Source: a virus. From it: 64,000 nucleotides of DNA. The position numbers and the translations under genes are program-made. Of the stretch, positions 1-64,000 are shown one piece after another (the first letter of the stretch is position 1; every line of letters begins with the position of its first letter). The notes under the pieces were generated by a model, which saw nothing but the letters and a program-made list of their open reading frames with translations, was not told where the DNA came from and did not search any database. The stretch spans positions 36,572 to 100,571 of IMG/VR virus record IMGVR_UViG_3300023174_005548; one strand, given 5' to 3'.

Positions 1-384
1 ATATTTTGTGACAGGACTAGTTATATAATGAGTGAAAGTTGGAATATTTTGTGAAACTTGTAAAATACCAATAGCTATCTCGCTTTGAGTTGCATAATCA
101 TTTTTATCTAATATTGGATCACTTGGATCATTTTTTACTGATATACTTGCGTTAGTTATATTTGTTCCACTATTAGAATATTTTAATGTTAAAATAACAG
201 ATTGATTTGCGGTTATTGGTAATTTTTTTCCAACATTTTGTATTGTTACTTCTTTATCATCATAAAAATTATAAACTAAACTTAAAGTACTTACCATTGC
301 AAAATATTTATTATTTTCTATAATTATTTTTGTTTTAAATGGAAAATCTTGATCTAAACTATCAAAAGTATTTGGCATTTTCAT
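1..384 (-). CDS. Partial hypothetical tail-region protein (runs off the left edge); not in the ORF track
   Basis: Open frame ATG AAA ATG CCA AAT ACT TTT GAT... (MKMPNTFDSLDQDFPFKTKII...) from 384 to 1 with no stop. ATGA overlap with the stop of 381..851, which it resembles. Confidence 0.75.
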   Translation of the reverse strand, partial: MKMPNTFDSLDQDFPFKTKIIIENNKYFAMVSTLSLVYNFYDDKEVTIQNVGKKLPITANQSVILTLKYSNSGTNITNASISVKNDPSDPILDKNDYATQSEIAIGILQVSQNIPTFTHYITSPVTKY

Positions 385-851
385 ATTGAATAACTTACTA
401 AACGGCTCGCGGGAGAACCATTTAATATTCCTAATCTTGATTGCAATAAAGAGTGAACACATTGACATACTTTTCCATTCTGTCCAATTATCGCAAGAAT
501 TGCACGAGAATATGTTTGAGCAAAACCTTCTGCTCCATCACTTCCATCTATCAATGGTAAAATAGATTTTGATTCTTTTATTGTTGCTGAACCTATTCTA
601 AAAGTTGAACTTATTGAACATTCTAAATATATATAACATTTATCTGTTGAATTCTGCAAAGGACTAGTAATTTTTGTATTTTTATTTTTATTTTTAATAT
701 CAATTATAAATTTATCAGCTAAACTATCATAAATGAAAGAATATCTTGTTACATTATAATAAAATGAATCATTCTGTTCGTACACTTTCACATTAAAAGG
801 ATAAATATTTGGTATAGGATCAAAACTGTTTGCTAAAAAATATGTTGACAT
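381..851 (-). CDS. Hypothetical virion/tail-tip associated protein
   Basis: 156-aa ORF tightly coupled downstream of the tail-tip genes; beta-rich composition. Confidence 0.6.
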   Translation of the reverse strand: MSTYFLANSFDPIPNIYPFNVKVYEQNDSFYYNVTRYSFIYDSLADKFIIDIKNKNKNTKITSPLQNSTDKCYIYLECSISSTFRIGSATIKESKSILPLIDGSDGAEGFAQTYSRAILAIIGQNGKVCQCVHSLLQSRLGILNGSPASRLVSYSI

Positions 852-855
852 ATGA

Positions 856-1458
856 TTAAAAATTACCAGCTTTTACAAATGGTTTATAAAAAAAATTAAT
901 GTACCCATTTGGTTCTCCTGCATTTAAAAAAACTCCATCTGGACGAGAATTAATTATAACTGGTGCTTTTTGATATGGGAATATTGCTATTAATCTTCTA
1001 CCCATTTTTATTTTATAATATTTATCTCCACTTTTATCTGTTGCAATTTCATAACTACCAGAGAAATCTTTATCTGGAAGAGTTTGATTAACAATTAAAT
1101 TCGCTGAAGCTACAGAGTATTGTGTTTTTATTCCATCTTCAGTTCCAAATTTAGAAAAATTAATTTCTATATATAAATAAAGATCTTCTGTATTTTGATA
1201 TACAAAATCTATCCATTGTCCGGGTTTTTTTGGTGTGAAATTATTAAATGATTCTGGGTAAACTCCATATACAGCAAAATCTTCATTCAGTTTATATTGA
1301 TATTGTTTAGATGTTCCATTTGGTTTTTGTTGGACTGTAACTATATTGAGATTATAGTTAGGTTCATGAAAATTTTCTTCTTTGGGAATAATTATATTTG
1401 AATCTGAAGAATAAATGACTGGATAAAAATCAAATTGATCATCTATTTTATAAGACAT
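856..1458 (-). CDS. Hypothetical virion/tail-tip associated protein
   Basis: 200-aa ORF 1 nt downstream of the 2112-aa gene; weak similarity to the two downstream ORFs. Confidence 0.6.
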   Translation of the reverse strand: MSYKIDDQFDFYPVIYSSDSNIIIPKEENFHEPNYNLNIVTVQQKPNGTSKQYQYKLNEDFAVYGVYPESFNNFTPKKPGQWIDFVYQNTEDLYLYIEINFSKFGTEDGIKTQYSVASANLIVNQTLPDKDFSGSYEIATDKSGDKYYKIKMGRRLIAIFPYQKAPVIINSRPDGVFLNAGEPNGYINFFYKPFVKAGNF

Positions 1459-1459
1459 T

Positions 1460-4400
1460 TTATACTCCTGTAATTAAAGTTGAGTATACTGTATTATTAA
1501 TACCAGAAAGAGTTAGTTTTCCAATTAATGGACTGTAATCTGTATAATTAGTATAATCAAATCTGAAATTAAATAAACTTCCTGTATCAAATATTCCAGA
1601 TCCAGTATATGATAAAGTATTTTCATTATAAACTAATCCAGTATAAATTGTATCACCGATTCCAGTATCAAAAATTCCAGTTAAAATATTAAATGAACCA
1701 GAAAAACTTTTTGTATATTGAGGTACTCCAGTTAAGTATCCAGTTGTTATAATATTTCCAGTTGTATAAGTGAATATACCTGTAGCGTATACTAATGGAT
1801 TATTAATATCATATAAACCAAATGATCCACTCACAAGTTGATAATTTCCACTAGTTATAAATTGAATTTGTGGGGTTATTACATCTCCACTATAATTTAT
1901 CTGTAAAACATCACCAGTTGATAAACCAGTATAATTTCCAGTAATAATTCTTGATCCTGTAACATTTATTCCAGTTAAATTATAAACTCCTTGAGATGCA
2001 AAATATGTTCCACTTACTACTGCTCCAGTATAAGTAGATACTGCGTAAGTTCGTGATACTTGTATAGTGCCCGTTAATGGAATATTTGTTAAAAGTGGAT
2101 CTCCACTTATGTTTGATATACTATAACCAGAACCAAATAAAGCTCCAGTAGTAATGATGCCATTCTCATAAACAAAGTCGTTAGAACTTGTATTTCCAGA
2201 CATATATCCAGTAAATTTTCCAGTAGCTATCCATAAACCAGTATCTCTAATTAAAGTTTGAATTCCACTTACAATTCCTGACCCAGTTTCAAAATAATTC
2301 CTTACTCCAGTAAAAGTTGTAAAATAAGACGTTGTTAGTACTTCATTGATAGATCTATTAAGAGTAGAGTTTACAGTTGTTCCTTGATTTGTAACATAAC
2401 TAAATGAATAATTAGAAGAGTAATTAACTCCAGAGTAATTTAAATAATAATTATAAATTCCACTACTATTACTTAATGTTAAATTACCTGTGCCAGTTAA
2501 GATTGTAGGAATATAAGCAATTCCACTTACAAAAGCTCCAGATCCAGAGATATTTAAATATGGATTTAATCTTGCAAAATTTCCACCGACTAAAAATTTA
2601 TTATTTAAATTAGCTATAGAATTTATATTTATATAACTTGCGCCAGTTTGAGAATTAATATTTCCCACAAAAGATATAGAAGTAGTTGTTTGATTAGGAT
2701 TACCGGTACTAAACCCAATAAAATTACTAAAGTATTGATGAGAATTATTACCAGTTAAATAAGCGAATTTACCTCCAACATATATATTTGATCCAGTATT
2801 ATATACTGATTGAGTATCACCAGAAAAATTTAAACCTAAATTAGTAATTGAATTATCTTGCGTATTTATAACTGCGAAATTTTTATAACTACTACTACTA
2901 GTATTTATATTTGAAAAACTACCTACTACAGCAATTCCTGTATTATTATAAATTGATGCTTGTTTAATATATTGATTTAAATTTATACTTATTCTTGGAT
3001 TAAAATCAAGATTTAATCTTCCACTACTATTTATTTCACAAATTCCGGGTCTTAAATGTCCGGCGTAAGAGAAGTTGTCTAATATAAAAATTGCATTTGT
3101 TAATTTACTCTGATATATGTTAGAAGGATATTTATTTTCTACAGATGGAGTCCAGTTATTTCTTGATAAAATATTGTTTCCACTATCATAATCTAAACTA
3201 ACAACTCCACCTAAAACATTATAAACATTAGTATTTGATCCTAAATCGCCAGCAATATAGATTCTATTATTTTTACCTATATTTATGTCATTGACATATT
3301 TATATATATCATTATCTGTAAATAAACCAGTTGGATAATTAGCTATTGTTCCATCATCTTTTGCAGCAATAAAGTTAGTTATTAATGATGGTGAGTTAGG
3401 ATTATAAGTAAATTCTCCTCCAATTAAAAGTAGATCGCCAGTTTTTACTATTTTATATACTGCAGCTGGTACAGATTGTATATTTATTAAACTATTAAAA
3501 ATGGCAGCATTGCTAGAATTAATTTTTGCAAAAGCTTTTATGAAACTATTTGCAATACTATCAAAATCACCGCCAACATATAAGTATTGATTATCTGGAT
3601 ATAGAGTATATACATTTGTATTTCTAGGAAGATAAGATAAGAAATTAGTATCTACATCAGAAGTTGATGATCCATCTGTATCAATTCTAACTTTACAAAG
3701 CGATGCAATAGATAAATTATTTATTGTATAATAATTTCCACCAATATAAATATAATTTCCAGAAACAACTAAAGTTTTTGCTTCAGCATTTCCACCTTGT
3801 ATATTTGGCGACCAATTCAAAATGTTTCCACTATAATCTATTAAACATAATCCGGTTTTTACAGAATCGTTTACATAATTAAAGTTTCCACCTAAATATA
3901 TTCCAGATGAACCCGTGGCAAAACATTCAATCGTAGTATCTATTTCAATTAGATTTTTATTAAAATCAGTATTTGGAATATTAAATCCTGATGTAGAATT
4001 ATTCAAATTAATAATACCAAATTTTCTAATTGAATTAAATGGAGTAATTTTTGCTTGTTGTAATGCGCTTCCTAATAAATAGATATTTCCATCATTTTGT
4101 TTTAAATTAGTAATATTAGCATTATCATTTACAAAATTCAAAGAATGATAAATTTTATTACCACTTATACTATGATATAAAAATTTATTTGCATTTTTAT
4201 TGCCGCTAAAAGTTGAAAAATTACCAACGGTAATTAAATCATTATTGTAAAAAGATATATTATTTACTACTTGATTTAAGTTTAATCCAGTATAACTATC
4301 TAATTTTAGTACTCCATTTCCTGTAGTTAAATTTGCTATTTTAGCAGAACCTGTGCCATTTACATTTCCGAAAGCTCCACCAATTATGACAGAATTTCCT

Positions 4401-7400
4401 GTTACAAATACAGAATAAACATTAGCATTAATTGCTGGAGTAAATCCAGTTATTAAACCTCCAGTAATATTTAATTGAATAATTCTATTATCATAATCAG
4501 ATATGCCGATTGTTGAAGTGTTTTGGTTATTTATATCAATACTAGATGACAAATCTCCATATAAAAATAAACCAGTAGTATTATTTGTTATAAATTTTGT
4601 GAATCCTTCAAAATTATTGTCAGTGCTTTGAGAAGTTGTTCTATTAGATATAGGCCTAATACTTTGAAAAACTGAAGGTCTTTTAGTATCTAAAAAGGTT
4701 AATCCATTAACATCATTTGATATTCCATCTGTATAGAATCTATTAATTGTATTATTGGTTGAGTCATATCCTCTTCCAGAATAAAATGTAGCATATGTTC
4801 CTACTACTAATATATGATCACCAGTATAATGATTAATTTTATTAATACATGAAAAAGAACTTTCTGGATCAAAATCTCCTGTAATTGGTAGTAGTTGTTG
4901 AGTATTCAAATCAATTGCTGCAAATTTATATCGAGTTCCACTATTTAAAGATCCTGCACTAGTATAAACTCTATCAAAGTTTCCACCAAAATAACCTGTA
5001 CTTCCAGTTATAAATATTGTCCTTAATGTAGTTGGATTATTAAATCCATCAAAATTATAATACTCATTTAAAAGATTTCCGCTAATATCAAATACTGCGC
5101 AACCACTTCGAGCAATCCAAGTTGATGTATTATTTTGATTTCCTGTTTTGGGTATTACATATTGAAAATTACCAACAACATAATTTTTACCACCAGAGAA
5201 ATCAATATCATAAGTTGTTGCAGTAGCATTATTTCCATAAACTAAAGATGGAGATGCAAAGCTTCTGTCAATTGTAAATGGATTATTTAATTTAATTAAG
5301 GCATAAGAGTTGTAATTGTCATTGGCATTATCATACTTAACTGAACCAAAACTACTAATATTTCCACCAACAAATAAAGAAGTACCACTCTCAAACATAA
5401 AATTAAGAGCTGAAGAGTTTACCTCTGGACTATAAGGTAATAAATTTTCTTTTTCATCAAATGCAGCAATATTTACTCTTCTTTTTAATCCCACTTCTTG
5501 GAAATTTCCCACTAAATAATTTCTACCAGTAATAGATAAAGAATCGTAAACAGTTCCACTTAATAAATTAATTTGATTATAACCTGTTACTCCAATATAG
5601 TCTTTGAGATGTGCATCATATGGATCAGATATAACTGTATCATTTGAGCCATTAAAAATAAACATATTATTATAATATCCATCAATTGTGTCAGCGGTTG
5701 AACTTCTTGGATTTGCCCAAAGAGATTGAGTTGTAAAATTAGATTTTGATAAATTATTAAAATTACCAAATGCATATATTTTTCCATCAATATTTAAAAA
5801 TTTTGTTATAGAAATATCAGTACCTTGCAAACCAAAATTTAAATTTAAATTTGTATTGTCAATTTTTATTTTACCTAAAGTATTAAAATTTCCATTCAAA
5901 TCTATTTCATTAAAATATCCACCAATATAAACACTATCTCCAGTTAAGAATACGTCATTTAAATAAGCATTTCTAGGAACACCATTGTATGAAACTTTTG
6001 GATCCCAACCAGTTAATATAAAATTGTTTCCTGTTAAAAGAAATCCATTCCATCTTCCAGTTACATCATTAATAGCGTCAAAACTACCAAGCACAAACGT
6101 TAAATTAATATCTGGATAAGTTTTAATTCTATTAATTTGACCAGTTTGAATATCAAAAATAATTGGATTATTTACAAAATTATTTGGATTGCCGCTATCA
6201 AATATAACTAATCCTCTTCTTTGTATTGTTGACTCTTTAAAACCAGTTATAAAACCAATATTTGAACCAGAAACATATATTAAATCTGCATTTGTTAAAT
6301 TTTCAATGTATCCATAAAGATTATCTCTATTATAAACTGCGCCGCTAAATCCTAATTGAATTGGCAAACCACTATTAACTATTTGAAAATCTCCAGTAAC
6401 AGTTCTAGGTATTCTTGAATAAGAGCCCGGAGAGAAAGTGACGATACCAGTTCTTTGGCGATTAAATAAATCTCCACTTAAATATCCAGTAGACAAACCA
6501 CTCATTCTATTGGCTAAATATAAATAATTTGATCCAGTTACAACTCCAGAAAATATAAATCCTGTACCAGAAACTGTTCCAGTTAACCATGTTGTATTAT
6601 ATCCGCTCATAGCACCAGTTCCGGGAGTATTTGGATCTAAATTTGTAACATCTATACCGCCAGTAAAATATTGAACATAATAAGGTAAATTAAATGTTCC
6701 TATCGCTAAACCAGTAAAGAAACCTGATGAGTAATATTGTATATTATTATAATTAAAAATTCCAGTAGCTGCAACATTTGCGATTCCAGTAGCCGGAAAT
6801 AAACCTGTATAAGTTATATTTTGGTAATTTTGACCACTTATCGCAGTTAATCCGCTAAAATTAAAGTCTTTAAATCCTAAATCTGTACTTAAAATAGTAT
6901 CAGTTCCACTTAAATTATAACCATATCCAGTACCAATTATAGCATCTTTAAACTCTCCAGTTGTTCCACTATAATATTCAAATTTGATATTTAATGGAAG
7001 ATTACCATAACCAGTCAAAAGCGTTGTACCAGAATAAATTCCTTTAGAATAATTTAAATTTGCATATCCATTTTGCAAACTATTTCTAACTCCAGAAAGT
7101 AATACACCATCTGGATTAGTAGATAAAATAATATTATCTTCTAAAAGGAATAAACCTGTTAGTACTAAATTATTTTGTATTATGCCAAAATTTGTATATA
7201 AATTTAATGTTAAGAAATATCCTCCAACATCATTTACAGTATTAAGTTTTATATTTCCACTTTTTAAACCACTTATAGTTGTATCAATTGAATTTAAACT
7301 AAAATTACCAGTTGGACTTAAGCTCCCAGAAAATATTTTAAATCCTAAATTAGAACTGTTGTTTACTATTTGACCCGTGAATGTTTTACCTATTTGAAAT

Positions 7401-7798
7401 GTAGATGGAAATAATAATGTAAAATTAACTGAATCGGCGCTATTAATTTTTAAACTAGTATCTAAAATAGCATTTGATGCATTATAAAAAAAGTTTTGAA
7501 CTTTAAAATTATTCTTTATTCCATTAAAACAAACTGGAGTTTTATTTATATAATAAGAATAGTTAGTATTTTCAATATCTCCAGATATATTAAAGTTTGT
7601 ATTTGTTTGATAAGAGTTTACGTATCTATTTTCAAAATCATAAATTTTTCCACTTTGAAAACTAAATTGTATTACATTTCCTTCGCCAGAAAAACCAAAA
7701 GCGCCAGAGCCAATTACATTATTAATAGAACAATTAAGATCAAAACTTAATCCAGTTTGCTCAAAAATTGATCTATAATTATAACCTGAAACTAACAT
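1460..7798 (-). CDS. Giant tail-tip/receptor-binding protein with beta-propeller-like repeats
   Basis: 2112 aa. Recurrent (I/V)Y(I/V)GGxF blade motifs (VYIGGYF, LFVGGNI, IYLGGNF, IYIGGNY, LYVGGDF, IYVGGKF). N/S/T/G-rich; lies after the TMP and hub genes. Confidence 0.7.
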   Translation of the reverse strand: MLVSGYNYRSIFEQTGLSFDLNCSINNVIGSGAFGFSGEGNVIQFSFQSGKIYDFENRYVNSYQTNTNFNISGDIENTNYSYYINKTPVCFNGIKNNFKVQNFFYNASNAILDTSLKINSADSVNFTLLFPSTFQIGKTFTGQIVNNSSNLGFKIFSGSLSPTGNFSLNSIDTTISGLKSGNIKLNTVNDVGGYFLTLNLYTNFGIIQNNLVLTGLFLLEDNIILSTNPDGVLLSGVRNSLQNGYANLNYSKGIYSGTTLLTGYGNLPLNIKFEYYSGTTGEFKDAIIGTGYGYNLSGTDTILSTDLGFKDFNFSGLTAISGQNYQNITYTGLFPATGIANVAATGIFNYNNIQYYSSGFFTGLAIGTFNLPYYVQYFTGGIDVTNLDPNTPGTGAMSGYNTTWLTGTVSGTGFIFSGVVTGSNYLYLANRMSGLSTGYLSGDLFNRQRTGIVTFSPGSYSRIPRTVTGDFQIVNSGLPIQLGFSGAVYNRDNLYGYIENLTNADLIYVSGSNIGFITGFKESTIQRRGLVIFDSGNPNNFVNNPIIFDIQTGQINRIKTYPDINLTFVLGSFDAINDVTGRWNGFLLTGNNFILTGWDPKVSYNGVPRNAYLNDVFLTGDSVYIGGYFNEIDLNGNFNTLGKIKIDNTNLNLNFGLQGTDISITKFLNIDGKIYAFGNFNNLSKSNFTTQSLWANPRSSTADTIDGYYNNMFIFNGSNDTVISDPYDAHLKDYIGVTGYNQINLLSGTVYDSLSITGRNYLVGNFQEVGLKRRVNIAAFDEKENLLPYSPEVNSSALNFMFESGTSLFVGGNISSFGSVKYDNANDNYNSYALIKLNNPFTIDRSFASPSLVYGNNATATTYDIDFSGGKNYVVGNFQYVIPKTGNQNNTSTWIARSGCAVFDISGNLLNEYYNFDGFNNPTTLRTIFITGSTGYFGGNFDRVYTSAGSLNSGTRYKFAAIDLNTQQLLPITGDFDPESSFSCINKINHYTGDHILVVGTYATFYSGRGYDSTNNTINRFYTDGISNDVNGLTFLDTKRPSVFQSIRPISNRTTSQSTDNNFEGFTKFITNNTTGLFLYGDLSSSIDINNQNTSTIGISDYDNRIIQLNITGGLITGFTPAINANVYSVFVTGNSVIIGGAFGNVNGTGSAKIANLTTGNGVLKLDSYTGLNLNQVVNNISFYNNDLITVGNFSTFSGNKNANKFLYHSISGNKIYHSLNFVNDNANITNLKQNDGNIYLLGSALQQAKITPFNSIRKFGIINLNNSTSGFNIPNTDFNKNLIEIDTTIECFATGSSGIYLGGNFNYVNDSVKTGLCLIDYSGNILNWSPNIQGGNAEAKTLVVSGNYIYIGGNYYTINNLSIASLCKVRIDTDGSSTSDVDTNFLSYLPRNTNVYTLYPDNQYLYVGGDFDSIANSFIKAFAKINSSNAAIFNSLINIQSVPAAVYKIVKTGDLLLIGGEFTYNPNSPSLITNFIAAKDDGTIANYPTGLFTDNDIYKYVNDINIGKNNRIYIAGDLGSNTNVYNVLGGVVSLDYDSGNNILSRNNWTPSVENKYPSNIYQSKLTNAIFILDNFSYAGHLRPGICEINSSGRLNLDFNPRISINLNQYIKQASIYNNTGIAVVGSFSNINTSSSSYKNFAVINTQDNSITNLGLNFSGDTQSVYNTGSNIYVGGKFAYLTGNNSHQYFSNFIGFSTGNPNQTTTSISFVGNINSQTGASYININSIANLNNKFLVGGNFARLNPYLNISGSGAFVSGIAYIPTILTGTGNLTLSNSSGIYNYYLNYSGVNYSSNYSFSYVTNQGTTVNSTLNRSINEVLTTSYFTTFTGVRNYFETGSGIVSGIQTLIRDTGLWIATGKFTGYMSGNTSSNDFVYENGIITTGALFGSGYSISNISGDPLLTNIPLTGTIQVSRTYAVSTYTGAVVSGTYFASQGVYNLTGINVTGSRIITGNYTGLSTGDVLQINYSGDVITPQIQFITSGNYQLVSGSFGLYDINNPLVYATGIFTYTTGNIITTGYLTGVPQYTKSFSGSFNILTGIFDTGIGDTIYTGLVYNENTLSYTGSGIFDTGSLFNFRFDYTNYTDYSPLIGKLTLSGINNTVYSTLITGV

Positions 7799-7799
7799 A

Positions 7800-10325
7800 T
7801 TATTTTGGCCTATATGTATTTAACTTGATTGTTGGTTGAATTTTTTGAGAAATAGCTTCTCTTTTTGGAAGAATTTTTGGTCTGTTCGCAAAACTCAATT
7901 GAGTTGTTGCGCCATTTTCATTTAAATTTATACTTAAACTAGTTAAACCTTTTTCTGGAGTAATATATTGCCCTAAAGTACTTAAATTTAATCCAATAAT
8001 TGATAAACTTAAACTTTTTCGTGGTACAGTAATAGAATTAGTTATTTTTTTAGTTAAATCTGCGTGATATTCCGCAGGCGTTACCTTTTTAAATGTATTT
8101 GGTGTTACTCCGTCTGGCACAAACATATTAATAATAGTACTTCCATCAACGGGGCTTAAGTCATTTGATATGTCGGATTCTGCTACTTGTAATGATAAAG
8201 TATTTTCGTCAATTCCATCAATTGAACCAAGAACTATTTTTTGTCCGGGCACAGTAAATTTCAAGCTATTATCTATTGATTCAAATCCTGTATAATCTGC
8301 TTCACTTGGCATAAAAATATCTATACTTTTTCCATCCGTGCTTAATGTAAGTTTTCTACAGGTAGGTGGAGTAGTTAATCCTACATATGGTTCTTGTGCG
8401 TCCGCGCATTTACCACATACATCTTGAACTAAATCAGTTTCACATTTAGTAGTGCATTCTGCACTTTTTTGTGGATCATCTTCGTTTTTTGCTAATTCAA
8501 GCTTATTTGTATCACTTCCTATGGTTGCAATAAGTCCTTGATTCATAATAGATGATGGAGGTAAAAATACAAAAACCACTTTTTTCTCTCCAGATTCTCC
8601 AGCTGCTTTTAAGCTGTCGATTTTAGCTATAATATTTGTTAATTGTTGAGCTAATTGAGTATCATTATTTTTTTGAGCTTCATTTCTTGCTCCAACGAGC
8701 CTAGTATAAGCTAAACCTTCTATTGGTAAAATTTGAGGAATATATTTTTCAAAAGGATCACTTCCATCTCCATTTAACATTTTGGCATTATAATCTTCTA
8801 TTGATGTACCATAAGTGGCAGATCTTTCAAATATATAACTCGCAGGAATACTCCATTCTAATCCACCTACTCCTTCTGGTCCAATTATAGCATCAGCAAA
8901 TGGTAAATCATATTTATTTGCATTTGTATAAACTGTAGAAGCTGGAGTTACTGAAATATTTTTTTGATAAAAAAAAGTTTCTCCACATTCTTGTCTTGAA
9001 CTAGCTGGTTCACTTTGACTTTCATAATATTTTCCTATCATATTTGCTACAGAACTCTCCCAATTTGTGTATTTTTCTTTTTGAGATGGATCATAAACTG
9101 CAATAAAAATTTGTGCTCCATTGTATTTGTTAATCATATTTGTTATAGCTGGATTATTGTATCCATAAGTGAAAGCTTGTGTGAAAATATTATTATTTTT
9201 TTGCTGAGGGGATATTGTTATAACATTTATTAAATTACTATAACCTATATATTTTCCTTTTGTTTGCATGTTTTTTGCACAATAAACTGTTCTAGCGTTA
9301 TCGTTATATTTTCCTAAAACTGCTCTTGTAATTGATTCAATATTTACTTTAATTTTTTCTGGTTTAATACAAGTAAATGTTCTTGTATTTTTTGCAGAAG
9401 TATTTGAATTTTTAACTTTTGATGGTTTTAAATATCTTGATATATGTTTTTGAGTTACGGTTCCTTCAAGAGATTGACTTTCATTAAAAGATTCTATAGC
9501 TAATGTATTTGAGTTAGTTGTATTAATATTTAAACTACTGTTTGCAGATATTATGCTTTTAATTTCAGAAATATAATCTACTTCTAATTTTAAATCTATT
9601 CCTCTTATTGTATTCGTTTGAAAATCCCAATAAAAAGTATATCCAAAATCTGCACACCAATTAGACAAAACTTCTCTTAATGTTCCAACGTAAGTTTGAT
9701 AATATAATGGATTAATATCAGCTAATCCAAGAACATTAATTCCAGCTTGTGATATGGCTTGCAATAATAAAGTAAAATTATAAGCAACATCTGGAATATC
9801 GCATGCGCCTTCCATGAATTGCTCTTGTCCTAAAATTATACTTCCACCACGATTTAAATCGACATTAACTTCTAATCCAGAATATATTGATCTATATATA
9901 TTATTAGTTCTAGTTTCAGAACTTAACCCATCACATTTTACACATGCAGCGCTAAGTTCAAATGGTATGTTTGGGCCATATCCAGCTGAACCATGTCTAT
10001 TTATAAGACCAATAAAAATTTTATCTAATATAAAAGAATTATCAAAAAAATTCAAAGTAGCTACTTTTTGACCAACACTTCTGCTGATTTCATATGAATA
10101 AAGATACATTTTAGAAAGTATTAAATCTCCAATTTTAATATAATAAGAAGTTGTTAAAGAATTCGGAAAAGAGGAAAAATCACCATTTTCTTTTACTATA
10201 TTTAATGTTAATTTTGTGGGACTTTCAGAAAAACCTAGCTCAAGATTTGAACCATATATATAGCTGTCGAATATTTCTCCAGAATTGCCATTAACAATAA
10301 TCTCTTCGATTTTTTTGTAAGCCAT
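7800..10325 (-). CDS. Probable baseplate hub / tail-tip (Tal-like) protein
   Basis: 841 aa downstream of the TMP; segment GTLREVLSNWCADFGYTFYWD resembles hub proteins; several CxxC motifs. Confidence 0.5.
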   Translation of the reverse strand: MAYKKIEEIIVNGNSGEIFDSYIYGSNLELGFSESPTKLTLNIVKENGDFSSFPNSLTTSYYIKIGDLILSKMYLYSYEISRSVGQKVATLNFFDNSFILDKIFIGLINRHGSAGYGPNIPFELSAACVKCDGLSSETRTNNIYRSIYSGLEVNVDLNRGGSIILGQEQFMEGACDIPDVAYNFTLLLQAISQAGINVLGLADINPLYYQTYVGTLREVLSNWCADFGYTFYWDFQTNTIRGIDLKLEVDYISEIKSIISANSSLNINTTNSNTLAIESFNESQSLEGTVTQKHISRYLKPSKVKNSNTSAKNTRTFTCIKPEKIKVNIESITRAVLGKYNDNARTVYCAKNMQTKGKYIGYSNLINVITISPQQKNNNIFTQAFTYGYNNPAITNMINKYNGAQIFIAVYDPSQKEKYTNWESSVANMIGKYYESQSEPASSRQECGETFFYQKNISVTPASTVYTNANKYDLPFADAIIGPEGVGGLEWSIPASYIFERSATYGTSIEDYNAKMLNGDGSDPFEKYIPQILPIEGLAYTRLVGARNEAQKNNDTQLAQQLTNIIAKIDSLKAAGESGEKKVVFVFLPPSSIMNQGLIATIGSDTNKLELAKNEDDPQKSAECTTKCETDLVQDVCGKCADAQEPYVGLTTPPTCRKLTLSTDGKSIDIFMPSEADYTGFESIDNSLKFTVPGQKIVLGSIDGIDENTLSLQVAESDISNDLSPVDGSTIINMFVPDGVTPNTFKKVTPAEYHADLTKKITNSITVPRKSLSLSIIGLNLSTLGQYITPEKGLTSLSINLNENGATTQLSFANRPKILPKREAISQKIQPTIKLNTYRPK

Positions 10326-10369
10326 AAAACCTTATTCCTTGTACCGATTAAAATTACACATATTTACTA

Positions 10370-12121
10370 TTATAGTATATTAAATGAAGTGTCTTCATTA
10401 TTATAATAATTATATGGTTTTTGAGCAGGATAGAACAAAGAATTTAACAAGCTTTGGCAGTTAGTTTTGACGTAATTTTGATTTTCTTCTTGAAGAATAC
10501 CATTTAAATATACTTGTTCTTCAGTTAATGGCACAAGATCACCAGTTAAAACAACATAATTACCAGTAAATGTGCTATATATAATGCTTGTGCGAGATGT
10601 AGCTAGTACTCTGCCAGTAGAGTCGTTGATATTCGCATTAAATGTAATTGTTGGGCCTGAAATTGTATAGTTATATCCAGATATTAATTTTTGGCCATTT
10701 AAATACATTGAATTATTTAAATTATTATTTAAAGTATAAGTATATGAGCTTCCAGTAAAGTTAATTACTTGAGGAGTAGTCTTGGTGTCAAAATAAACTA
10801 TACTATCTGTAAATTGATCAAAAAATCCATTACTATTTACATATCTATTGCCAGAAAGATTGTAATTTCCACTTACTATATTTCCGCTTATATTAAATCC
10901 AGATTGTTGGAAAACTCCATTAGAGAAAAGATTAATGCTTTGACCAGTTGACTCTAATCCTAAAAGGAATTGTTGAAGAGTATTATCATATTGAGTAACT
11001 TTTCTATAATTATCTAAAAAGCCTGTATAAGTATTTATTTCAATAAAGTCTCCAGAATCAATTGGATATAATAATTTTAATCTATTGTTTGAATAATTAC
11101 TTAATCTATTAGCGTCGTAATTAATAGTTTCTGGTATGGTTATAGATATTCTTTTTGATCCAGTTGTTACTCCTGTGATGAATTGAATTTGCTCACCATA
11201 AAGTAATCCTGTAACACCAGATTGACTAAATATTGATATTGAACCACTTCTAGTTGGAATTGTTCCAACACTTATTCTTTGAAATCCAGTTATTCCAGTA
11301 CCAATGACAGCAGCATTAACATAACGACCACTTGATATTTTATTATATCCAGTAACTATTGAAACTGTACTTGCTGGAGTTATACTTGAACAAAATATTC
11401 CACCCGCTAAATTATTTCTTTGACCATATCCAATATAACCAGAAAAATATAAGAAATCATCTACAAAACCTTTGAATCCAGTATAATTAGTATTAGCTCC
11501 ACTAAAAGTATTTCCAAGAAAATAAATATTTGAATTAACATAATTGGGAAGCTCAAAAGCCTCTAATGTATTAGATGAATTAGCAAAATCATGACTAGAT
11601 AATTCAAAAAAATTATTATTTTTACTTAAAGAAATTAAACTATTATTTTTATTCTCGTAGCTTGAAGTATAGGTATTTTTTCCAGAAATATCATTATATT
11701 CTAAGAAAAATTTATTAGCGCCGTTGAATCCAAATGAGAAACCAGAGGTGCTAGCTGGAGTATTTTGATTGGTAATTAAAACTGTTGATTTATTTCTTTC
11801 TATATTGCAATCGAAGTTTTTATAACCTAAAAACATTGTCCAATTTTGTTCATTTAAATAATTACTCACTCTAAATATTGCTGTGCCAGAAAAGAATCCA
11901 GACCCAAGATAATCATTAAATTCACCAGAATTTAAACTTACAATAAATCCGGGGTTATTGTCTATATAAACAAATCCGCCACTATATTGACTGTCGGCAC
12001 TATACAAAGAATTAATTACTACAGAATCACCAGATATCCTAGAGAAATCATAATATACCTTCCAACTACCTGTGGCAATTGAGTTTATATTTAGTATTCT
12101 GTTATAATCTGATATGTTCAT
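10370..12121 (-). CDS. Tail protein with an N-terminal LamG/concanavalin A-like domain
   Basis: W-x-V-Y-Y-D-F start, WT-hydrophobic strand, F-K-G-F-V-D-D-F-L-Y-F end typical of LamG-like folds; C-terminal YLNG repeats. Confidence 0.55.
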   Translation of the reverse strand: MNISDYNRILNINSIATGSWKVYYDFSRISGDSVVINSLYSADSQYSGGFVYIDNNPGFIVSLNSGEFNDYLGSGFFSGTAIFRVSNYLNEQNWTMFLGYKNFDCNIERNKSTVLITNQNTPASTSGFSFGFNGANKFFLEYNDISGKNTYTSSYENKNNSLISLSKNNNFFELSSHDFANSSNTLEAFELPNYVNSNIYFLGNTFSGANTNYTGFKGFVDDFLYFSGYIGYGQRNNLAGGIFCSSITPASTVSIVTGYNKISSGRYVNAAVIGTGITGFQRISVGTIPTRSGSISIFSQSGVTGLLYGEQIQFITGVTTGSKRISITIPETINYDANRLSNYSNNRLKLLYPIDSGDFIEINTYTGFLDNYRKVTQYDNTLQQFLLGLESTGQSINLFSNGVFQQSGFNISGNIVSGNYNLSGNRYVNSNGFFDQFTDSIVYFDTKTTPQVINFTGSSYTYTLNNNLNNSMYLNGQKLISGYNYTISGPTITFNANINDSTGRVLATSRTSIIYSTFTGNYVVLTGDLVPLTEEQVYLNGILQEENQNYVKTNCQSLLNSLFYPAQKPYNYYNNEDTSFNIL

Positions 12122-12124
12122 ATA

Positions 12125-13822
12125 TTATAATAGTATTTTGGCCGGTAAAAATACAGGAGAAGTGTCTCTTGATGAATTTTGTATAGAATAAGCTAAGGCA
12201 GAAGTGCTACTTTTTGTATATCCTTCTTTAACTTGATCAAAATTATAAGATTCATTCATGAGTATATAGCTTTGATTTGCATAAACAGTCTTTAATATAT
12301 TTAATGTTTCTCTAGTATCTGATTTTGCTCGATCAGTAACAGTATCACTTAAAAACTCAGACGTTGAATTAATATTAACTGTTGCTAATTTTTTTGCATC
12401 TCCAAGTTCATAAACAATATAAAAACCATTAATATTATAAGTGGGTCTTGGTTTGAAAAGGTCTATTTTAGGTTCATAAGATATTTCGAAAGAATTTGAT
12501 TTTGTTACTTTTTCAGTTAAAGAAGGAGTAATGTTATCTTTATCATCAAAAGTCGCAGAAACTGTTATTTCACCTTTTTCTGGATTTTTAGTTACATTAA
12601 AGCTTCTCCAATTAGGATTTAAATTAATATTAGAACCAATACCCAAAGTATTTTTTAATGGAATATATGCAGAATTATTTGCTATATAATATAAATAACT
12701 TTGAACACTTCCAAAATTAAATACTATATCATCAAGATAATTTAAAGCTGACTCATATCTTTCTTTTAAATTTCCTTTTGTTATAATTGGACCAGAGATT
12801 GTTACTGAAGTAATTGATGTTACTTCATCTTTATTAAAATCTGTTGTAAAGTCTAAATATGGCGCAGCGGATGTAGCGTAATCCCCTTGAATAACATCTG
12901 TATTATATGAAGCTGAAAAACTAACAGTCCTAGCTTCGCGATCCTCTTGAAATGACATTGTGATTGGTTTTGTATTTAATGGTCCACCAAAATTTCCCGT
13001 GCATATTCCATAAAGATCTAAAGCTTTTGCATAGTTAACTAAATTATTAAAGTTAGATCTCTTTGCGCCTTGAATTGAGCCTTGGACCGATATATCATCA
13101 AAATCTGTATTAATACTTTTATTTATTGTTGTTGTATATCTTGTAAAATAGCTTGGATTTACATATGGATCATTAGAGATATCTACTTTATAGCTTTCTT
13201 GAACACTATACGTTCCATTTAAACGATTTAAATTTTCACTAAAAGATAATAAAAGTGGGGTATAATTGGTATTACTAATATTAATAGGCAGAACAGTCGG
13301 ATCATAACCAGTAAGTGAATATACGTAGTTTCTTGCATTATTTATTGCTGAATTAGTACTTGTATTTATGCCTTTAGCTGAAACAGTATGACTTATTGCT
13401 ACTGATTTATCCTCGCCTTCAGTAAAGGTATATTCATTAGTTGGATCCATTATCCCATAAACGCCAGAAAATAGTCCACTTTCATAACAATCTAATTCAA
13501 TTGAATAATTTAATAATTTAACATATTTAGATTGATCAAAGTTAATACCTCTTACTATACAAGCATCGGCGTTAAATAAATTTTTACCATCTTCAATTAT
13601 ATTTAATTTTTTAAAATCTCTAGAAAATCCACTTATAAGTTTATTTTGACCCGTAATTAATTGACCAAAATCATTTGGACAAGTTCCTGTTATTTGACCT
13701 TGTAAAACAATTTTTGTAATTTGACCAAAACGATCAGCATAATTTATAATTTCTTGATTCCTAGATACAAAAGGAATAGGGTCATTAAAAGTAAAATTAT
13801 CATACGTTATTTGAATACTCAT
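12125..13822 (-). CDS. Tail-tip (distal-tail-like) protein, paralog of 13819..15510
   Basis: 565 aa, ATGA-coupled to the upstream gene; shared beta-strand pattern. Confidence 0.5.
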   Translation of the reverse strand: MSIQITYDNFTFNDPIPFVSRNQEIINYADRFGQITKIVLQGQITGTCPNDFGQLITGQNKLISGFSRDFKKLNIIEDGKNLFNADACIVRGINFDQSKYVKLLNYSIELDCYESGLFSGVYGIMDPTNEYTFTEGEDKSVAISHTVSAKGINTSTNSAINNARNYVYSLTGYDPTVLPINISNTNYTPLLLSFSENLNRLNGTYSVQESYKVDISNDPYVNPSYFTRYTTTINKSINTDFDDISVQGSIQGAKRSNFNNLVNYAKALDLYGICTGNFGGPLNTKPITMSFQEDREARTVSFSASYNTDVIQGDYATSAAPYLDFTTDFNKDEVTSITSVTISGPIITKGNLKERYESALNYLDDIVFNFGSVQSYLYYIANNSAYIPLKNTLGIGSNINLNPNWRSFNVTKNPEKGEITVSATFDDKDNITPSLTEKVTKSNSFEISYEPKIDLFKPRPTYNINGFYIVYELGDAKKLATVNINSTSEFLSDTVTDRAKSDTRETLNILKTVYANQSYILMNESYNFDQVKEGYTKSSTSALAYSIQNSSRDTSPVFLPAKILL

Positions 13823-15510
13823 ATCATTTTAATCCCACTATTAAATGCATCAACATATGAAGTATAATTAATTCCAACATTAAAATTCAAATTAAAATCA
13901 GAATTAAAAGAATAATCACTTTTTGTTACAAAGGCTTCTTGAGCTGGAACATTAGGAAAATCTTTTGCTAGTTCTTGGACTGCTACTATTTTTAAAGAAC
14001 TCAATATAGCGTCTGATACAGGATTTGTTGAATATATTGAAGCATTTGGTCTTTCTACAACGCACTCTAAATTCACTGTTCTTTCGCCGAGTTCAGTTTG
14101 ACCTCCTGCATTTAAAAATACAGCTTTGTTAGGTATAACGTATTGATTATAAATATGCTTTGGCGATGCATCAGATTTTTTAACAATTAATTTTTTAATA
14201 CCACTTATGTTTGTGTTGTAAATTCTATCATCAGAATATTTTAATGAATAATTTAAAGCGTTACCATAACGAGGAAAGGTCATCGTTTTTTCTAAAGAAT
14301 TTAATTTTTTATTATAACCTTGAAAACTATAAAATTGATCTATTTTGCCGCTTGCACTTGCAAATACTCCATTCATATAATTTTGTAATAAATAATTAGT
14401 TACAAAGTTGTTTGATTTATTTCCATATATTCTTATACTGCCATTTTCTTGGACTTCTACAACTTCAAGATTATTTTGACTTAGCGTTAATGTTGCTTGG
14501 CGAGTATATCCACTTACTGTAAAAATTGGATTATTTGTGTATTTGATTGAATATCCTGCATCACCATTAAATGTATTAAAATTTCTATTTACTTCAATTC
14601 CAGTATTAACTAAACTATAGTAATTACCCAAATTGTTTGAACTTCCATATGAAGTTAATAGTGCGTTACATCTATTATAACTTTTAGCTAATTCAGTTTC
14701 TACAGCGCCAGATGCAGTTGCAAATCTTGGTTCTTTTAATCCTCTAATATTACCTTGCTCGCTTACATCTATATTTCCATCTGCTCCTAAACTTAAGCTT
14801 TGAGATAAGGTTAATGTATAATCTCCAGAATAATTATTATAAAGAGTGAAATTTTTGGTGAATGAACAATCATTAGTTATAAGATTGTAATTTTCTGTGA
14901 AATATTTTTTACCAGTTTTAATATAAAAACCAGAATATTTAGAATCAATAAATCCTATAGGTGGAGTTGTATTAAATATTCCAGAAGCAAGATTTTTCGC
15001 TAATTGAATTGGACTTGTATAGTTATCTGCTTTTCTATATCTAATGTTTAAATTATGGCTATAATTATAACCATCATCTTCGTTAATATTAAAAGCAAAA
15101 GTTTCATCAAAAGCTTCTAGTAAGCTAGTTGTACCACTTAATACACCACTAATTCCAGTATATAAAGTTCCACTTAAATTATAAAGATCATTAGCGCCAC
15201 TAGTTAAAACATTAAAACTAATTGTATGAGTATCGAGTCTAATTGGATTATTTGTATCGAAACTTATTGAAGTAATTGTAGCTGGACCAAGATTTACTCC
15301 ATTAACAATAATATTTTCTCTTTCATTTAAACTTCTAATCATTCCGCTTTGAAGTGCAAGATTACCAGAAACGCCTTGAGTATTAGTAGATTGTAAAAAG
15401 AAACCTTCTACAGTATAATTTTTAGTTGAATTGAGTCGAAAATTATCACCAAGGAAATTGTTTTGATGGCTATATGTTAAAAGTCTTGCTCCGGTAATTG
15501 TATAGCTCAT
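13819..15510 (-). CDS. Tail-tip (distal-tail-like) protein immediately after the TMP
   Basis: 563 aa at the canonical Dit position. Confidence 0.5.
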   Translation of the reverse strand: MSYTITGARLLTYSHQNNFLGDNFRLNSTKNYTVEGFFLQSTNTQGVSGNLALQSGMIRSLNERENIIVNGVNLGPATITSISFDTNNPIRLDTHTISFNVLTSGANDLYNLSGTLYTGISGVLSGTTSLLEAFDETFAFNINEDDGYNYSHNLNIRYRKADNYTSPIQLAKNLASGIFNTTPPIGFIDSKYSGFYIKTGKKYFTENYNLITNDCSFTKNFTLYNNYSGDYTLTLSQSLSLGADGNIDVSEQGNIRGLKEPRFATASGAVETELAKSYNRCNALLTSYGSSNNLGNYYSLVNTGIEVNRNFNTFNGDAGYSIKYTNNPIFTVSGYTRQATLTLSQNNLEVVEVQENGSIRIYGNKSNNFVTNYLLQNYMNGVFASASGKIDQFYSFQGYNKKLNSLEKTMTFPRYGNALNYSLKYSDDRIYNTNISGIKKLIVKKSDASPKHIYNQYVIPNKAVFLNAGGQTELGERTVNLECVVERPNASIYSTNPVSDAILSSLKIVAVQELAKDFPNVPAQEAFVTKSDYSFNSDFNLNFNVGINYTSYVDAFNSGIKMI

Positions 15511-15524
15511 AAATATATTTTATT

Positions 15525-18500
15525 TTATCCTGTAACGGTATTACTAGCTCCTGATTCTCTCGTTGGAGGGCCTTTTAATTTTGCCATGATTCCGGGGGCA
15601 AGTTGTTCTACGGCTTTTTGAATTGCATCCATTGTTTTTTGACTTAATTGATCGCTTGCTGTTTCTATTGAACCTTTAACTTCTACTGAAATTGGAGTGA
15701 AAGCTACATTTACTTCGCTCTTTGATTCTGTAGTAGCTTTTGTATTTTTATCTATTGCATCTGCTAATTTTTGACTTTTATCGCCTTGGCCTTGATCATT
15801 TTGATTACTTGATAATGGTCTTCCCTTTTGTTGTCTTTCTATCTCTTGCGCTGGACGCTCTCTCATCCCAGCTTCTTTTCCTGCGGTTCCGGCTGCTTTT
15901 TGTTGATCTCTTAATGTATTTAAATTTTTATCTAATTGCGTACGTTGTCTATTAGATTCTGGATCATTTTTTCCAGCAAGAGCATCTCTTTTTTTCAAGA
16001 TTTCTTCTTGTGCTGCATTATTTTGTTTAATAGAATTATTAACTTGAGGCGTTGTAAGATTATTTCCGGTATTTGAATTTCCACTAGCAGCGTAAGTTCC
16101 TGCGGTTATAGGAGTTGCCGAGGATGGTCCTGCTCCAATATTTGCAACATTATTTTTCTTTTTCGCTTGTTTTTCTGCATAAGCGTCTGCAACTGGATCA
16201 AATCCTCCTTGCGCACTACTTCTATATCTTTCTAAATCTTTTTCGGTTTTAAAAAATTGATCTCTATAAAGAAATGGAGTAACTTCATCAGTGGCGCCTT
16301 CAGCAAATTTTTTGACAAGTTCAGAATTAGAGAGTGGTTTAGGTTTTGGTTCTTTATATTCATTCGCAATAGTATCTTTGGGGAAAATACCCGTTCTAAA
16401 TTGTTGTTCTAAATCAGCACTTTCTTTTTCTTTTCTTTTATTCATCTCAATTTGTTGTTCTTTTGTCATTGTTGGCGCGTGGACCATTTTATATCTTTCT
16501 TCTTTTGTTGGAATAGGAGTACCATCTGGATAATATTGTCTATTACCCTCTGCAGGTGTTGCGTTAGTTACTGTAGACGTTGGATTAGTTGCTATAGATG
16601 TTGCTACTGTTTGCTTATTCATTGTCGTTGATGCTTGATCTATTCCTTGTTGAATTCCACCTGTTGTTTGACTTTCCACTCCGCCTTTGGCAAGAGCTGC
16701 TACGTTAGTATTAATTTCTGCTACATAATCTTCTAATTTAAATTGATTGTCAAATTGTTTTTGCGCCATGCTCTCAGCTTCAGCTGCTGCATCTCTAGCA
16801 ATTTGAGCAAGATCTTTATTTCCAGCCCCTTCTGCTTGAGACGCAATATCATTAAACATTTGCTTTTTTTGAGCTGCCATTGCTGGAACAACTTTATCTC
16901 TTAATGATTTATTTAATTTATCGCTACCTAATCCTCCAGTAAGTTCTTGCAATGACATTCCGGCTTGAAGACTTCCACGAGCCTCCATCATTCCAAGACC
17001 AGTTTTTCTTCCTGCTTGCATTCCTTGCAAACCTTGAGTAAATTTTTCGAGTGGATCTTTTAATGTTTCTGGATTTAAGAAGCCTTCTATTCCACCTCCA
17101 CCTTTTAATAGTTTTTGATCTCGTAGTTGTTGTAGTTGAGCTTTTAATTGATCTTTAGCAATTTGAATTTGTTCTTGTCTATCTACTTCTGCTTTTGCGG
17201 CTTCTGCTCTTGCTTCTTGTATAATAACACCATTTTGAACTGCAAGTTTTTGAAGATCAGGTAATTCTAAGTTTCCTTCTCCAGCTAATTCTTGGAATTT
17301 ATTACTAACTTGATCTGCTGTTCCTCCGCTTTTTATAATATTACTGATTTGACCTCTTGCTCCTTTAAGTTTTTCGATTTCCTTGGTAACTGCTTCTCCA
17401 CCTCTACCTTCAGATTTTTTTAATTCTTCAATTTGATTATCTATAGAAGTTGTAAGTTGATTGGTCATCTCTTCTATTGCTTTGTTGTTGGATTCTTGAA
17501 CTTTTATTCCGTAATCATTATTTGCTTGATTAGCTGTTACTTGAGCATTTCCTCTCGCCATAGACTCTTCTGTAATGAATGGTTGTTTTGTTTGAAGTCT
17601 TGATTTTTCTGCTTCAGTTGCAATTCTATTCATTGAGCTTTGCCTATATGTTGCTAATTTTTTTTCTTCCATTGAAGCTTTTAATGTTGCGGCTGTTCTA
17701 ATTTCAATTGCTTCTGCAGCTGCTTTTTCCGCTTCTATTTGTTTTCTGGTATTAATAATTTTTTGTTCCTCGTCAGCTAATCGTTTTTTTTGTTCTGCAG
17801 ATAACTTATTTAAGTTGTCATTAGCTTTAGTAGTAGTCTTAGCTACATTTACTAATGCATCAGTTAACATTTTAAAATCTGCTACGCCATCTGCGCTCTC
17901 GTTATTAAGAATTGCTTGGGCTGACACTAATTGATCTGCACTTGCGCCATAACGTTTAAGAGTCGCGAGCCACTGCTCGCCACTTTGATCAGCTTTTATT
18001 ACGCCAGACGCTAAATCTTTAGCGAATTGTGGATCTAAACCTTTGAAAATATCACTAGCTCTTTCAGTTGCTAACTGTTCTCCAAATTGACTTCCAGTAA
18101 ATATTCCTTTATCTTTCTTTCCCTGCACTTTATCTTTACCAAAATTTACGCTTAATTCAGCTAAAGCTACTAGAGGTGCAAATGTAGATAATGCACCACC
18201 TGCTGCCGTTGCTTTAGCTCCTTTTGTTGATTTTCCAGTTAAACCTAATTTATCATTCATATCTCTTACAAAATCACCAATAAAATTTCTAGTCTTTCCT
18301 TGTTTTTCTACATCTTTAGCTAAATCTGCTGCGCTTTGTTTTTGCATTGCTTCTTTTCGTTTTGCAGCTAAAGCTTGACCCATTATATCTTGCATTTCAG
18401 TTAAATTTTTTGCTGAAGCGTATTGTTCTCTATATTGGTTAGGTAAATCTAAAAGTGCTTCTTGTAATTTTTGTTGAGCTTTAATTATATCTTGTGCGCT

Positions 18501-21500
18501 TGATGCGCTATTACTAGTTATTTCAGTTAATTTTTCAAATGCTTGAGCGTAAGCTTGACTAGCATCACTTAATTTATTTAAACCTTCGGCTGCTAATTCA
18601 CCATTTTTTATTATATCACTAAGTGCTGCAGCTTTAAAAGAATCTTTAATTGAATCTATTGCTTGAACTACGCCAACTATAGCTCCAACAACTAATCCTA
18701 CGTGGCCCGGAATTACGGTTGCAATTGATGAAAATGTTGAGGCACCTTGTGAAATTCCTGATATTATATTTCCAAATGCACTTTTACCATCTCTATTAAA
18801 TGTTTCAACTACTCCTTGTAATGTTGAGAATGCAAAAGATGCAGCTAACATTTTAGCTTGCAATCCTCTCATTGCTTTACTAGAACTAGCTGCGGATGCT
18901 GCAGCTGCAGCTCCGCCACTTGGGGCAAAATTAGGTATAAATCCTCGCGCTAAAGTCTCTTGTGCCATTTTAGAATTTTTAATAGCATTATTTATTCCTT
19001 CTGGATGATCTCTTTTAACTGCAGAGAAATTAGATTGAGTATTTTTATCTCTAACATATAATCCAATACCTTCTTGAAAATCAAGCGCAGGATTTCCACC
19101 CATCTTTTTTTCTGTTTCCATTGCATCTTTAATAGAAGCGAAATTAGGAATAAAACCTTTCGCTAAGTATTCTACTGGTATATTTTTAATTCCAGCTAAT
19201 TGAGCTAATTCAAATCTATGATTTCCATCTTTTACTTCAGAATATAATTCTGGATATTGTTTAATTAAAATTGGTTGCTTTTTTAAAAATTGATAAAGTT
19301 TTTTCTTATTTTGTTTAGAAGAAAATAATTGAGTTAAATTTTGTTTAGTTATAGGACCAGAATAATTGATTCCCATTAAAGATATTAAGTTTGATAAACC
19401 TTGAGCAGTTGATTTATTTGATCTTCCAACAAAACCTCCTCGCTGAATATGTTTATTTGCATTAAATACTGCAAAATTAGGAATAAAACCCTTAGCTTTT
19501 TTAGCTGCTATTAATTTATCAAGAGGACTTGTGCCAGATGGATTTCGTGCTGTTATTGTTCTTTGATCTCCAACCAAAAGATTTTGTCTATATTCTTGTA
19601 ATGTTTTCTTTGCTGAACTTAATGATTTTCCTTTAATTGCCTCTTTTTCTCCTTGTCGAATAATATCTAAATTTGGAAGTAATGTATCTAAATCTTTTTT
19701 AATTTTATCACTCATGCTACCGCGATTTGTTTTACTTCCACTTACTTTAAAATCTGCTACATTATAATTTCCGGGAAAATATTTTCTAACTTTTGCAATA
19801 TTAGATGAATTTCTAACATCAAAATCTCCACCATCTGAAGCAGCTGCTTTAACTCCTAAAGCTTCTCCTGTACCAACTTCAAATGCTGCTCCAATAAAAG
19901 CTTGTAAGGCTCCATATGCACCTTTATATTTAGAATTTTTTGAAAATAAACCTACTAATGAATCTGTAGTAATTTTTTGTGCTGGGGGTTTATATCCAAT
20001 AGAATTTATATAATTTGTTGCACCATCTAATACCATTCTTGAAATTTTATCAATTGCCTCTTTACTGTTAAATTGTTGATATATAGATTTTTCAGACTCT
20101 ACGCCAGCTTTACTCAAAGGAATAATTGGATATTGTAAAGTAGCATCTTTATATTTTAAAGTACCAACGCTCTGGTCGCCTTCAGCAATTAACATCGCAG
20201 GATTTATTTTTCTATAAGCTGCATAAATATTTTTTTGCATTTTTTCTTGGTTACTTTTTGCAAAATTTGGTACAAATCCCAAAAACTTTAATTTATCATA
20301 ATATTCTTTTTGTCTTTTATCGCCAATTGAACCATACGTTGGAATAACTGCAGAATCACCATTACGTCCAGCACCCACAACTTCTATTTCTTTATTATTT
20401 TTTATGAACTTTTTACCACCAATAGTTCCTTGAGAAATTTGTGCACGTGGATTAACTGCGCCCATACTTCTTGCATTTTGCTCTTCTTCTCCAAAAAGAT
20501 TAGGTATAAATCCACCAGATCTAACTTGGAGTGTTCCTTTACCTGCTCCAGTTTTTCCTATAGAAACTCCAGCTGCTGATAATGAAGCTGCAAGAGATTT
20601 TGCAAGAGTAACTTGCTGTTGCATGGCAAGAGTTTGAGCTTTAATTGTATTTAAAATAGATAATTGAACTGCTTCGACTGTAGTTTGTCCACTAGCAATT
20701 TGAGTAATAATTTGTGGATTTTTACTCAATAAAGTAGTAATTTGCTCTTGAATTTGTGCTTGTTCTGCTGCTTGCGTATTTAATCCTAAAAGAGTTTTAA
20801 CTGCATCCGCTGAGAATGTTGTTAATCTTTCAAAAATAGTGAATAAAGCTCTAGCGCCAACTATTAATCCCGGTCCACTTAAAAAGTTTCCTAATCCTCT
20901 AAGTAAACCTTCTCCAATTTTATTTCCAACATCTTCACTATCTCCACCAGTAAAACTTTCTAAAGCAGTATTTAATCCACCCATAACTTTTTTCAAAGCA
21001 GGAGCAAGACTTAATTCTCCAATTTTTGCACCAGCTGCAGTTAGATTAGCTAATGTTTTATTTAAAGTGGCTGCAAGAGTTGTATTTAATTGTTCATTTC
21101 GTTTTATAGCTTCATTACTTGCTCCACTAGAAATAGATAATGCTTGAGAATAAATAGAATATTCTTTACTTAAATCTCCTAAAGCAGCTTTTAAAATATT
21201 AATTTGGAAAACGCCACCAACTTGTTCCGCGATAGAAGATTTTTGTCTGTCGTTTAGAGTATCATATTTATTTGCTAATTCAGTTAAAATATCAATAACT
21301 GGTCTAGTATTTCCAGCTAATGTTTGAGTTTCAATTCCTAATTGTTGCAAAGCATCTAAAACTTTTGGCCTTTCTAATCTTGTAAAAATTGTTTTGAAGC
21401 TGTTACCGATAACTGCACCACCTCGCGCAGTAATTTGTTGAGCAGAAGTAACAATCGCAAGCAATTGATCGAAACTAACTCCAGCATCTTCTGCGCTACT

Positions 21501-22154
21501 TCCTACTCGTTTAATGGCTTCAGCAAGATCTCCAGAACTAACAGCAAAATTAGCATCAACTGCTGCTAGTTTGTTAATAATATCTGTTGATGATAATGCT
21601 GCTTTTTGGAAACCGTTAAGACTCGCTGTAATTGCATTTACCGATTCTGCTGCCCCTAAACCAGAAAGACGAGTTAATATAAGTGCATCTTGTGTTCTTT
21701 TTAAAGTTTCAGTAACTCCAAGACCTTGTCGAGATAATTCCGTTGCAGCTGCAGCTACAGTTGAAAATGTATTTCCTGTATTTTTAGCAATATTAAAAAG
21801 ATTTGTTCCAAATTCATTTAAACTTTTGCTACTTAAATTTAATATAACATTAATATCTACAAGAGCTTTTTCTACTTCAATTGCGGCTTTAACGCTTTCA
21901 GAAAGAGCTTTTTCAACTGCGTAAATTGCACTAGCAGAGGCACCGAACGCAATAACACGAGCATTAGATGCTTCTAATGATTTTTCAAACTCACCTAATT
22001 GACCTTTAATTTTACCTAAAGGAGCAGAAATACCTCCTCCTTTTGTAGTTAAATTAAGAGTATATGGCTGACTAACTAGGGCGTTAATCTGCTTTTGAGC
22101 AGCCCTAATATTCGCTACTACATCAATATCTAGTTGATTTCTACCTTGTGCCAT
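15525..22154 (-). CDS. Tail tape measure protein with an internal motif-delimited cargo region
   Basis: 2209 aa. N-terminal TP901-type TMP core (AATELSRQGL...AVDANFAVSSGDLAEAIKRVGSSA...GNSFKTIFTRL), Ala/Gln/Lys-rich helical body and hydrophobic segments; follows the tail tube and chaperone genes. Confidence 0.92.
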   Translation of the reverse strand: MAQGRNQLDIDVVANIRAAQKQINALVSQPYTLNLTTKGGGISAPLGKIKGQLGEFEKSLEASNARVIAFGASASAIYAVEKALSESVKAAIEVEKALVDINVILNLSSKSLNEFGTNLFNIAKNTGNTFSTVAAAATELSRQGLGVTETLKRTQDALILTRLSGLGAAESVNAITASLNGFQKAALSSTDIINKLAAVDANFAVSSGDLAEAIKRVGSSAEDAGVSFDQLLAIVTSAQQITARGGAVIGNSFKTIFTRLERPKVLDALQQLGIETQTLAGNTRPVIDILTELANKYDTLNDRQKSSIAEQVGGVFQINILKAALGDLSKEYSIYSQALSISSGASNEAIKRNEQLNTTLAATLNKTLANLTAAGAKIGELSLAPALKKVMGGLNTALESFTGGDSEDVGNKIGEGLLRGLGNFLSGPGLIVGARALFTIFERLTTFSADAVKTLLGLNTQAAEQAQIQEQITTLLSKNPQIITQIASGQTTVEAVQLSILNTIKAQTLAMQQQVTLAKSLAASLSAAGVSIGKTGAGKGTLQVRSGGFIPNLFGEEEQNARSMGAVNPRAQISQGTIGGKKFIKNNKEIEVVGAGRNGDSAVIPTYGSIGDKRQKEYYDKLKFLGFVPNFAKSNQEKMQKNIYAAYRKINPAMLIAEGDQSVGTLKYKDATLQYPIIPLSKAGVESEKSIYQQFNSKEAIDKISRMVLDGATNYINSIGYKPPAQKITTDSLVGLFSKNSKYKGAYGALQAFIGAAFEVGTGEALGVKAAASDGGDFDVRNSSNIAKVRKYFPGNYNVADFKVSGSKTNRGSMSDKIKKDLDTLLPNLDIIRQGEKEAIKGKSLSSAKKTLQEYRQNLLVGDQRTITARNPSGTSPLDKLIAAKKAKGFIPNFAVFNANKHIQRGGFVGRSNKSTAQGLSNLISLMGINYSGPITKQNLTQLFSSKQNKKKLYQFLKKQPILIKQYPELYSEVKDGNHRFELAQLAGIKNIPVEYLAKGFIPNFASIKDAMETEKKMGGNPALDFQEGIGLYVRDKNTQSNFSAVKRDHPEGINNAIKNSKMAQETLARGFIPNFAPSGGAAAAASAASSSKAMRGLQAKMLAASFAFSTLQGVVETFNRDGKSAFGNIISGISQGASTFSSIATVIPGHVGLVVGAIVGVVQAIDSIKDSFKAAALSDIIKNGELAAEGLNKLSDASQAYAQAFEKLTEITSNSASSAQDIIKAQQKLQEALLDLPNQYREQYASAKNLTEMQDIMGQALAAKRKEAMQKQSAADLAKDVEKQGKTRNFIGDFVRDMNDKLGLTGKSTKGAKATAAGGALSTFAPLVALAELSVNFGKDKVQGKKDKGIFTGSQFGEQLATERASDIFKGLDPQFAKDLASGVIKADQSGEQWLATLKRYGASADQLVSAQAILNNESADGVADFKMLTDALVNVAKTTTKANDNLNKLSAEQKKRLADEEQKIINTRKQIEAEKAAAEAIEIRTAATLKASMEEKKLATYRQSSMNRIATEAEKSRLQTKQPFITEESMARGNAQVTANQANNDYGIKVQESNNKAIEEMTNQLTTSIDNQIEELKKSEGRGGEAVTKEIEKLKGARGQISNIIKSGGTADQVSNKFQELAGEGNLELPDLQKLAVQNGVIIQEARAEAAKAEVDRQEQIQIAKDQLKAQLQQLRDQKLLKGGGGIEGFLNPETLKDPLEKFTQGLQGMQAGRKTGLGMMEARGSLQAGMSLQELTGGLGSDKLNKSLRDKVVPAMAAQKKQMFNDIASQAEGAGNKDLAQIARDAAAEAESMAQKQFDNQFKLEDYVAEINTNVAALAKGGVESQTTGGIQQGIDQASTTMNKQTVATSIATNPTSTVTNATPAEGNRQYYPDGTPIPTKEERYKMVHAPTMTKEQQIEMNKRKEKESADLEQQFRTGIFPKDTIANEYKEPKPKPLSNSELVKKFAEGATDEVTPFLYRDQFFKTEKDLERYRSSAQGGFDPVADAYAEKQAKKKNNVANIGAGPSSATPITAGTYAASGNSNTGNNLTTPQVNNSIKQNNAAQEEILKKRDALAGKNDPESNRQRTQLDKNLNTLRDQQKAAGTAGKEAGMRERPAQEIERQQKGRPLSSNQNDQGQGDKSQKLADAIDKNTKATTESKSEVNVAFTPISVEVKGSIETASDQLSQKTMDAIQKAVEQLAPGIMAKLKGPPTRESGASNTVTG
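18924..20513 (-). repeat. Five GF(I/V)PN(F/L)(A/F) peptide repeats inside the TMP
   Basis: Motifs at 20493-20513 (GFIPNLF), 20259-20279 (GFVPNFA), and 19470-19490, 19137-19157, 18924-18944 (all GFIPNFA). Confidence 0.95.
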
Positions 22155-22191
22155 ACTAATAAATATTACACGATATTTTAATTAATTATAG

Positions 22192-23193
22192 TTATAATCC
22201 ATGTAATTTTAACATATCCTGCATACTAAGTTCACCACCCTTTTTCTGAGCTTCTTTACCTAAATCTACTATCTCATCATCTTTAGAGAATTGATTGATA
22301 TTCTTAATTTCATCCTTAGAAGCTCCAATATATGTCGCTCCATCTTTCTCTTTAGATTTATGCTTAACATCTGAGGCGCTATTTATATTTCTATTTAATT
22401 CATACCAATCAAGCAATTGATCAAGATCATCATAATACTCTTCACTTGGACTAGCGCCCTTTGATAATACGTTCTTATAGACCCTTGCGTTTGAGAATAT
22501 TTCAAGCTGAAAAGTAGATAATTGAATGATAGGTTTACCATAAAAAATGAATATATCGTCTTCTGTTAAGAACATATTATTTAAGAAAAATGGAAGAGTA
22601 GCTATTTTCTTTAAGTTTTTTTGGTTGAAATTCTCAATTATTTTATTATACATTGAGATGTATACTGTGAGATCTTTTGTATCAAGTTCTTCAAAATCAT
22701 TTTCACTAAATAAATTTATTTTTAAATCTTGGTCTTTAAATATTGATCTATAAATTATCATTTCATTTGATCTTTTATTGGCGTATTTTTCTGCAGTTAT
22801 CCCTAATAAACCTTCTCGTTCTAGATTTATTTCATTTAATTCTTTTTCTAATTGTTTGATTTGGGTATTTAAACTAGTGGTTTGACTTTTAATGAATACT
22901 TTTTTAAGAGTATCTTTAAGATGTGCAATTTGTTTTTTATTAAATGCTATTTTCTTTTCTTTTTCTTCAGACCATAAATCTGCATTACATAGCTCTTCTA
23001 TCTTGCCTTTTTCATCTGGAAGACCACGAACTTTGGCCTCATTAAAATGTTGAATGTAAAGATCTTCGATTAAGCCTAAATCAATCTCATATGGATGCTT
23101 GATGTATATATTTTGAGAAGCTATATAAGAATATCCTAAAATGATATCTTTATATAATTTTCTTAAAAATCTATACTCATTATCAACTGTCAC
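22192..23193 (-). CDS. Probable tail assembly chaperone (pre-TMP)
   Basis: 333-aa charged helical protein directly upstream of the TMP; GTG start overlapping the upstream stop. Confidence 0.5.
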   Translation of the reverse strand: MTVDNEYRFLRKLYKDIILGYSYIASQNIYIKHPYEIDLGLIEDLYIQHFNEAKVRGLPDEKGKIEELCNADLWSEEKEKKIAFNKKQIAHLKDTLKKVFIKSQTTSLNTQIKQLEKELNEINLEREGLLGITAEKYANKRSNEMIIYRSIFKDQDLKINLFSENDFEELDTKDLTVYISMYNKIIENFNQKNLKKIATLPFFLNNMFLTEDDIFIFYGKPIIQLSTFQLEIFSNARVYKNVLSKGASPSEEYYDDLDQLLDWYELNRNINSASDVKHKSKEKDGATYIGASKDEIKNINQFSKDDEIVDLGKEAQKKGGELSMQDMLKLHGL

Positions 23194-24034
23194 TTACTTT
23201 AGCTTCTTCTTTTGCTTCTTCTTTTGGCTTTTCTTCTTGATTTTCTGATTTAGCTTCTGCTTTGGCTTCGTCTACAGTTATTTCAGCTTGAACAGGAATA
23301 TAATATTTTTCTGCTCTAACGAAATCTTCTTGAGAGGAGATTTTACCCATGTACCAGAAACTAATAAAATAAGCTAATTTCTTAAATGACTCATTCCAAA
23401 ATAAATTCTCTGATTCTTCTAGACTATCATAATATTCTAGTTTTTCATCAAAAGTTTTTCCTTGGAATACTGGAACAAAATCATTCGCTTTTTCATCAAG
23501 CATATAAGATAAGTTTAAAACCCACCACATAATACATTGATTTCTAGCTCTATTTTCTGCTGTTTGATCAAATAATGAAATTTGAGAAAACTCTAGATTT
23601 TGTAATTCCTGACGAATTTCAGTTAGTTCTGCTAATACAGAAGCGACTTTTGCAGTCTTGTCTTCTGGTGAAATATTCTCCAAATTAAGAGATACTTTTT
23701 GAAATTCTGTTTCTTTAGAGTAAAGATCAACATAAAGTTGAGTATACTTTTGTTTTTCTGGTTCGCTCATTGAGCCACCATCATTTTGATATCTTTTAGC
23801 AAGAAGAGCTTTTGTTAATAGGCCAGCTTTAATTCCTTCTGAAAGCTTGATGCCATAAAACAATTCAGCATCATCAAATTGTCTGCGAGTTGGTTTTTGT
23901 ATTTTAAACTTAGTTGGAACAACTTTTTTGACTTTCTTAGTTGTTTTAACTTCGTTGCCTTGAGCATCGTTGGTTACTTCAACTTGCTCGATTTCTTTTT
24001 CATTATTTACTGCGAATTCATATAGCCATTTCAT
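23183..24034 (-). CDS. Probable tail assembly chaperone
   Basis: 283-aa acidic/helical protein between tail tube and TMP; AGGAG/AAGG RBS. Confidence 0.5.
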   Translation of the reverse strand: MKWLYEFAVNNEKEIEQVEVTNDAQGNEVKTTKKVKKVVPTKFKIQKPTRRQFDDAELFYGIKLSEGIKAGLLTKALLAKRYQNDGGSMSEPEKQKYTQLYVDLYSKETEFQKVSLNLENISPEDKTAKVASVLAELTEIRQELQNLEFSQISLFDQTAENRARNQCIMWWVLNLSYMLDEKANDFVPVFQGKTFDEKLEYYDSLEESENLFWNESFKKLAYFISFWYMGKISSQEDFVRAEKYYIPVQAEITVDEAKAEAKSENQEEKPKEEAKEEAKVSDS

Positions 24035-24049
24035 ATTTTTCCTTGCTCC

Positions 24050-24307
24050 TTATAGTAGATTTTTAGACTTTAAAAAGTCTTTGGTTTTGTTAAAATTTTT
24101 AACTCCGCCAATAGTTCTTATAAACTTATTTTGCTTTTCTGCATCCCAAGTTTTTATATGCTGTAGAGATTTATTTTTAATAAAAGATTCAAAGTCAAAG
24201 TATTTAATCTTAAAATCCTTCTCAAGAGTTCTTTGAATAGCTTGCATAGATAATACAGCAGACAAAGTTTCCTCAATAGGAAAATTAAATAGTAGTTTGC
24301 TTTTCAT
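24050..24307 (-). CDS. Hypothetical protein
   Basis: 85 aa, ATGA-coupled to 24304..24591. Confidence 0.6.
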   Translation of the reverse strand: MKSKLLFNFPIEETLSAVLSMQAIQRTLEKDFKIKYFDFESFIKNKSLQHIKTWDAEKQNKFIRTIGGVKNFNKTKDFLKSKNLL

Positions 24308-24591
24308 TTTTTAATTTCCATGTTTAATAGATCTAAGTTTTTAGTTATTTCCCTAACTGTTTCATTTCCTAAATCTAATATCTTTTTCCTTAAGTAATTA
24401 TACTTATTATCATCAAAATAATCAACATTTTTCAATGTCCCTTGATCTACTTTACTATTCAATTTATTAAGCATATTTACATGCTCTTCTTGAATATCTT
24501 CGATTAGATTAAGATATCTCTTATAAAGAGAAGTAATGTTTCTATGTATTTGAAATAATAGAAATTCCTTAAGTTTAGGATCTGTCTCCAT
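24304..24591 (-). CDS. Hypothetical protein
   Basis: 95 aa with AAGG-rich leader and upstream GTGTAA. Confidence 0.65.
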   Translation of the reverse strand: METDPKLKEFLLFQIHRNITSLYKRYLNLIEDIQEEHVNMLNKLNSKVDQGTLKNVDYFDDNKYNYLRKKILDLGNETVREITKNLDLLNMEIKK

Positions 24592-24629
24592 AAGCCTTAT
24601 ATTCCTTGTTCCTTACCTATCTTTACACT

Positions 24630-24654
24630 AAAAACCCCGCTTTCGCGGGGTCTT
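24630..24654 (-). terminator. Rho-independent terminator after the tail tube gene
   Basis: Minus strand AAGACCCCGC GAAA GCGGGGTTTTT: GC stem, GNRA loop, U tract. Confidence 0.85.
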
Positions 24655-24680
24655 AGTAATTTTAAATTTTATTTAAAATA

Positions 24681-25766
24681 TTAAGGACTTATTACATTAT
24701 TTTCAATGAATAGACCCTTAGCTGTATCATTTGGTCCACCAATTTGAGCACTGAATTCCATTGTGACTGATTTATTGTCACCGATTGCAGAACTAAATGA
24801 TTGAGAATCTAGTTTTGCACCTTTTAATGTATATCTTAATGCGTATGGAGTATAACTTGTGTTACAATCATTACTTGGAGCGCCCAAGACAAATGTTAGA
24901 TCATAATTCTTACTATCATCACAAACTATATCAGATAGTGCATTTCCAAGAGTATCAGATCCAGCGATATCACCCATGACGGCTTCTACGCTAGCTGTAA
25001 CTGTAACTGGGAATGTGATTTCTCTTGAGAAAGCGAATTTACTTCCTAATTTTTGAATTGAATCACGACCAATATCAGTTGAAAGTGAGAAATTTTGAAT
25101 CTTTAAATCACTCGCATTTACACCAAGGCCAGATATGTTTAGCAAGATATCTCCGGGGCGAAGTGCAGTATATCCAACTCCAGTTGTTAAACCTGAAATA
25201 GAGAATTTATCTGTAGTATTTGCAGAGCCATCTTGAGAACTAACATGAGGTCCGTATCCAGTTGTGGCTGGATAGAATTTCATATTTAAACCTTCAGCGG
25301 CAACTGATACTTTTGGAAAATCACCTACTGCAGCTTCAATAGAATATGAAGTTAAAGCACCATTTCCAATACCGATAACTCTTCCTTGTGCTCCGTTTGT
25401 ACCAGTTGCACTTACGTCAATATTTGCATCTGTACCTTCTGGAGAAACATAGATGTAGTAATTATTAACATCTTTTGTACCAGAAAGAATATCGGATAAA
25501 GCGCTTTTTGATGCTCCGAAAGTAAATCCTAAAGCTTGTTCGTTTTGACCAGAGCTGGCGAAATAACTAAAATCTAAACTGACTGTTGGTTGCTCTACAA
25601 TAATACGATCAATCGCGGCTAATTGTCCGTATTGATTAACATCTGTTCTTGCAATATCAAAACTATAGTTTGCATCTTGAACTCTTATTAGTTCTGTTGG
25701 TGAAGAACTTCCGGTAGGTCCTACGAAAAGGGCTTCACTTTGATAAATTACTCTTTTTCTTGCCAT
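24681..25766 (-). CDS. Major tail (tube) protein
   Basis: 361 aa beta-rich; strong AGGAG RBS and its own terminator (highly expressed); C-terminal LKGAKLDSQSFSSAIGDNKSVTMEFS is tube-like; position after the tail terminator. Confidence 0.75.
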   Translation of the reverse strand: MARKRVIYQSEALFVGPTGSSSPTELIRVQDANYSFDIARTDVNQYGQLAAIDRIIVEQPTVSLDFSYFASSGQNEQALGFTFGASKSALSDILSGTKDVNNYYIYVSPEGTDANIDVSATGTNGAQGRVIGIGNGALTSYSIEAAVGDFPKVSVAAEGLNMKFYPATTGYGPHVSSQDGSANTTDKFSISGLTTGVGYTALRPGDILLNISGLGVNASDLKIQNFSLSTDIGRDSIQKLGSKFAFSREITFPVTVTASVEAVMGDIAGSDTLGNALSDIVCDDSKNYDLTFVLGAPSNDCNTSYTPYALRYTLKGAKLDSQSFSSAIGDNKSVTMEFSAQIGGPNDTAKGLFIENNVISP

Positions 25767-25831
25767 ATTTTATTTCTCCTTTGAAATCTTGTCTATTATT
25801 ACAGTTAATTTTATATCAAGAGAAGTCATTT

Positions 25832-26671
25832 TTAACACCTTGGATAGCGTATATTACTTAAGGTAAAGTCTACGAAGGCTGGAAATACTTGAGTATTTTT
25901 TGGATTAAAATTAGCAAATATTTTGCTAATATTGACTTCTGTGATATAAAAAGCGTCATTGGATAGATTAATGCCAGATGTTAAGGTATTATAGTTAAAA
26001 TATCCACTACTTAATGATCCGAAATTATTAAATGGAGGGGGATTAATTAATGGCACATATCTTCTTGCAGTATCTTTTAGTATACTACAAACGGCATCTA
26101 AATTAAACATATTATCTGCTAAAACTACAGCCCTAACTTCTAGCATAGTCTGGTCTTGGCCTCCAAGGGCAAATGGCTCATTAGTACCACCATTATTTTT
26201 AAGAAATATACAAGGATAAGTTATGGATTCAAGGGCTAATCCAGTTGGACTTTGAGTAGTTTTGGGTCTAATTTTATACTCTGTTTCAAATAATAACTCT
26301 TCTTCTGGTTGATTTGTTAAATATATATTGAAATCTTTAACAGCATAAGTTCCACTTATTGTTTTGCCAGCTTGGTTTCCAGTAAAATATACTTGACCTT
26401 GATTAGGATTAATACCACTCAAACCACTTTGACCGACTTTAATAAATGAATTATTAACATAAACTCCAGATAATAAATTAGCGCCGCTAATAGAACTATC
26501 ACTTACTACTTGCTTAAATGGTAATCCATAAGTATAAAAACCATTATAAATATTTGTAATAGGATAAAATTGACTATTATAGTTTTGAAAAGCTTCGCCT
26601 TTTTTGAGTAGGATGTTGTCCATCCACATAATCATACTTGACATTAAAACGTTATCTAATTGGATTTTCAT
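25832..26671 (-). CDS. Probable tail terminator/completion protein
   Basis: Directly upstream of the tube gene; YPCIFL motif. Confidence 0.5.
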   Translation of the reverse strand: MKIQLDNVLMSSMIMWMDNILLKKGEAFQNYNSQFYPITNIYNGFYTYGLPFKQVVSDSSISGANLLSGVYVNNSFIKVGQSGLSGINPNQGQVYFTGNQAGKTISGTYAVKDFNIYLTNQPEEELLFETEYKIRPKTTQSPTGLALESITYPCIFLKNNGGTNEPFALGGQDQTMLEVRAVVLADNMFNLDAVCSILKDTARRYVPLINPPPFNNFGSLSSGYFNYNTLTSGINLSNDAFYITEVNISKIFANFNPKNTQVFPAFVDFTLSNIRYPRC

Positions 26672-27225
26672 TTTGTTAAATTATTTGTAAAATTTTTAAT
26701 AATTTCTGACATATATCTTACTCTTTTAAATGAAGAACCTCTAACTTTATTTTCACTTTGAACAGCTTCTTCTGAGCGACCTTTTAGGAATTTTTTATAA
26801 ATATAATATCCAAAACCAGATATACCTTTTTCAATTCCACTAACCCAACTTCTGCCACCTTCCCAAGGCATAGGAGTATTTTTTTTGATAAATTCCATAT
26901 CTGGATATGTAATTATAAATCTTGATGCAGATTTTCTTTTTAAATTGAAATTTTTTTCTAGCGCTTCTCTAAGATCACCAACTGGATTATCTCCAGCGTA
27001 AAAACCAATATAGCTGAATAAATTTCCAATTCCATTTAAAGTATTTGAACTATTGGTTGCTCTTGGTCCCTCTGAGATTTCTTGAGTTACTGCATGATTA
27101 TCAAAATCATCTAAAAATTGTTCTTTGCTCTCTTCATACTTTTCTCTTACGATTTCTTCTGATTTAATTTGAAATGCGGGTGTTTGTTCTATAGCTTTTT
27201 TAAGATCAAAGTTAATTTTATTCAT
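26668..27225 (-). CDS. Probable neck/tail completion protein
   Basis: Synteny within the head-tail connector block. Confidence 0.45.
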   Translation of the reverse strand: MNKINFDLKKAIEQTPAFQIKSEEIVREKYEESKEQFLDDFDNHAVTQEISEGPRATNSSNTLNGIGNLFSYIGFYAGDNPVGDLREALEKNFNLKRKSASRFIITYPDMEFIKKNTPMPWEGGRSWVSGIEKGISGFGYYIYKKFLKGRSEEAVQSENKVRGSSFKRVRYMSEIIKNFTNNLTK

Positions 27226-27668
27226 TACCTTGTTTCCTTCAAGAAGTAAACATAGAAAGTATTGTTTTGATAATGTTTAACTATACTTGTGCTATAAAGA
27301 TTAAATGTTTTACCATCAAATGTTATATTCTCTGTTCGATCTGTATTAATGTAATTTGCGCAATCTGCTTTAACATAAATTTCAACTTGTTGGTCTGGAA
27401 ATTTCAATTTAATATCTGGATTTTCTTGTAAATTTTCACTTACAGAGTATTTAATAACCGCATCAAAAGTTTGATTTCTAGGAGTATATGTATAGTCTAC
27501 GATGTTAGAGTTTTCATCGTATCCAAGCATTTGATTTGTTGTGTTTTGGACGATATTTTTAATTGGCTCTTTATTTACTGTGATAGATTTCTTGAACGTC
27601 TCGAACCATGTATCGGCCGCATCTTCGTACCAAGTTTGATCTCCTGCACCTATAAAACTAGTAGCCAT
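27225..27668 (-). CDS. Probable head closure (stopper) protein
   Basis: 147-aa beta-rich protein with ITFDGKTFNL; synteny. Confidence 0.5.
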   Translation of the reverse strand: MATSFIGAGDQTWYEDAADTWFETFKKSITVNKEPIKNIVQNTTNQMLGYDENSNIVDYTYTPRNQTFDAVIKYSVSENLQENPDIKLKFPDQQVEIYVKADCANYINTDRTENITFDGKTFNLYSTSIVKHYQNNTFYVYFLKETR

Positions 27669-27672
27669 AAAA

Positions 27673-28218
27673 TTATTGCATTATGTTGTCGATATTTCTT
27701 ATGAAATTGTTGTATGTATAACTTCTTCCGGGGTCTCCTACTGTATCGTCACCAGCAACTTGAAGAGGACGGGCTTCATTAATATTATAAGTCTTAACAA
27801 GAGTTTGTAACTCATCGTTAATTTGTTTTCTAAATTGAGCGTAAGTTTTAGCTAATTCATTCTTATTGATCTTTCTGGCGCTAAATCCATTTTGATTAAT
27901 TTCAATAAGACTATCTGTGCTAGCGGCGCCAAGTGCATTTCTTAGTAATCTCTCATAGAAATGAATAGCAAAAAGCATCTTAAATATACTCTTTTCAACA
28001 CTAGTAAATAATTCGCCACTATTTGGATCAGATAAAATCTCTAATGTTGTGTCATCTATATAGAATCTTTTATTAATTGAAATATTTAGATCACCGATAT
28101 TTGCTCTGAGCCACCAAGCGATTGAAGCTATGCTCCAATCAGATGGTTCGTTCATTTCACGATAAAGTTCGTCTGCAACATCAACAAGTTTAATAGGTGT
28201 ATAAGAATCATTACTCAT
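27673..28218 (-). CDS. Probable head-tail adaptor protein
   Basis: 181-aa helical protein, first gene of the connector block. Confidence 0.5.
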   Translation of the reverse strand: MSNDSYTPIKLVDVADELYREMNEPSDWSIASIAWWLRANIGDLNISINKRFYIDDTTLEILSDPNSGELFTSVEKSIFKMLFAIHFYERLLRNALGAASTDSLIEINQNGFSARKINKNELAKTYAQFRKQINDELQTLVKTYNINEARPLQVAGDDTVGDPGRSYTYNNFIRNIDNIMQ

Positions 28219-28265
28219 ATAATAGATATTACACTATATATTATAATATTTAAATTAATATATTT

Positions 28266-31200
28266 CTAAAGAATAATCTCATAATCATCAAAATTGGCAT
28301 TAAATTTTATAATACCTCTTTGGTAACTGTTTGTGATTAATCTTTGATATGAAAAATCTTTTTTAGGTAAAATATATGTAGCATAATCCATATATAATTC
28401 ATTATTATAAACAAATGGTACTAAACTAAGTGGAAGCGATGAAGCGCCAATGTTATATGTAGTATTAAATTTATTTTTAATAAATTTTTTATTTTTATCT
28501 ATTATATAATAAGTAGGATTTATGTTAGGATTAATTCCTAAAACATTGTTCTGATTTGATGCTGCATTTGGAATAGCAATTATACTATTAGAGAGTTGAT
28601 GATATTTTAAATAAGGTAAAACGGTTGCGTTACTAGGTGTATAAAAAGTATAAGGATTAACTATTTCTCCTGATACATATCCAAGATGAAATAGTCCTCT
28701 TGCTCTTACAAGTAAATATTTAGAATTACTTACAGCTGTACCAATTCCTGCTCCACCAATTAAACCATCTCCAACATTTTCTAAACTATAAAAACCAGCT
28801 GTGGTGGAAGCTTCTGAACTAATTCCAGTAAATTTTAAAAGTTTATTTTGTATATCTATAATACTTAATATTGGGGTAGAATTTCCGGGTATTCCAGCTA
28901 AATATAAATTATTTCCACTAAAATCTCCACCTAGATGATAATGATAACCTATTCCCGCTCCACTAAAATCAATTTTAAAATTTGTATCAAAAGTATTATT
29001 TGTTAAATCAAATCTTGCTAATCCAGTTATAGTAGTAGTATTTACTTTATCAAAATTTCCCATGCAGTATAGATAATTATCTTTTTTAACCATTTTGTAA
29101 GGTGTTACCGAATCAGTTCCAGATCCTATATTAAAATTAAATGATGTATCAACACTTAGATCACTTTTATTTAATCTGCAAAATCCTGTGATTTGAGTAT
29201 TATTAACTCCACTAAATGGACCAACGATATAAAGATAATTTCCTTCATTATACATATCATATACAGCTGAAGTTAGTCCACCGCTTACATAAACATTAGA
29301 TGAATCTATTTGTCTAGTTTTTCTGTTAATTTTATAAATACTTGAACCAGCAGATTTTCCTTGACTAGTTAATGCAGTATAAATTTTATTATCATCAGAA
29401 TATAAATATTTAGAAGCAGTATTAAAATGTTTAGTTGTGAATGTTGGATCTATATTATAAGATCCACTATTAAATTTTAAAATATGCCCAGATGTTTGAT
29501 TATAATTATCGCCAACTCTGAAAAAATTTCCACTATCATTATAAAAATTTACAACTGATACATATACATTATTTTTATTATCTTTAGCTATATCTTGAGG
29601 AAAAAAATAAAAGCCAGATAAATAATTAAAACCTGTTTCTAAAAATCCACTAGTTAAATTGTATTTAAAGAAATTTTTAATTCCACTGATGCCAGTAAAT
29701 ACTCCACAACCATAAAGACTATCGCCAATTATTTTAAGAGTTGATATATATGCACTTTTTGATGTGCCAGCTTCTTGAGCTAGAAAAAAGTTAAAATTCT
29801 TATCTATAACTCCACTAGAATTTGTTTTTACTAAATAATTAATTCCAGTAGTAAAATCTTTACAACCAAGATTTGTAAAAGTCCCACCAAAAAAATAATT
29901 ATTATTATATTGTTCTATTGCATATATAGAATTTCCGGGACTACCAGACAAGTAAAAAGTTGTAGTATTTGTATTTAAATTGTCAAGATTTAGAGCGCAT
30001 GCTAAAACATAATTTCATGCACTACTACCAGATACAATTAATCCAGTATTATTTGCTAAAAATGGAATACCAGTTGTTGAATAATTATAAAGTGATTGAT
30101 TTGGATAAAAATAAAGTTGAGAAGCAGTCCCAGTTTCTGGAATAAAGTTTTGATCATAAATTTGTACATTAGAATTATATTGACTATTATATCCTGTAAT
30201 ATAAAATCCCAGTCTTTGACTACTAGTTTGACCACCAATTACTAAGTTATCAGTATAATCCATTCCTCTTAAAAGAAGTGCATCTTGAGTGTCATAAAAA
30301 TAATTATTTGTATCTATTAAACTTCCATTTGTTGTATTTACTACTGCATAGCTATTGATTTTCTTGCCTTCTATGCCAGTAAAAGATCCACAAATATGTA
30401 GTTCATTTCCTTTTATCGCCATACTAGATACAGATACAGCCGCGGCATGTGGATTAAAATTAATTTTAAAATTTGTATCTGGTTCACCATTAGAAGCATT
30501 AACTTTTACAACTCCACTTACAGTATGACTTGTAGAAGTATTCATATTAATCCAAGTATCTGGAGTACTTAAGGCTACATATAAACTATTTCCACTAATT
30601 TTATAATCACTTGGTACACATCCATTAGTAAAAAAATTTGGATCGGAAGATCCATCATTTGCATTTAATTTAAAATTTTGACTTCCATAAATTCCTCCCG
30701 GACTAGCTAAACTCAATCCACCAGCATATAAACTATTTCCAGACAACAAAAGTTGTTGAACTGTACCTGCACTAAATACTTTATATCCTGTAAATTGTGA
30801 ATTTAATGTACCATCATCATGAAGTTTTAGTAAACGATTTTTTGTTGTATCTCCACTATAATACATTGCTGCAACGCCACCAATAAAAACACCGCTACCA
30901 GAATTTACTATTGCTCCTACCATAGTATTACTAACTGTACTTATTGAGAAACCTAAATTTGCATTAAAACCTGTTATTCTATTTCCGCTATAATCAATTT
31001 TAGCTAAACCCGTGCAAGGATCTCCACCAACGCTTTGAAAACTTCCACCAATAAATATTCCATCATTAGCAAAAGAAAAATCAATAACTTGAGATACCGC
31101 ATTACCCGCTGCTGTAGTAGCTGAATTACCATATCTATCTATGAATGGATAAAAAGATTGGTCTAAAAGGTTTTTATTATTTAATCTAAAAATTTTAGGA

Positions 31201-31880
31201 TATTGAATTTTACCAATATCAGATTGTCCTCCTGCATGACAACCATATATTTGTCCATTATATGATTTTATTTTATTTATTGATCCGATTTGATTTAGTT
31301 TAAAATTAGAAATTAATTGTTTATTTTTTATTATATATAAACCTAAACTTGAGTTTTGATCTTTATAAAAATATGGTTGATAACCAGCTTGAGAGGCGCC
31401 ATATGCAATAATATAATATTTATTATTATATTTAAACATTTTTAAATAATTAACGCTACCCTGTGAAGGCATTGTTAAACAAAAATTTGGATCAATCGTA
31501 TAATTTCTTTTAAAGATTCGATAAATTTGGAGAGTACCTAGTTGACTATTTTTATTTAAAAGTAAATTGTCAATGTGTGCATAAAGATAAGTATCATCTG
31601 AATAAATTATTTTAAATCCATCATTTATAGTTATTCCTCCAATGAATGGTTTTAATTGATTTACTATATTTCCATCTGAATCTAAAGCTACTAAATTATT
31701 TATATTTTTTGTTCTAAAAGTAAGGCTTGGAGTAGCATAATATACATAATTTTCATCTACAGTAATTTTACTGTAACAAAAGGTTAAAGATGTTTTACCA
31801 TCGGTATAATATGGTAAAGCAGTTATTCCGCTTTCTGGAAAATTAGTTATTTTTTCAGTATTATTAACATAAAAATTCAT
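28266..31880 (-). CDS. Beta-propeller-repeat virion protein interrupted by one in-frame TGA at 30015-30017 (the ORF track splits it into 30015..31880 and 28266..29951)
   Basis: Both ORFs are in the same frame. The 63 nt between them are open (NYVLACALNLDNLNTNTTTFY). The downstream part has only a TTG start without RBS. Both halves carry the same (I/F)GGxF and D-x-x-F-N repeats. Confidence 0.7.
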
Positions 31881-31882
31881 AA

Positions 31883-34480
31883 TTAATAATTACTTGCAAA
31901 TGTAGAATATAATTTATTTCTTGCTTTTATAACTTGTAAAATATCTGTGCCACTTGGTAAAAAATTTAATGATGGAGTAATACCATTAGAAAATAAATAA
32001 CCAGTATTAAAACTCATACTTCTATTTCCTGTACCATCTTGAGTTAAGAATATAGTTATAGATTGTCCATTGTTCATATTGATTGGCTGATTAAGAGTTG
32101 AATTACCAGATAGTGTATAATCAAAAAATGTGCTAGTACTTGCATCTGGAGTAAATACAAAACCTGTAGCGCCAGAATATAATGGATAAGTAAAGTTTCC
32201 ACTAACAAGATTAAATCCAGATTCATTTATTCTTACTATAACTTTGTTTAAGGTTGTTCCACCAACATGAAATTCTATACTCGTACCAGTTGTTTGAGTA
32301 CCAATATCCAAACTTCCACCATTAATAAATAAATAGCCATCTAGCCCACTTCCGTTACTGAATGTTGGATCATCGTAACCGCTGTTATTAATACCAAGAT
32401 TAATATAATTTGTTGTATCTGTTCCATTATTAGCTGTGATAACTAAATCTGCAGTAGCAGTATTTCCAGTAGCGCGGTTTTGTATATTGATTTGTAAATA
32501 AGTATTTCCACTACCAACAATAGATAAAGGGTTATTTGATAATCCTAATGGTGTTGCGCCAGAAAGAGAAAATATTCCAGAATTAGCGAATGTTTTATTA
32601 CCATTTATCGTTTGATTTCCAGTTGTAAATAGGATATTACTACCAGAAGAGTTTATATAACCACTTAGATTGTTAATTTTTGTATCAAGAGTCGATCCAG
32701 TACTTGCAAGGTTAACTGTTGTTGCATATAAAGTTGAAGATCCAGTAAGTACTGCATTCCCATTTACAAAAAGTCCACTAGTAAAATTACCACTTCCGTA
32801 AACTGTAAATTGATTACCAGAAATAACTAAAAAGTCACCTTGCGCCGAGTCGCCAAATGTTGTATCTTGTATGAAGGTTTTAGTTCCAGAGATAGTTTGA
32901 TTTCCAGTAGTGAATACTATATTACTAGCTGAAGAATTTATATAGCCGCTGAGATTATTTATTCTTGTATTTAAAGTTGAGCCAGTACTTGCGAGATTTG
33001 TTATTGTGGCGTAATTTGCTGTTAAATTTCCGCTGAGTGAATTTATTTTGTTGTATAAAGTTGAACCAGTGCTATATAATTGAAGATCAGTTGCAAATGT
33101 AGCATCTAAAGTTCCAGTATATCCTGTAAACAAACCACTTAAAGAAATAATACTATTATTTAAATTAGAACCAGTAGAAGCGAGATTAATGGCGGATGCA
33201 GACCAACCACTTAGAGAATTTATTTTGCTATCTAGTGTTGATCCACTTGAAGCAAGATTTGATGCAGAAGCAGACCAACCGCTAAGTGAATTAATTTTAG
33301 AATCCAATGTAGATCCTGTGGATGCAAGATTAGTAGATGATGCTGACCAACCGCTTAATGAATTTATTTTATTATTTAGAGTAGTTCCAGTTGAAGCTAA
33401 ATTATTAGAAATATTATTATCTTGAGTATTAACATATCCACTTAAATTATCAATCTTTGTATTTAAATTAGAGCCTGTATTAAATAAATTAGTAATTAAT
33501 GCAGCGCCAGTAGAAGTTAAATTAATTGCTGACGCACTCCATCCACTTAACGAATTAATCTTTGAATCTAAAGTCGAACCAGTTGTATAAAGATTTGTTG
33601 TTGATGCACTCCAACCACTCAATGAGTTTATTTTGTTATCAAGAGTAGAGCCAGTGGTTGCAAGTTGAGAATCTGTAGCGTATGTCGCATCAAGATTTCC
33701 GCTAAATCCTGTTAGCATTGAATATAAATTAGATCCTGTAGATTGTAAATTAATTGCTGATGCAGAGTAACCACTTAATGAATTGATTTTTGAATCTAAT
33801 GTGCTGCCAGTACTTGCAAGATTTAATATTGTTGAATAAGTGGAAGTTAAATTTCCGCTAAGACTATTTATCTTAGAATCTAAAGTACTTCCTGTGGTCG
33901 CAAGATTTACATCAGATGCTGACCAGCCGCTAAGTGAATTTATTTTTGAATTTAAATTAGATCCAGTACTAGCAAGATTAATTATAGAAGCTGAATAACC
34001 ACTAAGAGAATTTATTTTATTATCTAATGTACTACCTGTATTATATAGTTGAAGATCTGTAGCATAAGTAGCATCTAAATTACCACTAAAATTAGTTAAT
34101 AAAGTATAAAGATTACTTCCTGTGCTTTGTAAATTAGTTGTTAGAGTATTAACTGCTGATTGAAAATATCCACTACTACCAGAAATATAAATTATATCAA
34201 CATTATTAGATGAAATTATTATGCCATCTCTTCCAGTTATATAAAGAAGATTTGGAGTTAAACCATTTATATTACTTCCAGCGCCTCTAGCGCCTGATGG
34301 ACCTATCGCACCACTTGGTCCAGTTGCTCCACTCGGTCCAATTGCTCCGCTTGGCCCTTGAGGTCCAGCTGGTCCTTGTGGACCGGGAACATAAATATTA
34401 GCATTTAAATCTTGCGTTGGAGATGTTACGTTTGTATCAATTGGATTAGGCAAACTTACATCAACGATTATGTCTGCCAT
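31883..34480 (-). CDS. Fibre protein: collagen-like segment, coiled-coil repeats and C-terminal beta domains
   Basis: G-X-Y run (GPQGPAGPQGPSGAIGPSGATGPSGAIGPSGARGAG), many LASTGSTLDSKINSLSG repeats, TGNQTISGxKTF motifs, C-terminal LTQDGTGNRS fibre-type domain. Confidence 0.8.
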   Translation of the reverse strand: MADIIVDVSLPNPIDTNVTSPTQDLNANIYVPGPQGPAGPQGPSGAIGPSGATGPSGAIGPSGARGAGSNINGLTPNLLYITGRDGIIISSNNVDIIYISGSSGYFQSAVNTLTTNLQSTGSNLYTLLTNFSGNLDATYATDLQLYNTGSTLDNKINSLSGYSASIINLASTGSNLNSKINSLSGWSASDVNLATTGSTLDSKINSLSGNLTSTYSTILNLASTGSTLDSKINSLSGYSASAINLQSTGSNLYSMLTGFSGNLDATYATDSQLATTGSTLDNKINSLSGWSASTTNLYTTGSTLDSKINSLSGWSASAINLTSTGAALITNLFNTGSNLNTKIDNLSGYVNTQDNNISNNLASTGTTLNNKINSLSGWSASSTNLASTGSTLDSKINSLSGWSASASNLASSGSTLDSKINSLSGWSASAINLASTGSNLNNSIISLSGLFTGYTGTLDATFATDLQLYSTGSTLYNKINSLSGNLTANYATITNLASTGSTLNTRINNLSGYINSSASNIVFTTGNQTISGTKTFIQDTTFGDSAQGDFLVISGNQFTVYGSGNFTSGLFVNGNAVLTGSSTLYATTVNLASTGSTLDTKINNLSGYINSSGSNILFTTGNQTINGNKTFANSGIFSLSGATPLGLSNNPLSIVGSGNTYLQINIQNRATGNTATADLVITANNGTDTTNYINLGINNSGYDDPTFSNGSGLDGYLFINGGSLDIGTQTTGTSIEFHVGGTTLNKVIVRINESGFNLVSGNFTYPLYSGATGFVFTPDASTSTFFDYTLSGNSTLNQPINMNNGQSITIFLTQDGTGNRSMSFNTGYLFSNGITPSLNFLPSGTDILQVIKARNKLYSTFASNY

Positions 34481-34484
34481 AAAA

Positions 34485-34829
34485 TTATCTCGTTACTTCT
34501 GGTAGGATTGAAAATTTTCCCATTAATAGTTTAATGCTATTTCCTGATACATTTCCAGAAGGATATCTTTCTATATCATAAACATACTCATTAACTGGTG
34601 TTGCAGCACTTCCTGTTGAAGGAATATTAATACCTATTGTGCCAGAAATATTACTTGTTATATTTGGTTGTAAATCTAAAATAACTATATCAGAGCCATA
34701 GCTTGCTCTTACTTGACCGCGAACTTCGTAACCACTTAAATTAATTGCTGCGCCAGTAGCATCTTTAATATTAAGAGTTAATTGTATGTAGTCGCCTTGA
34801 ATTCCACTAATGTTATAACGTGTAGCCAT
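34485..34829 (-). CDS. Small Ig-like virion protein (resembles the BppU N-terminal-type domain)
   Basis: QGD...INLSGYEVRGQVR...YVYDIE...LLMGKFSILPEVTR pattern. Confidence 0.55.
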   Translation of the reverse strand: MATRYNISGIQGDYIQLTLNIKDATGAAINLSGYEVRGQVRASYGSDIVILDLQPNITSNISGTIGINIPSTGSAATPVNEYVYDIERYPSGNVSGNSIKLLMGKFSILPEVTR

Positions 34830-34877
34830 ATAAAATATTACACGGCTACACTTTTATAGCGAATTAATTTTTAAATT

Positions 34878-35222
34878 TTATCGTCCTTCTGAAAGGATAT
34901 CTCGCGCAGTTTTTGAAACTGGTTTGTTACTCTTTGAATCTGGTCTTACAAAATATTGAGCAGAGTATTTAAGAAATTCTTGTTTTAATCTCTTGACGAG
35001 AGTTTGACGATCATCAACTGGAATTAATCCAATTTTAATTGCATGAGCTTGAAGATCACTCTTAACTAATCCTTTTAGATAAGAATCATATTCTACTGGA
35101 TCAAGAGTTCCGTACTTTCTTTTACCATCATCACCCCAAATTTGATCTAATGTAACTTTACGGTTTTCTACTTTGCCATGAGTTTGGCTAAGATTATCTA
35201 ATGCTGATTTTTTACGTGGCAT
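34878..35222 (-). CDS. Hypothetical protein
   Basis: 114 aa with AGGAG RBS and its own promoter-like element. Confidence 0.7.
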   Translation of the reverse strand: MPRKKSALDNLSQTHGKVENRKVTLDQIWGDDGKRKYGTLDPVEYDSYLKGLVKSDLQAHAIKIGLIPVDDRQTLVKRLKQEFLKYSAQYFVRPDSKSNKPVSKTARDILSEGR

Positions 35223-35247
35223 AATATATTATTCTCCTATTTAATAG

Positions 35248-35276
35248 ATTATATAATAAAAATATAAAGATGTCTA
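35248..35276 (-). promoter_or_regulatory. Sigma70-like promoter for 34878..35222
   Basis: TAGACA-17 nt-TATAAT on the minus strand, just after the capsid terminator. Confidence 0.55.
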
Positions 35277-35282
35277 AAAAAA

Positions 35283-35315
35283 GAAAACCCACGGACTATT
35301 AATCCGTGGGTTTTC
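35283..35315 (-). terminator. Rho-independent terminator after the major capsid gene
   Basis: 13-bp perfect inverted repeat GAAAACCCACGGA / TCCGTGGGTTTTC followed by a U run on the minus strand. Confidence 0.9.
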
Positions 35316-35338
35316 AAATTAGGTAGTTTTATCGTCTA

Positions 35339-36415
35339 TTAGCGAATTACTACACCATGAACTGCACGAGAATCAACGCAAGCGCGTCCTTCTTCTAGGA
35401 ATCCGTAGAAGCCAATTTTCTCGGCTCTAGCTGCGAATTGATCATCTGGAAGAGCGGTGAATGTACCACCGGATTCTGCTTGGCGAGCTACTGGGCGAAC
35501 AAATGCGTCCTTGGTTAGATCCAAGCCAACAATTAGTTCGTCTGAGCTAGCTGTGAATGTGCCACTGTAGAACTCATCAAAGAGTGAATTATACTTTTGA
35601 TTTGGTCCGAGTTCGATTAGATCATGGATAGCAACTCCATAAATCTCTTGTGTTCCAGCATTACGATAGATATCTTCGCGAACTGCATCTGGTAGATTTG
35701 TTAATACATTATTTGTTGGTAATGCATTAGCAGTTGTTGTGATGCTGACTGGTTGATAAGCAAAAGAACGGATATCTTCTTTAACTTCAGGGCTAACGAA
35801 GAGATCTGTTAGACCGTATGAATCTGTGGTAGTACCACCAGCATAAGATCTGTTAATTCTTTTAACTTGTGTCATTAGACGATTTAGAATGTCTAGTGTG
35901 AATGTGACGGTTGTTTCGTCAGTATTTAGTACGTTGCCACTTTCAGCAAGTGTTTTTAGAGCAACTGCCCAAGCATTACGTTCTTGTTTTACGAGAACTT
36001 CGTTGGCCATACGCTCTACGGCTTTACTAACTACATCGAGACGACCACGACGAGCATAACGCTTTAAGAAGCTGACAGCACTATCCAAACGATAGGTTGC
36101 AACTTTCATTTCTGAGAATCCTTCAACTGTTGAAGTTGGAAGACCACCAGCTACGTTTTGACTCCATGTGGTTGTATAACCTTCACCACCATCAAACCAT
36201 AGGTCGAGTGGGATAGAAGGACGATCATCTTCGTCGTAAGGAAGATCAGTGTAGATTGCAGATGCTGTTGCGGCTTGCATTAGAACCTTGGCTACGACTG
36301 GTCCTAGGAAAGCAGCGAAAGCTTGATTAGCTTCTGCGGCAACTGCGGTATCGCGGCTGCCCATAGCTTTTACAAGTTCGATTTGCTCTGCTGTGTTTTT
36401 GAGTTTTAATTTCAT
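35339..36415 (-). CDS. Major capsid protein (HK97 fold, probable)
   Basis: 358 aa after protease/scaffold and decoration genes; AGGAG RBS; terminator; distinct higher-GC codon usage; LFVSPE and C-terminal GFYGFLEEG motifs. Confidence 0.85.
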   Translation of the reverse strand: MKLKLKNTAEQIELVKAMGSRDTAVAAEANQAFAAFLGPVVAKVLMQAATASAIYTDLPYDEDDRPSIPLDLWFDGGEGYTTTWSQNVAGGLPTSTVEGFSEMKVATYRLDSAVSFLKRYARRGRLDVVSKAVERMANEVLVKQERNAWAVALKTLAESGNVLNTDETTVTFTLDILNRLMTQVKRINRSYAGGTTTDSYGLTDLFVSPEVKEDIRSFAYQPVSITTTANALPTNNVLTNLPDAVREDIYRNAGTQEIYGVAIHDLIELGPNQKYNSLFDEFYSGTFTASSDELIVGLDLTKDAFVRPVARQAESGGTFTALPDDQFAARAEKIGFYGFLEEGRACVDSRAVHGVVIR

Positions 36416-36438
36416 GTTAAGTTTTCTCCTTTACGAAA

Positions 36439-37017
36439 TTAGAGCATAATCTTTAGCAAGGCAGTATTAGATACTGCGTTACCAAGGAATTTACCAACTG
36501 CAACTTCGTTAGTTCTTAGAGTAGAAGTGTTAGCTAGATCACCAGCTGTTCCACTTACTACTGCAAACTGACCGACTGTTGCATTTGTGATTGCAGAACC
36601 GCTATAAAGTACTATGCCACGAGTTAGAACTGGAACGGCTTGTCCAGAAATAACTACGTTCATTTCAGCAGCTTTACGTGGGTTAAAAATTAATTTCTCA
36701 CCATTTTCATCAAGTTCGCGGACATCTAGGAGGGTTAGTCCAACAACGTCGCCAGAAGTAGCAATAGTTACTTTTGGTCTTACGCCGAATCTTTGTGAAT
36801 TTGATAGTGGGAATGTTGCACCAACGTCACCTAAAAAGTCGGTTGGTTGATTTGCACTGGAACTTGTTGGTCCAGTTGTGAATCCTTCAGCAGATACTTT
36901 AACAGCTAATCCTCTTGTTGCCATAATAGCAGCACTTTCAGCGGTTCCGCTAAAAGCAAAAAGGTTAAGCACTTCGTGCTCGCTGTAATCTCTGAATGGT
37001 CTTAGTGTATGTGCCAT
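36439..37017 (-). CDS. Capsid decoration/cement protein
   Basis: 192 aa between scaffold and capsid; GQAVPVLTRG...VGKFLG pattern typical of beta-tulip decoration proteins. Confidence 0.7.
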   Translation of the reverse strand: MAHTLRPFRDYSEHEVLNLFAFSGTAESAAIMATRGLAVKVSAEGFTTGPTSSSANQPTDFLGDVGATFPLSNSQRFGVRPKVTIATSGDVVGLTLLDVRELDENGEKLIFNPRKAAEMNVVISGQAVPVLTRGIVLYSGSAITNATVGQFAVVSGTAGDLANTSTLRTNEVAVGKFLGNAVSNTALLKIML

Positions 37018-37033
37018 ATGATTATCTCCTTAT

Positions 37034-38614
37034 TTATTTAATCAATTCAAATCCGTCTAACCCGAAAGCTGCTGCGTACTTTTCTTTTACGCTTGGCTGA
37101 CTGGCAGGTGCGGAATTTGGAATTTCAATTGAAGCTTTTGATCCATTATCAACAGCTTGTTCGACAACCTCTTGGGTTGTAGAAATTTCTTGTGCAACTG
37201 GTTGAGCTACTTCTTCAGAAGCTTTAACTTCTTGAGCTTCTGCACGATCTTTCATCTCTTTGTCCATTTTTGCTTTTTTGGCAGTTTTATTTTTTTCTTT
37301 CATTAGAACTGCCATTTTGCTCTTGTAAGCAGAGAAAGCATCTTCAGTTAAATCTTTGAGGTCAGAAGCAAGAACTTTACGATCTTCATCGCTGAGATCA
37401 AATTCTTCATCAAAAGATGCCATTCTTAAATTGAATGCTTCTTCTTTTGCTTTTGCTTCTTTTTCGGCTTCGATAGTTGCTAGTTTTTGACCAAGTTCTT
37501 CAACTTGTTTCTTAACTGCATCATGTTCAGCAGTTACTGTAGCAATTTTCTCGTTAGCAGCTTTGAGTTCATTTTCTTGAGCAGATTTTTCTGCCAAGAA
37601 AGTTTCATTAGCTTTTTTGAGCTCCTCTGCAACAAAGTCAACAATAGAGCTGGCTGTTACTTCTTTAAGGAGACTATCTGTAATATCTTCGATTTTGGTT
37701 ATTTTCATATATATCCTCTCTTTTTTTACATCTAAACTTTCCTCTTGGGAAATATTATTTTTTGAAGCTAAAACTGGTTCTTCACCAATTACAGCTTTTT
37801 CTTCCTCTTTTAGTTCAACTTCATCAGAGCTTTTATTGGTTTTTAATTCAACTTTAATAGCTTCTTCTGGAGGTGTTGCGACACCTTGAACATCAGCAGC
37901 TGGATTTAATGTAAATCCAATGCCGAGAGGAACAACTTTACCTAAAACTTGTCTATATACTGATTTGTCATCACCTAATTTACCATTTCCACCAAATCCT
38001 CTTAGGTAATCTTTAATCTTTTCTACTTCTGCAGCATCAGATACAACAGTAGCATTTTCAATATTCTTTTCGCCATTATCTAATACTACAACATTATAGT
38101 CATTAAATCCTAATTCCCAACTAGCACTTATACTCATATAATTATCACTTGTTGGATCATTAGATTCTTCAATTTGATCTGCTAGATCTTTATCAACTAC
38201 TTTCCAAATAACTCCACCAAGAGTAATATTAAATGGAGTTTTCATGGATTTAATATCAGCTTCTGCTAGACTTTCATTAGATCCAAATTTACTAAAATTA
38301 GCAGATAATATACAACCAATAACTTGTTTGCGGTTATGTTCAATATTAATTGGTTTATTGACAAAATTTTTAGCAATCTTAGCGGCAGTTTCGCCATCAA
38401 TAACATCGCCATTTTTATTTACTCTATTAACAACACAAGCATCAAAAGCAACAGGAAGAAGATCAACATTATCTTCTGTGTTGATATCTGGTAAGAATTT
38501 TCTTAATTTATCGAGTGAAGCAACTGATAAATATTTATCTTTATCTTCACTAACTACTGGACGAATTTTAATATTCGCAAAAATTGATTCAAATTTAAAT
38601 TTTTGTTTTTTCAT
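37034..38614 (-). CDS. Prohead protease-scaffold fusion
   Basis: N-terminal NKNGD...KPINIEH...SASWE (His/Ser protease pattern); C-terminal Glu/Lys/Ala coiled coil; possible internal ATG at 37709 (MKITKIED) with GAGG upstream. Confidence 0.75.
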   Translation of the reverse strand: MKKQKFKFESIFANIKIRPVVSEDKDKYLSVASLDKLRKFLPDINTEDNVDLLPVAFDACVVNRVNKNGDVIDGETAAKIAKNFVNKPINIEHNRKQVIGCILSANFSKFGSNESLAEADIKSMKTPFNITLGGVIWKVVDKDLADQIEESNDPTSDNYMSISASWELGFNDYNVVVLDNGEKNIENATVVSDAAEVEKIKDYLRGFGGNGKLGDDKSVYRQVLGKVVPLGIGFTLNPAADVQGVATPPEEAIKVELKTNKSSDEVELKEEEKAVIGEEPVLASKNNISQEESLDVKKERIYMKITKIEDITDSLLKEVTASSIVDFVAEELKKANETFLAEKSAQENELKAANEKIATVTAEHDAVKKQVEELGQKLATIEAEKEAKAKEEAFNLRMASFDEEFDLSDEDRKVLASDLKDLTEDAFSAYKSKMAVLMKEKNKTAKKAKMDKEMKDRAEAQEVKASEEVAQPVAQEISTTQEVVEQAVDNGSKASIEIPNSAPASQPSVKEKYAAAFGLDGFELIK

Positions 38615-38799
38615 ATTTCAAATTTCCCGTTCCCAAATATTACACCATCTTCCTCATCATCGAGATATAATTCATCAGCAGAAAGAAAATCAAAATCATC
38701 AAGTTCATATTCTTTAATGTCTGCAAAAGCTTGATTTAAGTCTTCTTCAAGAATTTCCATATTTTCTGTTGCATCAATTTCTATTTCGTATTTTTTCAT
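38611..38799 (-). CDS. Small, very acidic hypothetical protein
   Basis: 62 aa D/E-rich; ATGA overlaps at both ends. Confidence 0.6.
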
Positions 38800-39323
38800 A
38801 TTGTATTAGATTTTTTGATATTCTCCTCCGCTGTTAAAACTTGTAGGTTCCAAGGAACATGGGTTCCACCTTTAGATAAAGGAATAATATGATCTACATG
38901 ATATTTTTTACCCGTTATAGTTTCAAAATATTTTGCTGTATCATAAAATATCTGACAAAAATCTTTTAATATTTTAGGCGACTTCATTCTTGCGTCTCTT
39001 GCTCTTTGATAATTTGCGTGTTTAGCCAATTGTTCTGGAGTTCTTGGGGCTTTTTTCTTTCTAGTTAACTTATTTTGAATTAAAATTTTATTTTTATGAT
39101 CTAAATTATTTTGATATTTTGATTTTCTTTTTAAATTGGCTATAGGTCTATATTTTACGTCAGAGATTCTTTTTTTATTTTTATATTCTATAGTATTTTG
39201 ACTAGCTTTATATTCTTTAAATTTATCTGAATTTACCCAATACTCTTTGTCTCCATTAATATAACTCCAAAAATATTTTTGGGTATTTATATTAAAATCT
39301 CCTCTTTTAAATTTGTTATTCAT
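38796..39323 (-). CDS. HNH endonuclease
   Basis: [33 protein letters not shown]. Confidence 0.9.
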
Positions 39324-39733
39324 TTTTTCATTAAATCTTTATCTGCTTGACGATAAGAATCTTTAACTTTTGCACCTCTAACCATTCTAAGAAATGCGTT
39401 GACCCTCGCCAGTCCCCAAGCAGTTCTTGAAACTCCGGGCCTATGAGAAGAAGAAAATGCACCAGTACCACGACGAAATACTTTTTTAAGTTGTCCAAGT
39501 GTAACTTTTTTACTATATTTTGAATTATGTTCTTTAACTTTATTTTTAAGAGCTTCAATTACTTTTTTAGAAAATTCAATAGCTTTATCACTTTTTGTTC
39601 CTGCGCTACCGGGTTTATTGCGAGATGATCCTTTGCGTCTTTCAGAAGGTTTTGATGGTGTTTGAGCAGCAGATTTTGGTCCTTTTCTTTCGGCATTTAA
39701 TTCAAAGCCATATTGTTCAGAATTATAATTCAT
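39320..39733 (-). CDS. Basic head-module protein (resembles the DUF5824-type LKKVxxRGxGA...HRPG...WxxARV motif)
   Basis: [34 protein letters not shown]; start placed at MNYNSEQ. Confidence 0.55.
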
Positions 39734-39782
39734 CCTATATATATTATACACTTACAGAGAGGACATTTTTAATTAATTTTAA

Positions 39783-40757
39783 TTAACCTAAAGATATATT
39801 TTGCGCTATTGTACTTAATAATAGATTTTTTACTGCTAAATGTTCTCCGCTAGATAATACTCTAGAGAAAGCTCCTGCAAAACTATAATAACCTTGACTT
39901 TTTGAACCAAACAATTTTCCATCTGGTTGTAAATCTATAAATCCACCAATACATCCAGTATGTTGATCACATGGATAATATGGATATAATGGTTGTCTAA
40001 TGCAAAAACTTGGTAAAACAACTGCGCCAGTTTGCGTAGTAACTTGAATAAGTCCATCTTTATAAATATTTAACGATCCAGATCCAGAATATGTAGTTTT
40101 TGAAACATACTTAACGTCATAAGAAATAACATTATATTGATTAGCAGTATTTAATCTTGGATCACCTACGTAACTTATAGCTCCACTATTTATATCTCCA
40201 TAACAAAATTCATTGCTATAATAACAAGCATTTGGTTGTATCCAAATTGATCTATTTGTATTAGATCTGTCGGTTTGATGCCACCAAGTTCCATAATCAT
40301 TATCAGTAGTTTTTCCTAACATTGAAATAGTAAAATTTCCATCAAATACTGGAAGAACTGGATGAGTTATTGTGGCTTTTCCACTGCCTACACATCTTGA
40401 GTCCCCAGAATATCCACTTCTTAAAAATATTCCGCTAGATGTCCAAGTTGCTTGACCTGAATTAATTAAGTTTCCATCATATCCAGTCCTTAATCCATAA
40501 ACTTTTGTGCCAGTTGTAGCATTATATCCAGAATTTAATAAATAAACATTAATAGTATTATCCCAAAGATTAAGATCTTTTAATCCAAAAATAAAATTAG
40601 TAATATTAGTTTGAATACTTGAATTTGTGATTCCTACTCTTTGAATATAACTTAATGCATCTGGATCAGTTGTGAGTTGAATATATCCACTAGATGTTAT
40701 ATCTCCAGATATATTTAAATAACCATTTCCATTTAAAACTAATTGTATTAAACTCAT
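39783..40757 (-). CDS. Virion protein with a LamG-like domain
   Basis: DPDALSYIQRVGIT...GLKDLNLW N-terminal segment, FTISM strand, LNIYKDG, C-terminal SRVLSSGE. Confidence 0.55.
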   Translation of the reverse strand: MSLIQLVLNGNGYLNISGDITSSGYIQLTTDPDALSYIQRVGITNSSIQTNITNFIFGLKDLNLWDNTINVYLLNSGYNATTGTKVYGLRTGYDGNLINSGQATWTSSGIFLRSGYSGDSRCVGSGKATITHPVLPVFDGNFTISMLGKTTDNDYGTWWHQTDRSNTNRSIWIQPNACYYSNEFCYGDINSGAISYVGDPRLNTANQYNVISYDVKYVSKTTYSGSGSLNIYKDGLIQVTTQTGAVVLPSFCIRQPLYPYYPCDQHTGCIGGFIDLQPDGKLFGSKSQGYYSFAGAFSRVLSSGEHLAVKNLLLSTIAQNISLG

Positions 40758-40909
40758 TTTTTCTTTCCGTATAATTCTTCTGTAACATCATAAGCTGATC
40801 CACTAGTTGGAGTTTCTGGATATTTAGTAGATAATTCTCTGCTCTCATAATTAGGTTCTGAGCAACTAATTAAAAATAATAAAGGTAATATTAATATTAA
40901 TTTTTTCAT
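40754..40909 (-). CDS. Small lipoprotein, 51 aa (not in the ORF track)
   Basis: MKKLILILPLLFLISC-SEPNYESRELSTKYPETPTSGSAYDVTEELYGKKK; lipobox LISC; ATGA overlaps with both neighbours. Confidence 0.8.
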   Translation of the reverse strand: MKKLILILPLLFLISCSEPNYESRELSTKYPETPTSGSAYDVTEELYGKKK

Positions 40910-42123
40910 CTTATTGAGAACTTTCCGTAATTTTGTCTTTGTATAATTGCTCCAGAATTCACTGATCTTCCACCTGCGAGATTATTATAATATCTTAAAT
41001 AAATAACTTCGCCAATATTTATAACAGTATTAGTTGCATCTGCACCTACTGATGTTTTCCAACCCGCACCAATACCTGTTTTACGATAATATAATACATT
41101 ATTTATATACAACAAATCTGCTGTAGAAAATGTTGCTCCTCCTGTAAAATCTTGAATATTAAAAACTGTGCTTATTGTATTAACTGATCCACCTTGAAAT
41201 ATATATGTATTATTAGGATTATAAATTTCAGTACTTTGATTGTTTATGTAAAGTGGTTCTAAATAACTAAGGCTTGGATTTTGTATTTTATTATTTCCTT
41301 TTAAATCATTTTCTGTGAATAATGATAAATTATATCCTCCGCCAAGACTAGTCATAACAGAATTAATTGCATCTATATAATAACCTTCACTTCCTCCCAA
41401 TGCAATTGAAGTCCTATCGCTAATTGAAAAAGTAAGTAATAAAATCATTTTATTATTAAAAACAAAACCTGCTGGTTTACCAGAATCTACTACTCCTTCC
41501 CAAAATTTATATCTTTGAGGATTATCTGAATAACGTACTTCCCCCATATATTGAGGAAAAACTAATCCATCATTAAAATAATAATAACCAACATAAAAAT
41601 ATTCTCCAATTAAAGCTTTGTTTTCTTGATCTAACCAAATAACAGGAATAGTATCAGAATATGATACTAAACTAGCTAAATTAAAATTTGCAACTTTACA
41701 AAAATTCACACTCGATGGAAGATCTGAATCTAATAATCCAATTTGAATATCAGTTGTATCGGTTGCAGTAACTCTTTGCGAAGTTGTAATTGTTCTAGTA
41801 TAACAATTGTTCTCCATATCAACAAAAATTAATGTTGATGCATTAGATGGAAAAGAATGACTTGATCCAATAATATGTCGTGGGCTTATCAAAGTCCCTC
41901 CATAATAAGTTCCAAAAGCGCTATTCCAAGGAGAAGCTGGAGATAAATTTATATTTTTTGCCCAGCAAGTTGTGCTTCTAACATAAACTGGACTTACTCC
42001 ACCATTTGGAGTTTCTGTACTAAATATTTGTTTTGTTGAAGCGTTGCCATCTAAACCCACTATAGGAGAATCTATTCCTATAGATAAAGCTTTTTTTATT
42101 GAAAATGTACCTTGAATTGGCAT
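40906..42123 (-). CDS. Trypsin/chymotrypsin-like serine protease domain protein
   Basis: GGTLISPRHIIGSSH (His), TDIQIGLL (Asp), GVVDSGKP (Ser) in canonical order. Confidence 0.7.
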   Translation of the reverse strand: MPIQGTFSIKKALSIGIDSPIVGLDGNASTKQIFSTETPNGGVSPVYVRSTTCWAKNINLSPASPWNSAFGTYYGGTLISPRHIIGSSHSFPSNASTLIFVDMENNCYTRTITTSQRVTATDTTDIQIGLLDSDLPSSVNFCKVANFNLASLVSYSDTIPVIWLDQENKALIGEYFYVGYYYFNDGLVFPQYMGEVRYSDNPQRYKFWEGVVDSGKPAGFVFNNKMILLLTFSISDRTSIALGGSEGYYIDAINSVMTSLGGGYNLSLFTENDLKGNNKIQNPSLSYLEPLYINNQSTEIYNPNNTYIFQGGSVNTISTVFNIQDFTGGATFSTADLLYINNVLYYRKTGIGAGWKTSVGADATNTVINIGEVIYLRYYNNLAGGRSVNSGAIIQRQNYGKFSIR

Positions 42124-42131
42124 ACAAGATG

Positions 42132-42758
42132 TTACACGCTTAATGATTCTTCAATTAATTTAGCTTCTGCATCTCGTCGTCTACTCATACCCTTTTCTAT
42201 GCTACCACCAATCCATATTCTTTTCATATTTCTTATTTGGTTAGCTATAAAAGATAAAGCTTTTTGATCAAAAGTAGATGTTATTGCCATACCATCTCGT
42301 ATTAATTTCATTTCGCGGCGACGATCACCTTCTAATGCATTTCCTCTATTAAATACAAGACTAACTAATCCACCTTTTGCATCTTCTGGCAGATTATCGA
42401 AATTAGGAAAAGTTTCTTTTGTTAAATTCCAGAACTTTGTTACTGTTTTATTATTAAATACTTTTAGTGCAAGATCCCAAGGTATACTAATATCTTTTAA
42501 TCCTCTTACGAGATTCTTAGCATTGTATCCTTTGATGCCAACAACTTTATATAATCTATCAAAAACTTCTTTAGGAAGATCTTTCCAGTCTTCGCTAAAT
42601 TCAGCTTTATTTACATAACCCAAATCATAACCCACACCAATTGTAACTCCACTTTGACCTTCTGGCCAAGTAGGATTTTTTAAAAATTTATTATAATAAT
42701 TTTCGCCTCCGCCAACTTCAAATTCAAGAATAAGATCTAAGGATTTTTTTGAGAGCAT
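42132..42758 (-). CDS. Endolysin, pesticin/T4-lysozyme-like muramidase
   Basis: LILEFEVG, SGVTIGVGYDLG, LVSLVFNRG, GMSRRRDAEA motifs; ends the lysis cassette. Confidence 0.85.
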   Translation of the reverse strand: MLSKKSLDLILEFEVGGGENYYNKFLKNPTWPEGQSGVTIGVGYDLGYVNKAEFSEDWKDLPKEVFDRLYKVVGIKGYNAKNLVRGLKDISIPWDLALKVFNNKTVTKFWNLTKETFPNFDNLPEDAKGGLVSLVFNRGNALEGDRRREMKLIRDGMAITSTFDQKALSFIANQIRNMKRIWIGGSIEKGMSRRRDAEAKLIEESLSV

Positions 42759-42760
42759 TT

Positions 42761-43177
42761 TTAATTATTAACTTTATCTATAACTTTATCTACAATATTA
42801 TCTTGAGGAACTTTTTCTTTTAGCCAAGAGTTTAAAACTCCAAAATAAACAAGATGTTCACTATCAATAATATATAATTCATTATTAAAATTATCTTTAT
42901 AAGGCTTGATGCCAGAGTCAGCTTTTAGTTCGATTGCTTTTTCTTTTTTAAATTTAATCTTATACATGGCAATTAAATTATTATATCTCTCACGCGCTTG
43001 AGGAGTAATTAATGCATCGCCTCCAATAAAAGAAATTAATCCACCATTATCTTTTTGATATTGTTTTGGAGTACTTGCATCATATGAAGATTTATCATCT
43101 TCTATTTTGTTTGGAGTTACAGTAGCGCAACTAACTAAAAATAAATTAAGAACTAATACGCTTGCGAACTTCTTCAA
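42761..43177 (-). CDS. Lipoprotein (o-spanin candidate)
   Basis: MKKFASVLVLNLFLVSC lipobox; overlaps the 3' end of 43146..43346. Confidence 0.6.
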   Translation of the reverse strand: MKKFASVLVLNLFLVSCATVTPNKIEDDKSSYDASTPKQYQKDNGGLISFIGGDALITPQARERYNNLIAMYKIKFKKEKAIELKADSGIKPYKDNFNNELYIIDSEHLVYFGVLNSWLKEKVPQDNIVDKVIDKVNN

Positions 43178-43346
43178 GATTTTTCTCCTGTACTGCTTTT
43201 TCTATTTCACTCTGGTAATTAACTTCTTTTTGAGCTTCTTGACGCTCTTTCATTTCTTTTGTATTCTTCGCGCCGAATACATTATTGATTGCTGCGAATA
43301 TTCCAGATACTGCTGATAGTAATGCTTGGAGTATTCCAGTTGGCAT
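43146..43346 (-). CDS. Small membrane-associated coiled-coil protein (i-spanin candidate)
   Basis: Hydrophobic/amphipathic N-terminus followed by a charged helix; overlap geometry like Rz/Rz1. Confidence 0.5.
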   Translation of the reverse strand: MPTGILQALLSAVSGIFAAINNVFGAKNTKEMKERQEAQKEVNYQSEIEKAVQEKNLEEVRKRISS

Positions 43347-43348
43347 AA

Positions 43349-43798
43349 TTATTCTACGTAACTTGCTGTAGCATCTTTACATCCAGATGCAATGGCGTTA
43401 AGTACCTTGATTGCAAGTGCGGTATTACCATCTAATCTTGCAAATTGTTGAGCGTAAATATCTTTGATAACACTAACGTAATTTACCCAATGAGTTTTTT
43501 CTTCTGGAAGATAATCAGTTAATGCTTTTTGCAATTGTTCTGGAGTTGGAGCAGTTCCAACTGTTAGTCCTTCCACGATAGTTGCAACATGATTAATCAT
43601 TTTAGCTTTTTCTACACGATCATTTGCAGAAAGAGCTTGATCTAAAACAACAGTACAAGCAAGAACGACTGCTGGTTTAACATATGGCAGCGCATTTGAA
43701 ACGCTTGTTGCTGGATCAACTTGACCAGTTGGAGTTGTGGCGCAAGCACCAAGAAATATGCTCAAAAGAGCAACTGCGGCTAATTGTAATTTATTCAT
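43349..43798 (-). CDS. Lipoprotein in the lysis cassette
   Basis: MNKLQLAAVALLSIFLGAC lipobox. Confidence 0.7.
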   Translation of the reverse strand: MNKLQLAAVALLSIFLGACATTPTGQVDPATSVSNALPYVKPAVVLACTVVLDQALSANDRVEKAKMINHVATIVEGLTVGTAPTPEQLQKALTDYLPEEKTHWVNYVSVIKDIYAQQFARLDGNTALAIKVLNAIASGCKDATASYVE

Positions 43799-44079
43799 AT
43801 GTTTTCTCCATTTGTTCTATCTTTTGCTTCAGTTGTTTGAGCTACTGTTCCGCCAGTAACTGCTGCATCTTTTACTGTTAATGCAAAAATAATACCAGAT
43901 ACAACTGCAACTAATTTTGAAATTCCAAGAATATAAACTTCTGCTTGATCTGGAAGAAATGCTACTAATGAAGGGTCAGAATGAATTGCTATTGCTGTAC
44001 AAACTGCTACAACTGTGGCTATTCCAGATGAGCTAGATCTCCAATTGGGGCCAAATATTTTAGATAACATAGTCTTCAT
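43795..44079 (-). CDS. Holin candidate
   Basis: 94 aa; NWRSS then two hydrophobic segments and a KD-led polar tail; first gene of the lysis cassette. Confidence 0.65.
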   Translation of the reverse strand: MKTMLSKIFGPNWRSSSSGIATVVAVCTAIAIHSDPSLVAFLPDQAEVYILGISKLVAVVSGIIFALTVKDAAVTGGTVAQTTEAKDRTNGENI

Positions 44080-44119
44080 ATTCTATTACACTATATTATA
44101 TGGCTTAATATATTATATA

Positions 44120-44992
44120 TCAAAAATAACTTAATATCTCTTTTGGATCAAAAGCTTTTAATAGATCAACATTACATTGATGAGGTAAGCCGATAAATTC
44201 TTGCTCTGCAACAATACCATCAATTGGATGGTAAAATGTTTTGGATGTATCTTTTGCTATGATATTTTTATTTGTTGTATATCCTAATTTATCTGGTCTA
44301 GTTCCAACCCAACAAACTACTGATTTTAAATCGAGAGCTGTTGCAGCGTGTTGAGCATAAGAATCAATAAGCAATCTATTTTTAGAAATACTAATTAGCG
44401 CGAAATTTTCTCGCCAAGGAATTGATAGTTGTTCTGCGCCATCAAATTTTAATTGATTAGGTCTGCAGAGATGATAAATATGATACTTTCTACTTAATTC
44501 TTTTACTAAACCTTCTGTTAAAAATGGAGGCAAATCTCGTGACCAACTATAATTATTATTTGGCTGACCTTCTGCGCCACCATTAGATTGTAATACTAAA
44601 ATTGGTTTATCTTTTTGATACTTCATTGAAGCATCATAGATTTCAACTTGATTTAAAAATAATTTTGGTTTTTCATTGTTATATTTTAATCCAAACATTT
44701 CGCACCAAGATCTAATTAAATGTTTATTTTGTACAACATATTCGTTGCTCTGATAAACTTCGTTACCAAAAAACAAAACATCCTTATCTTTGATAAAATC
44801 TTCATAAAAATATTGAACTGTATTTGATCTATAGATTCTGTAAACAAAAGGATTATTAATAAATACCTCTGGATAAACACAAATTACTATTAATTTTCTA
44901 TCTGGATGATTTTTAGTTATGGCTTCTGCAACTGCTGTGGAAGCTATATGTTTTCCAATTCCGCCTTGAACAAAAAATACTACGCTTTTCAT
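44120..44992 (-). CDS. GT-B glycosyltransferase, GT9/heptosyltransferase-like
   Basis: GGIGKHI (compare GxxGD), NNPFV, WSRDLP, IDSYAQHAATALDLKSVVCW (compare DSGPMHLAAAL); start MKSVVFF coupled by ATGA to the sulfotransferase stop. Confidence 0.75.
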   Translation of the reverse strand: MKSVVFFVQGGIGKHIASTAVAEAITKNHPDRKLIVICVYPEVFINNPFVYRIYRSNTVQYFYEDFIKDKDVLFFGNEVYQSNEYVVQNKHLIRSWCEMFGLKYNNEKPKLFLNQVEIYDASMKYQKDKPILVLQSNGGAEGQPNNNYSWSRDLPPFLTEGLVKELSRKYHIYHLCRPNQLKFDGAEQLSIPWRENFALISISKNRLLIDSYAQHAATALDLKSVVCWVGTRPDKLGYTTNKNIIAKDTSKTFYHPIDGIVAEQEFIGLPHQCNVDLLKAFDPKEILSYF

Positions 44993-45798
44993 TTTGTATT
45001 TCTCCAAAATTCTAAATTAGTATATTGATTTGCCACATCACCAAGAATTTGGTGAGCTTTAAGTGGCACGGGTTTTACAACAGATCGTATTGTGTGAAGA
45101 TCTTTTATTCGATGAATATTATCATCGTCTTCTTTTGTTATTTGTATTACGTTATTAAAATCATGATTATAATATTTTAAATCAATAAAATCATAAATAT
45201 TTCTTATTGTTTGCTCTGGATTATTTGTAAGATCATCAAATTCCATAAAAAATAATCTATCTTTATGACCTCTGTCAATAGCATCTTTTAATCTATTAAA
45301 AGCAGAACCTAGTGGTTGACCTGCTTCTGCCCAAAGTTCGCAACGGCCCTTAACTGTGAGAGATTTTTCATAATTATTTTGCTCTATATTCCATTGACTT
45401 TGACCAGTTGTATTGCGCCACAACATTTCAAAAGAAGCAAGAATTTCATTGATATTTCTTACTGTGCAAATCATTTTTGTTTTTTTATCTAATGCAAATT
45501 CAAGAGTTTCTATCATAGATAACCAGCCGCGACCTTTATCAAATATGATATTTTTATCTGTTAAATGGTAAGAATTTAATACTACTTTTAAAAGATTTTT
45601 TAATTGATTTCTATCAATACCTTCTGCTTGATGCTCTACAATTCGATCCCATTGATTTCTGATTGAAAATAATATTTCAACACAACCGCTAGTAGCTTTA
45701 CTTACAAAAATTTCAGGATTTTGAGCTAAAATATTGCAAAGTAATGTTGATCCTGATCTAGGCAGACCAGATATAAAGAATACTTCTTTTGAGGACAT
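44989..45798 (-). CDS. PAPS-dependent sulfotransferase
   Basis: FFISGLPRSGSTLL (5'-PSB loop), DKGRGW, TVRNINEILAS, FDDLTNNPEQTIRNIYDFI. Confidence 0.9.
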   Translation of the reverse strand: MSSKEVFFISGLPRSGSTLLCNILAQNPEIFVSKATSGCVEILFSIRNQWDRIVEHQAEGIDRNQLKNLLKVVLNSYHLTDKNIIFDKGRGWLSMIETLEFALDKKTKMICTVRNINEILASFEMLWRNTTGQSQWNIEQNNYEKSLTVKGRCELWAEAGQPLGSAFNRLKDAIDRGHKDRLFFMEFDDLTNNPEQTIRNIYDFIDLKYYNHDFNNVIQITKEDDDNIHRIKDLHTIRSVVKPVPLKAHQILGDVANQYTNLEFWRNTK

Positions 45799-45805
45799 CT
45801 CTTAT

Positions 45806-45834
45806 ATTATAAGATAAGATATTTAAAATATCAA
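45806..45834 (-). promoter_or_regulatory. Sigma70-type promoter, probably leaderless, for the sulfotransferase-GT pair
   Basis: TTGATA-17 nt-TATAAT-7 nt-ATG. Confidence 0.7.
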
Positions 45835-45848
45835 GTTTAAAATTATTT

Positions 45849-46562
45849 TTATAAATTATATTTTGATTTTAATATATTAAAATTAAACAAAACTTCAGCA
45901 TCAGATAGTGGTCTATTATAAATTAAGCTATTATAAATTTTCACATTAGGGACAGTGCCACCTCCATATTCACTTGCAGCTCCTAATTCAATAAGATTTT
46001 GAGCATTTACATTTCCTGCTGAGTGTGGAGAACGAGTTGATATTAAAACTCCATTAATATAAAATTTAAAAACACTACCATTTATTGTAAAACCAATAAC
46101 TTTTTTAAATGGATAACTGCTTATGCCATCAGTAATTTCGTCTGTAAGAGTGTTGCTATCATTAGATATAAAAGCTGATATAAGATTTTCAAAAGAACTA
46201 TATGTAAAAATAGCCATTCCACCACCTGCTGCATTTACAGAACTCATTATTATTGGATAAAGCACGGTAGATGGAACTTCTGCTGTAACCATGAAAGTTA
46301 CAGAATTAGTAATATTAGTATAACTCCTAGTAAAATAAACGCTTGATAACTCACCATTCATATTAAATGATTTATCAGGAAGAAAACTTACATTACTTAA
46401 TGTACCAACTCCATTTATAGTAGTTAAATCATTGCATGTTGATCCAGAACCAGAATAACAAGAAGGATTAGATGGATCAACGTGAAAAACTAATCCATTT
46501 GATATAACAGATTTTTTTAAACCCGAACTTACTACTCCACAAGGCGCAGCTGTTAAAATCAT
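45849..46562 (-). CDS. LamG-like virion protein
   Basis: GLVFHVDPSNPSCYSGSGSTCNDL...FYINGV...IYNRPLSDAEVLFNF. Confidence 0.8.
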   Translation of the reverse strand: MILTAAPCGVVSSGLKKSVISNGLVFHVDPSNPSCYSGSGSTCNDLTTINGVGTLSNVSFLPDKSFNMNGELSSVYFTRSYTNITNSVTFMVTAEVPSTVLYPIIMSSVNAAGGGMAIFTYSSFENLISAFISNDSNTLTDEITDGISSYPFKKVIGFTINGSVFKFYINGVLISTRSPHSAGNVNAQNLIELGAASEYGGGTVPNVKIYNSLIYNRPLSDAEVLFNFNILKSKYNL

Positions 46563-49500
46563 GAACTTGTATTTCCGTACATTATGTAACCATTACTTCC
46601 AGTATGTAATAATGAAATTGTTGCAAATTGTCCTGCTGTTTTATATTGGCTGCTATAAGAACCAATTGTAATTCCAATTCCAGAACCTGTGATTTGGATT
46701 TGTCCAGCGCCAATTTGAATTATTGATGTATTAAATCCTGTTACGTTACCACTAGCAATAACTCCTGTTATTGTAGTAGCTGAATTTGCTAATATCATTT
46801 CGCCGTTATAAATTCCGCTAATTGGGAAATTAGCTGTTACATTATTTAAATCTGGAACAGCGCCGAATACTTTCTTGTCAGCAAAGTATACTCCGCTTGA
46901 GAAATCTATTGTTAATGAACTTGGACTATATGAATATTTATCTCTATCTTCACCATCTCCTAATATAGTGGAAGAATCATGACCAGTTAAAATAGTATTT
47001 CTTACTCCACCAAGAATGGTTGAAGTATTTGCTCCGTAAATAGTATTAGCTCTTCCTGCGAAAATTGACGAACAAGATCCAGAAATAATGTTATTAAATC
47101 CACCAGCTATAGAAGAAGCGTTTGAAACACGTTCGAGTCTATTACAAACTCCACCAGCAATAGTAGCATAAAGACTACCGGTTATTGAATTACTCCATCC
47201 TCCACCAATCGTTGAAACTGGAGCTTGATTTAGAATATTGCATTGTCCTCCTCCAATAACTCCACCACAAGTAGTTCCACTTATACAATTTAGACATCCT
47301 CCAGCAATTACATGATGAGTATTTTGAGTTGATACAGCTGAACCAGTAATAACATTTACTCTTCCTCCGCCTATAACTGAATAATGACCAAAAAGTCTAT
47401 TACATAATCCACCATCAATAGTAGAACATGCATGGCATATTAAATTAGCTGCTCCACCACCAATAAATGATGCACAAGCTGAAGATCCAATGCAATTTTG
47501 ATTTCCTCCAGCTATTACGCTTAAACCAACGTTAGAGCAATTAAAAGCTCCTCCACCAATAGAAATATAATTACCATTACCTGAATTACATACTCCACCA
47601 GCAATAGTGCTCCATGATCCACTAATATAATTACAAACTCCTCCACCTATAGTTTGCCCAACAGTTGAAGTTGAAGATGTAATACAATTACTTGCTCCAC
47701 CACCAATTGTTGCCCAACTGCCAGTTATAAAGTTGCATTGTCCACCTCCAACAAAACTAAATTCGCCACTTATGGTATTAAAAGCGCCACCAACTATTGA
47801 TGCTCCACTTGTTGTTCCAGAATATATATAATTATTTGTTCCACCAACAATAACTGATTTTTCAGTTTCAATTATATTATCACCTCCGCCACCAATAAAT
47901 GATTGACATCCAGTAATAACATTTCTAAATCCACCGCCAATAGTTGAATATAAAACATTATTAGCATTTGGATTACATATAGTATTGATTGTTCCTCCTG
48001 CGATAACTGAATATTGTCCATCAAATATTTTATTAGCAGCTCCACCACCAATGGTTGCAGTAGTACTACTATTTACGATGCAATTAGAAGCTCCACCACC
48101 AATAACTGCACCATTATTTATCCCACTAATACAGTTCGCACTTCCACCACCAATAAATGAATATATTGATTGAGATACTGCTGTGCTACCAGTAATTATA
48201 TTACTAACTCCACCTGCAATTGTTGAGCATCGAGTTGAAATTTTATTATTTCTTCCACCACCAATTGTTGCCCAACAAGACCTGTCGATAAGATTTAAAA
48301 TTCCACCAGCAATAGTTGATGAACTTGATGAATTTGCTCCACCAGCCGCAACAATATAATTACAACATCCTCCACCAATGACACCATTAATTCCATTATT
48401 TAAATGCAAATTTCCACCACCAATAAATGAACAACAAGAGTTTGCAGTATTAGTATTTCCTCCTGCAATAGTACTACTAAATCCACTTACAAAATTAGAC
48501 TGACCACCTCCAATAGTTGAATATGATCCAACTCCGGCATTATTATCTATATAATTACTAAGTCCTCCACCAATCGTACTAAAATCGCTTAATATACAAT
48601 TAAAATTTCCACCACCAATAAAAGCAAATCCTCCACTTATAGTATTAAACTGACCACCAACAATTGATGATCCAGTTGTTGATAAACCAGAATATATATA
48701 ATTACTTACTCCACCAACAATAACTGATCTATCTGTTTCAATTGTATTGCGAGCTCCACCACCAATAAAATTATAAGCTCCAGTTATAGCATTTCTTTCT
48801 CCACCACCAAGAAATGAACAAGTACCAATATTACCAAGATTGCATATAGTATTAGTATGTCCACCACCAATAACAGAATAACTTGCGCTATCAAGTTTAT
48901 TAAATAATCCAGCACCAATAAATCCGGCTGAAGAAAAACATGTTATAGTATTACATCCTCCACCATTAATAGCTGCATAACTTGAATTTCCAGTTATGCA
49001 ATTAGTACAACCACCACCAATAAATGTATAAACTGAATTATTTGTATTTGAGCCAGTAATTAAATTATCCATTCCACCTACAATTGATGCGCAACGAGGT
49101 AAAACTTTATTTCTATATCCTCCACCAATAAATGAACGATTTGCATTAACAATAAGATTACAGCATCCTCCGACTATTATTGAATGAGCTGCGCAAGCAT
49201 TAGTAACGCCAATTATTGAATTACAAGTTCCACCAACTACTACTGAATTACATCCAATTGTACTATTTTGACCTCCTCCTCCAATAAATGCCTGATTAGT
49301 AGTTATATAATTATTTCCTCCTCCTCCAATAAATGAATATGATCCTGAGATAGAATTAGATGATCCATTAACGATAGTTGAAAGATTTACGCCGGGCTCC
49401 CCAGAAATATAATTCTTATAACCACCACCAATAAATCCATATTCTTGAACTAAGCAATTTTTAAATCCTCCTCCAATAAAGCTCTCTTTTCCACTAACAA

Positions 49501-52048
49501 AATTTCTTGTGCCACCCACAATTGCTGTTCCACTAGAATAACCAGTATTTAAAATTCCTCCACCAATAAATGAGACCTCACCAAATGTGGAATTTTTTAA
49601 TCCACCAACGATAACTGAGTTAATTCCGCTTGCGGTATTACAACTTCCTCCAGCTATTGTACCAACATTACTATTAGCGGTATTGCAATATCCACCGCCA
49701 ACAGTTGTATAGTTTGCTTTTGCAAAATTACAAGCTCCTCCACCAATAGTTGCAGAGATTGCCGTTGCACAATTGCAATATCCTCCACCAACATTTGCAC
49801 AGTCTACTGTTGCACAATTTTTATATCCTCCGCCAACAGTTGAATAGCTTGCTGTTGCATAATTAAAACTTCCTCCTCCAACAGTTGAGTAGAATCCTGT
49901 TGCACCATTATAGCATCCTCCGCCAACAGTTGAATAGTTTGCTGTTGCAAAATTACAAGCTCCTCCACCAATAGTTGCAGAGATTGCCGTTGCACAATTG
50001 CAATATCCTCCACCAACATTTGCACAGGCTGCTGTTGCACAATTTCTATATCCTCCGCCGATAGTTGAACTATATCCTGTTGCGTAATTTCTATATCCTC
50101 CGCCAACAGTTGAATAGATTCCTGTTGCACAATTACATTGTCCTCCACCAACAGTTGCAAGATCTGCTGTATAGTTATATCTTCCTCCACCAACAGTTGA
50201 ATAGATTCCTTTTGCACAATTATTTCTTCCTCCACCAACAGTTGCAGATAATGCTGTTGCACGATTATAATATCCTCCGCCAACAGTTGCAGAGAATTCT
50301 GTTGCGCAATTTCCTCTTCCTCCACCAATAGTTGAATTTAATGCTGTTGCGCAATTGCTTCTTCCTCCACCAATACTTGAGGAGTCTCCTATTGCGCAAT
50401 TATTAATTCCTCCGCCAACATTTGAATAATTTCCTATTGCGCAATTATATCTTCCTCCACCAATACTTGAGGAGTCTCCTATTGCACAATTTCCACATCC
50501 TCCACCAACAATTGAATTTGATCCGATTGCACAGTTATATATTCCACCTCCAATGGTTGAGCAAAGTCCACAAGCATTATTATAGGCTCCTCCTCCAATG
50601 GTTGTATATAGTTGCTTTGCTACGTTTAATCTTCCTCCTCCTATAGTAGAATAACATCCAGATATAATATTCCCTCCTCCTCCTCCAATATTACCATAAC
50701 TGTTTAAAATAAAATTGCAAAGTCCGCCGCCTATAGTAGAACTCGAAAATGCTCCTGTAATAGAATTTTTTCGTCCACCACCTATAGTATTTCCTACGAT
50801 ACTAGCAAATCCTCCACTTATGATATTACTGCAGCCGCCTCCAATTGTGTTATAAATAGATGTATTACTTCCTGTTATAAAATTACGGTGTCCACCTAAA
50901 ATAGCTGATGCACAAGTAAAAACTTTATTACAATATCCACCCCCAACTACGCTTTGACTATTTCCAATAACATTACATGATCCACCACCAATAAATGAAA
51001 GACTTCTGTTGGCAACATTATTTATAATACAATTAGTTTGTCCACCAGCGATTGTATTAGTATTACCTTCAATATAATTTCTATTTCCTCCACCAATAAC
51101 ACTTTGATTACATGCCGTGCCACTGCCTATAGAATTTTTAGTTCCTCCACCAATATAATTAAAATTTCCAGTAATAAAATTACCACTTCCGCCACCAATA
51201 CCATTGTAAGTGCCAAATACAAGACTTTCTAATCCGAAAATTCCAGAAGTTGCATTAACTCTAATTGATGTTATTCCAGAAGCACTAATTTCTGCTACTT
51301 GCCTATCGCTTGTTGTATTATCAACATGAAATTTAATAACTTTACCAGTTGTTTGAGTTCCAATTGTTAAATTTCCACCATGAATATAAAGATATCCATC
51401 ACCACTTCCACCAATATTATAATCAGCTTGGTTATATCCACTATTATTAATTCCAAGATCAAGATAATTTGTTGAATCACTTCCTGCATTACTTGTGATA
51501 ACAAGATCTGATGATGCTGCTGTGCCGCTTGCTTTATTTTGAATATTTAATTGAATATAAGTATTACCACTACCAACAACAGAAAATGGATTAGATGTTA
51601 ATGGAGTATAAGTTGCACTATTCGTCGCTACTATAACATTTCCATCTGTGATTGTTACGTTTGTTCCAGATAATGAAAGATCATTAACGCTATTTAAATT
51701 AATTGCATTAAAAATTCCTGTTCCAGAAATAATTACGTTATTAGCAAAAGTTTTAATGCCAGAAATAGTTTGATTTCCAGTTAAATAAACTACGTCGCCA
51801 GTTATACCTCCACCACCGCCTCCAGCCACTTCACCACTTAAAAGAATTCCTGTTCCATTTACTGTAGGTCTAGGTCCAAGAATATTAAGCTGTACGCCAC
51901 TTAAATTTATTTGACTAAGGTTGTTTATGCTTAATCCAGTACCACCATTATATGTAATGGTATATTGATTAGAATTAATTACATTTTGTACAACTCCACT
52001 GAGTTCTGATTGGTTAATCTGTTTGACTCTAATGAAATTGTCTGCCAT
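46559..52048 (-). CDS. Giant Cys-rich fibre/adhesin with about 15-aa S-T-I-G-G-G-x-x-N beta-roll repeats
   Basis: 1829 aa; dozens of (S/A)x(I/V)GGGxxN units resembling YadA-head-type repeats; C-terminal IIQIGAGQI...KTAGQFATISL fibre-type domain. Confidence 0.8.
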   Translation of the reverse strand: MADNFIRVKQINQSELSGVVQNVINSNQYTITYNGGTGLSINNLSQINLSGVQLNILGPRPTVNGTGILLSGEVAGGGGGGITGDVVYLTGNQTISGIKTFANNVIISGTGIFNAINLNSVNDLSLSGTNVTITDGNVIVATNSATYTPLTSNPFSVVGSGNTYIQLNIQNKASGTAASSDLVITSNAGSDSTNYLDLGINNSGYNQADYNIGGSGDGYLYIHGGNLTIGTQTTGKVIKFHVDNTTSDRQVAEISASGITSIRVNATSGIFGLESLVFGTYNGIGGGSGNFITGNFNYIGGGTKNSIGSGTACNQSVIGGGNRNYIEGNTNTIAGGQTNCIINNVANRSLSFIGGGSCNVIGNSQSVVGGGYCNKVFTCASAILGGHRNFITGSNTSIYNTIGGGCSNIISGGFASIVGNTIGGGRKNSITGAFSSSTIGGGLCNFILNSYGNIGGGGGNIISGCYSTIGGGRLNVAKQLYTTIGGGAYNNACGLCSTIGGGIYNCAIGSNSIVGGGCGNCAIGDSSSIGGGRYNCAIGNYSNVGGGINNCAIGDSSSIGGGRSNCATALNSTIGGGRGNCATEFSATVGGGYYNRATALSATVGGGRNNCAKGIYSTVGGGRYNYTADLATVGGGQCNCATGIYSTVGGGYRNYATGYSSTIGGGYRNCATAACANVGGGYCNCATAISATIGGGACNFATANYSTVGGGCYNGATGFYSTVGGGSFNYATASYSTVGGGYKNCATVDCANVGGGYCNCATAISATIGGGACNFAKANYTTVGGGYCNTANSNVGTIAGGSCNTASGINSVIVGGLKNSTFGEVSFIGGGILNTGYSSGTAIVGGTRNFVSGKESFIGGGFKNCLVQEYGFIGGGYKNYISGEPGVNLSTIVNGSSNSISGSYSFIGGGGNNYITTNQAFIGGGGQNSTIGCNSVVVGGTCNSIIGVTNACAAHSIIVGGCCNLIVNANRSFIGGGYRNKVLPRCASIVGGMDNLITGSNTNNSVYTFIGGGCTNCITGNSSYAAINGGGCNTITCFSSAGFIGAGLFNKLDSASYSVIGGGHTNTICNLGNIGTCSFLGGGERNAITGAYNFIGGGARNTIETDRSVIVGGVSNYIYSGLSTTGSSIVGGQFNTISGGFAFIGGGNFNCILSDFSTIGGGLSNYIDNNAGVGSYSTIGGGQSNFVSGFSSTIAGGNTNTANSCCSFIGGGNLHLNNGINGVIGGGCCNYIVAAGGANSSSSSTIAGGILNLIDRSCWATIGGGRNNKISTRCSTIAGGVSNIITGSTAVSQSIYSFIGGGSANCISGINNGAVIGGGASNCIVNSSTTATIGGGAANKIFDGQYSVIAGGTINTICNPNANNVLYSTIGGGFRNVITGCQSFIGGGGDNIIETEKSVIVGGTNNYIYSGTTSGASIVGGAFNTISGEFSFVGGGQCNFITGSWATIGGGASNCITSSTSTVGQTIGGGVCNYISGSWSTIAGGVCNSGNGNYISIGGGAFNCSNVGLSVIAGGNQNCIGSSACASFIGGGAANLICHACSTIDGGLCNRLFGHYSVIGGGRVNVITGSAVSTQNTHHVIAGGCLNCISGTTCGGVIGGGQCNILNQAPVSTIGGGWSNSITGSLYATIAGGVCNRLERVSNASSIAGGFNNIISGSCSSIFAGRANTIYGANTSTILGGVRNTILTGHDSSTILGDGEDRDKYSYSPSSLTIDFSSGVYFADKKVFGAVPDLNNVTANFPISGIYNGEMILANSATTITGVIASGNVTGFNTSIIQIGAGQIQITGSGIGITIGSYSSQYKTAGQFATISLLHTGSNGYIMYGNTSS
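49680..50660. repeat. 45-bp-unit tandem repeat array within the fibre gene
   Basis: Near-identical cctcc(a/g)ccaacagttg units; an 83-bp stretch is identical at 49720-49802 and 49945-50027 (offset 225 = 5 x 45). Confidence 0.9.
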
Positions 52049-52051
52049 ACC

Positions 52052-53992
52052 TTATTCCTTTGAGCTATTATCTTTACTGTGATAAAGTATACTAGCTATA
52101 TAAGTATCTACACCATGTTCCGCTGCAATTGTTTGAATATCTGAAATTTTATCAAGATTTTTATCTTTAGGGTTTTTTACGTATTCATCTATTACAGAAT
52201 CCCAAGTCTCTGGATTTTCATTTGAAGCAATAACTTTAACTATTTCAAATGCAACTTCTTTTTGTTGCTTAGATAGTTTACGAAGAGAATGTTTTTCTCT
52301 TAAAGAGGCTTCTACTTTTTCTTGCAACTTTGAAGCAAGCACGAAATTATCTTTAATTTTTTCTATACTAAATAGTGAAGCTTTAGATTGTTTACCTTGA
52401 CCTTTTGGATTAATATTTTTTGTACTTTGAGGAATTCCTGTTGATCCAGATGGTCTTCCGGGTTCTGAACCCATTTTAGCTCCACCAATAAGTGGTTGAT
52501 AAAGACCCTGATCTTTTAATTCTCTAAATTTTTCTTGAGAAGTAATTGATTCTTCATTTTCTGGTAGTTTACCAGATTCAATCGCAGTAATGCCTTCTTC
52601 TGGAGTCAAGATTCCAAGTTCCATTAGTCTTGTATAAATTCTAGAATATTGAACATCATCTTTAAGATCAATATCTTCAAAAAATGGAGTTGGATAATTT
52701 TTAAAACCAAGATCTCTGCTAATTCTTCTGATTTCTGGATACAAGAAATTATTCAAGAAAGCTTCTCTAGCTTGTTTTAATCTTTCGATAAATACTTGGA
52801 CCTTCATGCTTCCATTAGCAAACTTATCATTTCCAATAAGGATATTATTTAAACCAACTAAAATATCTCTATCAACAACTTCATATTTTTCTGGTCCCAT
52901 TAAATTACCAATATCTGGAATTACAAATTGTGCTTTTGTTGTATAGTCTGCAATTAGAACACGACCAATACTTTGATTGGTGAATAATCCTTGCATCGCT
53001 TCAAGATTCTTTTGATTAACTCCACCTTTATCCGGATCTGTTCCCATTGTTACTAATAAAACAATTTGTTGTAATGAGCGAGCAACAGCCATATCCATCT
53101 TTTTCATTTCCGCTTTCCAATTAATATCTTCAAGAACTGGGAATCCCATTGGAACTGCAAATGGCTCATAATCTTGCTTTTTATAAAATACAGCGCAAAG
53201 TCTATCGCGATCTAGTGGCAAGGTCAAAATACCAACTCTAGTTTTTGTAATAAGTTTTTGTGTTTCTGGTGGCAGACTTTCCAAGACTTCTTTATCTTCT
53301 GGAGTCTTTGGAGCTTTTAATCTTTCCAATTCGTAATCTGTTAAGATTTTATAATATCTTCCAACTGAGAAATTAATTGTTCCACCAATTTGAACGTCAG
53401 CAGGATTAATGATATTATATCTTGCTGGCAACATAACATCCGCAGCTTTAGCAGATAATCCGAAAGTTTGAGTAATTCTATTAACATCTTCTGGTTTAAT
53501 TTTTGTATCAAAACGATAAATAAATACATTGCCACTTCGATAATATTCACGGAAAAATTGATCAAGCAAATCAAATATATTTATTTTCTTTAACCATGCG
53601 CTAAAGAAGTCTCTGCTCTTTTGACTTCCGCCCTTAAAGTAAATATTACTGCAAGAAAATTCTGTCATCAAATCAATAGTATTTCTGAATACTGCAAAGT
53701 TATAATAGCATTTTTGACAAAGAATGACCGCATCACGGACATTCATATTAGAGCTATTTGATATGCCAGTTGAATATCTAAAAGGGATTAATCCGCTATC
53801 AATATTTTTGTATCTATCTGTTCTGATAATATCAGCTGATGCGTTTCTTCTAGTTTGGGTATGAGAGGCATCCATTGAATCAGAGCCATAAGCGGCCGCT
53901 TTAGTCTCATAAGTAGAGGCATCTGACACCATTAGCGGTTGGATTTCTTCACTTTTTACGATTTTTTCTTCTTTTTTAGATTTTTTAGCCAT
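52052..53992 (-). CDS. Portal protein
   Basis: 646 aa directly downstream of terL; FRNTIDLMTEF, FFREYYRSGNVF and KQDYEPFAVP patterns; large-phage portal layout. Confidence 0.8.
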   Translation of the reverse strand: MAKKSKKEEKIVKSEEIQPLMVSDASTYETKAAAYGSDSMDASHTQTRRNASADIIRTDRYKNIDSGLIPFRYSTGISNSSNMNVRDAVILCQKCYYNFAVFRNTIDLMTEFSCSNIYFKGGSQKSRDFFSAWLKKINIFDLLDQFFREYYRSGNVFIYRFDTKIKPEDVNRITQTFGLSAKAADVMLPARYNIINPADVQIGGTINFSVGRYYKILTDYELERLKAPKTPEDKEVLESLPPETQKLITKTRVGILTLPLDRDRLCAVFYKKQDYEPFAVPMGFPVLEDINWKAEMKKMDMAVARSLQQIVLLVTMGTDPDKGGVNQKNLEAMQGLFTNQSIGRVLIADYTTKAQFVIPDIGNLMGPEKYEVVDRDILVGLNNILIGNDKFANGSMKVQVFIERLKQAREAFLNNFLYPEIRRISRDLGFKNYPTPFFEDIDLKDDVQYSRIYTRLMELGILTPEEGITAIESGKLPENEESITSQEKFRELKDQGLYQPLIGGAKMGSEPGRPSGSTGIPQSTKNINPKGQGKQSKASLFSIEKIKDNFVLASKLQEKVEASLREKHSLRKLSKQQKEVAFEIVKVIASNENPETWDSVIDEYVKNPKDKNLDKISDIQTIAAEHGVDTYIASILYHSKDNSSKE

Positions 53993-54014
53993 TTTTATTC
54001 CTAAATATTACACA

Positions 54015-55859
54015 TTATCTGATCATAATAGGCGAAAAAGTAGCTTCTGCCTGTACGATTTGAACGGTCATCATATCATTATAGCATTTTATAGCCCAAT
54101 TTGCCAACATAAATGCTGAATAATTGTCTTTTCTGGCTTTATTTGCTGATGCGCTTCTTTTTAAATGTTGGGGTAAATCAAAACTTTGAGTACCACGGCT
54201 AGTAGCTGAATGTTCAATTAATACGCATTGTTTTTTCGTCTGATAGATAAAGTCGTCTTGATTTTCAATAAAGTCTAAAACTGTCCAATCCTTCTTATCA
54301 TCTACTTTCATTAAATCGAATGGTATATTTAAACCTACTGTTTGATTAAATGAGGCTTCATCTGATGCTGTTCTACTTGCAAACCATACTCTTTTATAAT
54401 CAATACAAGCTTGTAGATATTCATTTGCTTTACGAATAAATGTGCTTGTAAATACTTGATTAAATGCTATTCTTTTATCATCTAAATTATATCTATTTTT
54501 AGCATTTTTAATCATTAAGTCATAATCTACGCCTTCTAAATCTGAGTCTATATCTAATGTTTTAATTTCTAATTTATGATCTTTAAATAAAGTAGATTGA
54601 TTACATGCAGATAAAAATGTATCAGCGCCAGCATTATCAAGAATCATAAATACAATATTAAAATTAGTTAAAATATAATAAAGATAATTAACATGATTTT
54701 TTAAATTACCAAGACCTGCATAAGTATGAACTAAAATACCTTGACCCTTTTCTTCGTCTAATTCCATAACTGCCATAGCAAAATAATCTGCATTAGGACT
54801 GTCACTCATATTAGGATCAATGCCAAGAATATATTTTTTCTTAGGATCGCCCTTCATTAAAGTATGAGGTGCTTCTCCAGTTTTTAATGTACATTCTTCC
54901 ATCTTCTTTGCGTTAAAATAACTATCACTACCATCTGTGAATTGCGCGCAATATTCTCGTAAGAATCCACTATGACTTGACCCACCAGCTTGAGCTTCTT
55001 CAATAATTGTTTTGTCAATCATTTCTTCTGGAAGAGCTTCGTAACTTAATTGACTAACAAAATATGTGGCTTCACCTTTTTCTGGACTATTAATTTTCTC
55101 GCACCATTCATTATAAGTTTTATAAAGATTTTCAAATGTATAGCTTGCAGATGAAAGAGCAATCATCTTACTTGTATTTTCAAATACCATTCTATCTTCT
55201 TCTTTCATTATTCCTTCTGATATTAACTTGTCTTCAAATTCACGAATCTCCATTCGTTCTTTCATGTTCTGTGGTGCTACTAAGAATGGCATTAAAACAT
55301 TTTTGATAATTTCTTCTGGAAGCAAAAGGAACTCATCAAGCACTAAAATGTTGGCTCGGAAGCCTCGAATTTTTTCTCCATTAAGAGGAATAGCAACAAT
55401 GCTGCCACCATTAATTTGCCATTCAAATTGATCATTTCTTTTAGCTTTTGCACCAAAACATTGAGCTAATAATTCTGCTCCTTTACTATCTACAATTTTT
55501 TCTAGATTATTAAAAATAAAACGAGCAGTTCTAAATGTTGGACCAGCAATTAAAATTTTAGTATTAGGTTCAAATACACATTGAAGAAAACAAAATACTG
55601 CCGCCATAAATGATTTACCACAACCACGACCAAAGACGCACATATTAAAATTTCTATTCATTAAAGCTTTAAGATGTAATTCTTGATATGAAGCTAACTT
55701 AACTCCGCTAATAAGTTCTGTTGTAAATCCTAAGTTAGCTCTTAAAAATTTTGCAAGACTTATTTTAGCCTCTTTATCATTAAGAAACCCTTTAAGTTGA
55801 GATAACTCAGCATTAACATCCTTGACTTCTCTTAAATATTTATCTGGACAGTATATCAT
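54015..55859 (-). CDS. terL: Terminase large subunit
   Basis: Walker A GRGCGKS, PTFRTA, RGFRANILVLDE Walker B, ALSSA coupling motif, RNase H-like ILGIDP and C-terminal RKDNYSA. Confidence 0.93.
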   Translation of the reverse strand: MIYCPDKYLREVKDVNAELSQLKGFLNDKEAKISLAKFLRANLGFTTELISGVKLASYQELHLKALMNRNFNMCVFGRGCGKSFMAAVFCFLQCVFEPNTKILIAGPTFRTARFIFNNLEKIVDSKGAELLAQCFGAKAKRNDQFEWQINGGSIVAIPLNGEKIRGFRANILVLDEFLLLPEEIIKNVLMPFLVAPQNMKERMEIREFEDKLISEGIMKEEDRMVFENTSKMIALSSASYTFENLYKTYNEWCEKINSPEKGEATYFVSQLSYEALPEEMIDKTIIEEAQAGGSSHSGFLREYCAQFTDGSDSYFNAKKMEECTLKTGEAPHTLMKGDPKKKYILGIDPNMSDSPNADYFAMAVMELDEEKGQGILVHTYAGLGNLKNHVNYLYYILTNFNIVFMILDNAGADTFLSACNQSTLFKDHKLEIKTLDIDSDLEGVDYDLMIKNAKNRYNLDDKRIAFNQVFTSTFIRKANEYLQACIDYKRVWFASRTASDEASFNQTVGLNIPFDLMKVDDKKDWTVLDFIENQDDFIYQTKKQCVLIEHSATSRGTQSFDLPQHLKRSASANKARKDNYSAFMLANWAIKCYNDMMTVQIVQAEATFSPIMIR

Positions 55860-56791
55860 AAAAGTTTCATGTCATAAGCTAATTGAAGATCTATCTTCTT
55901 GTAAAAACAATTACTTGCAAAAATAGATTCAATTATTCTAGTCATCTCTCCTCTACCATCAACAAATAGAAATTGTAAATTATCATAACTTTGTAAAAGC
56001 TCTCGCACATTATGAAATATATATTCTGGTGTTGCTTTTATTTTTTTACTAATATGAGGAAGATATTGAAAACTTAGAGCGCTAGTTAATTTTTCTTCTA
56101 CCATAACAATGATATAAGAGTTATTTTTTTTAGCCTTCTCAATTTCATTTTTAAATCTATCAAAGTTCTTGACGCTAAGAGTACTAATAAAATCGCTAAG
56201 ACTTTTTCTTTCTATAAAACATCCACAATTATCATTTGAGCAAGCGTAATCTCCAAATCCAAGAGTCTTAATTTCAAAAGGCGTATTGAATTTAAGCCAG
56301 CTTTGCTCACGAGTATCAACATAGATTGTATATTTGTTTGTTAATTTGTTTTTGAAATGATCTTCTACAAGATTAGGATGAATGAATTTATTCTCTAGAC
56401 CGATAGATGAACAAATGTCATAATAATCTTTAAATATAGTATTATAAAATATAATAGATGGAGCCATGATTGTTCTAAGCTCAACTTGAGTTGGTGAATA
56501 TGTAAGATTTTTAACTTCTTTTCTTTTGATTAATAATTTTTTACAATACTCTTCAGCTTTCTCTGGAGTTTGGGCTTTTAACCATTTCTTCATATTATTC
56601 TTGTCATTGAAATCGCTATTTAAATATTGTTCTTTAGTTTTAAAATTAATTAACTCATTGGTTAATAAGTCTCTACGCTCAAAATACTTTTGATAGTATT
56701 TAACTTTGTTGAGGCCATATCCTTTTAAAGCCATATGAAGAGCTTTATCATCTCTAAATTCTTTACCATCAACTTTACATATAACTGACAT
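55856..56791 (-). CDS. ERCC4/XPF-family nuclease domain protein
   Basis: YVDTREQ...TLGFGDY...IERKSLSDFISTL...RFKNEI, the ERCC4 GDxnERKx3D signature; N-terminal extension. Confidence 0.85.
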   Translation of the reverse strand: MSVICKVDGKEFRDDKALHMALKGYGLNKVKYYQKYFERRDLLTNELINFKTKEQYLNSDFNDKNNMKKWLKAQTPEKAEEYCKKLLIKRKEVKNLTYSPTQVELRTIMAPSIIFYNTIFKDYYDICSSIGLENKFIHPNLVEDHFKNKLTNKYTIYVDTREQSWLKFNTPFEIKTLGFGDYACSNDNCGCFIERKSLSDFISTLSVKNFDRFKNEIEKAKKNNSYIIVMVEEKLTSALSFQYLPHISKKIKATPEYIFHNVRELLQSYDNLQFLFVDGRGEMTRIIESIFASNCFYKKIDLQLAYDMKLL

Positions 56792-56794
56792 AAA

Positions 56795-57889
56795 TTATCC
56801 GTTCAATATTTCGTCTCTAGATATTCCTAGTATTTTGCATTTAACTTCTTCCATTGTAGATAGTCTGTTGATTTCTTTTTCTAAAACTTCCTTTCTCATT
56901 TCAGCCATTTTTAATAGTTTTGCTCTACTTTCTTCTTCTTTCCACATCTGAACAAGATTAATAACTGAGGCTGTTTCTTTAACTTGTTTACTAAGTCTTT
57001 CGCTACGCTTTACTTTAAGATCATTATTTAATTTTTGTTGACGATTAACGCAATCGTTGTACTCTTTGCGAGCAGTATTGCTTGCTTCTACAAGAGCCAT
57101 TGGAATTTTACCGTCTTCTTGGATTGCTATATCAATTTGATCTTGTAATATAGTAATTGTTTGTTGAATATTAGAAGATATTAATACTTCTGTGCAAAGT
57201 ACAATATATTGATCAACTTCTTCTTGAGTTAAGTCTCCCTTATTGTATGTATATCTTATAAAACTACTTTCAAATAATTCGCGGTCTGGTTCATTATCAT
57301 AAAGATTAATTTGATGAATAAATCTATGAGTATTCATATAACCAATAAGTGCATTAATTTCTCTTTTTTGAGCGTGAGTTATTTTTGTTTTATCAATACC
57401 GTCAAGAACATATTTATTAATTTTTGCTATAGTTCTTTCTTCGCTACGAGGTGGTTTATAAACTCCATTAACAACTTCTTCATTTTCAGTATTATTAAAT
57501 TTTATATTACTTGGTATAATTTTCATATATTCAAGAACGCTTCTTGTTTCTTGAGATAGATTTGTTAATGTTTCATTTTTAAATAAAATTTTTGCCATCT
57601 CTAATCCAGTCATTGTATGGCAATTGTTACTAATATATTCTTTTTGATCGTTATCTAATTCTTTGAGACCTTTCGCTTGATATTCGTGGCTTTTTCTTGG
57701 TTTAATAGATCTGGACGCTAAAAATTCCTTAACAGCTTTACCTTCTTTACTTCTTCCATCAAGATCATCTCTATCAAAAGCTAACTTAACCAATTCAACT
57801 AATGATGGTGGATTATCTGGACGATTATTCCATTCATTCAATAATTTTAATTGTTGCTCTTCTGTTAGTTCTGGTAAATTTTCGCTCAT
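56795..57889 (-). CDS. Probable terminase small subunit
   Basis: Helical/coiled-coil protein of 364 aa, two genes upstream of terL; positional inference only. Confidence 0.4.
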   Translation of the reverse strand: MSENLPELTEEQQLKLLNEWNNRPDNPPSLVELVKLAFDRDDLDGRSKEGKAVKEFLASRSIKPRKSHEYQAKGLKELDNDQKEYISNNCHTMTGLEMAKILFKNETLTNLSQETRSVLEYMKIIPSNIKFNNTENEEVVNGVYKPPRSEERTIAKINKYVLDGIDKTKITHAQKREINALIGYMNTHRFIHQINLYDNEPDRELFESSFIRYTYNKGDLTQEEVDQYIVLCTEVLISSNIQQTITILQDQIDIAIQEDGKIPMALVEASNTARKEYNDCVNRQQKLNNDLKVKRSERLSKQVKETASVINLVQMWKEEESRAKLLKMAEMRKEVLEKEINRLSTMEEVKCKILGISRDEILNG

Positions 57890-57890
57890 A

Positions 57891-58571
57891 TTAGTGGATA
57901 TCTATATCTCCGTTATAGAGATGTTTTTTAACTTTTACTATAATAATCTTTTTAATATTTTTAATTTGTTTATATCCTGCGATTCTATTCTTTTCGCTTG
58001 TTCTATATCCCATTAATTTTGCTGTTTGTTCTTCATCTTTACCTTCGATGTATAAGTGTTGATATACTTTCCATTCAATTGGCTTTAAAACTTTTTGCAT
58101 TTTAGTATGAATATTCTCTGCGGTTTTTTCCATATTAAAATTATCTGTTGGTTTGTCATTAATTTCTTGATGATGATTTTCTATGCTAAGAGTTAATTTT
58201 GTATCGTGAGCATTCTTTTTACTCTTTTCCCAATTTGCATATAATGGACAATTATTACATTGACTAGAATAAATAGCGCAACCATCATCTCCTTCGGCCG
58301 CTGCACATTTAAGACAAGGGCGGGTAAAATTACTATAATTATTTCTAATTAAATTCTTAATTTGGTTGCTTATGATTCTATTAACCCAAGGCGCAAGAGG
58401 TTTTTTAGGATCATAAAGATGCCATTTCTTATAGATATGTATTCGCAGGATTTGCGATACATCGCTAAAATCCATCCAATTAATTGCTGTTAAATTCCAT
58501 TTATTTTTTCTTTTAATAATTTCAGAATTTATTGAATCAATTAAGCTCTCAAAGGTTGGCTTTTTAGCCAT
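57891..58571 (-). CDS. Phage sigma70/ECF-like sigma factor with a Cys-rich insert
   Basis: Region 2-like DFSDVSQILRIHIYKKWHLYDPKKPLAPWVNRIISNQIKNLIR; region 4-like LKPIEWKVYQHLYIEGKDEEQTAKLMG; CxxC-x7-C-x6-CxxC linker. Confidence 0.75.
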   Translation of the reverse strand: MAKKPTFESLIDSINSEIIKRKNKWNLTAINWMDFSDVSQILRIHIYKKWHLYDPKKPLAPWVNRIISNQIKNLIRNNYSNFTRPCLKCAAAEGDDGCAIYSSQCNNCPLYANWEKSKKNAHDTKLTLSIENHHQEINDKPTDNFNMEKTAENIHTKMQKVLKPIEWKVYQHLYIEGKDEEQTAKLMGYRTSEKNRIAGYKQIKNIKKIIIVKVKKHLYNGDIDIH

Positions 58572-59031
58572 CTTTGCGTCCTCGTGAGGAACGTATGCAT
58601 CCAGCTTCTCTTTGGAAGTCTTCTAAAAATTTCTTTCGATCTGCTTTTGTTACTGTTTTACCTTTAATCTTTTCTCTTTTTTGCGGACTTCTTGCGCTAC
58701 CAATAATATCTCCAATTTTAGTTTTAGATTGAGTTGTAGCATGTCCTTGGTCAATTTCAACATCTAATCTACGAATTGATGGCATTTTAGTAACATCATC
58801 TTCTTGATCATCAAAATCAGGATCTGTATCTTCATCTTGTGTGTTTGTTGCTTTTTGTAATCTTGGAGAAATCTTATTGGGTGCAACTGGTTTGTCGGCT
58901 GTTGGTTTTTGAAGCAAGACTTTATTAACAACTAGTTTATCAAAGGATGTTCCGCATGAACTGCAAAATTTTGGTTTAGAAGCTGAATAACTAGTTGGAC
59001 TACCACATTCTGTACAATATAATTTTAGCAT
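58564..59031 (-). CDS. Zinc-ribbon protein
   Basis: YCTECG...KFCSSCG. Confidence 0.75.
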   Translation of the reverse strand: MLKLYCTECGSPTSYSASKPKFCSSCGTSFDKLVVNKVLLQKPTADKPVAPNKISPRLQKATNTQDEDTDPDFDDQEDDVTKMPSIRRLDVEIDQGHATTQSKTKIGDIIGSARSPQKREKIKGKTVTKADRKKFLEDFQREAGCIRSSRGRKDG

Positions 59032-59038
59032 AATACTA

Positions 59039-59067
59039 ATTATACTTAAAATTAATTAAAATTTCAA
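59039..59067 (-). promoter_or_regulatory. Sigma70-type leaderless promoter for the Zn-ribbon/sigma/terminase operon
   Basis: TTGAAA-17 nt-TATAAT-7 nt-ATG. Confidence 0.75.
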
Positions 59068-59074
59068 TATTTAA

Positions 59075-59794
59075 TTAGTGTAATTCTTCGAATTTTTCAA
59101 TAATATAGGCCAAAATATCATTTCGCATAATATCTTCTCTACCAAATTTAAATGTATGAATACCTTTATCAGCGCTCTTTTTATCATCGAAAAGATTATA
59201 TGTTTTTTCAAATCCACTATTTTTGATATCTGCTTGTCTAATATCTCCTATTAATATTAATTTACTAAATCTACCCATTCTAGTAGTAATTAACAATAAA
59301 TCATGTATACTTAAATTTTGAGCTTCGTCACAGATAATGTAACTGGCATTAATACTTAAACCTCTTAAAAAACCAACTGGTAATCCTTTTACTCGTTCTT
59401 GCTTTAATAGCATTTCTACTTGATTGTTTGGTAATAATTCATGTAATTTATCCATTAATGGTTGTAGATAAGGATCTAATTTACTGTGAAGATCACCTTT
59501 AAGGAATCCTAAATTATGAGTAGAGCTTTCTACTGGGTTACGAACATAGAATATTTCACCTATTTTTTTACTATTAATTGCATTAAGAGCTGCATATACG
59601 CTAAGAAGACTTTTGGCTGTTCCTGCTGGTCCTTTACAGAATACCATTTTGGTACCCTTATCTTGAAGTAATTGAATAAATTTCTTTTGATTCTCTGTCC
59701 ATTGTAGTTCGCGGATAGTTAGGAAACCTTCAATTTTATCTCTTTGAGGAACAGGGACTGATTTATCTTCTTTTTGCTTATGCTTTTTAGACAT
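59075..59794 (-). CDS. phoH: PhoH-family ATPase
   Basis: GPAGTAKS, RNPVES...LGFLKGD, FLRGLS, DEAQN, TRMG, GDIRQAD; start reassigned to MSKKHKQ. Confidence 0.95.
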   Translation of the reverse strand: MSKKHKQKEDKSVPVPQRDKIEGFLTIRELQWTENQKKFIQLLQDKGTKMVFCKGPAGTAKSLLSVYAALNAINSKKIGEIFYVRNPVESSTHNLGFLKGDLHSKLDPYLQPLMDKLHELLPNNQVEMLLKQERVKGLPVGFLRGLSINASYIICDEAQNLSIHDLLLITTRMGRFSKLILIGDIRQADIKNSGFEKTYNLFDDKKSADKGIHTFKFGREDIMRNDILAYIIEKFEELH

Positions 59795-59811
59795 GCGACT
59801 TACATCTAAGT

Positions 59812-59838
59812 TTACACCATATTTTATATTTAGTGTAA
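59812..59838. promoter_or_regulatory. Back-to-back GTGTAA motifs serving divergent genes
   Basis: TTACAC at 59812-59817 and GTGTAA at 59833-59838, forming the inverted pair TTTACAC...GTGTAAA. Confidence 0.6.
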
Positions 59839-59849
59839 ATAAATTAACT

Positions 59850-60488
59850 GTGGCATATCTGAACGCAAACATACCTCCAATTGAATGTTACGTGCGTGGT
59901 AACTATCTAAGGAATCAAGAGGATAGTTTTGATAAAAAATATAGATGTTTAATTTTTGGAGTTACAAGTTTACCAAGTCAAGTTCCACTTTTTAATTTTC
60001 TTATGGAAGATGGTGGGATTTGGTGGCATGCACCTATAAACGCTTTTTGCTGGAAAGAAGATGCGCCAGATATGGAACTAATTGAACTAGAACTTTGGGA
60101 TAGTTTTAGTTATCATATCTCCGTAACAACTTTTTATCTATTAGAAAATAAAGTAGTAAAATATACTGGACGAAGTGGACAAGAATATACTGGTCGTTAT
60201 TTATTTACTCTTGATTGGGCGCATAGTGATTATAATGAATTGAATTTTGGATTTAGTCAAAAACCAGATCAGCATAAAGCTGGACATGTTATAAAACTTG
60301 ACAATGGCAATTTCGCAATACAACCTAATAATAGAATCAAAGTATTCGATCCAAGCTTCGCAACAAAACAAAATGAACTATTGTTGCAAAGAAAAATAAA
60401 CTCTCATATTTATACTGCTGAAAATAGCCCCAAATGGGTTACTGAAGATAGTGATAATTATGATTATAAAATACAGGAGATAAAATGA
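59850..60488 (+). CDS. Conserved-looking hypothetical phage protein
   Basis: GTG start (VAYLNANIPP...) 11 nt after GTGTAA; His/Asp/Trp-rich motifs (LDWAH, HKAGH, QPNNR). Confidence 0.7.
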   Translation: MAYLNANIPPIECYVRGNYLRNQEDSFDKKYRCLIFGVTSLPSQVPLFNFLMEDGGIWWHAPINAFCWKEDAPDMELIELELWDSFSYHISVTTFYLLENKVVKYTGRSGQEYTGRYLFTLDWAHSDYNELNFGFSQKPDQHKAGHVIKLDNGNFAIQPNNRIKVFDPSFATKQNELLLQRKINSHIYTAENSPKWVTEDSDNYDYKIQEIK

Positions 60489-60766
60489 ATCACACTATTA
60501 AGATAACTGATACAAATATTCTAGAGGGAGAAAAAGCTAATCCTCAAAACTGTGCTATTGCCAGAGCAATCAAAAGTAAAATGAAAAAGAAGATAACTAA
60601 TGTATCTGTGCTACCAACTCAAGTTATTTTAACAATAGATAAGAAAATGTTTATTGCTAAAATGCCAAAAGCTGGCACTAATTTTATTAAAAGATTTGAT
60701 CGTGGGCAAGCTGTAAATGCTTTTAAACTAGATTTAAAATTCAAAAAAGGCTTTGCTTTAGTTTAA
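60485..60766 (+). CDS. Hypothetical protein
   Basis: 93 aa; ATGA coupling; CAIARAI motif. Confidence 0.65.
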   Translation: MNHTIKITDTNILEGEKANPQNCAIARAIKSKMKKKITNVSVLPTQVILTIDKKMFIAKMPKAGTNFIKRFDRGQAVNAFKLDLKFKKGFALV

Positions 60767-61768
60767 TCCAACAAAACAACTTCCATTACTGGAATTAATA
60801 ATAGATTCTAGTTTTGGGTTTGGAGATTTATCAACGCTTCTAACATAGAGCTTGATATTCTTTTTCTTTATTGCTTGTTCTACTGCAGATAGACCTTCTA
60901 AACTTTCTGGATCTTGTAAATCAGAAAACCAATAAATTGCATCTACTCCACTTGACGCAAGAGATTGAAATGCACTTGTTGCTTGGCTTAAGGTTCCAAT
61001 CGCACAACCATCAACATAACAAATAAGAGAATTAGGAAAGTTTGCTCTAATTTGTTTTTCTAATATTTCTTTGTATGGCGCCATGCTATGAGATACATCT
61101 AATATAACACCTAATTTTCTAGCCTCTATTCGGTTACCAAAAATTTCACCACTTTTAAAACCTAATCCATTATCTTTACCAAATCCGAATTTTCCTGCTC
61201 CACCATCATCTACATTTCCTGCGTATAAATTTTTGCCATTCTTAATAGATATTGAATTTTTATCTGAAACAAATTTAGCTGGATTAACAGGACTTGGAGA
61301 TCTTATAATTGGTTGATATGCTACTTGACTCAAATCTGGTAAATCAATTATATCTGATGGTAGGTTTAAACCTTCTTTACCCATTTTGGTATCATTATCT
61401 GTGCTTTGTTCACCTTCTAGTGGTTCTTCATCTGGTGAATTGGGATGTTCTGGTTCTACAGTATATATTTTTGATTCTTGATTTTCATTATCTACTGAAG
61501 CTAAATAACGCCAATCTTGTTTTACTTCTATTGGTACGGTAAATGTTACATTTTGATTTATTATATAAAACCCTAGGATATGAATTAAAGCTGAACCTAA
61601 TATAAGACTTTGGCGCTCATGATTTTTAAAATAATTAAAAGATTTAACTATTATAGTTTCAGATAGATTAAAAGATCCTTGTATAGTATTACTTACATCT
61701 TTTGTGCTAATATTAAATAAAAAGCTAAAAAGATAAGCTATTAAGAGCAATATAAAGACTGTTCCCAT
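60758..61768 (-). CDS. Membrane-anchored vWA-domain protein
   Basis: Two N-terminal hydrophobic segments (second SALIHILG), Pro/acidic linker, MIDAS-like ILDVSHSM and AIYWFSD. Confidence 0.7.
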   Translation of the reverse strand: MGTVFILLLIAYLFSFLFNISTKDVSNTIQGSFNLSETIIVKSFNYFKNHERQSLILGSALIHILGFYIINQNVTFTVPIEVKQDWRYLASVDNENQESKIYTVEPEHPNSPDEEPLEGEQSTDNDTKMGKEGLNLPSDIIDLPDLSQVAYQPIIRSPSPVNPAKFVSDKNSISIKNGKNLYAGNVDDGGAGKFGFGKDNGLGFKSGEIFGNRIEARKLGVILDVSHSMAPYKEILEKQIRANFPNSLICYVDGCAIGTLSQATSAFQSLASSGVDAIYWFSDLQDPESLEGLSAVEQAIKKKNIKLYVRSVDKSPNPKLESIINSSNGSCFVGLN

Positions 61769-61813
61769 AGAGGAATAATACAATATATTTAGATAAAAAT
61801 AAAGAATTTTTTG

Positions 61814-62047
61814 TTATTTTTTACTCTTCCAACTATCTCCTACGCCTAGCCTATTTTGGTCTGGCGCAACACAATATAAAGGCTTGGGCGCTGGTAAAGG
61901 TAAGGGCTTTTTATCAATTATAAGTATTGAGGGCTTTTCGGCGCTGGATTGTTTGTTTTGAGTTGTTTTATTTTTATAGGATAAGAAGTAAAAGAGAGTT
62001 CCTAATAATAAACATACTATTATTGATGATTTTATATCTATTTTCAT
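61814..62047 (-). CDS. Small membrane protein
   Basis: MKIDIKSSIIVCLLLGTLFYFLSY...; start 11 nt after GTGTAA. Confidence 0.55.
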   Translation of the reverse strand: MKIDIKSSIIVCLLLGTLFYFLSYKNKTTQNKQSSAEKPSILIIDKKPLPLPAPKPLYCVAPDQNRLGVGDSWKSKK

Positions 62048-62332
62048 ATTGATAATAATTACACATAGCGGCCAAATAGATAAGGGTATATAAGAAAAGG
62101 GTTTATGAGAAAAATAGCCCATCGGATTTTTTTACCTTGAAGATTATGTTATTTTAATTAGTTTATATTAGATTTAGAAAAAGGGGGGGGTATAGATAGG
62201 TATATATAGAATAACAATTATTAGAATAGGGGAGAATGATATAAACACCCCCACGCCCTTTTCGCTCAAGGAGGTTGCCTACTTTTTTCAAAAAAGGGGG
62301 GATATATTCTATAAAAATCTTGCCGATTATCT

Positions 62333-62409
62333 GTAAGTCATTAACTATCAACGAAATTTAAATGGTAAATATCCCTTGCACTATTCCTAATCTGTGATAG
62401 ATTACCTAT
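62333..62409 (+). promoter_or_regulatory. Early promoter unit, copy 1 (leaderless)
   Basis: GTAAGTCATTAACTATCAACGAAATTTAAATG...TTGCAC-16 nt-(TGA)TAGATT-6 nt-ATG; repeated at 63753-63828. Confidence 0.7.
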
Positions 62410-62559
62410 ATGAAGAAATTAAGCAAATATGAACAACTGATCGCAAACCTCAACAAGGCTAGCCAAGACCTTAAAGATGCCTCTACCAAGGCCATCGCAA
62501 CCCTTGACGCTCACGCTAACAAGGTGGAAGCTATCCACCAAGAGGCGATGAATAAATAA
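62410..62559 (+). CDS. 49-aa helical early protein (not in the ORF track)
   Basis: MKKLSKYEQLIANLNKASQDLKDASTKAIATLDAHANKVEAIHQEAMNK; paralog starts at 63829. Confidence 0.8.
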   Translation: MKKLSKYEQLIANLNKASQDLKDASTKAIATLDAHANKVEAIHQEAMNK

Positions 62560-62562
62560 TTG

Positions 62563-62591
62563 TTGACGAAACTAAACCAGAAAGGCAATAT
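62563..62591 (+). promoter_or_regulatory. Sigma70-type leaderless promoter
   Basis: TTGACG-17 nt-CAATAT-7 nt-ATG(62599). Confidence 0.6.
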
Positions 62592-62598
62592 AGAACCT

Positions 62599-63018
62599 AT
62601 GAAACAAAACCTCAAAATCAGCTACCAAACATTCGGTGAAAACAATGCTTACCTTCTCGAAGGAAGCATCAAACAAATCAATCACTTCTTCAATTCTATC
62701 TATAATTGGGAAGGAACTAACGGCAAGTTGCACGATATGGGCAACGGCAAAGCGTTTTACTTCTACGCTCATCCTGATGATGTGATGCACGCTCTTACCA
62801 AGGTTGCGTTGCATAGCTTGATCAATAAGATCAACGCTAAAGGGCGTAAAGGTGGATTGCTTGACCTTGCTAAAGCTAAAGCACAAAGCATTGTGGATGC
62901 TATGGAGCAAACCTGTTTTCTTTGGGGTGCGAGTAGCTCCGAGGGATTCACTCTTGGAACTATCAGTGCAGAGAAACCCTCTGACTACTGCGGTGCAGTT
63001 AGCAATGGAAGGGACTAA
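62599..63018 (+). CDS. Hypothetical early protein
   Basis: Start reassigned to MKQNLKISY on promoter geometry. Confidence 0.7.
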   Translation: MKQNLKISYQTFGENNAYLLEGSIKQINHFFNSIYNWEGTNGKLHDMGNGKAFYFYAHPDDVMHALTKVALHSLINKINAKGRKGGLLDLAKAKAQSIVDAMEQTCFLWGASSSEGFTLGTISAEKPSDYCGAVSNGRD

Positions 63019-63022
63019 TCCT

Positions 63023-63472
63023 ATGACAGCAGAACTATTCATTGTAGCATTAACGCTCTTGGGTGAAGCTAGGGGCGAGACATTCGAAGGAATGGCTGGC
63101 GTTGCTAGCGTCATTCAAACACGGATGATAGAGCGTAACCAGACAGCCTCACAGGTTTGTCTAGCACCTAAACAATTCAGTTTCTGGAATGGTGGCGTGA
63201 GTGAGGCTACCAAGAAGAAGCTACTTGCCACACCACAAGGAAAGAACGCTCTATACCTTGCAGACCTAGTTATCCATAAGCAGATGCCCGACATTGTGCG
63301 TGGTGCTAATCATTACCATGCCGTGAGCGTCTCGCCAAAGTGGGCGAAGAAAGGGAAGCTAGTGGCAGTCATAAGGAATCATAAGTTTTACAAAGTATCT
63401 GTTTACTGCGTGCCTTTACCTTGTAACAAGCCTTACCCTCCAACCACAGAAACACAATTAGCTCACGCTTAA
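63023..63472 (+). CDS. Cell wall hydrolase, SleB/CwlJ (Hydrolase_2) family
   Basis: ALTLLGEARGE (catalytic Glu), VASVIQTR, QFSFWN, GANHYH, PKWA, NHKFY. Confidence 0.88.
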   Translation: MTAELFIVALTLLGEARGETFEGMAGVASVIQTRMIERNQTASQVCLAPKQFSFWNGGVSEATKKKLLATPQGKNALYLADLVIHKQMPDIVRGANHYHAVSVSPKWAKKGKLVAVIRNHKFYKVSVYCVPLPCNKPYPPTTETQLAHA

Positions 63473-63493
63473 CAAAGCAGAAAGAAAAACAAT

Positions 63494-63688
63494 ATGAATG
63501 AAAATATCCTACGCCGTATCTTTATAATCGGAATCCTTGTCTATGGATTCGCACTCATCGCTATGATGGGCAAACAGAATAGTGAAGTTGCCAACACTCA
63601 AATGGCACAGGCTCGATATGCTGATATGCCTCCAGCGTTTAACTTAAGAGAAGAATATCAAATGGTCGTAATCTACAAAGGAGACTAA
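63494..63688 (+). CDS. Small membrane protein
   Basis: One TM segment (IFIIGILVYGFALIAMM); A-rich leader. Confidence 0.6.
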   Translation: MNENILRRIFIIGILVYGFALIAMMGKQNSEVANTQMAQARYADMPPAFNLREEYQMVVIYKGD

Positions 63689-63705
63689 TAAAAATCGCAC
63701 CTTCC

Positions 63706-63780
63706 TAAGTTGTTGAATACCAACGACTTACGAGGGGCGGGTCCCTTGCGTTGTAACTCGTTGATGGACAATGAAATTTA
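63706..63780. repeat. Paired imperfect palindromes separated by a GC-rich hairpin
   Basis: TAAGTTGTTG-AATAC-CAACGACTTA (63706-63730), CGAGGGGCGGGTCCCTTG, then GTAACTCGTTGATGGACAATGAAATTTA. Confidence 0.7.
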
Positions 63781-63828
63781 AATGAAGAAATATCTTGCAA
63801 AAATCCTAAAATCTGATAGATTATAAGT
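63753..63828 (+). promoter_or_regulatory. Early promoter unit, copy 2 (leaderless)
   Basis: GTAACTCGTTGATGGACAATGAAATTTAAATG...TTGCAA-16 nt-(TGA)TAGATT-6 nt-ATG. Confidence 0.7.
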
Positions 63829-64000
63829 ATGAAAAGAAAAACAAAATTAGAAATCCTCCTCGGAAATTTAGACAAAGCCTCGGCTGACCTCAAAAAAGCC
63901 GTTGAAGAATCCCAAAAGAGACTCGATGAAAGTTTCGCAAAATACGAACACAAAGTTGAAGTTGCTCATCATAACTCTATGATAATCAACGAAAAACAAA
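63829..64000 (+). CDS. Partial helical early protein, paralog of 62410..62559
   Basis: MKRKTKLEILLGNLDKASADLKKAVEESQKRLDESFAKYEHKVEVAHHNSMIINEKQ..., open to the window end. Confidence 0.75.
   Translation, partial: MKRKTKLEILLGNLDKASADLKKAVEESQKRLDESFAKYEHKVEVAHHNSMIINEKQ

Follow-up and report, generated by a model that had tools for sequence, protein, structure and literature searches.

What is a phage tape measure protein (TMP) doing with a row of modules set between copies of one short peptide, and what is that peptide for? TMPs are usually viewed as rulers without an active role, apart from the cell-wall enzyme that a few of them carry. The question is raised by a single gene in the 64,000-nucleotide stretch of viral DNA analyzed here (positions 36,572 to 100,571 of IMG/VR record IMGVR_UViG_3300023174_005548, hereafter the window), whose features are collected in Table 1. 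As an overall explanation, which we hold with modest confidence, we propose that the protein belongs to a large clade of TP901-type TMPs from uncultured aquatic phages; that it would have a cassette slot between its N-terminal PhageMin_Tail core and a hydrophobic segment, with the peptide at every boundary; that modules are exchanged by means of this peptide; and that they would be borne in the tail.

Table 1. Features of the TMP gene, with positions in the window and residue numbers (aa) of the TMP.
Feature	Position	Strand	Basis
TMP gene, P0001	15525..22154	-	single open reading frame, 2209 aa
PhageMin_Tail core (aa 123-314), part of the conserved N-terminal 540 aa	21213..21788	-	Pfam
Motif copy 1, GFIPNLF (aa 548), start of array	20493..20513	-	regular expression
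Opener module, family C (aa 555-625)	20280..20492	-	leads the array (120 proteins, 25 independent loci)
Motif copy 2, GFVPNFA (aa 626)	20259..20279	-	regular expression
Core ~260-aa module, family B (aa 633-888)	19491..20258	-	homology with families F and I
Conserved core of the ~260-aa module (G755, F758, E759, D779, D801-x-K803, K817)	19695..19922	-	38-sequence alignment
Motif copy 3, GFIPNFA (aa 889), carries left crossover of the ParB-like cassette	19470..19490	-	regular expression; comparison with L186
Accessory cassette, family G, ParB/Srx superfamily (aa 896-999)	19158..19469	-	profile matches, solo homologues
DGNHR of the accessory cassette (aa 976-980)	19215..19229	-	located in sequence
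Motif copy 4, GFIPNFA (aa 1000), carries right crossover of the ParB-like cassette	19137..19157	-	regular expression; comparison with L186
Closer module, family A (aa 1007-1070)	18945..19136	-	in 103/120 relatives
Motif copy 5, GFIPNFA (aa 1071), end of array, followed by a Gly/Ala/Ser-rich tract	18924..18944	-	regular expression
Hydrophobic, membrane-segment-like stretch (aa 1138-1170), downstream of array	18645..18743	-	Kyte-Doolittle, window of 19 residues, score >= 1.4

The gene and its setting

The product of the gene exceeds the curated cut-off for Pfam PF10145 (PhageMin_Tail; 110 bits against 33.2, E = 1.8e-31) and combines this domain with a very long Ala/Gln/Lys-rich chain and a hydrophobic segment, as is typical of TP901-type TMPs. 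Nine PHROG tape-measure families match it (top E = 1.1e-52), and a large terminase and a baseplate-type protein are encoded on the same strand. Among the relatives compared, the N-terminal 500 aa are 35-100% identical. The first-pass annotation had placed the array between this N-terminal core and membrane-like sequence, and so it lies: the PhageMin_Tail domain precedes the array, and the sole strongly hydrophobic stretch near it follows just after its end. Neither a peptidase nor a MuF domain is identified in the TMP by Pfam or PHROGs, and no protease was recognized in the TMP or in the neighboring genes scanned. A tblastn search of the array against 50,697 GenBank phage records found nothing, which leaves no cultured relative to work with.

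One peptide at every boundary

A regular-expression search of the translation with GF[IV]PN[FL][AF] finds exactly the five copies first noticed by reading the sequence, at the same residues. Their starts are spaced by 78, 263, 111 and 71 aa which, less the 7-aa motif, gives the four segments of 71, 256, 104 and 64 aa described earlier. The pattern occurs nowhere else in any frame of the window, and a looser one adds no further match within it; in the whole 100.6-kb record, the looser pattern also finds one weak GFLPKFA, outside the window. The composition of the TMP predicts 2e-5 copies by chance, and none of 20,000 shuffles gave even one.

The peptide is likewise found throughout the relatives. 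Searches counted 254 related TMPs, and the motif is present in each of the 120 that were retrieved, with 2-9 copies in nearly all of them. Among related metagenomic TMPs, the junction peptide extends to nine residues, [AS]xG[FY][IV]PNF[AS]; in a logo of 430 unique instances, G, P and N are fixed and the flanks vary. Distant yet clearly homologous TMPs feature GYMPKFA, GFMPKFA or GHIPRFA at the equivalent boundaries, with Lys or Arg in place of Asn. When IMG/VR was scanned with a DNA pattern for the motif, 74 of 80 matches fell in giant TMP-like open reading frames and the other six in short non-coding frames. The pattern GGNTTYATHCCNAAYTTYGC is usable as a probe for members of the clade. Literature searches for the motif strings retrieved no paper, and no published description of the architecture was found in the literature searched.

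The use of every synonymous codon places selection at the peptide level: in 156 motif instances, Gly and Pro each appear with all four of their codons and Asn with both of its own, and the DNA copies within this one gene differ at several third positions. The junction peptide is under strong selection, and the motif codons are the only sequence common to all boundaries. A reading of CCT AAT TTT as a slippery sequence was rejected, since it departs from the heptamer rule and the codons vary.

A conserved core with optional cargo

Across the relatives, the array is governed by a grammar in which a small opener precedes a ~260-aa module with the pattern E...D...(D/E)xK, followed by optional cargo and lastly by a small closer. 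An opener at the front and a closer at the rear are the rule in 120 proteins and also in 25 independently retrieved loci. The closer is invariably the last module before the chain resumes the TMP body and, in larger TMPs, it also ends second arrays. These results qualify an earlier view of the array as polymorphic payload. In homologous TMPs the flanks are indeed kept while the modules between motifs vary in number, identity and order, rather than being invariant; however, the opener, the ~260-aa module and the closer are the conserved core of the whole TMP clade and not variable payload. Of the four modules in this phage, the ParB-like one alone is clearly accessory.

The opener carries the conserved pattern E..A..G(A/G)..P.A...N..E...SAVIP, and profile searches gave no meaningful PDB match for either the opener or the closer. 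A paralogous relationship between the two is not supported, as the hhalign value of 97.9% obtained with their shared flanking motifs falls below 50% once these are stripped; a pairing of the two as "bookends" that loop the array out was also considered as an idea. Ten other cargo modules from relatives match no Pfam family. The Pfam domain Glucosaminidase (PF01832) is present in some relatives of the TMP.

The four segments had also been described as globular. AlphaFold2 was run as two models, opener plus ~260-aa module (mean pLDDT 44, the ~260-aa region being helical at low confidence) and ParB-like cassette plus closer (mean pLDDT 51), both too poor for fold assignment; the opener itself reaches about 66-71. 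The description suits the 111-aa ParB-like module, which is an autonomous domain family, but all four segments are of low confidence in these models. The motif regions have a pLDDT of 55 or lower in both models, although low confidence extends to most of each model; this would fit a linear motif without proving one.

The ParB/Srx cassette and the ~260-aa module

Searched singly with Pfam and PHROGs, the window segments yield only a sub-threshold match to ParB_N, in which the window copy of the cassette scores 15.9 bits, under the cut-off of 26.3. The ParB/Srx assignment of the 111-aa segment, initially made from residue signatures, is nevertheless borne out by its family. A word-based search found no free-standing homologues, but an exhaustive profile search did find some, of 122-135 aa. 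With a profile of the cassette plus these solo homologues, the top nine PDB matches are all of ParB/Srx type; matches include SbnI (5uje, E = 5.6e-4), 1vk1 (1.5e-3), SerK (4.6e-3) and Noc (0.04). Of 20 family members, Pfam recognizes ParB_N in seven (best 3.9e-9) and ParBc_2 in five; in the motif DG(N/H)HR the D, G, H and R, including the active-site Arg, are invariant in all 20. These profiles make the 111-aa module a genuine member of the ParB/Srx superfamily, and the solo homologues argue for independent folding of this cassette alone. It occurs in 16 of the 120 relatives, at varying positions in the array.

For the ~260-aa module, a PD-(D/E)xK-like call had been made, and one part of it stands. 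Family B, to which the window module belongs, is homologous to families F and I at 94-99% by hhalign, with family E a weaker match. In an alignment of 38 sequences, E759 and D779 are conserved at 90% or more, K803 is invariant, and position 801 is D or E in all variants read. This conserved pattern, E759...D779...D801-x-K803, comes without a profile, fold or family match: no Pfam family recurs at E <= 1 among the 38 members, a PDB profile search returned chance-level matches only, and ESM Atlas look-alikes provided nothing usable. On this residue pattern, the module is a putative nuclease. A search for free-standing copies gave 17 matches, all 17 of them TMP fragments, and the module has been seen only inside TMPs.

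Modules move at the motif codons

The related TMP P0011 is 92-99% identical to the window TMP throughout, except at the position of the ~260-aa module (24%), where a family I module replaces that of family B. The left breakpoint lies directly after ...GFVPNF of motif copy 2, and the protein breakpoints coincide exactly with motifs. Similarly, the ParB/Srx cassette retains 88-95% amino-acid identity between TMPs whose other modules share 22-32%. Relative to L186, a divergent TMP with the cassette at another array position, nucleotide identity is 96-100% inside the cassette and 40-55% outside. On the left, identity begins at CCTAATTTTGCA, within the codons of motif copy 3; on the right, it stops after GGTTTTAT, within those of motif copy 4.

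The suggestion that the motif is a recombination junction is thereby supported, as a recently transferred cassette has both of its crossovers within motif codons. These alignments show that the motif codons are in-frame crossover points at which modules are inserted, replaced and reordered, even between distantly related phages, and that the ParB/Srx cassette was recently gained or shared by this phage through them. Because the conserved thing is the amino-acid sequence and not the DNA, this use in recombination looks like a consequence, rather than the cause, of peptide conservation.

Candidate roles of the junction peptide

We propose that the junction peptide would be a short linear motif recognized by a partner. 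Among the roles considered, we rank first, and tentatively, a processing site at which cleavage would free the modules. TMP processing has precedents: T5 pb2 is cut after R1127 into pb2* and pb2C (PMC10038345), and lambda gpH is cut to gpH* (PMC12617516). In both phages, the cut occurs in tail assembly and parts an enzymatic region from the ruler, and the fragment is retained in the virion (PMC10038345, PMC12617516). The T5 site, ...SFVPR/AEGG (the slash marks the cut), has F-[VI]-P in common with the motif, and distant relatives of the window TMP carry GHIPRFA; however, the likeness amounts to three residues, T5 has one site against 2-9 here, and the sites here are putative. In addition, the T5 cut follows a hydrophobic stretch, whereas the array precedes one. 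Homology of the opener to pb2C was rejected, as T5 pb2 scores nothing against any of the module profiles. Counting against a processing site, no protease was recognized in the TMP or the neighboring genes scanned.

Ranked next, and possible though doubtful, is a site for docking or stapling within the tail. The peptide would then be a structural joint by which three (or six) TMP chains are stapled together, or held by the tube wall or an assembly chaperone; the modules would stay attached, and bulky inserts would be carried as beads between fixed anchors. Inside the tube, TMPs form trimers or hexamers (PMC10038345, PMC12617516), and a hydrophobic and aromatic peptide (F/Y, I/V, P, F), identical at each boundary, suits one repeated partner. 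The constant flanking of the array by opener and closer is as expected if entry into and exit from the TMP axis need managing, and the lack of a recognized protease nearby also favors a joint. Against it, no partner was recognized, the motif is in no other protein of this phage, and it is not obvious why a purely structural joint would require seven near-invariant residues in TMPs that share only 20-30% identity.

Two further alternatives are very improbable. In the first, the motif would cut itself, with the Asn cyclizing to break the N-F bond and free the modules without a protease. Asn-dependent autocleavage is known from inteins and from nodavirus and tetravirus capsid maturation, the P and N do not vary among the 430 canonical instances, and a self-cutting motif would accord with the failure to recognize a protease in the TMP or the neighboring genes scanned; but neither the Lys nor the Arg of the distant TMPs (GYMPKFA, GFMPKFA, GHIPRFA) can cyclize in this way, and the logo has no conserved catalytic partner residue beside the motif. 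In the second, the motif would be kept solely for its DNA, as a recombination site or microhomology whose peptide has no role of its own, which would agree with crossovers of the transferred cassette inside the 21-nt motif but is already disfavored by the codon data, with every synonymous codon used at every position and copies in this gene that differ at third positions.

Proposed tail-borne modules and known systems

From the biology of T5, lambda and P23-45, the modules would be housed in the tail within the TMP chain and would exit together with the TMP at infection, before the DNA. As the array sits in the half of the TMP that is N-terminal and nearest the head, it would exit the tail last, which counts against delivery. 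If delivered, the ~260-aa module and the ParB-like cassette would most probably target nucleic acid or nucleotides as infection begins. A more far-reaching and rather unlikely extension is that the TMP serves as a plug-in delivery rack, in which the nine-residue peptide would be both recombination handle and, once the chain is ejected, cut/release site, and a phage-specific kit of pre-made nucleic-acid enzymes would enter the cell shortly before the genome. Such a rack would parallel polymorphic toxins and polyvalent proteins, as a version borne in the tail with exchangeable cassettes.

Other TMPs have embedded cell-wall enzymes, for example the Rpf-like motif of mycobacteriophage TM4 and the peptidase of T5 pb2. 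As in these muralytic TMPs, where they are used at infection, extra functional domains are tolerated within the window TMP. The TM4 and T5 inserts, however, are single, fixed and muralytic, whereas those described here are multiple, motif-fenced and exchanged, and are either of predicted nucleic-acid type or of no recognized family.

In Thermus phage P23-45, gp96 is a TMP fused to a virion RNA polymerase, and the fused enzyme, which works at infection, is believed to be ejected along with the TMP and to act as infection begins (PMC10770324). As in the window TMP, an enzyme-type domain forms part of a giant TMP and lies on the N-terminal side of the ruler (PMC10770324). P23-45 differs in having one fixed enzyme, with no repeated boundary peptide, array or evidence of cassette exchange; its activity is experimental, whereas that proposed here is sequence-based.

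In polyvalent proteins (Iyer et al. 2017, PMC5512222), a single polypeptide delivered with DNA strings together many domains of effector type, some of them ParB-like; their domain content is highly variable, and processing into units has been proposed (PMC5512222). The window TMP is similarly multi-module and variable and has a ParB-like domain, with most other modules of no recognized family. Polyvalent proteins, however, are head- or conjugation-delivered, are not TMPs (the term "tape measure" is absent from PMC5512222) and have no common boundary peptide. An embedded MPTase is predicted to process them, whereas Pfam and PHROGs find neither an MPTase nor a MuF-type anchor in the window protein, in which the anchor is the TMP.

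Significance

In summary, a standard junction peptide in hundreds of environmental phages lets whole modules swap in frame, and at least one such swap is very recent. The comparison also defines new domain families, namely the opener, the closer and the E...D...(D/E)xK module, the last of which is TMP-only. If the modules are delivered, they would represent a new route for pre-made enzymes into the host before any gene expression, their polymorphism would resemble that of toxin and anti-defense systems, and the junction peptide would be a natural, portable slot for foreign proteins in phage tails. Even without delivery, the array is a clear case of domain shuffling via conserved peptide-coding microhomology.

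Array architecture and genome setting

The tape measure protein (TMP) of this phage carries the peptide GF[IV]PN[FL][AF] at residues 548, 626, 889, 1000, and 1071, and no other copy occurs in the whole window. Its composition predicts 2e-5 copies, and none of 20,000 shuffles yielded one. The cassette array delimited by these peptides sits between the PhageMin_Tail core (Pfam; residues 123-314, E = 1.8e-31) and a hydrophobic stretch (residues 1138-1170); the N-terminal 400-540 residues are matched by nine PHROG tape-measure families. Translation and motif searching of the window bear out the motif coordinates, spacings, and array placement of the first-pass annotation.

The source IMG/VR record (G000) is 100.6 kb and 66% complete (CheckV). 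GC is about 30%, the minus strand carries nearly all genes, and few of these have recognizable families. The ORF pair upstream of the TMP gene has no family match; judging by position, these ORFs could encode paired tail assembly chaperones, perhaps linked through a frameshift. The 865-aa protein is probably a receptor-binding fiber.

Coordinates of the TMP gene and other features in the window
Feature	Position	Strand	Description
TMP gene	15525-22154	minus	Single ORF, 2209 aa
Two ORFs (283 + 333 aa)	22192-23193 and 23183-24034	minus	Directly upstream of TMP gene; 11-nt overlap
865-aa protein	31883-34480	minus	Collagen-like repeat; BppL_N lower-baseplate N-terminal domain (E = 1.9e-8)
Large terminase	54015-55859

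Distribution of the boundary peptide

A search with residues 540-1085 recovered 254 TMP relatives of 1214-3866 aa. All 120 that were retrieved contain G[FYW][IVL]PN, almost all with 2-9 variably spaced copies. The logo of 430 unique instances reads [AS]-x-G-[FY]-[IV]-P-N-F-[AS], and its flanks are unconserved. In homology-retrieved loci, 156 DNA copies of the motif use all four Gly, all four Pro, and both Asn codons, which indicates selection on the peptide. A scan of IMG/VR with a degenerate nucleotide pattern of the motif gave at least 80 ORFs; among the matches listed, 74 of 80 are giant TMP-like frames and the other six are short, chance-like stop-to-stop frames. Judged from these sequences, the motif is to all intents TMP-specific. 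The array had no tblastn match among 50,697 GenBank phage records, and to date all known members of the clade come from freshwater and TARA marine metagenomes; no paper in the literature searched contained the motif strings. Outside the window, a single loose motif-like peptide, GFLPKFA, lies at position 15970 (+) of G000 in another frame or ORF, where about 0.25 chance matches to the loose pattern are expected.

A conserved slot core with accessory cassettes

Clustering of 383 inter-motif segments into module families revealed a recurring core: a small opener (C, D, or L; 65-85 aa), a 220-330-aa module (B, E, F, or I), and a closer, likewise small, of family A (64-78 aa), which 103 of the 120 proteins possess. 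Homology links B, F, and I (hhalign 94-99%), with E a weaker match (62-71%), and an Asn and a Glu are invariant in the alignment of opener families C and D. In each of 25 IMG/VR loci retrieved independently, the array starts with the opener; the closer is last in 24, with a 142-aa module following it in the remaining locus. Larger TMPs place their extra modules between opener and closer, and some feature a second, likewise closer-terminated array near the C-terminus. Given this recurring core, three of the four segments of this phage constitute the conserved slot core, and the accessory cassette is the 111-aa module G.

Four distant TMP relatives (L027, L046, L061, and L020) retain the opener and an E...D...(D/E)xK module. 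Their opener peptide is shortened (GFM-EEE), and their boundary peptides (GYMPKFA, GFMPKFA, GHIPRFA, or GTIPNFA) may be older or degenerate versions of the motif.

Cassette exchange at the motif

Module-by-module identity of relatives to this TMP is sharply mosaic. For example, relative P0011 lacks G and shares just 24% identity in the middle module, against 92-99% across the N-terminus, opener, closer, downstream region, and C-terminus. Its match runs through ...KLKFLGFVPNF, ends at the next residue, and restarts at the GFIPNFA of the closer. In another relative, P0008, module B is 87% identical, and opener and closer 25-32%. Module G is 88-95% identical to ours in TMPs with 22-32% identity elsewhere, and it occurs after B, before B, or last in the array; locus L185 carries an additional 207-aa module between B and G.

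The DNA of locus L186, ordered opener-G-B-closer, locates the crossovers. Its G cassette is 96-100% identical to ours across ~333 nt, versus 40-55% outside; the left crossover falls between motif codons 3 and 4, and the right one after GGTTTTAT of the next motif. Together with the mosaic identities, these crossovers inside motifs directly demonstrate recent, in-frame, motif-mediated cassette transfer. Two proposals of the first-pass annotation thereby hold: the cassettes are polymorphic, since module number, identity, and order vary among homologous TMPs (per-module identities, 120 proteins), and the motif is a recombination junction, since protein (P0011) and DNA (L186) breakpoints fall at motifs.

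Module content

An exhaustive profile search of 1.84 billion representative proteins recovered 46 relatives of G, among them stand-alone proteins (122-135 aa) and fusions of other kinds. The top nine PDB matches of the family profile are all ParB/Srx-type (among them SbnI, 5.6e-4; 1vk1, 1.5e-3; SerK; and Noc), and Pfam assigns ParB_N to 7 of 20 members and ParBc_2 to 5 of 20. These results make G an autonomous domain of the ParB/Srx superfamily; the same matches, with the invariant D, G, H, and R of DG(N/H)HR, support its original ParB/Srx call.

For module B, initially called PD-(D/E)xK-like, the ordered residue pattern stood and database support did not. In 38 aligned sequences, G755, F758, and K803 are invariant, E759, D779, and K817 are near-invariant, and position 801 is always D or E, so that E759...D779...D801-x-K803 follows the order of a PD-(D/E)xK site; no Pfam, PDB-profile, Atlas, or fold match identified B as a nuclease. 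The searches returned no B homologues outside TMPs, and PDB profile searches with opener and closer matched nothing known. AF2 models of opener+B and G+closer reached mean pLDDT of 44 and 51 and thus lend no support to independent folding of B and closer.

Several motif-bearing TMPs (e.g., P0090, P0100, and P0109) contain Glucosaminidase (PF01832), so classical muralytic domains and motif-fenced cassettes coexist in single TMPs. A 164-aa TMP fragment, P0135, continues from GYIPNF into a domain named GNAT acetyltransferase by JGI, which is a further cargo type in the clade. Another protein, P0138, ends in ...CLLYTSPSPRD, which resembles translated Nextera sequencing adaptor; some "short" database matches are thus probably artifactual TMP-fragment ends.

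Role of the boundary peptide

We tentatively read the motif as a cleavage site, at less than even confidence. The T5 TMP is cut after R1127 (SFVPR|AEGG) with its fragments kept in the virion (PMC10038345), as is the case for lambda (PMC12617516), and both precedents count for cleavage. Distant TMP homologues carry GHIPRFA, GYMPKFA, and GFMPKFA at equivalent boundaries, where Lys or Arg in place of the motif Asn brings the peptide closer to the T5 site; the likeness extends to three or four residues only, and T5 pb2 gave no score against the module profiles. Alternatively, the motif could be a structural staple or docking site, a reading of only slightly lower confidence that matches the array grammar as well as cleavage does. 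Under either reading the peptide would be a linear motif recognized by a partner, consistent with its near-invariance in variable flanks and with pLDDT of at most 55 at motif stretches in two AF2 models, both poor overall. Other roles rank lower. Asn-cyclization chemistry is argued against by the same Lys- and Arg-bearing peptides.

Relation to known systems

Phage P23-45 gp96 is a TMP-fused enzyme able to act at infection (PMC10770324), and polyvalent proteins are variable multi-enzyme polypeptides, some with ParB-like domains, that are delivered with DNA in an account that makes no mention of TMPs (PMC5512222). Unlike this TMP clade, both lack cassette exchange and a boundary peptide common to all modules. 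A 336-aa protein, P0158, combines a G-like ParB/Srx domain with a weak match (E = 0.0017) to ART-PolyVal, the ADP-ribosyltransferase of polyvalent proteins, a pairing that connects the family of the G cassette with the domain repertoire of polyvalent proteins.
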